Below, piece after piece: positions 1 to 29,307 of a DNA stretch of 29,307 nt; positions within the stretch are counted from its first letter, which is position 1, and each line of letters begins with the position of its first letter. This DNA comes from a virus, in IMG/VR virus record IMGVR_UViG_3300031914_000001, positions 1 to 29,307 of that record; one strand, 5' to 3'. Position numbers and translations under genes: made by a program. The notes beneath the pieces are model-generated. The model had not been told where the DNA came from, searched no databases, and saw only the letters and a list, made by a program, of their open reading frames with translations.

Positions 1-55
1 GCAGAGCGATTCCTTCGTAAGGAATAGGTCGAGGGTTCAAATCCCTCCTCCGGCT
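1..55 (+). tRNA. tRNA-Thr(CGT), 5' end cut by the window edge
   Basis: End of the D arm (GCAGAGCG), anticodon arm ATTCC-TTCGTAA-GGAAT (anticodon CGT at 16-18), variable AGGTC, T arm GAGGG-TTCAAAT-CCCTC, acceptor 3' strand CTCCGGC, discriminator T55; no encoded CCA. Confidence 0.92.
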
Positions 56-70
56 TCAACCAATTCGTTT

Positions 71-97
71 ACAATCCCACGGCTAAACCGGGATTGT
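71..97. repeat. 8-bp inverted repeat ACAATCCC-N11-GGGATTGT just downstream of the tRNA
   Basis: Arms at 71-78 and 90-97 are exact reverse complements. Confidence 0.7.
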
Positions 98-143
98 GAT
101 ACTTCTCGCGGTTACGTCGACCCAAAGATAGAGCAGCATACGC

Positions 144-150
144 TTTATCA
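144..150 (+). promoter_or_regulatory. Candidate archaeal TATA box (TTTATCA) for the early operon
   Basis: AT-rich element about 30-35 nt upstream of ATG 181 in otherwise GC-rich DNA; roughly fits a haloarchaeal leaderless or short-leader transcript. Confidence 0.4.
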
Positions 151-180
151 GACGCCGTCTCAGCCGGGGGTGTCGGCCTG

Positions 181-321
181 ATGTCCGTCACCATGGCGCC
201 GGTGTGCGGAGCGCTCGGTTGTTCTGACGACGCCGACGTCGTCGTCGACCACCCCAATCACGGTGAGCGTGTTGTCTGTGCCGACCACGCCGACGGTCAG
301 GAGGTGGTCGGCGATGTCTGA
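181..321 (+). CDS. 46-aa putative Zn-binding microprotein (not in ORF track)
   Basis: MSVTMAPVCGALGCSDDADVVVDHPNHGERVVCADHADGQEVVGDV; CxxxxC...CxxH; acidic; stop overlaps the next start region. Confidence 0.6.
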   Translation: MSVTMAPVCGALGCSDDADVVVDHPNHGERVVCADHADGQEVVGDV

Positions 322-514
322 GGACGATGTCACTGCGAGAGAGGCACTTGCCGTCGCTCAGCGCGCTCTCGCGAAGGCTGTCGACCTGGAGCGAGACATC
401 TCCGAACTTGAAGACGAGACTGCTGCGTTACGGTCAGAGCTCAACGAAGTCGACCAGCGGCTCTCAGAACAAGAGGCTGCTGCTGCAGAAGACGGAGGAG
501 AGGCCGATGTCTGA
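314..514 (+). CDS. Small coiled-coil protein
   Basis: MSEDDVTAREALAVAQRALAKAVDLERDISELEDE..., heptad pattern; start placed at ATG 314 rather than track start 263. Confidence 0.75.
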   Translation: MSEDDVTAREALAVAQRALAKAVDLERDISELEDETAALRSELNEVDQRLSEQEAAAAEDGGEADV

Positions 515-1019
515 AGACGACGTCTCCGCGCGTGACGCCCTCGCGATCGCACAGCGGTCGCTCGCACGCCTCCAGGAGATCGAGAACGAACTGCACGGTG
601 AACTCGAGGAGACGAACGAGACTGTCGACCAGCTCCAAGACGACCTGACTGCGCTCGAGCTTCGTGTCTCCGAGCTCGACGAGAATCGCGATCCAGCCGA
701 CCTCTCTGCAGACGAGAAAGTCGGTATGGTTCGCGAGCATGGCTTCCGGAAAGCCACAGAGGGCCACGGCCGCGCGAAGCTCGACTACGACGACATCAAG
801 TGGGAGATCTTCGGCGGCGACATCGGCGACTCGACGTGCTACCGCCTCATCCGGAAAGCGGCCGGGCTTTCAGACGAGAAGACCGGGAGTACCATCGACG
901 GCTTCACCGCTCGTAACCCGGCGGGAGACAACTACCACCTCGCGATCGACGCGCAGGAAGCAAAACGAAGCCGGGTGTTTTCCGCCGGAAAAATCGGTGT
1001 GACCGAGGAGGTGCGCTGA
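507..1019 (+). CDS. Coiled-coil protein with possible C-terminal HTH/winged-helix; candidate replication initiator
   Basis: Starts MSEDDVSARDALAIAQRSL (paralogous to the upstream gene). The C-terminal LDYDDIKWEIFGGDIGDSTCYRLIRKAA resembles an HTH. Directly upstream of MCM. Function is inference. Confidence 0.7.
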   Translation: MSEDDVSARDALAIAQRSLARLQEIENELHGELEETNETVDQLQDDLTALELRVSELDENRDPADLSADEKVGMVREHGFRKATEGHGRAKLDYDDIKWEIFGGDIGDSTCYRLIRKAAGLSDEKTGSTIDGFTARNPAGDNYHLAIDAQEAKRSRVFSAGKIGVTEEVR

Positions 1020-1195
1020 ACATGGCTCAGTTCGATCGCGGTATCCCACCTCCGTTGTACTCCCCGTAGATCACAGCAACAGCAGTAGTGTACGCAAACA
1101 TCCGTTAGCCGGAAGGCCGTCGTTTTGGCCGACGTTTGGCCGACGTCGGCGGTCTCGGAGAACGCCTCGATGGCGTTTTTTCCGGCGGAAAACAC
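975..1195. repeat. Perfect 19-bp inverted repeat pair (975-993 and 1177-1195) enclosing a tandem 11-bp repeat; candidate origin or operator
   Basis: GTGTTTTCCGCCGGAAAAA and TTTTTCCGGCGGAAAACAC; each contains the palindrome TTTTCCG-N-CGGAAAA; TTGGCCGACGT occurs twice at 1125-1146. Confidence 0.85.
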
Positions 1196-1202
1196 GACCT
1201 CG

Positions 1203-3323
1203 ATGTCAACCACCCACGACCGACGAAAGGAGAACGAGACGCTAACCGAGACGCTGGTCCGCTTCCTTCGGGAGCGGTACCGTGACGCGATCGGCACGCT
1301 CGCGCAGCACTACCCGAACGAACAGCGGTCACTCGTCGTCGACTACGACGAGCTGTACGAGTTCGACCGCGAGATCGCCGAGGATATCCTCGCGAAGCCG
1401 GACGAGATGCAGGAGTACCTGGAAGAGGCGCTGCGGAACTTCGACCTCCCGGCGGACGTGTCTCTCGATCGGGCTCACGTGCGCGTGGCGAACCTGCCGG
1501 ACGAGTACACGCACTACCCCGGTCACTTCAGTCCGACCAAGGTCCACAACGACCAGCCGTACATCGGCGTCGAGGGCGAGATCGTCGCGGGGAGCGACGT
1601 CCACCCGAAGGTCACCGAGACCGCGTTCGAGTGCAAGCGCTGCGGGACGATGACGTACATCCCGCAGACGGATCGCGGCTACCAGGAGCCCCACGAGTGT
1701 CAGGGCTGTGAGCGGCAGGGGCCGTTCCGCGTCAACTTCGACCAGTCCGAGTTCATCGACGCCCAGAAGATCCGCCTCTCGGAGCCGCCGGAGGTCGCCG
1801 GTGGCGAGGGCCAGTCGATCGACATCTTCGTCGAGGATGACCTCGCCGGCGAGGTGACCACGGGCGACCGCGTCACCATCACCGGGCGGCTTCACCTCGA
1901 ACAGCGGACGAAGGGCAACGAGAAGAAGTCGACGTTCGAGCCGTACCTGAACGGCCACGCCATCGAGGTTCAGGAGTCGGACCAGACGACGGTCGAGGTC
2001 TCGCACGACGAGCGGAAGGAGATCGATGGGATCGTCGACGGTGAGCTGGGCGAGCCGCTCGTCGTCGCTGCCGAGTCGATCGCGCCGGGCGTGTTCGGCG
2101 AACAGTACGACCACATGAAGCGGGCGATCGTCCTGGCCGTGGTCGGCGGCGATTGGGTCGAGGGGAAGGACGGCAGCGTCGAGCGCGGCTCCATCAGCAT
2201 GCTCCTCGTGGGCGACCCGTCGACGGGGAAGTCCGCGCTGATCAACCAGGCCGAGTCCAACGCCCCGCGGTCCGTCGGTGTCTCGGGGAAGGGCGCTCGC
2301 GAAGCCGGCATCACTGCCTCGGCCGTTCGCGACGACTTCTCCGACGGCGAGTGGACGCTCAAAGCGGGCGCGTTCGTGAAGGCGAACGGCGGGATCGTCC
2401 GGATCGATGAGCTCGACGACATGCCGCCGGACGTGCGGGCGGCGATGCTGGAGCCGATGGCCAACGGGAAGATCAACGTCTCGAAGGCCGGGATCAACGC
2501 GACGCTGCAGACGCGCGTCGGCGTCATCGCTGCGGCGAACCCGAAGTACGGCCGGTTCGACCCCTACGAGCCCGTCGTCGAGCAGGTCGAGCTCGGGTCG
2601 ACGCTCATCTCGCGATTCGACCTCGGGTTCACCGTCACCGAGACCGACGAGGTCAACACCGTCAAACAAGTCGCTCGGGACATCGTCGGCCGTCGCGAAC
2701 ACAAGAAGCGCCTCGACGTCGCCCCGGAGACGATCGAGCCCGGTGAGACCGACAAGTACGATCCGCCGGTCCGGAGTGAGCTCCTCCGAAAGTGGCTGGC
2801 GCTCGCCGGCGACCAGCCGTCGCCCGTCATCGCGAGCGAAGAGCTCGAACAGCGGATCGCCGACGAGTTCTCCGACTTCAAGACGAAGCACATGGGAGAG
2901 GACGCGCCCGTCCCCGCGACGTGGCGCGACCTGGAGGCGCAGCTGCGGCTCGCCGAGGCGGCTGCGAAGCTGGAGTTCTCGGAGACGATCGAAGAGCGGC
3001 ACTTCAAAACGGCACTCTCGCTGACGATGCGCTCGATGCGGGACTTCGGGATGAACGAGGACGGTGAGTTCGACGCCGACGTCCGCGAGTCCGGCACGTC
3101 GAAGACGCAGCGTGACCGCATCACAGTGCTCGAGGACATCGTTGAACAGCAGTGCTCTGAGGGGAACAGCAACGGTGCCGCTGTCGAAGACGTTCTTGAC
3201 GAGGCCGAGGCCGAGGGCGTCGACCGGAAGCGCGCGGAGAAGGCGCTCCGGAAGATCAAGGAAGAGATCGGGTCGCTGTACGAGCCGATGGATGGCACGC
3301 TCAAGTGGCTCGGGAGGGCGTAA
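1203..3323 (+). CDS. mcm: MCM replicative helicase
   Basis: Zn finger CKRC...CQGC, Walker A GDPSTGKS, Walker B IDELDDM, presensor hairpin VSKAGINATL, AAANP, Arg finger SRFDL, sensor 2 TWRDLEAQLRLAEA, C-terminal wHTH-like tail. Start set at ATG 1203. Confidence 0.97.
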   Translation: MSTTHDRRKENETLTETLVRFLRERYRDAIGTLAQHYPNEQRSLVVDYDELYEFDREIAEDILAKPDEMQEYLEEALRNFDLPADVSLDRAHVRVANLPDEYTHYPGHFSPTKVHNDQPYIGVEGEIVAGSDVHPKVTETAFECKRCGTMTYIPQTDRGYQEPHECQGCERQGPFRVNFDQSEFIDAQKIRLSEPPEVAGGEGQSIDIFVEDDLAGEVTTGDRVTITGRLHLEQRTKGNEKKSTFEPYLNGHAIEVQESDQTTVEVSHDERKEIDGIVDGELGEPLVVAAESIAPGVFGEQYDHMKRAIVLAVVGGDWVEGKDGSVERGSISMLLVGDPSTGKSALINQAESNAPRSVGVSGKGAREAGITASAVRDDFSDGEWTLKAGAFVKANGGIVRIDELDDMPPDVRAAMLEPMANGKINVSKAGINATLQTRVGVIAAANPKYGRFDPYEPVVEQVELGSTLISRFDLGFTVTETDEVNTVKQVARDIVGRREHKKRLDVAPETIEPGETDKYDPPVRSELLRKWLALAGDQPSPVIASEELEQRIADEFSDFKTKHMGEDAPVPATWRDLEAQLRLAEAAAKLEFSETIEERHFKTALSLTMRSMRDFGMNEDGEFDADVRESGTSKTQRDRITVLEDIVEQQCSEGNSNGAAVEDVLDEAEAEGVDRKRAEKALRKIKEEIGSLYEPMDGTLKWLGRA

Positions 3324-3325
3324 TC

Positions 3326-3778
3326 ATGCCTGCCACGAGCCAACACAACGAGCAGGCGGGGGCGCTCCCGAACCCGTCGCCGGAGAACACTACCGAACAC
3401 GGCGAGAACCCGGCGCGATTCCTCGTCGAGGAGCTCACCGTCGACGACGGTGACGGCACGACGGGCGAGCTGATGCTTGCACGCATCCGCGGGCTGGAGA
3501 CGATCGCGCTGTGTCGGTTCTGGCTCGGCGTCGAGCGCTACCTCGCTGCGCATGCGGATCGCGACCCACGCGATCGCGTCGTCGACGCCCTCGAGGAACG
3601 CGAGGAAACCCTCCGGAAGCGAGGTGAGGGGATAGCTCAGGCCGGGCTCTCTGCAGCGGAGCGTCGCGAGCGTGCCACCGAGCTCGACAGCGAGTCCGTA
3701 GCGGTGCTCGTCGACGAGGACGGTGAAGAGGTCTCGTGGAGTCGACAGCGCGGAGCGGTCATGGGGGCAAGCCGATGA
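3326..3778 (+). CDS. Hypothetical protein
   Basis: Acidic 150-aa ORF starting 2 nt after the MCM stop, ATGA-coupled to the next gene. Confidence 0.75.
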   Translation: MPATSQHNEQAGALPNPSPENTTEHGENPARFLVEELTVDDGDGTTGELMLARIRGLETIALCRFWLGVERYLAAHADRDPRDRVVDALEEREETLRKRGEGIAQAGLSAAERRERATELDSESVAVLVDEDGEEVSWSRQRGAVMGASR

Positions 3779-4050
3779 GCGACACGCTCCACGTCGACGA
3801 CGCGGGGCTGTGGCTGCCGGAGGAGTACGGAAACCACGATCAGGGTGTCGTGATCCGCACGCCGAGGGCGACGATCGACCACAAGCCGGGCGGCGCGATC
3901 GGGCCGCAGCACGGGATGATCCGCCCGAGAGACTTCGGCGACGAGGAGGAGTTTCACGAGTCGCGGAACCCGGAGTTAGCACCTGACAGGGTCAAGCTGA
4001 AGCGATACGGAGAGGATCCCGAGACGTTCCGCGTCGAGGTGGACCGATGA
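3775..4050 (+). CDS. Hypothetical protein
   Basis: MSDTLHVDDAGLWLPEEY...; ATGA overlaps at both ends. Confidence 0.75.
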   Translation: MSDTLHVDDAGLWLPEEYGNHDQGVVIRTPRATIDHKPGGAIGPQHGMIRPRDFGDEEEFHESRNPELAPDRVKLKRYGEDPETFRVEVDR

Positions 4051-4253
4051 ACGACGCCGACCGCGCCAGCGACGATCAACGCGACGGAGTAATTGCGCAG
4101 GTCGACTCGAAGGGAGTCTGTGAAAACTGCGGTCATCATGCCTATGTCGTCTCCCACGGCCACGAATCCCTCGACGGTGGTTCGGTCAGCAGGGGCGACG
4201 ATGAAGTCCGCTGCGAGCTAACGTCTTACGGAGGTGAGGTCCGTGCCGAGTGA
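4047..4253 (+). CDS. Small protein with CxxCG motif
   Basis: VCENCGHH; ATGA-coupled; ends in a GGAGGTGA SD for the next gene. Confidence 0.6.
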   Translation: MNDADRASDDQRDGVIAQVDSKGVCENCGHHAYVVSHGHESLDGGSVSRGDDEVRCELTSYGGEVRAE

Positions 4254-4458
4254 CTCCGACGACGGAGAGATTGATCGCGAGTACGTCGACGTCCGCGAGT
4301 TGATGGGGTATCGGCGCGTCCCGTGCAAGGTCGAGGGCTGCGACGACTTTATTCGCGCGTCGCCACGGTTCGATCCGGACGAGTGGTACTGCCGGACTCA
4401 CCTACCGGAGCGTCTCGACAAGAGCCACCTTTCCGAAAGTCCCGAGGTCAGGATATGA
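4243..4458 (+). CDS. Small putative Zn-finger protein
   Basis: GTG start after the SD; CKVEGC...WYCRTH. Confidence 0.6.
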   Translation: MPSDSDDGEIDREYVDVRELMGYRRVPCKVEGCDDFIRASPRFDPDEWYCRTHLPERLDKSHLSESPEVRI

Positions 4459-4715
4459 GCGAGACCGCCGACGTCGCCGATCTCCCTCGACCGACGCGTG
4501 AACACCTCGCCGAGCTCCCACCGACGGCCACAGTCGTGTACCTCCACCTCCGCAACGAGGGGAATCCCCGAACACTCAGACAGATCGCCTACGAGACGGT
4601 TCGCCCGCAGCGTTCGATCCGTCGCGCACTTCGCCAACTTCACGAGGAGGGGATGGTCTCGTGCTCGCCGCGACACACGGATCCGCCACAGTCGGAATGG
4701 CAGGTCAACGAGTGA
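4455..4715 (+). CDS. Winged-helix transcription regulator
   Basis: LPPTATVVYLHLRNEGNPRTLRQIAYETVRPQRSIRRALRQLHEEGMV has a typical archaeal wHTH pattern. Confidence 0.8.
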   Translation: MSETADVADLPRPTREHLAELPPTATVVYLHLRNEGNPRTLRQIAYETVRPQRSIRRALRQLHEEGMVSCSPRHTDPPQSEWQVNE

Positions 4716-4859
4716 GCGACAAAATGGCGCTCGGGGGTCGACTTAAGCCTAGGGGCAAGCAACAGATGGTCGACGACGGCACCGCCACATGGTCCCGAGC
4801 CTGAGAGGGCGATGACAGGGTCAGTCCGACAGCACTGCGCTTCTCCTGCCTGTTCCCGC

Positions 4860-5345
4860 ATGTCTACCACTACCCAACAGTCACTCGATGAGTTCGCGCC
4901 TCGTCGCGACGTCGTTCCAGCCCGCGTGTTCGAGCGCTATCTCTGGACGAACCCCGAGGTGTGCAGCGAGTGCTTCGCCCGGATCCGTACCGAACACGAG
5001 TTCACACGCGATCAGTGGGGGAACACCGTCACCGAGCTCGACCGGGCAGACTCGGGCGTTCAGGGGTACGACAACGTCAACGGCGGTGGCGTGTACCTCC
5101 CGCGGACGTTCTGCGAGGAGTGTGGTGGCCGGGGTCGCGCCGATCCGGACACGGACTCGAAGGTCCAAGCGACGCGCCGAGCCAGTCGGATCGCCGACCG
5201 CCTCGAGGAGCAGGACATCCCCGTCGACTCCCGAGCACTCCGCCGGGCCGTTCGGAAGCTGAAGGCGAAGCCCGAACTGGAGGCACTCGACCGGGAGATC
5301 TACGAGCGCGCCACCAAACTCGCTGTCCGGAGGGCACAGCGATGA
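4860..5345 (+). CDS. Zn-ribbon protein with helical C-terminus
   Basis: CSEC...CEEC; ATG 4860; ATGA-coupled to the next ORF. Confidence 0.8.
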   Translation: MSTTTQQSLDEFAPRRDVVPARVFERYLWTNPEVCSECFARIRTEHEFTRDQWGNTVTELDRADSGVQGYDNVNGGGVYLPRTFCEECGGRGRADPDTDSKVQATRRASRIADRLEEQDIPVDSRALRRAVRKLKAKPELEALDREIYERATKLAVRRAQR

Positions 5346-5521
5346 GCCTCTCGCAGTACGGGCGCGTCGAGTTCCCGTTCGGCGACCGGCGCCTCGTCGG
5401 CGATGCAGTCGACTTCGAGCCCGCCGGCGACGTCTCCGGGCCCGACGGCCTCCTGGTCGTCGACGTCGACGGGCTCACGTACCGCGTCGAGGAGTCGAAG
5501 GTCGAGCGGTTGGATCGATAG
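5342..5521 (+). CDS. 59-aa hypothetical protein whose last codons overlap the tRNA-Phe 5' end
   Basis: MSLSQYGRVEFPFGDRRLVGDAVDF...KVERLDR; stop TAG at 5519-5521 lies inside the tRNA. Confidence 0.6.
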   Translation: MSLSQYGRVEFPFGDRRLVGDAVDFEPAGDVSGPDGLLVVDVDGLTYRVEESKVERLDR

Positions 5522-5582
5522 CGCAACGGGAGCGCACCGCCCTGAAGAGGCGGAGGTCCCGGTTCGAGTCCGGGTCGATCCA
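5512..5582 (+). tRNA. Virus-encoded tRNA-Phe(GAA)
   Basis: Complete cloverleaf: acceptor GGATCGA/TCGATCC plus A73, D arm GCGC-AACGGGA-GCGC, anticodon arm CCGCC-CTGAAGA-GGCGG, variable AGGT, T arm CCCGG-TTCGAGT-CCGGG. Confidence 0.93.
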
Positions 5583-5585
5583 TGT

Positions 5586-5863
5586 CCCGTGGGGCGTGCC
5601 TTCTCCGGAAGGCCAGGTCACCCTGCGGGGATGTTGAGCCGAATGAGCGGCCGGCAGCCATAACCGGCGTTCGGTACCTCAACGTGTTGTCTACGTCGCG
5701 TATCATGCTTCTTCGGACCGTCTCGACACGACGTTCCAAACCCAACCAAGACCGGCCGCCTTGCGACGCCTGTGGCCAGGTGACGGACGCCCCTATTGGG
5801 AGTGGCGAAACCAAAGCCCTCTACGGAGCTCCCCCGTCCCGGGTTCGATCCCCGGCGTCGCCG
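5586..5863 (+). ncRNA. Putative structured non-coding RNA(s) after tRNA-Phe, ending in a tRNA-like module
   Basis: Nested helices found by eye (5586-5629, 5631-5685), three cUNCGg tetraloops, and a T arm CCGGG-TTCGATC-CCCGG with acceptor-like pairing GCGACG/CGTCGC. Confidence 0.5.
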
Positions 5864-5905
5864 TTCGAGTCGTATCGCACGCTAATCCCTCCGTTTCCTC
5901 TCCAG

Positions 5906-6013
5906 ATGCCCAGCCCGACCCATCGTTCGACGACCGGCCAGTGCCCGGAGTGTGGCGCCAGCCACGCCTCGGCGAGACCGTGTGACTGCCAGCCCTACGC
6001 TGATGTCACATGA
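5906..6013 (+). CDS. 35-aa CPxCG-type Zn-finger microprotein
   Basis: MPSPTHRSTTGQCPECGASHASARPCDCQPYADVT; ATGA-coupled to the next gene. Confidence 0.6.
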   Translation: MPSPTHRSTTGQCPECGASHASARPCDCQPYADVT

Positions 6014-6321
6014 TGTCCGTCCAACGCCCTCGGCCGTGGTACTGCCGGGACGACCTCGTCGACGAGTACAAGAGCACGCTCAGAGAGGATGGTGAGTCAC
6101 TGCCGATGCTGAGGGCGCTGAAGATCCTCCGCGCGATCATCGTCAACCTCGGCGTGATCGCCATCGGCCTCTACGCGATCTCCCGCGGCGGGGATCCAAC
6201 GTTCCTGGGTGGCTTCGGACTCACAATCCTCGGCGCCTACAACGGCGTCGAGCTGCTCGACTACGCCGCGCTTCTCCAAGCGTACAGCGAGGTCCAGACA
6301 GACGCTGACGGCGAGGACTGA
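6010..6321 (+). CDS. Small membrane protein (2 predicted TM segments)
   Basis: Hydrophobic stretches AIIVNLGVIAIGLYAI and FLGGFGLTILGAYNGV. Confidence 0.75.
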   Translation: MMSVQRPRPWYCRDDLVDEYKSTLREDGESLPMLRALKILRAIIVNLGVIAIGLYAISRGGDPTFLGGFGLTILGAYNGVELLDYAALLQAYSEVQTDADGED

Positions 6322-6482
6322 TGGCGACGTGCGAGGAGTGTGGCGACCCGGTCGAGGCGAAGAACGCGTCTGGCCACTTCCGCGACAAGTGCATGGACTG
6401 CATCCAGGACGTCGCCGACGAGGTCCCGAGCCACCGCGAGACGTGCGACGACCCTGACTGCCTGATCTGTTCGACACCCTGA
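6321..6482 (+). CDS. 53-aa Cys-rich Zn-finger microprotein (not in ORF track)
   Basis: MATCEECGDPVEAKNASGHFRDKCMDCIQDVADEVPSHRETCDDPDCLICSTP; TGATG-coupled. Confidence 0.7.
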   Translation: MATCEECGDPVEAKNASGHFRDKCMDCIQDVADEVPSHRETCDDPDCLICSTP

Positions 6483-6550
6483 TGATCGCCTCAGTGCGCG
6501 GGCCGTGTCGCGCTGGGGAGCATCGAACCGCAACCTCAGAACCTCAACTG

Positions 6551-6940
6551 ATGCCTTACACAGAGATCGTCATGATCGGACCGAACGACAAGTACCGCGA
6601 GGTCATCTGCGCCGAGCTCCCGGACGACGAGCCTGCCCCGGAAACCGAAGCGGAGTACCAGGATCGCGAACACTCCGAGGCTGCCGAGAACTACCAGGAG
6701 CTCATCGCCGAGGCGCCGACGCCCGACGATATCGACATGGACCTCGAAGAGATGGAGACGCTGTCGTGGGACATACTCTCCGTCGCGAGTGATCCTGACC
6801 TCGCCGCAAAGGTTGCGACGTACTTCGACGGCGTCGACGCTGACGAGCCGACCGAGCTCATCCGAGCGAAGCTCCGGCTCCTCGACGTCGACATCTACGT
6901 CGACGCACAGGTTGCTGCTCGCGAGGAGCTGCGCGGATGA
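6551..6940 (+). CDS. Acidic hypothetical protein
   Basis: MPYTEIVMIGPNDKY...; D/E-rich; ATGA-coupled to the next gene. Confidence 0.7.
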   Translation: MPYTEIVMIGPNDKYREVICAELPDDEPAPETEAEYQDREHSEAAENYQELIAEAPTPDDIDMDLEEMETLSWDILSVASDPDLAAKVATYFDGVDADEPTELIRAKLRLLDVDIYVDAQVAAREELRG

Positions 6941-7275
6941 CGACCTCGACGACCCCACGGCGGTTCGAACTCGTCCGTGAGGAGGATGTCTCCGAGACCT
7001 CCGGGACTGGTGTCGTTGCCGTCGGCGTCGAGTACCCTGATGGCGCCGTTCACATGCAGTGGTGCAACGCGGAGAACGACGGCCTCGAGACAGACTCGAA
7101 CGGCTGTGCGTTCAAGCCTGCTCCCGACGGACTCGCGGCGACCGAAGAGATCCACGGCCACGGTGGTCGAACTTCCGTGCGGTTCCTCGATGAGGTCGAC
7201 GATCGCGAACGACCAGATATCGAGGCCCAAGTTGCGTTCCATGGTGACTTCGACGAGGATTCCAGCTCTCTATGA
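6937..7275 (+). CDS. Conserved phage-type hypothetical protein
   Basis: RRFELVREEDVSETSGTGVVAVGVEYPDG...IHGHGGRTSVRF resembles a small uncharacterised phage family (recognised from memory). Confidence 0.75.
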   Translation: MTTSTTPRRFELVREEDVSETSGTGVVAVGVEYPDGAVHMQWCNAENDGLETDSNGCAFKPAPDGLAATEEIHGHGGRTSVRFLDEVDDRERPDIEAQVAFHGDFDEDSSSL

Positions 7276-7667
7276 CCGACGTCCTCGTCGAACCGGACGA
7301 CACCGCAGCCCGACTTCGCGAGTACGTTCGGGAAAACCCGGGCGTCCGCAAGGACGAGTACGACTACGACGACGTCGATCCCGTTGAAGGCGCGTGCTAC
7401 CTCCTCGCGGAGGCGTACTTCCACGCCACTGGCGATCGCGAGACCTACGACGTCTACCGCCTCGACTGGAGCGACGTCGACCCAGCCTACGAGGGCGCGC
7501 ACTGGTTCCTCCGTAAGGACGACTCCGTCATCGACCTCTCACTCCCGACGCCCGACGACGGCGCCGATGTTCCGTGGGACCAAGCCCGACACCGAGCCTT
7601 CATCACCGGGTACACACCCTCAAACCGAACCGAGCGGGCGCTCGAGACGCTGGACCTCGCGTTCTGA
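7272..7667 (+). CDS. Hypothetical protein with a C/H/D pattern like papain/transglutaminase folds
   Basis: GACYLLAEAYFH...HWFL...VIDL...FITGYTPSNRT. Confidence 0.7.
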   Translation: MTDVLVEPDDTAARLREYVRENPGVRKDEYDYDDVDPVEGACYLLAEAYFHATGDRETYDVYRLDWSDVDPAYEGAHWFLRKDDSVIDLSLPTPDDGADVPWDQARHRAFITGYTPSNRTERALETLDLAF

Positions 7668-7755
7668 AACAACAACGCCGATGCGGAATAACACGCGAGC
7701 GCACCTCACTGGGCCGATATCGACCTGTCTGTAAAACAAACTCAAACTCAACCTC

Positions 7756-8556
7756 ATGGCGCACAGAGAAAACTTCCACGAAAACGCCCACCCCGAAGCC
7801 ACCGCGATCACCGGTGAGCGGGACTACGGCGAGTGGGGACAGTGCATCGTCGATCCGGCGAGCTCGACCGGCGAGCGCTGTACCCAGCCGGCGAAGGGGA
7901 GTCACGGGAAGTGCCACTCCCACGGTGGCTCTGAAGGCTCTGGTGCGCCGGATGGGAACACCAACGCCGAGGGCAACAGCGGCGGGGCAGCTCCCGAGGA
8001 GAACGACAACGCCGTGGGCAACGACGGCGGGGCAGCTCCCGACGACAACACGAACGCGGTCACTCACGCGTTGTACGTCGAGAGCAACCGCTTCTACTCG
8101 GAGGTCATCGACGACGCGCTCCGTGAGCTCTGCGACGACATCTACCGGAGCTATGTCGAGAAGTTCCGCGAGATCAACGCCGAGCCGATCGTCGGCGAGA
8201 AGGCGCGGCTCTCGGAGATCGCGGTCAACCACATCAAGATCATCCACGCGGACAACTGGGCGGTCGACCGTCCCGACGATCTCCACTCCGGGAACGCGCT
8301 CGTCGATCGGGAGACGCGGGTGAAGGCCTCCCAGAGTGAGTTCCGAGAGGAAGTCCGCTACAAGGAGTCGGTCGTCGTGAAGACGCAACAGCGCCTCCGG
8401 AAGGAGGATCGGAAGTGGCTGAAGGAGATGGGACTGCTCGGCGCCGACGAACTCGACGTCAACGTCGACGGGCAGGTCGACCACGACCACAGCCACGGTC
8501 TCGACGAGGACACTCGCGAGATGATCGACGACCTCGAGGAGGACCTGAAGGCATGA
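7756..8556 (+). CDS. terS: Terminase small subunit (probable)
   Basis: RC...KCHSHGG and repeated GAPxxNxNA...HALY motifs as in HGGxSTG-type TerS proteins; first gene of the packaging module. Confidence 0.7.
   Translation: MAHRENFHENAHPEATAITGERDYGEWGQCIVDPASSTGERCTQPAKGSHGKCHSHGGSEGSGAPDGNTNAEGNSGGAAPEENDNAVGNDGGAAPDDNTNAVTHALYVESNRFYSEVIDDALRELCDDIYRSYVEKFREINAEPIVGEKARLSEIAVNHIKIIHADNWAVDRPDDLHSGNALVDRETRVKASQSEFREEVRYKESVVVKTQQRLRKEDRKWLKEMGLLGADELDVNVDGQVDHDHSHGLDEDTREMIDDLEEDLKA
7942..8060 (+). repeat. Three GAPxxNxNA coding repeats (45-bp period) in TerS
   Basis: GGGCAACxxCGGCGGGGCAGCTCCCGA at 7971 and 8016, plus a degenerate copy at 7942. Confidence 0.85.
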
Positions 8557-9176
8557 CGCCACTCGCTCTCCACGTCGCGGCTCGCCTCCACGACGCCGAC
8601 CACGCCGATCTCCCCGACCACGTCGATCACAAGGGCCGATTCGGCCGGTACGAGAACAAGCAGCCGGACTTCGCCCGCTCGCAGAACATGCCAGACTTCG
8701 TCCGGGACAACATCGTCGACGTCGCCCAGCGCGAGTTCGCGCTCGAGCCGCCGGCGACGCCGGACGACCAGGAGGCGATCCGGCAGAGCGACTATCGCGA
8801 GTTTTGGATCGACGAGCTCGACGCCGAGCCGTGGGACATCTACTCCATCTCGGAGGCGATGGCGACCCGGTTCGACATCAACCCGGGCTGGGCGTTCAAG
8901 ACTGCTCGCCAACACCTGAACCAACTTGTCCTCCAGGCACGGATGCGCGGCTATCGGCAGGAGCGGCTCGCCGGCCGGCGCTTCCGGTGGTCGGGGCCCG
9001 AAGCTGACCACCCGGCGTGTCAGTGGATCCGCGACCAGATTCCCGACGAGGGCCTGCCGTATCACGACGTCGTCGAACTGATGCAGGAGGCGAAGCAGCG
9101 GTTCGTCGACGACCCACCGGCGAGCGCGCACGTCGTCCACGACTGGTGCCGCCACGAGATACGGGAGGTGCGGTGA
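8553..9176 (+). CDS. Head morphogenesis protein, SPP1 gp7 / Mu F-like
   Basis: ARxxxxxxxxxARMRGYRQ...FRWSGP...C...HDWCRH matches the family's C-terminal signature. Confidence 0.65.
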   Translation: MTPLALHVAARLHDADHADLPDHVDHKGRFGRYENKQPDFARSQNMPDFVRDNIVDVAQREFALEPPATPDDQEAIRQSDYREFWIDELDAEPWDIYSISEAMATRFDINPGWAFKTARQHLNQLVLQARMRGYRQERLAGRRFRWSGPEADHPACQWIRDQIPDEGLPYHDVVELMQEAKQRFVDDPPASAHVVHDWCRHEIREVR

Positions 9177-9179
9177 CCC

Positions 9180-10820
9180 ATGTCGACAGACACCGGGGCG
9201 ACCACGTCGACGGCGCCGTCGACGTCGATCGCCAAGCTGGTCGAGGAGCGACCGACGGCCCACCCGCTGCCCTTCTCGATCCGGCACCTCGGGACGGACG
9301 GGATCCTCGCGCCACCTCAGCACCTGCGGGACTGGTACCAGCACATCTGGGAGGCGGTGTACAAGGAACACACGCCGAAGAACCTCGCGCTGCTGGGGCC
9401 GCGGAACTACGCGAAGACGGTGTCGACCATCAACGTCGCGCCGGCGTGGCTCGCGGTCAACTTCCCGGAGATCCGGATGGCCATCGTCTCGCACAAGAAG
9501 AAGCACGCCGACAAGCGGGCGAAGACGGCGGTCGCGTCGATCGAAGAGGCGTGCGAGCGGTACGGCGTCTCAGTGTACGACTCCTCGAAGACGACGCTCC
9601 AGCTGGAGGCGGGCACGCACAACATCGAGCCGACGCTCGAGCCGCTCTCCATCCGGACGTCGGACACGGGGTCGCACTACGACGTCATCATCTACGACGA
9701 CATCGCGACGCTCACCAACCAGACGACGGCGTTGCGGGGTACCATCTCGGAGAACTTCGAGGAGTTCTACGACAACGTCTCGGCGAAGGCCGGGGCGACC
9801 TGCCTGCCGCACAAGTCGCTGAACATCGTCATTGGGACGCGCAAGACGCCCGAGGACGTGTACCGCGAGCACGTCCTGTCGACAAACAACCCGGAGTGGG
9901 ACGACTGCATCGCCCGCGGTGTCTCTCGGCCAGGATGGGCGGCACGCATCTGGCGGGCGACCCCGGACTGGCACGTCATCGAGAACGAGACGTACCAGGT
10001 CCACGCCACGAACGGCGAGGTCTACGACTCCATCCGGGACGTGCCGGCGGACGTCGAGATCATCGACGACGGGATCCGCGCCGGGCCGGACACCGAGTTC
10101 CGGACGCTGTGGCCCGCGTTCGAGGCGCCCGAGACGCTGCTGACGAAGGTCGTCTCGAAGGACGGCAGCGCGGGTCTGTGGCGGGCGGAGAACCAGCAGA
10201 ACCCCGAGGCAGCCATCGGGCGCGTCCTCGACCTCGACTGGCTGCGCTTCGTCGACCCGATCCCGCGCGAGGACTGGTCGTCGCTGGAGTGGTACGCGGG
10301 GCTTGACTTCGCGAACCCGAACAACCTCGCCGCCGAGCAGCGCGGGGAGACAGACTACTGGGCGCTCGCGGTGTACGCGTTCGACCGCGAGAACGACCAG
10401 GAGTACGCCGTCGACACCTGGCGTGACCGTGGGTACATGTGGGAGGAGGCGGCGACCGAGTTCGTCGGCGTCCATCTCTCGGACTACCCGGTCGGCGAGC
10501 TGCTCGTCGAAAGCAACTTCGACGGCAAGGAGATCGCCGAGACGATCGAGGACAACGTCGACGTCCGGGTGACGCCCACTGCTTCCGAGGGCGAGAAGGA
10601 GCAGCGCCTTCACCGGCTCGCGAACCGCTTCCAGCAGGGGAAAGTGAAGGTGGCGAGCACGGAGAACGAGCGCTGGGAGTCGTTCATCCGTGAGGAGTGG
10701 CTGCCGTTCCCGGATGCGGCTCACGACGACAGATTTGACGCTCTCGAGATCGCGTCGCGTGGCCCCAACGGCTCCGTCGACCACGTGTCGAGCGACGACT
10801 TCGACCACCTCGACTGGTAA
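9180..10820 (+). CDS. terL: Terminase large subunit
   Basis: Walker A GPRNYAKT, Walker B IIYDD, motif III IGTR, nuclease motifs GLDFA, LVESN, FPDAAHDDRFDAL; GGAGGTG SD upstream. Confidence 0.95.
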   Translation: MSTDTGATTSTAPSTSIAKLVEERPTAHPLPFSIRHLGTDGILAPPQHLRDWYQHIWEAVYKEHTPKNLALLGPRNYAKTVSTINVAPAWLAVNFPEIRMAIVSHKKKHADKRAKTAVASIEEACERYGVSVYDSSKTTLQLEAGTHNIEPTLEPLSIRTSDTGSHYDVIIYDDIATLTNQTTALRGTISENFEEFYDNVSAKAGATCLPHKSLNIVIGTRKTPEDVYREHVLSTNNPEWDDCIARGVSRPGWAARIWRATPDWHVIENETYQVHATNGEVYDSIRDVPADVEIIDDGIRAGPDTEFRTLWPAFEAPETLLTKVVSKDGSAGLWRAENQQNPEAAIGRVLDLDWLRFVDPIPREDWSSLEWYAGLDFANPNNLAAEQRGETDYWALAVYAFDRENDQEYAVDTWRDRGYMWEEAATEFVGVHLSDYPVGELLVESNFDGKEIAETIEDNVDVRVTPTASEGEKEQRLHRLANRFQQGKVKVASTENERWESFIREEWLPFPDAAHDDRFDALEIASRGPNGSVDHVSSDDFDHLDW

Positions 10821-10846
10821 CACGATGTTCTCCAACACTGATCACG

Positions 10847-12571
10847 ATGACTGACGACGAACCACGCACGACGACGCTCGGCGAGGACGACGGCGGCGAG
10901 CTGGTCGCAATCGACTGGCCCGACGGCGATGTCGAGCAGATGCTCGGAGGGCAGATATCGTCGACACCACAAGCCTCGGGCGGTCGGTCGAACAGCCACG
11001 TCGACGACGTCGGGCCGATCCCCCGCATCTCGGACCGCGGCGGTGTCTGGAGCAAGCTCGACCTGCAGTCGTTCACGCTCAACTCGACAGAGCTCGCGAC
11101 GACGGTCAAACGGTTCCGCGACGAGATGTACCGGAACCAGTTCCCAGTGCTCACGCCGGCGTTCGCCGCCCGCTGTACCAACTGCGGGACCTCGTACGAT
11201 GAGGAGCGCGACGTCTGTGAGGTCTGCGGCGAGGCCGACTTCGAGACGCCGTCTCGGGCCCAGAAGGAGCGGCTCGCCGAGCTCTTCGCCTCGGTCAACG
11301 ACGACGGGCAGTCGCTGGCGTCGCTGATGAAGTACGAAGAGAACTACCAGTCCTTCAACGGCGTCTCGACGATCCTCGCCCGCCTGCAGTACCAACACGT
11401 GGAGAGCGAGACGCAGGTCGCGGGGCGCACGGTCGAGTCAGCCGGCCGGTGGGAGGCGACGGCGATCGACGAGCTCGTCCACGCGGATCCGAGCCGCGTC
11501 CGCCCGGTTCTCGACGAACAGAACCGTCACGGTGGGTGGTGGACCTGTCCCGCCCACCGCGAGGAGTACTGGGAACACGACGCGCTCACGTTCGAAGACG
11601 GCGCCGATCACCCGGTCGAAGTCTGTCCCGAGTGTCACGCTCGCCTCGAAGAGGTCGGCTACGCGGAGGTCAAACACCGGAGCAACGACGTCAAGCGCCT
11701 CTTCCTCAAACACGAGGTCATCGACTGGGCGCGGCACTTCCCCATCCTGAACGGCCTTGACGGCCGGTCACCGATCCTCCCGCTGATCAAGCTCCAGGCC
11801 ATCCTGCAGTGGTCGCGCAACTACGAGTTGCAGTACCTCAACCCACAGAACGACCAGCAGCTCCCCGACAAGTTCCTCGTCGCCTATGGGAAGAACGTCC
11901 GGGAGAGCCTGCGGGCCTCGCTGTCCGAAGAGGAGCAAAAGAACCCGTGGGAGGAGGGCCGACTCATGTACGAGGGCAACCCCGACGACGTGGAGATCGA
12001 CATCCTCGACCTGTCGACGTCGGCCGGGATCAACGGCCGCGAGCCGATGGTCGAGCGACTTATGTCGCAGATTCGGGCGATGTTCGGGGTCTCCGACGCC
12101 TTCGAGAATGAACTCTCGGACGCTGGTGGACTCAACGCCGAGGGGACGCAGGTCGAGATCACGAACGGCGCCGTCGCGAGCGCTCACCAGGACACCCAGG
12201 ACAAGGCGCTCGACACGCTGTGTCAGCTCATCGAGCGCGTCGAAGGTCACTGCGACTGGGAACTCGCGTACGTCGCCCCCGAGAGTGAGGGAGAGTCGTT
12301 GTCGCCCCTCGAAGTTCTCCAGGGGATCGAGAAGGCTCAGCAGACCGGCACCGCGGTGGCTGTCGAGGATGGCCAGCTGCAGATCCCCGACCAGGAGATC
12401 ACGCCGATGGATCCCGAGACTACGACGCCGGCGGACGAACCACCTCCCGAGGAGGGCGAGCCCGACGGTGGCGGCGACGCCGGCGCCGCGAACCCACCTG
12501 ACGACACCGGCGAGACGAACACCCCTGCTCCCGACCAACCTGCTTCCGACCCCTCTGACTCCCAGACATGA
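10847..12571 (+). CDS. Portal protein with two Zn-ribbon-like insertions
   Basis: Follows TerL, 574 aa, DGRSPILPL portal-type motif; CTNC-x10-CEVC and CPAH...CPEC; acidic Pro-rich tail. Confidence 0.8.
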   Translation: MTDDEPRTTTLGEDDGGELVAIDWPDGDVEQMLGGQISSTPQASGGRSNSHVDDVGPIPRISDRGGVWSKLDLQSFTLNSTELATTVKRFRDEMYRNQFPVLTPAFAARCTNCGTSYDEERDVCEVCGEADFETPSRAQKERLAELFASVNDDGQSLASLMKYEENYQSFNGVSTILARLQYQHVESETQVAGRTVESAGRWEATAIDELVHADPSRVRPVLDEQNRHGGWWTCPAHREEYWEHDALTFEDGADHPVEVCPECHARLEEVGYAEVKHRSNDVKRLFLKHEVIDWARHFPILNGLDGRSPILPLIKLQAILQWSRNYELQYLNPQNDQQLPDKFLVAYGKNVRESLRASLSEEEQKNPWEEGRLMYEGNPDDVEIDILDLSTSAGINGREPMVERLMSQIRAMFGVSDAFENELSDAGGLNAEGTQVEITNGAVASAHQDTQDKALDTLCQLIERVEGHCDWELAYVAPESEGESLSPLEVLQGIEKAQQTGTAVAVEDGQLQIPDQEITPMDPETTTPADEPPPEEGEPDGGGDAGAANPPDDTGETNTPAPDQPASDPSDSQT

Positions 12572-12984
12572 CTGACACGACACTTGCCCCCATCGAGAAC
12601 AGCGCGCTGCCACTGGCCACGCTCATCCGTGCCGTCGCCGACGACGTCGAGCAGGTAGCGAACACCGACGACCTCCCGCGACACTCACCGACCGAGGGCC
12701 GCGTTGCGGAGGTCACGGCCGGCACTCGCCCGTACGACATCTACGTCGGAACGGGAGACGCGTGGGCCCTCGCCACTGCGGAACTCGGCTTCGAGGCCAC
12801 GGTGCTTCGGGCGACACCCCAAGACCTGACCGCCGATGACGCGCCGGCGCCGGGCGAGGCCGGCGTCCAGGCCGCTCACGACGGGACCGGCACGCCGGCG
12901 GCGGGCACATACACGTCGGATCCGGCGAACAACCAGTGGGTCGGCGCCGACGACACCACGACCGGCACGACGATCGCCTACTGA
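12568..12984 (+). CDS. Hypothetical virion protein
   Basis: A/T/G/D-rich 138-aa ORF between portal and protease; ATGA-coupled. Confidence 0.65.
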   Translation: MTDTTLAPIENSALPLATLIRAVADDVEQVANTDDLPRHSPTEGRVAEVTAGTRPYDIYVGTGDAWALATAELGFEATVLRATPQDLTADDAPAPGEAGVQAAHDGTGTPAAGTYTSDPANNQWVGADDTTTGTTIAY

Positions 12985-12986
12985 CC

Positions 12987-13679
12987 ATGAGCATCCGCGT
13001 ACTCAACCACCTCGTCGACGGAGACGTCGACCGAAAGGCGGCGATCGGCGAGTCCGTCGACGCCGACGGGCCGATCCACGACCGGCGCATCTCCCGAGAA
13101 GATGTCCCCGACGAGTGGGAACACGCCGTCTTCGAGGCGGAGAACTTCATCATCGAGGGGCCCGCGAGCGTCGAGATCGTCGACCGGAGCGGCCAGCAGA
13201 TCCAGATGGACGCGGTCGCCGACAGCCTCGACCGCTATCTCGAGAGCACCCGCGAGCCGGGGATCATCTCGACGAGACACGACGACGTCCCCGTGGGCGT
13301 CCCGGTCTGGGAGTGGACCACCGACGAGGGCGTCCACTACGAGACGACCGTCGACGACGAGGAGTTCACACTCGTCGCGAACCTCGGCAACGAGACGACG
13401 AAGTCCAAGATGGCGCGGCTCCGCTGTCTCAGCGGCGACTACGGTGGCTACTCGGTCACCGTCTACTCCAACCAGGAGCACCGGCGCAACGACGGCACGC
13501 GGGTGACTGTCGACTGTGACCTCCACGCCGTCACGCTCGGCCACGAGAGCCAGGTGATGAACCCGGCGGCCGACTTCGACGTCGTCGACTTCAAGCACGG
13601 CGGCGTTCTCGAGGCGGCGGTTCGGCGTCGACTCCGGCGCCGGAACAGCCTCGCCGGCCGGATCGAGGACCGCCTCTAG
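12987..13679 (+). CDS. Prohead maturation protease (HK97-type)
   Basis: IEGPASVEIVDRSGQQI, catalytic-type H in STRHDDVPVG, S in GGYSV, and MNPAADF. Confidence 0.85.
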   Translation: MSIRVLNHLVDGDVDRKAAIGESVDADGPIHDRRISREDVPDEWEHAVFEAENFIIEGPASVEIVDRSGQQIQMDAVADSLDRYLESTREPGIISTRHDDVPVGVPVWEWTTDEGVHYETTVDDEEFTLVANLGNETTKSKMARLRCLSGDYGGYSVTVYSNQEHRRNDGTRVTVDCDLHAVTLGHESQVMNPAADFDVVDFKHGGVLEAAVRRRLRRRNSLAGRIEDRL

Positions 13680-13784
13680 CACTGGCTGACCACTGACTGC
13701 AGAAAGACGTCCTGCGCCGGCGTGGTGTGGGACAGCGGCCGACCGCCGCCATCTGGAAACGGGTCAGCGATTCTGACAGGACAC

Positions 13785-14792
13785 ATGAGCATATTCGGGA
13801 GAACCCCGACCGTCGACGGCAAAGCCCGTACGGTCCTGGGTGACCTTCCGGAGGACCCCTCGCCGTTCGAGATCCTCCAGACGGTCGACCAGAAGGCGGG
13901 CGACGACGTCGACCCAGACGAAGTTGTATCGAAGATGCGAACGCTCGACGAGTCGGTCGACCAGAAGCTCGCCGCCATCGACGGCGACGACGTCGACCAG
14001 AAGGAGATGCGGACGGCGGCCAGCATGATCGCTGACCGCACCTCGTTCTCTGAGCCGGCCGTCATGAACCTGCTGTCGGCTGCCGCCGAGGCGGCCGACC
14101 GCATGGATCCCATGCTGTTCGTCGACGAGTTCGACGCACTTGCAGCCGACGAGCAGCTGGGCGGCGCCGAGATCGACCAGCGCGCAGAGACCAACACGGA
14201 CACAGCAGACATGGAAAACAACACCGAGACTACGACCCCGGACGACCCGGGCGTTGACCAGAAGCAGGAGAACGACGACGACCAGATGGATCCGATCGAC
14301 CTCGTCGAGGAGATCGGCGGCTCGGACGCCCGAGACACCGTCGAGAACTACGCCGAGTCGGTCGGCAAGGACACGCAGGAGGCCGCCGCCGAGTGGGTCT
14401 CCGAGAACGTCCCCGGCGTCACCGTCGAGGGACACGGCGACACCGGCGACACGCCCGAGAACGGCGATGTCGACACCGCGGGCAACAACCCGGACGACGA
14501 CCCGTACGGCGACGACGTCGACCAGATGCTCGAGGAGAAGGTCGACCAGAAACTCGACAACATCGACGAGCGCATCGCGGATGCCGTCACGGCCGACGGG
14601 GTCATCTCGGAGATGGCCGGCGCGGTCGCTCAGAAGCTGTCGAGCGACGAGGACCTCGCCGATCAGCTCGTCGACACCGTCGACCAGAAGGGCAACTTCG
14701 CGACGACCGACGACACGGTCGTCACGGCGCCGGGCGACGACTCTCAGACCGTCGGTGAAGCCGGCGCGGTCACCGGGGGTGATGACGCGTGA
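13785..14792 (+). CDS. Capsid scaffolding protein (probable)
   Basis: Extremely acidic low-complexity protein between protease and capsid; six VDQK repeats. Confidence 0.7.
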   Translation: MSIFGRTPTVDGKARTVLGDLPEDPSPFEILQTVDQKAGDDVDPDEVVSKMRTLDESVDQKLAAIDGDDVDQKEMRTAASMIADRTSFSEPAVMNLLSAAAEAADRMDPMLFVDEFDALAADEQLGGAEIDQRAETNTDTADMENNTETTTPDDPGVDQKQENDDDQMDPIDLVEEIGGSDARDTVENYAESVGKDTQEAAAEWVSENVPGVTVEGHGDTGDTPENGDVDTAGNNPDDDPYGDDVDQMLEEKVDQKLDNIDERIADAVTADGVISEMAGAVAQKLSSDEDLADQLVDTVDQKGNFATTDDTVVTAPGDDSQTVGEAGAVTGGDDA

Positions 14793-16021
14793 GCGCTGAA
14801 GGGCACCCGTTCATGAACTACGCCGGCGGGAACAGCCCCGGCCGGTTCCTCGAGAGCAACATCGTCGGCGACGTCCCGCTCGACTGGGACGATGGCCTGC
14901 TCCAGCGGGCGCAGTACGACACCTCGACCGAGGCCCACGTCAACGCTATCTTCACGGCGACGCTGTACGCGCAGTACAACCAGGAACACGAGTGGTTCAA
15001 CGCGCTCTCGCAAGTCGACCGCTTCAACGCCTCGCTCGAGGGGCCAGTCACCGCAAAGGCCTACCGCGCGGCCACGAATCCGGTCGACCTCCAGACCCAC
15101 ACTGAGGGTGGGTCGGTTCCGGACGGCCAGACGATGGGCGTCGAGGAGGTCGAGTTCGATCCCAAGCGGTCGGACACCGTCATCGAGGTGTCGGACCTGC
15201 AGGAGATCTACGCGGCCATCGAAGACGCGGTCGGGTTCGAGGAGTTCTGGCAGACCCAGCAGGAGCAGCTGGACCTCGCGATCGACCGCGACGGCCTCGC
15301 AAAGGCCGTCATGTCCGGCGACGCCCAGTACGGCGCCACCGACCAGCTCACCAGCCTCGACCGCGTCATCGCCTCCAGCGACGAGGAGGCGCAGGCGCAG
15401 GACCCCAACGGGGCTGCCTACAACGACGGTGACCTCGACTACGGGAACGTCGACCGGTCGAATGACGACTGGGCAGACTCCTACGTCGACTTCGACGCGG
15501 CAAGCGTCCGCCAGCTGAACAACGACCTGTTCTCGGGCTTCCTGAACTCGATGAACGAGTTCGCCGACGTCGACGTCTACAACGACACGGCGATCCTCAC
15601 GGGCCACGACACCGCGGGTGTGCTGTCGGAGCTTGCGGCTGATCGGAACAACGTCCGGAACAACGCCGCGATGGCGGACTACCGGCGTGAGGAGGTCGGC
15701 GACGCCGAGACGATTCGCGGGCTCTCGGGGACGGCCCGGTTCCGCGACTACGACGGGATCCCGATCATCGGCAACCAGCACGCGATCAAGCACGGCGACA
15801 TCTCGTCGATCTTCCTCGTCCCGACGGACACGATCCGCGGGCAGCCGCGGCTCGCGATCGAGCAGTTCCAGGAGCCGTACGTCGAGACTGCCGGCCGTGG
15901 TCAGTCGCAGGGGTACCTCGCGACCGGCAACTACCGCGACCAGGCGCTCATGAAGCTCGACCACGAGGCCGTCAATCGCGACTTCAGCAGCTGTGGCCTT
16001 CTGAGAGATATCGGCGAGTAA
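14789..16021 (+). CDS. Major capsid protein (HK97 fold expected)
   Basis: About 410 aa, directly after protease and scaffold, GTGA-coupled; the NAIFTATLYAQYNQEHEWFNAL segment resembles euryarchaeal virus MCPs (from memory). Confidence 0.8.
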   Translation: MSAEGHPFMNYAGGNSPGRFLESNIVGDVPLDWDDGLLQRAQYDTSTEAHVNAIFTATLYAQYNQEHEWFNALSQVDRFNASLEGPVTAKAYRAATNPVDLQTHTEGGSVPDGQTMGVEEVEFDPKRSDTVIEVSDLQEIYAAIEDAVGFEEFWQTQQEQLDLAIDRDGLAKAVMSGDAQYGATDQLTSLDRVIASSDEEAQAQDPNGAAYNDGDLDYGNVDRSNDDWADSYVDFDAASVRQLNNDLFSGFLNSMNEFADVDVYNDTAILTGHDTAGVLSELAADRNNVRNNAAMADYRREEVGDAETIRGLSGTARFRDYDGIPIIGNQHAIKHGDISSIFLVPTDTIRGQPRLAIEQFQEPYVETAGRGQSQGYLATGNYRDQALMKLDHEAVNRDFSSCGLLRDIGE

Positions 16022-16027
16022 CCACAC

Positions 16028-16243
16028 ATGAGCGACCGCGACACTACCACCATCACCATCACCGTCCTGATCGACGGAACACAGTACGTCCGCCAAGTCG
16101 AGGGGACGCACTGGCGCCGCGACGACGAGCGCACGGTGTATGTCTACGACGGCGACACCACAGTGCTCGAAGTCGACGCGGAGTACTTCGTCGAGGCGGC
16201 GCGGGAGGACCGTGTCGAGACCATTTCCACCGTTACTCAGTAA
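16028..16243 (+). CDS. Small beta-rich hypothetical protein
   Basis: 71-aa ORF immediately after the capsid gene, with an ACACATG start context. Confidence 0.6.
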   Translation: MSDRDTTTITITVLIDGTQYVRQVEGTHWRRDDERTVYVYDGDTTVLEVDAEYFVEAAREDRVETISTVTQ

Positions 16244-16250
16244 CCACACC

Positions 16251-17162
16251 ATGCCCATCAGTACACTTGCAAGCGCACGCGATTTCGAAGAGAAGGATCA
16301 CGCCGAAGTCGAGTTCGTCGGTTTTCGGTACGTCGGCGACCAGTCCACGAAGACGGACCACGACATCCGGCAGCGCGTCGGGTACAACGGTCCGGCCAAG
16401 TTCCAGGCCGGTCGCGTCTACCTGGCGCTGCTGCCGACCTACCTCGATCCGAACCACGTCGAGAACAGCAACATCGGCGTCCACGCCCTGGAGTCGCGCA
16501 ACGACTTTGAGGTAATCTACGACGCCAAGCGACTCGCCGAGGCGCTACTCGAGCGGAACTACCTCCCGCCCGAGGCGTTCTACGAAGGATTCGACCGCTG
16601 GAAGCGCCAGAAGGTCATGGAGAAGCTCGACCTCGACGATGCCGGACGGGTGTTCGAGAAGGACGACGAGGAGCCCTACCGCAACCAGCTCCGAGAGATC
16701 GCCGGCGTCGAGGCCGACGACGAGGTGTCGGTCTCCACGCAGCGCTCTGACGAGTACACCGGCCGGTTCTCCCGGTCGGAGGCGTCGGAGATCGTCACCG
16801 TCCTTCGGGAGGCACAGGCACCGGCGCCGCCGTTCGATCCCGGCGAGCACACCATTGGTGAGCTCGAAGAGGAGCTCGACACGGACGAGAACGAGAAGCG
16901 GGATGTCGACTCACTCAACGCCCTCTACCGGGCTGAGCGCCTCGGCGACGACCGCACGGGAGCCCGCGACGTGATCGAGGACGTGCTCGGCGACGATCTC
17001 GAGCCCGTCGATGTCGAGATCGACCTGGAGAGCGCCGGGCTCACTGACATGGCCGACTTCCTCACCCGGTTCGACCCGGCGACGGTCGAGACCGCAGCCG
17101 ACGTCGTCAACGGCGACACCGAGATCTCCGAACTCGAGGTCACCGACGGCAGCGAGGACTGA
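16251..17162 (+). CDS. Hypothetical head-associated protein with small helical domain
   Basis: 303-aa acidic ORF; segment PFDPGEHTIGELEEEL...AERLGDDRTGARDVIE. Confidence 0.7.
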   Translation: MPISTLASARDFEEKDHAEVEFVGFRYVGDQSTKTDHDIRQRVGYNGPAKFQAGRVYLALLPTYLDPNHVENSNIGVHALESRNDFEVIYDAKRLAEALLERNYLPPEAFYEGFDRWKRQKVMEKLDLDDAGRVFEKDDEEPYRNQLREIAGVEADDEVSVSTQRSDEYTGRFSRSEASEIVTVLREAQAPAPPFDPGEHTIGELEEELDTDENEKRDVDSLNALYRAERLGDDRTGARDVIEDVLGDDLEPVDVEIDLESAGLTDMADFLTRFDPATVETAADVVNGDTEISELEVTDGSED

Positions 17163-17168
17163 CGTTTG

Positions 17169-17879
17169 ATGTCCACCGCCGCTGACCCGATCCGGTACGC
17201 CACCGCAAACGAGGTCCTGCTGGCGCTCGATCCCGACACGGATCCGGCAACGGTACCCGAGCACACTCGTGACCGGGCGATCAAGCGCGCAGCGAGCGCG
17301 ACCGAGAAGTGGGTCAACCGCACCGGGCGGGCATTCCATCCCGTGCGTGTCGGCGCCGTCGACGAGCCTCGCAGCTGGGAAGTCCACGACGTTCAGGACG
17401 CGAGCTCGTGGTCGCCGGCGACGGTCATCCTCGACAACGCTCGGCCGATGCCACTCGATCCTGCCGAGGGTGACGCCATCGAGATCCGCTCAGGGCGCAG
17501 CCAGTGGGACGACGTCACCGACGAGGAGGGCGACGCGTGGGCGCTCGACTACCGGCGTCGACGCCTCCGAGTGTTCGAGCGCCGGCTCGCCATCTCGCGC
17601 CGCGACGATCCGAACACGAGCTTTGTCCGGCTGACCTACCGGTACGGCCCGCTCGGCGAGGAAGTGCAGATCAACGCGGACAACGTCGTCGAGAGCGCGC
17701 CGCCGGACGTCCGCGAGGCGGTCGCGGCGAAAGCGGCGTCGATGCTCGCACTCAGCGACAACACGGCGCTCGACATCCCCGACAACGGCCAGCTGGCGAG
17801 TCGGACCTCGCGGAGTGAGGCGCTGAAGGCGGCCTACGAGGACACGGCCGCCGAGTACAGCGGGTTCTCATCGTTATGA
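17169..17879 (+). CDS. Head-tail adaptor (gp15/gp6-like)
   Basis: RYATANEV at the N-terminus, VRLTYRYG...PPDVREAVAAKAA near the C-terminus; position after the capsid cluster. Confidence 0.7.
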   Translation: MSTAADPIRYATANEVLLALDPDTDPATVPEHTRDRAIKRAASATEKWVNRTGRAFHPVRVGAVDEPRSWEVHDVQDASSWSPATVILDNARPMPLDPAEGDAIEIRSGRSQWDDVTDEEGDAWALDYRRRRLRVFERRLAISRRDDPNTSFVRLTYRYGPLGEEVQINADNVVESAPPDVREAVAAKAASMLALSDNTALDIPDNGQLASRTSRSEALKAAYEDTAAEYSGFSSL

Positions 17880-18172
17880 CGCCACCCAATCGCCCCTACC
17901 GTGCGCTCCGCGCCGGCGTCGGCGCCAGCGTGATCGCGGTGGTCGTCGCGCTGTGGGCACACGGTCAGCTGACCGGTGACGAGCTCGGGACGCTTTGGGA
18001 GGTCGTCGTCCTCGCGATCATCCTCGCCGGGGGCTACTCGGTGTTCGGCCACTCGACGATGAGCGCCGCCGTCGACGACGCCCAGGAGCTCGCCGACGGG
18101 GCGGACGATGAGGAGGGTGATGGGCAACCAGGGGTCGCAGAGACGCCCGAGACCGATCCGCGGGGCGAGTGA
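17876..18172 (+). CDS. Small 2-TM membrane protein (holin-like candidate)
   Basis: Hydrophobic GVGASVIAVVVALWA and LWEVVVLAIILAGGYSVF segments, acidic tail. Confidence 0.65.
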   Translation: MTPPNRPYRALRAGVGASVIAVVVALWAHGQLTGDELGTLWEVVVLAIILAGGYSVFGHSTMSAAVDDAQELADGADDEEGDGQPGVAETPETDPRGE

Positions 18173-18624
18173 TGACCTCGCTCCCGAACTTCGTCGAGGA
18201 CGCGCGTGAGGAGGTTCTCGACAAGCTCGAGGAGTACGCCCGCGAGGAGATCGCGCCGCAGGTTCAGGCTCACGCCCACGAGATTCTCGAAGCGTACGGC
18301 AGTGAGCACGATTACGACGTCAAGCCGATCATCGAGGCGGGCGAGACGGAGATCGTCCGGCGCGGCGACCGTGTCGTTGTTCGATTCGGATGGCCTGAGC
18401 CGGCGATCTACTTCGAGCGCGGCACGGTCGAGCACGTCGTCGAAGCGAAGAACGCCGACGCGCTGTCGTTCGTCTGGGAAGATCCACCCGAGTGGGTCCG
18501 TGAAGAGTTCGAACCCGAAGACGACGGCTACCGCGTGTACCTGCAGAAGGTAGAGGTCTCTGGCCTCCCCGAGTCCCGGTTCATCCGAGACACACTCAAC
18601 TGGTTACAGGCTCAGTTCCGATGA
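18172..18624 (+). CDS. Neck protein, HK97 gp10-like
   Basis: AIYFERGTVEHVVEAKNADALSFVW...GLPESRFIR matches the gp10-like pattern. Confidence 0.7.
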   Translation: MTSLPNFVEDAREEVLDKLEEYAREEIAPQVQAHAHEILEAYGSEHDYDVKPIIEAGETEIVRRGDRVVVRFGWPEPAIYFERGTVEHVVEAKNADALSFVWEDPPEWVREEFEPEDDGYRVYLQKVEVSGLPESRFIRDTLNWLQAQFR

Positions 18625-19139
18625 GACACGAGATACAATTCCTCCTCGAGGACGTCCTCGGCCCGGTCGCCGACGCCCAACCGGAGGATCACCCACTGTT
18701 CCGCGTCAACCGGGACACGTCGACGGTCTACGAGACGGACGAAACGCTCGACATGCAGACGCCGATCCAGACGCGGAAGAAGCAGCTGCAGCGAGCCAAC
18801 TTCGTCGGCGTCGCGAGCGAGACGACCAACCCGACACCGGTCGGGCCCGGACGACGGTACGACCTCCAGACGGCGGTGTCGATTCGACTAGAGGGGCTGT
18901 CGGCGGCCAAGCGCGGGCACATCGAGCATCCGTCTACCGACGGCGTCCCGTTCGAAGCACCCTTCCGGAGCGTGTTCGACGCCGTCCAGGGCGCGATGTC
19001 GTACCCCGACGTCGGGCGCCCCGGCGTGTCGTATCGCGACCTCACGATCACAAACGTCGACGACGCGCAGTCCGAGCACTCGGACTTCTACCGCGCCGAG
19101 TTCGACGTGCTGCTCCGCGGCTACACGGATACACCATGA
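18621..19139 (+). CDS. Tail terminator/completion protein (probable)
   Basis: Position between the gp10-like gene and the tail tube; C-terminal FYRAEFDVLLRGY beta strand. Confidence 0.55.
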   Translation: MRHEIQFLLEDVLGPVADAQPEDHPLFRVNRDTSTVYETDETLDMQTPIQTRKKQLQRANFVGVASETTNPTPVGPGRRYDLQTAVSIRLEGLSAAKRGHIEHPSTDGVPFEAPFRSVFDAVQGAMSYPDVGRPGVSYRDLTITNVDDAQSEHSDFYRAEFDVLLRGYTDTP

Positions 19140-19176
19140 CAGAATCCATTCATACGATAACCCGAGGTGAACAGTA

Positions 19177-20094
19177 GTGCCTGGCGCAGGGTCTGCAGAA
19201 GTGGCCTTCACGCCGGAGCCCGAGTTCGGCGCCGGGCCGGGAGCTGATCCAACGTGGATCCAACCCGGCATCGACGTCGCCGTTTCGGACCTCTCGGTTC
19301 AGCAGGCACTCGAACGCAGTCGCCACCCAGACAGCCCGCTTCCCGCTGGCTCCCGGCCGCGTGACTTCGAGGGTGGGATCGGCCTCGAGTTCACGCTCAC
19401 CGACGCCAACTGGCACGATCTCGTGTTCGCGAACGGCGGGACCGCACTCCCGACGTCGACCACGACGGCGCCGTCGTCGGCGTGGTACTTCGCGACCACA
19501 CTTCCCGACGGGACGGTCGAGCCGCGGACGCCGACCGGGACGATCATCACCGACGCGGAGGTCGTCTACGAGCGTGCTTCGGACATCCGCGTGTCGTTGA
19601 CCGGGATCTACGGCTTCGAGCCGGACGACGTCACGGCGCCGGCCGATGGGGCGATCCAGCAGCCGTCTGACGAGGACGCGTTCAGCTATCACGGCGCGAC
19701 CTTCTCGGTCGACGGTCTGAACCAGCCGCTGATGCAGTCGACGACGATCTCGCTGGCCGGGCTCTCGCGCTTCCGTCGGGGGCAGGGCCGGCATCCGTAC
19801 GATGCAGTTACGGGGGCTATTGAGCCGGCATTCAGTACGGATGCCATCTTCACCGAGCGTGACCAGCTCGCCGCGGCCGTCGACGATGTCGACATGAGTG
19901 ACTACGAACAGATCGGCAAGGTACCCGGCTCCGTGACGTTCGAGAACGGGCAGGGCGACACGATCGAGTACGCCCTCTCTGACCTTCAGCCGACGTCGTA
20001 CAACTGGTCGAATCTCGTTGCCGCCGACACCAGCCTCTCCGAGCCGATCGATTGGCACGTTACGGACATCACGCCGACCGTCACCACCGCCTAA
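19177..20094 (+). CDS. Major tail tube protein
   Basis: 305 aa, beta-rich, N-terminal GAGSAEVAFxxExxFG, directly before the chaperone and tape-measure genes. Confidence 0.8.
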   Translation: MPGAGSAEVAFTPEPEFGAGPGADPTWIQPGIDVAVSDLSVQQALERSRHPDSPLPAGSRPRDFEGGIGLEFTLTDANWHDLVFANGGTALPTSTTTAPSSAWYFATTLPDGTVEPRTPTGTIITDAEVVYERASDIRVSLTGIYGFEPDDVTAPADGAIQQPSDEDAFSYHGATFSVDGLNQPLMQSTTISLAGLSRFRRGQGRHPYDAVTGAIEPAFSTDAIFTERDQLAAAVDDVDMSDYEQIGKVPGSVTFENGQGDTIEYALSDLQPTSYNWSNLVAADTSLSEPIDWHVTDITPTVTTA

Positions 20095-20606
20095 TGCTTA
20101 CCACCCAGACACTCACCGTCGACGATGCACGCGCAGAGCTCACTGAAGGGATCGAGGCGCTCGAGGATGCACTCGACGGCCTCGACGAGGACACCGACGA
20201 CGCAGCCGTGATCCGTGACCGGAAAAGCACGCTCACCTACTGGCGAAACGGTCTCGACTGGCAGACGTCGGAGGGAGACTGGACCACCGACACAGAGCTC
20301 ACCGTCGGCGCGATGAACGCCGGCGAGGAGGCGATGATGCACCGCGAGGTGCCCGAGCAGGCCGGTCAGGATGAGTTCCGGATCTGGTTCGTCGCTGCGA
20401 GCGTCGAGGCTGGGCCGTTCGTCGAGGACGACCTGAATGAGACGTTCGCGAACGCGGCCTGTCTGCATCCTGCGGTTGTGAAGTGGCTCGAGGCGAAGGC
20501 GAACGGTCTCGGAACGGCGAGCGACGAGGGAAACGGATCCAGCAAGTCATCGTCGGCGACCGACAGCGAGGCGACCTCAGCCCAGCCGCCCGACTCGACT
20601 ACCTGA
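20094..20606 (+). CDS. Tail assembly chaperone (gpG-like)
   Basis: TAATG-coupled to the tail tube gene; contains the in-frame slippery heptamer. Confidence 0.8.
   Translation: MLTTQTLTVDDARAELTEGIEALEDALDGLDEDTDDAAVIRDRKSTLTYWRNGLDWQTSEGDWTTDTELTVGAMNAGEEAMMHREVPEQAGQDEFRIWFVAASVEAGPFVEDDLNETFANAACLHPAVVKWLEAKANGLGTASDEGNGSSKSSSATDSEATSAQPPDSTT
20528..20534 (+). promoter_or_regulatory. Programmed -1 ribosomal frameshift site G GGA AAC
   Basis: X XXY YYZ heptamer correctly phased (GAG|GGA|AAC); the -1 frame is open to 20710. Confidence 0.8.
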
Positions 20607-20710
20607 TCGTCGTGGCACTCGCCCACGGCATGTCGTACGATGAGGCGCTCTCGACGCCGACGCCGTACCTCGAACTGCTTGCTGACTACGCCGCCCAACA
20701 CCCACTATGA
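20528..20710 (+). CDS. -1 frame extension of the tail chaperone (gpT-like; fusion spans 20094-20710)
   Basis: GKRIQQVIVGDRQRGDLSPAARLDYLIVVALAHGMSYDEALSTPTPYLELL...; its stop overlaps the next ATG (ATGA). Confidence 0.75.
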   Translation, partial: GKRIQQVIVGDRQRGDLSPAARLDYLIVVALAHGMSYDEALSTPTPYLELLADYAAQHPL

Positions 20711-21843
20711 GTGATTTTGGCACGCTAGCCGAGCTCGACCTCGTCGTCTCCGATGAGTCGCTTCGGAACGTCCAGAAGCAGATCGAGTCGGAGCTCGGCG
20801 CCGTCGAGATCGGCGTGACAGACGGCGGGGCAATGTCTGCCCAGGCGGGCGGTAGTGGTGGCGCCGGTGCGTCCCGACGTGGGCGGCAGTCCTTCCAGAT
20901 GGAGCGCACGCGGACGGACCTCCTCGAGGAGGCAGTCATCTACCTCGAAGAGATCGAAGACAAGGTCGGCGGTGGTGACGGTGGCGGCGCCGGCGGGGTC
21001 TTCACGGAGCTGCTCGGCGTCGCTGGTGAGACTGCTGGCGATGCAGCGATCGAGACTGGTGGAACGGTCGCCGACGCGATCACGGACGTGCTGACGGGGA
21101 CGGCTGCGACCGCACTGGGGAACACGATCAGCTCTGCGATCACGAACTCGACGGTGACGGTCGAGGACACGACACTCACCGTCAAACGCCCCGGGTGGCT
21201 CGACGAGCTCACCGGTCGCAACATCGAGTTCACGCCGACGGTCAAGCCGACGTTCGAGGCCCCTGATCTCGACCTCGGGCCGGACATCAACCTCGGCGTG
21301 CCCGACACGGTCGCCGTCAACCGCGATCCACTGCCGGTACAGCGTGACCCGCTTCCAGTGGACCGCGACCCGCTGCCTGTACAACGTGACCCACTACCGG
21401 TGGATCGTGAGCCGCTGCCTGTCGAAGCGGTCGGTCCGATCACGGTGGACGTCCAGGCTCATGGCGCAGGGTCAGCCTCGACAGAGTCGAACAGCGACTC
21501 GTCTGGAGGCATCCAGTTGGGTGGTGATAACGGCATCACGGTTGGGAACGGCGGCATCCAAGTCGGCGGCGACCGCGGGATCACGATCGGTCGCAACCCC
21601 GGCGATCCAACGGGAACACAGTCCAACGGATCGCAGACGTCATCCGCAGCAGGGAGGGAGGTGACGGTCACCCACTCTCCGACCTACCGCGTGGACGTCG
21701 ATCCGCGCCGGCTCGACTCGTTCGCCGACCGGATCGTCTCCAAGATCGAGGATGGCGTGCAGCGTGACCTCGACAAGCTCGAAGACACCGTCGAGGAACT
21801 CCAGCGCGACCTCACCGCGCTCGAACGCGACATCACACAGTGA
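20707..21843 (+). CDS. Tape measure protein candidate (short, 378 aa)
   Basis: Canonical position after the frameshifted chaperone; G/A/T-rich helical N-terminal half, coiled-coil C-terminus. Confidence 0.6.
   Translation: MSDFGTLAELDLVVSDESLRNVQKQIESELGAVEIGVTDGGAMSAQAGGSGGAGASRRGRQSFQMERTRTDLLEEAVIYLEEIEDKVGGGDGGGAGGVFTELLGVAGETAGDAAIETGGTVADAITDVLTGTAATALGNTISSAITNSTVTVEDTTLTVKRPGWLDELTGRNIEFTPTVKPTFEAPDLDLGPDINLGVPDTVAVNRDPLPVQRDPLPVDRDPLPVQRDPLPVDREPLPVEAVGPITVDVQAHGAGSASTESNSDSSGGIQLGGDNGITVGNGGIQVGGDRGITIGRNPGDPTGTQSNGSQTSSAAGREVTVTHSPTYRVDVDPRRLDSFADRIVSKIEDGVQRDLDKLEDTVEELQRDLTALERDITQ
21316..21420 (+). repeat. 5 x 21-bp coding tandem repeat V(N/Q/D)R(D/E)PLP
   Basis: VNRDPLP VQRDPLP VDRDPLP VQRDPLP VDREPLP, with varied synonymous codons. 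Confidence 0.95.
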
Positions 21844-21856
21844 CGCTTGGACCGAG

Positions 21857-21864
21857 CCTTATGC
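21857..21864 (+). promoter_or_regulatory. Candidate TATA box (CCTTATGC) for the 21888 gene
   Basis: About 27 nt upstream of ATG 21888, the spacing expected for a leaderless haloarchaeal transcript. Confidence 0.4.
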
Positions 21865-21887
21865 CCCTACAGCACCCCGTTTCAAGT

Positions 21888-22163
21888 ATGAACCAGAGCG
21901 CCACTCGGGCCGTCATCGGCGCCGGCGTCATCCTCGCCGCGCTGATCGTTCACCTGCGACTGGTGAGCTCGACGGCCACCCTGTCGGCGGTCGTGCTCGT
22001 CGCCGTGACGAGCGGCGTGACGGCGATGGTCGTCAGCGCGCATGCGTCTGAGCGTGATGCCCACCTCACCGAGATTCGTGGGACGCTCGCTCGGATCCGC
22101 GAAGACCAGCTCCGCGCGAAAAAGCAATCTGAAGCACTGGTCGTCGACGACCCGGACGACTGA
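21888..22163 (+). CDS. Small 2-TM membrane protein with coiled-coil tail (moron-like)
   Basis: MNQSATRAVIGAGVILAALIVHL...LSAVVLVAVTSGVTAMVV. Confidence 0.65.
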   Translation: MNQSATRAVIGAGVILAALIVHLRLVSSTATLSAVVLVAVTSGVTAMVVSAHASERDAHLTEIRGTLARIREDQLRAKKQSEALVVDDPDD

Positions 22164-22206
22164 CTCCCGCCGCGCGACGGTCACCGCGCACCGTTTTCAG
22201 ACACAC

Positions 22207-22875
22207 ATGCCACTACACGATAGAGCCGTCCTAGAGGTATCAGCGTTCGACCGGACGGGCGTCTTCGAGTTCCGAGAGCACGAGCCCAACCGCGAGCTCA
22301 CTCACGACTACCTCGTCGGCGGACGGGGCCAAGTCCTCAGCGAGCTGTACTCGCAAGCCTCTGATCTCGACCCGATCGACATCCTCCCGGACGCCGATCT
22401 CGACCGCCGGGCGGGTTTCCACCTGGACGCCGGGGCAGGGCGCGACCAGTTCAACTACACTGCGAAGGCCGGCACCGGGGACGAGGATCTCCGCTGGGGA
22501 GACGGCTCCAGCGCTGCCGGCGAGGCGAACGTCTACGACGCCGAAGGCGACGTCCCACCGAACACGAAGCGAGACGTGCTGTTTCGGTGGCTCGCGGAGG
22601 CGCGGACCGACTCCGGCGGCCAACTGCTTCTCTACACGGGCGAGTGGTCGGACGGGACTTACGCGTCTGAGGCAGGCGTGTACAACGAACCAATACCGGT
22701 TGCGTTGCTGTCTGTTCGGACGGAGAGCTCGACCGACGATCCGTCCGTTGTCTCGTACACCTTCGAGATGGAGAAGACGACGATCGTCCCCGACGTCGAC
22801 GAGCTCATCGACGACTTCACCGACGCCGCAGCAACGGCCGTCGACCAGCTCGGCGACGTCATCAACGACTACTAA
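22207..22875 (+). CDS. Tail-tip protein (distal-tail position)
   Basis: First structural-looking gene after the tape-measure candidate; assignment by position only. Confidence 0.6.
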   Translation: MPLHDRAVLEVSAFDRTGVFEFREHEPNRELTHDYLVGGRGQVLSELYSQASDLDPIDILPDADLDRRAGFHLDAGAGRDQFNYTAKAGTGDEDLRWGDGSSAAGEANVYDAEGDVPPNTKRDVLFRWLAEARTDSGGQLLLYTGEWSDGTYASEAGVYNEPIPVALLSVRTESSTDDPSVVSYTFEMEKTTIVPDVDELIDDFTDAAATAVDQLGDVINDY

Positions 22876-22878
22876 CTC

Positions 22879-24066
22879 ATGACTGCAACCATCTACAAGA
22901 TCCCGATCCCCGAGGCGACCGTCCCGACCGAGCAGGACGCGCTCGGCACGCAACTCTCCGAGCAGGGCGTGCTCGGCAGCGACGCGATCGTCGAGGCGCT
23001 CTCCTCGCAGGCGGCCGACCTCACACTGACCGGGCGATACGCCTATGGGTCGTACTACTCCGAGTTGCTCGCGAACGAGCTCGAAGAGTTGGCCGACTCA
23101 TCGGTGTCGGCGGTGCCGCTGTACGGCGGCGCCGGTAACCGTGCAGGCTACTACCAGATCGAGAGCGCACAAGTCGAGCCCGTCCACGCCGGCGGGCGCG
23201 ACATCTGGGAGTACACGCTCTCGCTCACAAGCGCCGGCACGCGGAAGTCGCAGTTCCAAGCGCTCGAAACGTCGCCCTCGCAGCCCTCGCCGGGACACCC
23301 GTTCGGCAACGAGACGGATGCCCTGGTGGGCGTTCCAGCAGCGGCGCGACTCGTCCGCGCGGTCGACTCGACGTCGTCGCCGACACAGCGAGTGCAGCCG
23401 ACGCCGGTCGAGACGATCTCCACCGAGTTCGGCGACGTCGATCTGTACGACGCGACGGCGCTGTCGATCGACGACCCGGTGTTCATCTACGACGTCGAGA
23501 AGGACGCCCAGCCCGCCGTGGATGTCCGTGTCTACGACACGCGTGGCCGCGACTCGAAGTTCATCGAGAGCGACAGCGGGCGGGTGCGGGCGTGGCAGTC
23601 GGTGTTCGCTCGCGACCACGAATTCACCGGCAGCGTGGTGTTCGAGAACGGCCTCCTCCGCCTCACGATCGACGAGCCAACCAACGCCGACGCCACGGCG
23701 AGCCTCGACGTCGAGGCGTACGACGCCGGCGCCGACAGCTGGTCGGCGGTCGATCTCCCGGCGTACCCCGGCACGCTCGATACGGACTGGCAGCCGGTCG
23801 ACGTCGATCTCGTGCACATCGGACAGGCGTCCGTGCGAGCGCAGGTGGAGTTCGAAGCGGTGGCCGGTGTCGAGGAGGGCGACGTCTACGCGCTCGACGT
23901 CGAGCTGGAGCGCGGGCGCTCAGAGGTGGGGGTGTGGATCCCGGAGAGTGTGAGGGAGGCGATCCCGGCGGACCTACAGACCATGATCGACCCAATTGCA
24001 GCGACGAGTACGGTGGACAGTGGCGTCGAACAGGGGCTTGTGGCGCGTGAGGAGGTGAGACTGTAG
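22879..24066 (+). CDS. Minor tail / baseplate protein
   Basis: 395-aa beta-rich acidic ORF in the tail-tip cluster. Confidence 0.7.
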   Translation: MTATIYKIPIPEATVPTEQDALGTQLSEQGVLGSDAIVEALSSQAADLTLTGRYAYGSYYSELLANELEELADSSVSAVPLYGGAGNRAGYYQIESAQVEPVHAGGRDIWEYTLSLTSAGTRKSQFQALETSPSQPSPGHPFGNETDALVGVPAAARLVRAVDSTSSPTQRVQPTPVETISTEFGDVDLYDATALSIDDPVFIYDVEKDAQPAVDVRVYDTRGRDSKFIESDSGRVRAWQSVFARDHEFTGSVVFENGLLRLTIDEPTNADATASLDVEAYDAGADSWSAVDLPAYPGTLDTDWQPVDVDLVHIGQASVRAQVEFEAVAGVEEGDVYALDVELERGRSEVGVWIPESVREAIPADLQTMIDPIAATSTVDSGVEQGLVAREEVRL

Positions 24067-25731
24067 ATGGTGTCTGAATACACTGTTACGTTCTACATAC
24101 AACCGGCCAGTATCGGTGATGATAAAGATACTGCCGATGGGGAATTCTGGGTCCGCGACGCTAATGACGGAGAGTTGTTGGCGAACAATTCGGGGCCATG
24201 GTCTCTCAACCACTCCGAAGACATCACAATCGATATTGATTCACACCCTGTGATAGAATTTGAGATTGAAGCGCAAAGCTCGTCGCCCGGTTCTGTTGAT
24301 TTTGATTGGGCCTTTTTTGCTGACGACACGGGTTCCTTTGCCCAAATCACTGCAGATGATTCAGAATTGCCAATAACAGAAGTTGGAGTATGGGATACAA
24401 GACCGCCGATTCTGAACATTGATTCTGTTAGCTCTACAGCTGGAGAAGTAGATCTGTCCTGGAGCCACCCCGCGGCCGAGACGTTTGATGTCTTATGGAA
24501 CCCCGAAAGCCAGTATGTGGACGGGTCTCCCGACGAAAGTAACTCTTACACAACTATTATTTCATCAACATCTTCAACAACTGCAGTACATGATTCTCCG
24601 GAAAATGGTAATAATTACTATGCTGTCCAGGCGGTAGAAAATGGGAGATCACTGCTCTCTAATGAAGAGGTCGCACAAATAACAGGTACTCCGTCTGGGG
24701 TATCTCAAACAGTTACCGGTGATGACCAAATAGATGTTTCATGGAACTACGACGGTGACGCAAATTTTGTAGTCGAAGTAAGCGAACAGGGTGGCGCGTA
24801 TGAAGCAGTTACCACGACAGCAAGCACATCAATCACGTATTCGGCCACTCCGTCTACAAACAGCCACCGCTTCCGCGTCAGAGCAGAATCAGCTGGTGAC
24901 GAAGGTGGGTGGGCCTATACCGAGACGGTCGATACTGATCCGTCCAACCTCTCCGTCACAACCGTCGCGTCGCGTGAGATAGGCCTCGTGTGGGACGGTA
25001 TCCGCGACGCCAACGACTACGAGATCCTCCGCGCCGAGTCGACCGGGTCCAATCCGCTCGACTACTCGCCCGTCGGGACCACAGGTGGTCTAACGACATT
25101 CACCGACACCAGCCTCGAAGACGGCGAGCGGTACTACTACCGCGTCCGCGCGGTCTACCCCGGTACAGACTCGCAGCCGACAAACGAAGTTGACGCGACG
25201 ACGCCGCTCCCTACACCGGCGCTCGACGCTCTCGATACGGCTACCGCACGCGAGATCGTCGTCGAGTACACACTCACCGACAACTCGTCGGACGGTGACC
25301 TCACGATCGAACGCTCCGACGACGGTGGATCAACGTGGACCACCGTTACCACCGTCACTAACCTCTCCACGACCGAATACACCGATAGCGGGTTGCTCGA
25401 TGGTATGGAGTACGCCTACCGACTCACCCGAGAAACGGACCACGCGAGCGTGCAGTCAGGGACACTGCCGGCGACGACGATACTCCCCGCGCCGACTGGC
25501 CTCGAAGCACTGGACACAGGTGACGAGTCGATTGATATCGTGTGGGATGCAACGCACAACACTGGGCAAACACGCGTTGACTACCGTGAGACTGGCGCGA
25601 ACGAGTGGGAGACGTTCGGAATTGTCGCTCGTGACACAGTGACCGAGACGATCACTGGGCTGCTGAATGGCGAGGAGTACGAACTCCGCGTCGTGGCAGT
25701 CACTGACGACGCCGAGGAGGTCGATACATAA
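24067..25731 (+). CDS. Fibronectin type III repeat tail/adhesin protein (about 5 FN3 domains)
   Basis: Repeated PxxL...VxLxW...YxV...TDxxLxxGxxYxYRVRA patterns; AT-rich N-terminal half. Confidence 0.9.
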   Translation: MVSEYTVTFYIQPASIGDDKDTADGEFWVRDANDGELLANNSGPWSLNHSEDITIDIDSHPVIEFEIEAQSSSPGSVDFDWAFFADDTGSFAQITADDSELPITEVGVWDTRPPILNIDSVSSTAGEVDLSWSHPAAETFDVLWNPESQYVDGSPDESNSYTTIISSTSSTTAVHDSPENGNNYYAVQAVENGRSLLSNEEVAQITGTPSGVSQTVTGDDQIDVSWNYDGDANFVVEVSEQGGAYEAVTTTASTSITYSATPSTNSHRFRVRAESAGDEGGWAYTETVDTDPSNLSVTTVASREIGLVWDGIRDANDYEILRAESTGSNPLDYSPVGTTGGLTTFTDTSLEDGERYYYRVRAVYPGTDSQPTNEVDATTPLPTPALDALDTATAREIVVEYTLTDNSSDGDLTIERSDDGGSTWTTVTTVTNLSTTEYTDSGLLDGMEYAYRLTRETDHASVQSGTLPATTILPAPTGLEALDTGDESIDIVWDATHNTGQTRVDYRETGANEWETFGIVARDTVTETITGLLNGEEYELRVVAVTDDAEEVDT

Positions 25732-28499
25732 TGCCCACTATCGCTGCCACTACGCTCCCGGACGAAGACGCACCGGTACTCGGCAACGGCGTTGAGGACG
25801 AGGTCGCCGTCGACCGCGAGAGCGCCACTACCAACAACGGCGATGTCCGCATCCAGATCCGCGAGACGGGCCAGTCGGCATGGGACTCTGGCGCCGAGGG
25901 CTTCGGCGAGTTCATCGGTGCGTTCGACACGCTGACGATGGAGTTCGTCGGCCGCGAAGACGGCGAGCGCTACGAGATCCGCGCTCGCACGGAGACGGAA
26001 CACGTCACTGGCGCGTGGACCGACCCCGTCGCAATCACGACGAAGTTCCCAGGCGCCACGCAGCTCACTGCGACCGCGATCTCCGAGACCGAGGTTGAGC
26101 TGGCGTGGACAGACAACGCCGACAACGAGGACGGGCAGTATGTCGTTCGCGAACGCCGCGTTGATGACGGCTGGTGGCCCGAGCGCATCGTCGAGGACGT
26201 CGGCGCCAACACGGAGTCGTTCGTCGACGACACGGCGCCGCCGGACACGACACTCCGCTACCGCATCCGACCGTTCACTGAGCACACGAGCGCGGACTCG
26301 AACACAGACCAAGCAACGACCGACGATCTCGGGCTACCCCGCATCCGCGTGCCCGTTTCAGGCCCGTTCGTCCAGATCGACCACCCGGACGGTGACACCC
26401 TCTCTCCGACCGTCACCGACTACGACTGGTCACCGAACGTCAACGAACGGCCGTCGGTCGAGATCACGGTGCCCGAGTCCGACCGCTGGGACGAGCTGAC
26501 GGGCCAACCGATGCGCGTGTGGATCGACGGGACGCAACTCCCGATCGACACGCTGGCGGGCACGCGCACGACCACGGGCGACCGCGGCTCACAGACCGTC
26601 CTCGAAGGCTCGGGCGGTACACAACTCGACGACTATATCGACGACATCCAGTTCGACGAGCGGGAGAACCACCTCGCTGCCGAGGACCTCATCACCGAGA
26701 ACACTGACTACGCCGCGAACGTCGACGACCCGGCCACGGACACGCGCTCGGACGTGCTCATGCTCTCGGCGTCAGGTGCGTCGCTCGAAGACGACTTACT
26801 CGACCCGCTGGAAGCCACCGACCCGCTCCAGATCGAGCAGGTCGACGGCATCTCACGACTCCAAACAGGCTGGTTCTTCGAGGCCGAAAGCGCTGACGAG
26901 AGCAACGTCGCGACGTACTTCGCCGACAACGAGGGCAACGGCGGCGCGTGGTCGGGCAACCGCGCCGTCCGACTCGACAGCCCTGGCGACTACATCGAAT
27001 TCGACTTTCGTAATGACCACACCATCCCGCAGGGCGAAGCGGAGTTCGAGATGCTCCGAGCAGCGATCGGCGGCAACAACCCGGCGTTCGACGTCTCGTT
27101 CAACGGCGACGTCGTCGAGTCGATCCCGGCGGACGCCCTCGCGAACGCGACCGACGAGTTCGACCTCTCGTGGGGCGTCGGATTCACACTCAACCCCGAC
27201 GCCGATCTCGAACCAGGGTTCCACTCGGTGCGGGTGGAGGTGACGCAGTCGGGTTCGGACTACATGACTGTCGATGCGGCCCACGCACGGGATAATCGTG
27301 ACAGCTTCACGTTCGACGATGAGCCCGTCGACGGCGTTATCCAGGGGCCCGAAGAGTACCCCGGCACCGTCGACATCGTGCTCGACGACATCACGAGCGT
27401 CGAGCAGGTAATCGCCGGCGAGCTCTCGGTCGCGATGTCCAACACCGAGGGCGGACAGGCGGTCGCCATCTCGAACGACCAGGGCGAGACGTGGATCGAA
27501 GCGACGAATAGCGAGACCGTGTCGGGCGCATTCGCGAGTGCGACCCAGCAGATCCGTGCGCGTGTGTCGCTGTCAGGCTACAGTGCGGACCCGACGACAT
27601 CGCCGGCGCAGGGCGACGCCGGCCAGTCCGTCGACGAGATCGAATTGCGGGCCGACCTCGAAGACACACCCGTCCTCCTGGACAAGCAGTACCGCGACCG
27701 GCTCTCGAACGTCCTCTCAAAGATCGCGGACGACGGCCGGATGGTGTGGGAGCTCCGCCGCGATCCCGACGCCGACCCGCTCGACGAGACTGGGATGATC
27801 GTCGAGTGGACACAGATCGGCCAGCGGACACGCGAGTCGGCGGCGCCGGCAACGAACCTCGAGACGCGAACGACGATCGAGGACGCCTACGAGCGCGTGG
27901 TCGTCTTCGGGCGGAGCAAGGGGGTTGAAGGTGAGACGTTCTCACAGTCTGCCGGGAGTTCGCTCACGTCGATCGGCGACGAGTGGGTGGTGCCTGACTC
28001 CGAGCGCATCTACGACCCGGACACTGAGGAGGTGTTCGAGCGCGGCACGGACTACCGGATGGAGTGGGATGTCGGCGGTCTCGACATCCTCGACGGGGGC
28101 GACATGTCGACAGGGACGACGTACGCCGCCGACTACGAGTTCAAGTACCGCGGCGAGGCGACGACACCCACCGTCGATCCCGCGGAAGCACGGACGGTCG
28201 AGCGCACGATCGCGGGAGCGACCTCTGACCGCGAGTGCAACCAGCTGGCGCTGAGCATTCTCAAGGACGTCCAAGACGCGCAAGTTGAGGCGACGATCAC
28301 GCTCGTCGAGCCCGCGCCGGACGTGCCGCTCGTCGAGGCGATCTCGCATCCGCGGCTTCCGGAGGGTGCCCAAGAGATCCGCGGCGTGGAGCGGTCGTCG
28401 ACGAGCGAGCGCGAGTATCGACTGGCGAATCGACCCTCTGCCGATGAGACGATCGACGCCATCCGTGAGGACATACAGTCGCTCTCGGACGTAGTGTAG
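25731..28499 (+). CDS. Large tail-tip protein: 2 FN3 domains, hub-like region and a CBM-like insert
   Basis: FN3 motifs (VELAWTDNADNEDG...YRIR); FFEAESAD...AVRLDSPGDYIEFDF resembles CBM6/35 jelly-roll modules; GGAGGT SD at 25716. Confidence 0.8.
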   Translation: MPTIAATTLPDEDAPVLGNGVEDEVAVDRESATTNNGDVRIQIRETGQSAWDSGAEGFGEFIGAFDTLTMEFVGREDGERYEIRARTETEHVTGAWTDPVAITTKFPGATQLTATAISETEVELAWTDNADNEDGQYVVRERRVDDGWWPERIVEDVGANTESFVDDTAPPDTTLRYRIRPFTEHTSADSNTDQATTDDLGLPRIRVPVSGPFVQIDHPDGDTLSPTVTDYDWSPNVNERPSVEITVPESDRWDELTGQPMRVWIDGTQLPIDTLAGTRTTTGDRGSQTVLEGSGGTQLDDYIDDIQFDERENHLAAEDLITENTDYAANVDDPATDTRSDVLMLSASGASLEDDLLDPLEATDPLQIEQVDGISRLQTGWFFEAESADESNVATYFADNEGNGGAWSGNRAVRLDSPGDYIEFDFRNDHTIPQGEAEFEMLRAAIGGNNPAFDVSFNGDVVESIPADALANATDEFDLSWGVGFTLNPDADLEPGFHSVRVEVTQSGSDYMTVDAAHARDNRDSFTFDDEPVDGVIQGPEEYPGTVDIVLDDITSVEQVIAGELSVAMSNTEGGQAVAISNDQGETWIEATNSETVSGAFASATQQIRARVSLSGYSADPTTSPAQGDAGQSVDEIELRADLEDTPVLLDKQYRDRLSNVLSKIADDGRMVWELRRDPDADPLDETGMIVEWTQIGQRTRESAAPATNLETRTTIEDAYERVVVFGRSKGVEGETFSQSAGSSLTSIGDEWVVPDSERIYDPDTEEVFERGTDYRMEWDVGGLDILDGGDMSTGTTYAADYEFKYRGEATTPTVDPAEARTVERTIAGATSDRECNQLALSILKDVQDAQVEATITLVEPAPDVPLVEAISHPRLPEGAQEIRGVERSSTSEREYRLANRPSADETIDAIREDIQSLSDVV

Positions 28500-28588
28500 G
28501 CGTCGCGAAGAAGCAGAGGCCGATGACCGCCCGCACGGAGGTGGGGCGCGAGGACCTGACACATGCAACAACGACATACGGAGAGCCT

Positions 28589-28930
28589 ATGCCACAGACA
28601 CTACAGCGACGACAAGGAGAGCTCGAAGCACCGAACGAAGACATCAGCGAGACGCGTGTGCTCGCCGCGGCCGAGATTCCTGGCGACCGGCTGGTGTCGA
28701 TCAACATCGAGGCGACGGCCGACGCGAGTTACGCAATCGATGTCTCTGCTGTTCCGGAGCCCGGCGCCGACGACTGGTTCGAAGAGGAGGTCGTCTACGA
28801 CCAGGCAGACGAGCCCGACCCGCAGGACATCCGCGACGTGTTCGAGCTCGGTGATCGCACGCTACGGGTGCGAGTCACGGACTCGGCAGCGACCGGTGAG
28901 ACGGCTGACGTCACAATTCAGGTGGCCTAA
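28589..28930 (+). CDS. Small beta-sandwich-like tail-associated protein
   Basis: 113-aa acidic ORF; start set at ATG 28589. Confidence 0.65.
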   Translation: MPQTLQRRQGELEAPNEDISETRVLAAAEIPGDRLVSINIEATADASYAIDVSAVPEPGADDWFEEEVVYDQADEPDPQDIRDVFELGDRTLRVRVTDSAATGETADVTIQVA

Positions 28931-29307
28931 ATGGGAGTCCTCAGACGACTGAGGGAATGGCGGGAGAACAAGGACGGGACGCTGGAGGGGCCAGCGCTCA
29001 AGACAGAAGAACTCTCGCTCGGAGGGGATGGTCCCGCAACGTCATTTGCAGATATTGGCGGCGGAAGCGGCGGCTTGTGGACAGAAGACGCTAACTCTCC
29101 CGGTGCGGTATCTGGTCAGGAGACGTATACGGTTACGCTTGACGGAGCGTATGACCTCGTCCTTTTGGACGTGCGTGTCTTAGCAGACGGCAGCAACGGT
29201 GAGGTGGGTCTAACCCTTAATGGCGATTCCGGAGCCAACTACGATTACACTACCTATCACGGTCGACGTGCGGACACCGCCCACCCGGTCGCCGCCATCG
29301 CGCACAC
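28931..29307 (+). CDS. Tail fibre/adhesin-like protein, 3'-partial (not in ORF track)
   Basis: MGVLRRLREWRENKDGTLEGPALKTEELSLGG...GGGSGGLW...YTVTLDGAYDLV...; open to the window end; lower GC. Confidence 0.6.
   Translation, partial: MGVLRRLREWRENKDGTLEGPALKTEELSLGGDGPATSFADIGGGSGGLWTEDANSPGAVSGQETYTVTLDGAYDLVLLDVRVLADGSNGEVGLTLNGDSGANYDYTTYHGRRADTAHPVAAIAH

Follow-up and report, generated by a model that had tools for sequence, protein, structure and literature searches.

What lies in the gap that follows the tRNA-Phe gene of BJ1-like haloarchaeal viruses? The records of Halorubrum virus BJ1 and of provirus Humcor1 carry no annotation over the 320–440 bases 3′ of tRNA-Phe, and neither genome paper discusses the gap. 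The same question arises in the window, by which we mean the whole 29,307-nucleotide stretch of GC-rich haloarchaeal DNA analysed here (positions 1–29307, equivalent to 750746–780052 of contig C1). From the small ORF upstream of the gap to the next start codon, this DNA is 73% identical to BJ1 and 68% identical to Humcor1. An earlier note, made by eye, had proposed that the gap encodes a novel haloviral non-coding RNA that tRNA-processing enzymes release. This proposal is supported at every point that can be checked computationally, with release predicted by analogy to a known archaeal system. Here, we describe the RNA, which we term RNA-1, the tRNA-shaped elements that flank it, and a candidate target in the early-operon leader of the same viruses. 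The features are collected in Table 1.

Table 1. Coordinates of RNA-1, its parts and its neighbours. Positions are those of the window unless another record is named.
Feature	Position	Strand	Length	Description and basis
ORF42-like gene	5342..5521	+	59 aa	Last gene of the upstream operon; stop codon inside the tRNA
tRNA-Phe (GAA), 5′ flank	5512..5582	+		ARAGORN; Rfam tRNA model, 69.6 bits
RNA-1, structured non-coding RNA	5583..5761	+	~179 nt	Match to model R1; no conserved ORF
Domain 1	5585..5631	+		P1 (5585–5594 with 5621–5631) and P2 hairpin (5597–5614); covariation
Candidate seed GAAGGCCAGGUCA	5608..5620	+		3′ strand of P2 plus the near-invariant bulge AGGUCA
Linker	5632..5646	+		Near-invariant ACGAG at its 3′ end, which reads AAUGAG in the window
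Domain 2	5647..5759	+		Long-range P3 (5647–5655 with 5750–5759) closing a variable core of ~95 nt
tRNA-like element, 3′ flank	5762..5863	+	~100 nt	Covariation
Conserved tail	5885..5908	+	24 nt	Ends in the ATG of the following gene
Early leader, BJ1	L257 9561–9670			
Early leader, Humcor1	L258 34007–34118			
Early leaders, further records	L259–L263, L268–L270, L272–L274			

The RNA-1 family is defined by a covariance model, R1, built in the present analysis. A BLAST search of 257 genomes from the host's family turned up the cassette (RNA-1 with its flanks) in 11 further genomes, all from the host's genus, and pattern scans of viral and metagenome contigs, filtered by nhmmer and R1, added more loci. 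The result is a set of 27 distinct BJ1-like loci, comprising viruses, proviruses and metagenome contigs, each of which carries exactly one copy of RNA-1 at scores of 82–154 bits; the window holds the most divergent copy. Across the family, the segment between the two flanks is 160–190 nt long. R1 detected neither a second copy nor a host-encoded paralogue in the window's own genome or in 150 sampled Halobacteria genomes. Two leads were discarded along the way: a scan of genome contigs with a degenerate 18-mer returned chance matches only, and the viral-contig match L007 was spurious.

The genomic surroundings are also conserved. In BJ1, Humcor1 and the window, the cassette terminates an operon that encodes MCM, a winged-helix regulator, a zinc-finger ORF and a 59-aa ORF, and it sits exactly between the replication and packaging modules. 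Homologues of the 59-aa gene, ORF42-like, are present in 25 of the 27 loci, and the reading frame always ends within the tRNA or tRNA-like element that precedes RNA-1. RNase P cleavage would thus remove the ORF42-like stop codon. AF2 models the protein as a small four-stranded SH3-like barrel (pLDDT 80) with weak Foldseek matches to Tudor, chromo and Hfq folds. A role as an Sm-like partner of RNA-1 was considered and dropped, since the fold is a generic SH3-like barrel and every match has an E-value above 0.1. On the other side of the cassette, the tail CCCTCCGTTTCC.CTCCAGATG is kept in about 20 of the 27 loci despite unrelated downstream genes, and it lacks a Shine-Dalgarno motif. This tail probably forms the 5′ leader that processing leaves on the downstream messenger, in which it may act as a translation or stability signal. 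Pairing of the tail with an arm of the tRNA-like element or with P1 showed no covariation.

RNA-1 folds into two domains joined by a linker. In Domain 1, P1 is a helix of ~11 base pairs interrupted by a small internal loop, and it encloses the P2 hairpin, which varies in length and sequence among homologues and bears a CUUUUC-like loop in most of them. Between P2 and P1, on the 3′ side, lies a 6-nt bulge, AGGUCA, that is kept in 26 of the 27 copies. Domain 2 is closed by P3, a 9-bp helix that is 100% paired in 22 sequences and that exchanges CG, UA, AU and GU pairs at three positions. The core within P3 differs in length and fold by lineage; the motifs GAUCGUG and CAAAC...CAAGU recur in it. 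A possible pseudoknot between the ACGAG linker motif and an internal UCGUG (CACGA/UCGUG) is 84% paired, with no compensatory change.

The earlier note had suggested looking for covariation among homologous intergenic regions, and compensatory changes were indeed found. Across 22 homologues, standard base pairs fill 94.2% of pair cells, compared with 36–45% when the partners are slid. Double changes occur in 35 cells against 11.9 in shuffled alignments, and none of 500 shuffles reaches the observed number. P1, P2 and P3 together contain 24 G-U cells and a single A-C cell, which identifies the + strand as the RNA; the + strand also folds better than the − strand. Folding energy tells a more limited story. 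The note had counted an energy no better than shuffled sequence as evidence against the RNA, and by that measure the whole 322-nt gap fails (z = +0.52), whereas single domains reach z-scores from −1.4 to −3.6, Domain 1 scoring −2.5 in the window copy and −3.6 in L016. The case for RNA-1 therefore rests on covariation and not on energy. Judged by these sequence comparisons, RNA-1 represents a genuine and hitherto undescribed family of structured RNAs in BJ1-type (Graaviviridae) haloarchaeal viruses.

With this consensus in hand, the pairings that were originally read by eye can be sorted. All the sequence strings quoted in the earlier note are present at the positions given for them, and about half of its pairings are correct. 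Its pairing of 5586–94 with 5621–29 is helix P1, conserved with covariation in the 22 homologues, and its hairpin GCCTTC-TCCG-GAAGGC (5598–5613) is the conserved P2. The others are lineage-specific or clash with P3: ATGTTGAG/CTCAACGT pairs only in the window lineage, CCGAA/TTCGG is likewise confined there, and GCCGG/CCGGC conflicts with the fully paired and covarying P3. The note had also been guided by three apparent cUNCGg tetraloops, a route to the non-coding RNA that proved mostly wrong. Just one of the three is a loop, and none is conserved. CTTCGG (5711–16) falls in a hypervariable stretch and is private to the window lineage; CTACGG (5821–26) forms part of the stem and junction of the downstream tRNA-like element; and in place of the UCCG loop of P2 most homologues have one of the CUUUUC type.

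RNA-1 resembles no catalogued family, as the earlier note had supposed. Rfam 15 returned nothing at gathering score in the window besides tRNA calls, one of which, also called by ARAGORN, is a partial tRNA in the first 55 bases. Over 5583–5761 there was no better-than-chance match at E-values up to 10. The BJ1 copy gave no Rfam match, nor did the RNA-1 of L016, a group-B copy. The families that were compared include GOLLD, ROOL, SRP RNA, RNase P RNA, 5S rRNA, C/D and H/ACA RNAs and ribozymes, and RNA-1 belongs to none of them. Resemblances to RNase P, SRP, 5S, C/D-box and H/ACA RNAs that could be picked out by eye, such as the 8-mer AAGUCCGG and the string GGUCAGGUC, have the wrong topology and no model support. 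RNA-1 is also not an unusual or intron-bearing tRNA: it has neither a T loop nor an acceptor stem, and ARAGORN and the Rfam tRNA model are blank across 5583–5761. A viral RNA anti-CRISPR that mimics the host's CRISPR repeats was considered as well. Contig C3 of the genome carries two CRISPR arrays, at 67.4–76.0 kb and 333.6–337.5 kb, with differing repeats of 30 nt and 37 nt, and local alignment of RNA-1 to both repeat types was no better than that of shuffled sequence.

The most distinctive feature of the locus is that RNA-1 is bracketed by tRNA-shaped elements. Nineteen of the 27 loci have a tRNA as the 5′ flank. The remaining eight have a mini tRNA-like element, built from an acceptor stem, a single hairpin and a T arm; in L010 it matches the mascRNA model at 34.5 bits. 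The tRNA is Phe in most loci, Val in L015, Asn in L239 and another tRNA in L045. For example, L015 carries tRNA-Val GAC (1762–1833, − strand) in place of the Phe GAA seen elsewhere, and L239 carries tRNA-Asn GUU (about 3200–3265) on the same retained acceptor stem. L045 (6259–6541, − strand) has two tandem tRNAs. The 5′ flank offers what tRNase Z would act on, namely an acceptor stem plus T arm with the discriminator base directly before the cargo. The P2 loop had been entertained as a presenter of Phe codons to the adjacent tRNA-Phe, an idea that was abandoned because the loop stays unchanged when the tRNA identity switches.

The 3′ flank is a tRNA-like element in all loci. Its acceptor stem has 6 bp and its D-like hairpin 4 bp. 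Beside these it has a long arm in three parts, whose 9-nt loop is conserved, and a canonical T arm with a 5-bp stem and the loop UUCGAUC. Both the acceptor and T helices show compensatory changes. Overall, 99.1% of cells are paired, double changes occur in 14 of 28 counted pairs, and none of 500 shuffles reaches the observed value. The acceptor stem begins only 3 nt after P3. The cargo is thus followed directly by an acceptor stem stacked on a T arm whose T loop is canonical, as is expected of an RNase P substrate. ARAGORN makes no tRNA call here, and the only Rfam matches, to tRNA-Sec and mascRNA, are below threshold. An intron-bearing tRNA or bulge-helix-bulge splice site was rejected: inspection by hand found no consistent anticodon loop, and the arm helices covary as helices. 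We also note that the motif GGCCAGGTCA (5611–5620) of RNA-1 recurs with one change, as GGCCAGGTGA, at 5774–5783 in the D-like hairpin of this element, and that a related GGU(C/G)AC is kept in that hairpin in all homologues.

That the tRNA shape is kept while the decoding identity is free argues that the flanks serve as cleavage signals. A precedent comes from Haloferax volcanii, in which RNase P and tRNase Z free an RNA that has been set between two t-elements (PMC4326828). By analogy, we infer that RNA-1 is excised by tRNA enzymes, a step that the architecture supports well. RNA-1 would be transcribed at the distal end of a long rightward early/replication operon. Host tRNase Z would then cut after the upstream tRNA or tRNA-like element (here after discriminator A5582), creating the 5′ end of RNA-1, and host RNase P would cut 5′ of the downstream tRNA-like element, creating its 3′ end; the two cuts together would excise the RNA.

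A candidate target emerged from whole-genome scans for complementarity. In both BJ1 and Humcor1, the best or near-best complementary run of RNA-1 falls at one and the same orthologous site, which lies on the + strand 5′ of a PadR-type regulator gene; the exact match is 11 nt long in BJ1 and 13 nt in Humcor1. Haloarchaeal transcripts usually start at a set spacing from a TATA-like box. Judged by eye and from this general knowledge of haloarchaeal promoters, the site begins at transcript-start spacing from such a box, which would place it at the extreme 5′ end of the early messenger. The leader is found in the same genome as RNA-1 in BJ1, Humcor1 and nine other proviruses, and the exact 10-mer occurs at just these two places in each virus genome. 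Leaders from BJ1, Humcor1 and further proviruses were compared as 14 cognate virus pairs. With G-U pairs allowed, the seed forms 12–18 contiguous pairs with leader bases 1–18 in 11 of these. The three exceptions are L013, in which only 9 bp form and the leader CCUCC is unmatched by its RNA-1, and L015 and L037, in which pairing is lost.

Several features of this complementarity are suggestive of RNA pairing. At its flanks, leader and RNA-1 change together, GGAGG going with CCUCC and CGUGG with CCACG, although this covariation amounts to two or three events; the core of the complementarity varies in neither partner and so shows none. Cognate pairings exceed permuted ones in length (p = 0.01) and less clearly in energy (p = 0.06). 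C-to-U changes in RNA-1 retain a wobble pair with the leader, which argues mildly for pairing at the RNA level. AGGUCA is an unpaired 6-nt bulge in the consensus and in single-sequence folds, and the rest of the duplex needs P2 to open. In intact relatives, the early leader is a conserved structured 5′ UTR of about 100 nt in which an internal GGCCGGGUC segment forms a helix with the 5′ end; RNA-1 would compete with this leader helix. A possible alternative partner for the GGGUC of the same segment is GACCC, directly ahead of the start codon, and both sides have changed together in G207 and G177; this alternative pairing may be a switch in its own right.

These observations can be assembled into a model in which the AGGUCA bulge acts as a toehold and the duplex, which also takes in the 3′ strand of P2, forms at the very start of the early leader. 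By competing with the internal leader helix, RNA-1 would alter the stability or translation of the early messenger. Such pairing would create a feedback or timing loop, because the early messenger and RNA-1 come from one transcription unit, RNA-1 from its distal end. The model gives no role to Domain 2 or its invariant motifs. We consider a regulatory role through early-leader pairing plausible, its chances being slightly under even on the complementarity described above.

The window provirus is an informative special case. By tblastx, its homology to BJ1 covers only 14.8–41.4 kb of the BJ1 genome and ends near window position 28.9 kb. Within 70 kb there is no integrase, no Orc1, no att repeat and no early regulator of the PadR type, and the early leader is absent from the provirus and its vicinity. 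The window provirus is a truncated remnant, for which published work describes basal expression only. Its RNA-1 could form 13 bp with the BJ1 and Humcor1 leaders. Since the provirus lacks a leader of its own, its RNA-1 would be either a relic or an RNA that acts only in trans on a superinfecting relative.

Which explanation, then, best accounts for the locus as a whole? The combination of a virus-encoded RNA gene, excision by tRNA enzymes and pairing with the early leader is the account we favour, at what we judge to be even chances. A rival that deserves serious attention, although we hold it to be unlikely, is that RNA-1 is a released stable RNA that works as a protein-binding RNA, a scaffold or a decoy, with the early-promoter motif serving the same protein as a DNA operator or an RNA site. 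It would give a purpose to the motifs ACGAG, GAUCGUG and CAAAC...CAAGU and to the P3-closed domain, all of which antisense pairing leaves unexplained, and genes for a winged-helix regulator and a small SH3-like-barrel protein are conserved just upstream. A protein operator would explain the two complementary sites too, because, as duplex DNA, GGCCAGGTCA and TGACCTGGCC are a single motif in inverted orientation. Two observations speak against this reading. The motif has GGUC rather than GGCC in 12 of the 27 copies, which breaks the DNA motif and keeps a G-U pair with the leader, and the complementarity reaches into the flanks that change together. A purely DNA-level element, such as an operator cluster or a replication or packaging site whose inverted repeats matter as DNA, is very improbable. 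DNA hairpins under selection also covary, and the region lies in the replication module, but the excess of G-U over A-C cells makes sense only for a + strand RNA, the + strand is the better folder of the two, and tRNA-shaped RNAs encoded on the same strand enclose the element on both sides.

The cassette could also be a cis-acting processing or insulating module, in which a spacer keeps the cleavage signals folded and separates early from late messenger, the excised piece being functionless. Its position at the boundary of the replication and packaging modules suits such a role, as does the conserved tail, which forms the leader of whichever gene comes next. A spacer, however, needs no invariant bulge, no single-stranded motifs and no long-range helix that covaries over 27 diverged loci, all of which were retained while the real tRNA flank was freely swapped or reduced; this explanation is improbable. 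Protein coding has next to no chance of being the answer, even though a 143-codon frame (5582–6013) is open in the window. Its product is basic and rich in proline and arginine whereas the virus proteins are acidic. No reading frame is open across the homologues, eight of which have stops in all six frames, and homologue indels are not multiples of three. A more specific form of the favoured account casts RNA-1 as a riboregulator excised by tRNA punctuation that invades the leader helix of its own transcript to time the early genes, and that truncated proviruses keep as an immunity RNA against superinfecting relatives. We offer this extended version tentatively and think it rather doubtful as a whole.

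To our knowledge, very few regulatory RNAs of archaeal viruses have been described, and neither Rfam nor the BJ1 and Humcor1 papers report a regulatory RNA at the RNA-1 locus. If the riboregulator reading is right, RNA-1 would be the first natural archaeal-virus RNA found both to be excised by tRNA punctuation and to work as a riboregulator. If the leader pairing holds, temperate haloviruses would have an RNA switch, directly testable, for their early-to-late or lysis-lysogeny decision, and the pairing would explain why RNA-1 is retained in a defective provirus. In any event, the family can be added to annotation pipelines through covariance model R1.

Several known systems share parts of this design. 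GOLLD and ROOL are bacterial RNAs of several hundred nucleotides; like RNA-1, they are structured, do not code for protein, belong to mobile elements and occur next to tRNA genes, and RNA-1 matches neither them nor any other Rfam family. The species 1 and 2 RNAs of phage T4 are stable, are co-transcribed with tRNAs and are excised by the enzymes that process tRNAs; a target is not known to have been proposed for them. They differ from RNA-1 in their bacterial host and in their unrelated sequence and fold. In eukaryotes, MALAT1-mascRNA and the tRNA-miRNA units of herpesvirus MHV68 use a tRNA-like element as the cleavage signal that sets the end of an adjoining non-coding RNA. The flanks of RNA-1 score 16–34 bits against the mascRNA family (RF01684), compared with a gathering score of 42.5, and are thus not members of it.

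Closer to home are two haloarchaeal precedents, one for the proposed action of RNA-1 and one for its biogenesis. The antisense RNA of Halobacterium virus phiH is reportedly a same-locus counter-transcript with long perfect complementarity to its target. As cited in PMC6210493, Stolt and Zillig (1993) described it as complementary to the 5′ part of an early lytic messenger and linked it to immunity. Unlike the phiH RNA, RNA-1 is encoded about 10 kb from its putative target, is highly structured and would act through a short seed of 12–18 nt. The Haloferax t-element system is the nearest parallel for biogenesis: in both, a non-tRNA RNA is bracketed by tRNA shapes, with tRNase Z assigned to the 5′ side and RNase P to the 3′ side (PMC4326828). 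The t-elements are engineered, whereas the RNA-1 arrangement is natural and viral, its cargo is a structured RNA of 160–190 nt, and its excision is predicted here from architecture. The signals differ as well, as the 5′ signal of RNA-1 can be a working tRNA and its 3′ signal bears a long extra arm. If the proposed biogenesis is correct, the cassette would be a natural counterpart of the engineered t-element system, in which viruses use the host's tRNA enzymes to produce other RNAs.

Follow-up and report, generated by a model that had tools for sequence, protein, structure and literature searches.

The window, by which we mean the whole stretch of 29,307 nt analysed here, is part of a BJ1-like provirus of a haloarchaeon with a G+C content of about 65% and a genome of 3.69 Mb in 3 contigs. 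The stretch around the tRNA-like element matches Halorubrum virus BJ1 (73% identity) and the provirus-derived Humcor1, both of the Graaviviridae. The gene order in this part of the window runs from an MCM helicase (1125-3323) and small regulators to a viral tRNA-Phe(GAA) gene on the + strand (5511..5583; called by ARAGORN and matching Rfam RF00005 with 69.6 bits) and, 180 nt further on, a tRNA-like element on the same strand (5763..5862, from G1 to the presumed discriminator C5862), after which come small ORFs and the small terminase (7756-8556). The element sits where replication genes (MCM) give way to packaging genes (small terminase). Two side observations concern the tRNAs of the window: the stop codon of an upstream ORF (TAG, 5519-5521) falls within tRNA-Phe, and a truncated tRNA occupies positions 1-55. 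In the records of BJ1 and Humcor1, the DNA homologous to the element and its surroundings is an unannotated intergenic gap 3' of the tRNA-Phe gene, which is the sole tRNA listed in the BJ1 publication (PMC2194725).

The occurrence of an RNA at this position was ascertained by comparing homologues from 12 species of the same genus, 15 IMG/VR viral contigs and two distant copies in other genera retrieved with the covariance model R1. The window copy scores 120.7 bits with this model, and its homologues score 105-131 bits. Covariation was tested on alignment A2, which comprises 23 sequences and six helices (P1 to P5 and the T stem; 32 pairs). Across the 23 homologues, standard pairs were found in 96.7% of the pair cells, as compared to 39-45% when the partners were slid by 1-3 columns. 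Both sides had changed in 16 of the 32 pairs, with at least two such pairs in every helix, and none of 500 shuffles reached the covariation score. Owing to the kinship of the homologous viruses, the compensatory changes correspond to fewer events than there are cells. G.U pairs were seen only when the + strand was read, which indicates that the RNA is made from that strand. The folding energy of the single sequence was indistinguishable from that of shuffles (z = -1.48), so that the case for a structured RNA is comparative, not thermodynamic. Judged by these compensatory changes, the element is a real, conserved, structured RNA of the + strand.

The acceptor-like stem of the element, P1, comprises 6 bp (GCGACG/CGTCGC, 5763-5768/5856-5861), with 98.6% of the cells paired and three of the six pairs changed on both sides; a seventh pair, which would be U.C, or C.C in BJ1, is unsupported. 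The T arm, CCGGG-UUCGAUC-CCCGG (5839..5855), has a 5-bp stem (5839-43/5851-55) that is paired in 98.3% of the cells and covaries in three of its five pairs. The acceptor-plus-T stack therefore amounts to 11 bp, versus 12 bp in tRNAs. The place of the anticodon stem in the four-way junction is taken by P3 (GACGG/CCGTC, 5782-5786/5834-5838; 99.1% of the cells paired, three of five pairs covarying), which touches the T arm with no variable region: of the 23 aligned sequences, 20 have 0 nt between P3 and the T stem. These three parts had been drawn in the original prediction, which was made from the letters of the window (with the T arm written CCGGG-TTCGATC-CCCGG); they lie where it placed them, and each of them shows compensatory changes in the 23 homologues. 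The D-like hairpin of that prediction is indeed short, bears GG in its loop and covaries, but it had been drawn as CCT-GTGGCC-AGG and is actually a 4-bp stem, CCTG/CAGG, closing the 4-nt loop TGGC (P2, 5769-5772/5777-5780; 100% of the cells paired, two of four pairs covarying). The consensus of the P2 loop is T-G-[A/G]-N, and its GG would stand in for G18 G19. The junction is thus made, in that order, of the acceptor stem, the adjoining P2 hairpin (loop UGGN), one U, P3 and the T arm, all on the + strand.

From P3, a 2 x 4 internal loop leads to P4 (GCCCC/GGAGC, 5789-5793/5825-5829; 99.1% paired, three of five pairs covarying), then comes the internal loop UAUUG/AC between P4 and P5 (within 5789..5829), and then P5, a 7-bp helix (GGAG-[T]-GGC/GCC-CTCT, 5799-5806/5816-5822) with a bulged U5803, which closes the terminal loop GAAACCAAA (5807-5815). 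P5 occurs in different sequence types, GGAG-U-GGC, CUCAGGC and GGCGGGC, in which pairing is kept. No variation is seen in the internal-loop motifs, U-A-U-K-G and A-C, and very little in the terminal loop, G-A-R-A-Y-C-M-A-A; the apical loop differs, as GACAA, in the distant copy L268. This single long arm, P4 followed by P5, is the covarying core that replaces the one first proposed: the helix GGGAG/CTCCC with the hairpins TGG-CGAAA-CCA and CTC-TACG-GAG pairs in 59% of the cells, which is below all 500 shuffles and not above the slid controls, and this part of the original prediction had to be abandoned. The copies of the element measure 98-103 nt and encode no CCA. Position -1 is U in all of them, and 22 of the 23 aligned copies start with G at +1 and C at +2.

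The approximately 180 nt that separate tRNA-Phe from the tRNA-like element are also conserved, and the whole forms a cassette in the order tRNA (usually Phe) or mini tRNA-like element, structured RNA of about 180 nt, tRNA-like element, and leader or T-tract. In the 5' domain of the upstream RNA, we propose a long hairpin on the + strand (5584..5632), made of the helices 5584-5588/5628-5632 and 5590-5594/5621-5625 and of the inner helix 5598-5603/5608-5613. Its closing helix begins two or three bases past the discriminator of the tRNA, and its BJ1-type versions contain tandem GA/AG. This fold is moderately supported, and less so than that of the tRNA-like element: drawn by hand from the homologues (alignment A4), it pairs in 83.7% of the cells versus 35-53% in the slid controls, and the RNAalifold consensus for the domain is poor (-7.4 kcal/mol). 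The upstream RNA also participates in a long-range helix, S4, whose 5' strand GCGGCCGG (S4a, 5647..5654, + strand) pairs with the 3' strand CCGGCCGC (S4b, 5752..5759, + strand). S4b lies in the conserved leader of the tRNA-like element, from -11 to -4 relative to G1, and is followed by a near-invariant CUU (-3 to -1). S4 has 8 of 8 pairs in 24 of 24 homologues, with G.U intermediates and five fully Watson-Crick compensatory variants, namely GCGGCCGG/CCGGCCGC, GCGGUCGG/CCGACCGC, GCGACCGG/CCGGUCGC, GUGGCCGG/CCGGCCAC and GCGGACGG/CCGUCCGC. This pattern of exchanges ties the leader of the tRNA-like element to the upstream RNA in a common structure. Together, the 5' hairpin and S4 give the intervening RNA both of its ends in helices, as stable RNAs have. 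In the centroid fold of 5583-5862, the 5' domain hairpin and S4 appear along with the acceptor stem, P3 and P5.

The 5' bracket of the cassette, which is tRNA-Phe in 15 of the 25 loci examined, is tRNA-Val(GAC) in L011 and, in several relatives, a mini tRNA-like element of about 58 nt comprising an acceptor, a hairpin and a T arm. The mini element of L006 matches the mascRNA model with 34.5 bits (E = 0.001), below the threshold of 42.5 bits. As this slot accepts Phe, Val or a mini element, it is the tRNA shape that is kept and not the decoding identity. The spacing from bracket to bracket is about 160-190 nt in most homologues and longer in L041. On the other side of the tRNA-like element, a trailer or leader of 43 nt (..UUCGAG....CCCUCCGUUUCCNCUCCAG; 5863..5905, + strand), kept in most homologues, extends up to the ATG at 5906. 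It precedes two different genes, the ORF of a 35-aa Zn-ribbon protein in the window and the exonuclease gp43 in BJ1. It is absent in L013, L015, L029 and L040, and in L029, L040 and L269 a T-rich tract is found 3' of the element instead. Two additional pairings, one between the trailer and the upstream RNA and the other a pseudoknot joining the P5 loop to GGCCAGGUCA, showed no consistent covariation when inspected by eye and were rejected, and an all-against-all scan of column pairings was too permissive for use. Scanning for promoters and terminators with bacterial consensus sequences returned nothing relevant.

Among 74 species of the genus, the R1 search detected the element in 12, once per genome. 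It also gave two clear matches in other genera of the same family, together with one marginal match in that family (E = 0.003), and none in 88 genomes from other families of the class. With the 15 IMG/VR contigs that also carry it, the element is virus-borne and single-copy, and it travels with BJ1-type viruses. Loose DNA pattern scans of genome contigs and metagenome contigs produced chance matches only. Rfam 15 holds no family for the element, either at the gathering threshold or at E <= 10, and neither the element nor the cassette is mentioned in the literature searched or annotated in BJ1 or Humcor1. tRNA-like processing elements are known as a kind; what is new here is the extended arm and the coupled second RNA.

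From these features and their resemblance to an archaeal system, we lean towards the view that the tRNA-like element operates as processing punctuation for the host RNase P and tRNase Z. The element keeps those parts of a tRNA that are read by these enzymes, i.e., a 6-bp acceptor on a 5-bp T stem, the UUCGA loop, G+1 and U-1, with a GG-bearing D-like hairpin that could make the elbow, whereas a single rod of three helices stands in for the anticodon arm and the variable loop. The proposed pathway comprises two cuts by tRNase Z, one behind the first tRNA and one after about C5862, and a cut by RNase P at the U5762/G5763 junction. The predicted products are the tRNA, the structured RNA of about 180 nt with both ends held by helices, a tRNA mimic of about 100 nt and, where present, a downstream mRNA beginning with the conserved leader. 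The end so predicted for the upstream structured RNA, U5762, is 3 nt past S4. The original prediction had proposed an RNase P/Z signal for the upstream RNA, and this proposal receives indirect support from the covarying pairing of the leader, from the tRNA or mini element that brackets the cassette, and from a precedent in Haloferax. In Haloferax, the Marchfelder laboratory built such an arrangement by placing an RNA between two tRNA-like t-elements, from which RNase P and tRNase Z excise it in vivo; the 5' end of the 5S rRNA, too, is defined there by a naturally occurring t-element (PMC4326828, PMC4946936).

A metatranscriptome contig from a hypersaline lake begins at 5584, two bases past the discriminator of tRNA-Phe, and runs through the element to 5870. 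Its start gives a weak hint of tRNase Z processing, as contigs cannot show RNA ends. The same contig is unbroken across the predicted RNase P site (5762/5763), which implies that uncut precursor or contaminating DNA exists. Two structural features also speak against the processing model, at least in a simple form: the S4 helix, which ends 3 nt before the RNase P site, could hinder cleavage, and the acceptor/T stack of 11 bp is one pair short of that of tRNAs. Furthermore, a covarying arm of 17 bp with invariant loops exceeds what the enzymes need, and the mini element does without one, so that processing cannot be the whole function. The long arm rather suggests a further role, expected to be binding, for the excised tRNA-like RNA or its precursor.

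Alternatively, the tRNA-like RNA may itself be the functional product, a stable small RNA. Its tRNA half would then capture a factor that binds tRNAs, either to recruit or to sequester it, with the CCA-adding enzyme, modification enzymes, elongation factors and tRNA-cleaving defence nucleases as candidates, and its long arm would bind a viral or host partner. Processing would then be mere manufacture, and this reading, which we entertain tentatively, overlaps the processing model. In its favour are the covariation of the P3-P4-P5 arm and the near-invariance of UAUKG/AC and GARAYCMAA, neither of which is needed by the processing enzymes, as well as the conserved elbow elements (T loop UUCGA and D-like loop UGG) and the location at the MCM/small terminase boundary. 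It is weakened by the different apical loop, GACAA, of the distant copy L268 and by the search for antisense targets of the loops or of the cassette, which found none beyond chance within the 29-kb window. Still less probable, in our opinion, is that the element stays uncut, as the 3'-terminal tRNA-like domain of an RNA of about 280 nt (5584-5862), in the manner of plant viruses. Its role there would be 3'-end protection or CCA acceptance, with S4 stacked near the acceptor stem. That S4 covaries and stops 3 nt before G1, that the metatranscriptome contig extends without a break from 5584 to 5870, and that a T-rich tract resembling the end of a transcription unit directly follows the element in L029, L040 and L269, all agree with such an RNA. 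Yet a small share of unprocessed precursor would suffice to yield contigs, and in most homologues it is the conserved leader and an ORF that come next, not a terminator. Moreover, RNase P substrates have G+1, U-1 and a free linker ahead of a normal acceptor/T minihelix, and the element, with G+1, U-1 and a free CUU linker before its acceptor/T minihelix, has the look of such a substrate. Returning to processing as the preferred reading, it may be, although we advance it with reserve, that the cassette represents an undescribed virus-specific RNA system, in which the host tRNA-maturation enzymes would make both the ~180-nt RNA and the ~100-nt mimic, one or both acting on the host or on the programme of the virus. 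In such a system the RNAs may act as a decoy or sponge that captures a factor binding or cleaving tRNAs (the original prediction, too, had raised a decoy for tRNA-targeting defence enzymes), or as a regulator at the early/late (lysogeny/lytic) boundary, which is where the cassette is located.

The original prediction had recognised the layout of a tRNA-like domain instead of a decoding tRNA, and this view holds: the element matches no Rfam tRNA model and lacks a conserved anticodon loop, a variable region and a usable bulge-helix-bulge (BHB) motif. RF00005 had no match over 5763-5862 at E <= 10 in a 501-nt search (gathering score, 29 bits), and relatives gave weak Rfam tRNA-Sec matches of 24-26 bits, below threshold. 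ARAGORN, which had been suggested as a means to exclude an intron-containing tRNA, found nothing for the element at default or intron settings or in its tmRNA mode; similarly, no tmRNA was detected in the window by ARAGORN -m or Rfam, and the mascRNA-menRNA model RF01684 gave 15.7 bits (E = 2.2; gathering, 42.5). What is present is a T arm with a tRNA-type UUCRA loop and an acceptor with six covarying pairs. For some copies, ARAGORN nevertheless proposes an unusual decoding tRNA interrupted by a non-canonical intron: its intron option, which called 1 of 14 homologues, reads the L010 copy as tRNA-Leu(GAG) with a 24-nt intron at 32/33, while at 80% of the ARAGORN threshold the window copy becomes tRNA-Pro(GGG) with a 19-nt intron, and P4 resembles a 5-bp anticodon stem. 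We regard this as very improbable, and as largely refuted, because the call at normal threshold is confined to that one homologue, the D stems of the tRNA-Leu and tRNA-Pro models clash with the covarying P2 and P3, and the would-be anticodon tracks the P5 type (GAG, UCU, GUC), two of these types having C at position 33. Neither is there a 7-nt anticodon loop with U33, as P4 leads into an internal loop and the 7-bp P5 instead, nor a single nucleotide from P3 to the T arm. The haloarchaeal splicing endonuclease requires a strict BHB, defined as two 3-nt bulges 4 bp apart at the exon-intron junctions. In a script scan of the 23 sequences, no such motif proved to be conserved or to fit the covarying helices; the best candidate of the window has three of four central pairs and would leave an 11-nt loop. 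Were the element a pseudo-tRNA in decay, or a tRNA fragment of the attP type that serves integration with no function at the RNA level, it would have a precedent in the tRNA-like attP of halovirus HF2 (PMC8707807), and BJ1-type viruses integrate beside tRNA genes, a truncated tRNA being present at positions 1-55 of the window. However, the element is internal to the integrated provirus, with MCM upstream and the terminase downstream, whereas integration would split an attP; no similar host tRNA was found, the short BLAST matches in other genomes being chance ones outside tRNA genes. The original prediction had named decay with no compensatory changes as the mark of a pseudo-tRNA, and covariation analysis revealed the opposite, compensatory changes in all six helices. 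We regard this explanation as exceedingly improbable and as refuted by covariation and position. As to protein coding, an open frame spans 5582-6013, and it was rejected: its cassette part has a pI of 10.1 in an acidic proteome, and the lengths of the homologues vary by 1-2 nt.

Among known systems, the t-element of Haloferax, reportedly studied by Hölzle et al. in 2008 and 2012, offers the nearest layout. The t-element upstream of the 5S rRNA of Haloferax volcanii (PMC4326828, PMC4946936) is likewise haloarchaeal, tRNA-like and non-decoding, and adjoins an RNA whose end it defines, while the engineered cassette, in which two t-elements bracket an excised RNA, has the layout found here. Similarly to a t-element, the present element has a covarying acceptor-like stem and T arm without decoding and adjoins a structured RNA. 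It differs in being viral and in having a long covarying arm of three helices, a D-like hairpin and a leader paired to the upstream RNA. A comparable arrangement exists in the mascRNA/MEN-beta family (RF01684): MALAT1 and NEAT1 end in a tRNA-like structure that also lies 3' of a long structured RNA. There, RNase P cuts on the 5' side of the tRNA-like structure and thereby sets where the upstream RNA ends, and RNase Z frees the small tRNA-like RNA. That family is vertebrate and nuclear, and the arm of our element is much longer; the likeness is one of layout, with no homology. Other small stable virus-encoded RNAs are tRNA-shaped or transcribed together with tRNAs, such as RNA species 1 and 2 from the tRNA cluster of T4, the C4 RNA of P1/P7 and the CI RNA of P4, which are matured by host RNase P and some of which control immunity; these are bacterial and have no sequence or structural homology with the element. 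With tmRNA and YrlA, it shares an acceptor stem and T arm in which a long helix replaces the anticodon arm. The tRNA-like domain of tmRNA is built from both ends of a long RNA, whereas the domain described here is a continuous stretch of 100 nt with a D-like hairpin, and tmRNA is not known to occur in archaea. Lastly, canonical and intron-bearing archaeal tRNAs (RF00005) resemble the element in the T-loop sequence, the GG of the D-like loop, the four-way junction, the G1-C72 pair and the lack of an encoded CCA, whereas the element has a 6-bp acceptor and is devoid of the 8/9 linker, the variable region, a 7-nt loop with U33 and a BHB.

Almost no non-coding RNAs of archaeal viruses are known so far. 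The cassette adds an RNA family supported by covariation, together with a second RNA physically coupled to it as judged from S4, both of them outside Rfam and unannotated in two isolates. If the processing model is true, the cassette would be the natural counterpart of the engineered t-element cassette of Haloferax and the archaeal-virus parallel of the MALAT1/mascRNA arrangement, and it would yield defined RNA products in culturable systems, namely BJ1, Humcor1 and a Halorubrum lysogen. The function of the long arm could, in turn, bear on the way in which these viruses handle the tRNA biology of their hosts or on the timing of their late genes.

The spacer that separates tRNA-Phe from the tRNA-like element (window 5584-5762) is a conserved structured RNA in its own right. 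It starts with a long 5' hairpin (window 5584-5632), displays the conserved motifs GGCCAGGUCA and ACGAGCGGCCGGCA together with a variable middle part, and its 3' end sits in S4, the covarying 8-bp helix (window 5647-5654 with 5752-5759) that joins it to the leader of the tRNA-like element. No Rfam family was matched by this spacer RNA.

On the 3' side of the tRNA-like element, the conserved leader UUCGAG ... CCCUCCGUUUCCNCUCCAG-AUG (window 5863-5908) harbors a CCUCC motif in place of a Shine-Dalgarno sequence and precedes, depending on the relative, one of two unrelated first genes, encoding either a 35-aa Zn-ribbon ORF or the BJ1 exonuclease gp43. Three divergent copies (L029, L040 and L269) have a T-rich tract, ATTTATCATTTTAC or TTTT, directly 3' of the acceptor stem, which would fit an archaeal terminator ending an RNA-only transcription unit.

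The tRNA-like element of the IMG/VR contig L033 (374-483, minus strand) looks like a recombinant with its breakpoint inside the element, in that the upstream RNA and the 5' part of the element are of the window type, and the sequence from helix P4 on is of the type found in the related haloarchaeal virus Humcor1. This mosaic generates a G.G mismatch in helix P3 (window 5782-5786/5834-5838). A contig of run X11, a hypersaline-lake metatranscriptome, shares with L033 both the C5838G change and the differing downstream sequence.

Regarding the provirus setting, runs X5 and X7, labelled as RNA-Seq of one organism, hold window 5350-6250 within one contig of 38,293 nt (word depth 163-194), which may stem from RNA, from provirus DNA or from an excised form. 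Just ahead of the provirus genes, window 1-55 holds a tRNA gene (39.9 bits) that the window edge truncates to its 3' part and that is probably the integration target. It has been reported that Hlac-Pro1, a similar provirus of Halorubrum lacusprofundi ACAM34, is defective and 29 kb long (PMC6011602).

The tRNA-Phe slot (window 5511-5583) is occupied in L011 by a tRNA-Val(GAC), and in several relatives by a mini tRNA-like element of about 58 nt in which a short hairpin accompanies the acceptor stem and T arm (L013:1300-1357; L015:1301-1358; L028:1851-1908; L006:1826-1871, minus strand; and L268:1267-1322). The L006 copy scored 34.5 bits with the mascRNA model, below the gathering score of 42.5. 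The TAG stop codon of the upstream ORF (window 5519-5521) coincides with positions 8-10 of tRNA-Phe, and in relatives this stop falls within the mini tRNA-like element. Because the stop lies within tRNA-Phe, an RNase P cut of a read-through transcript would strip the upstream mRNA of its stop codon.
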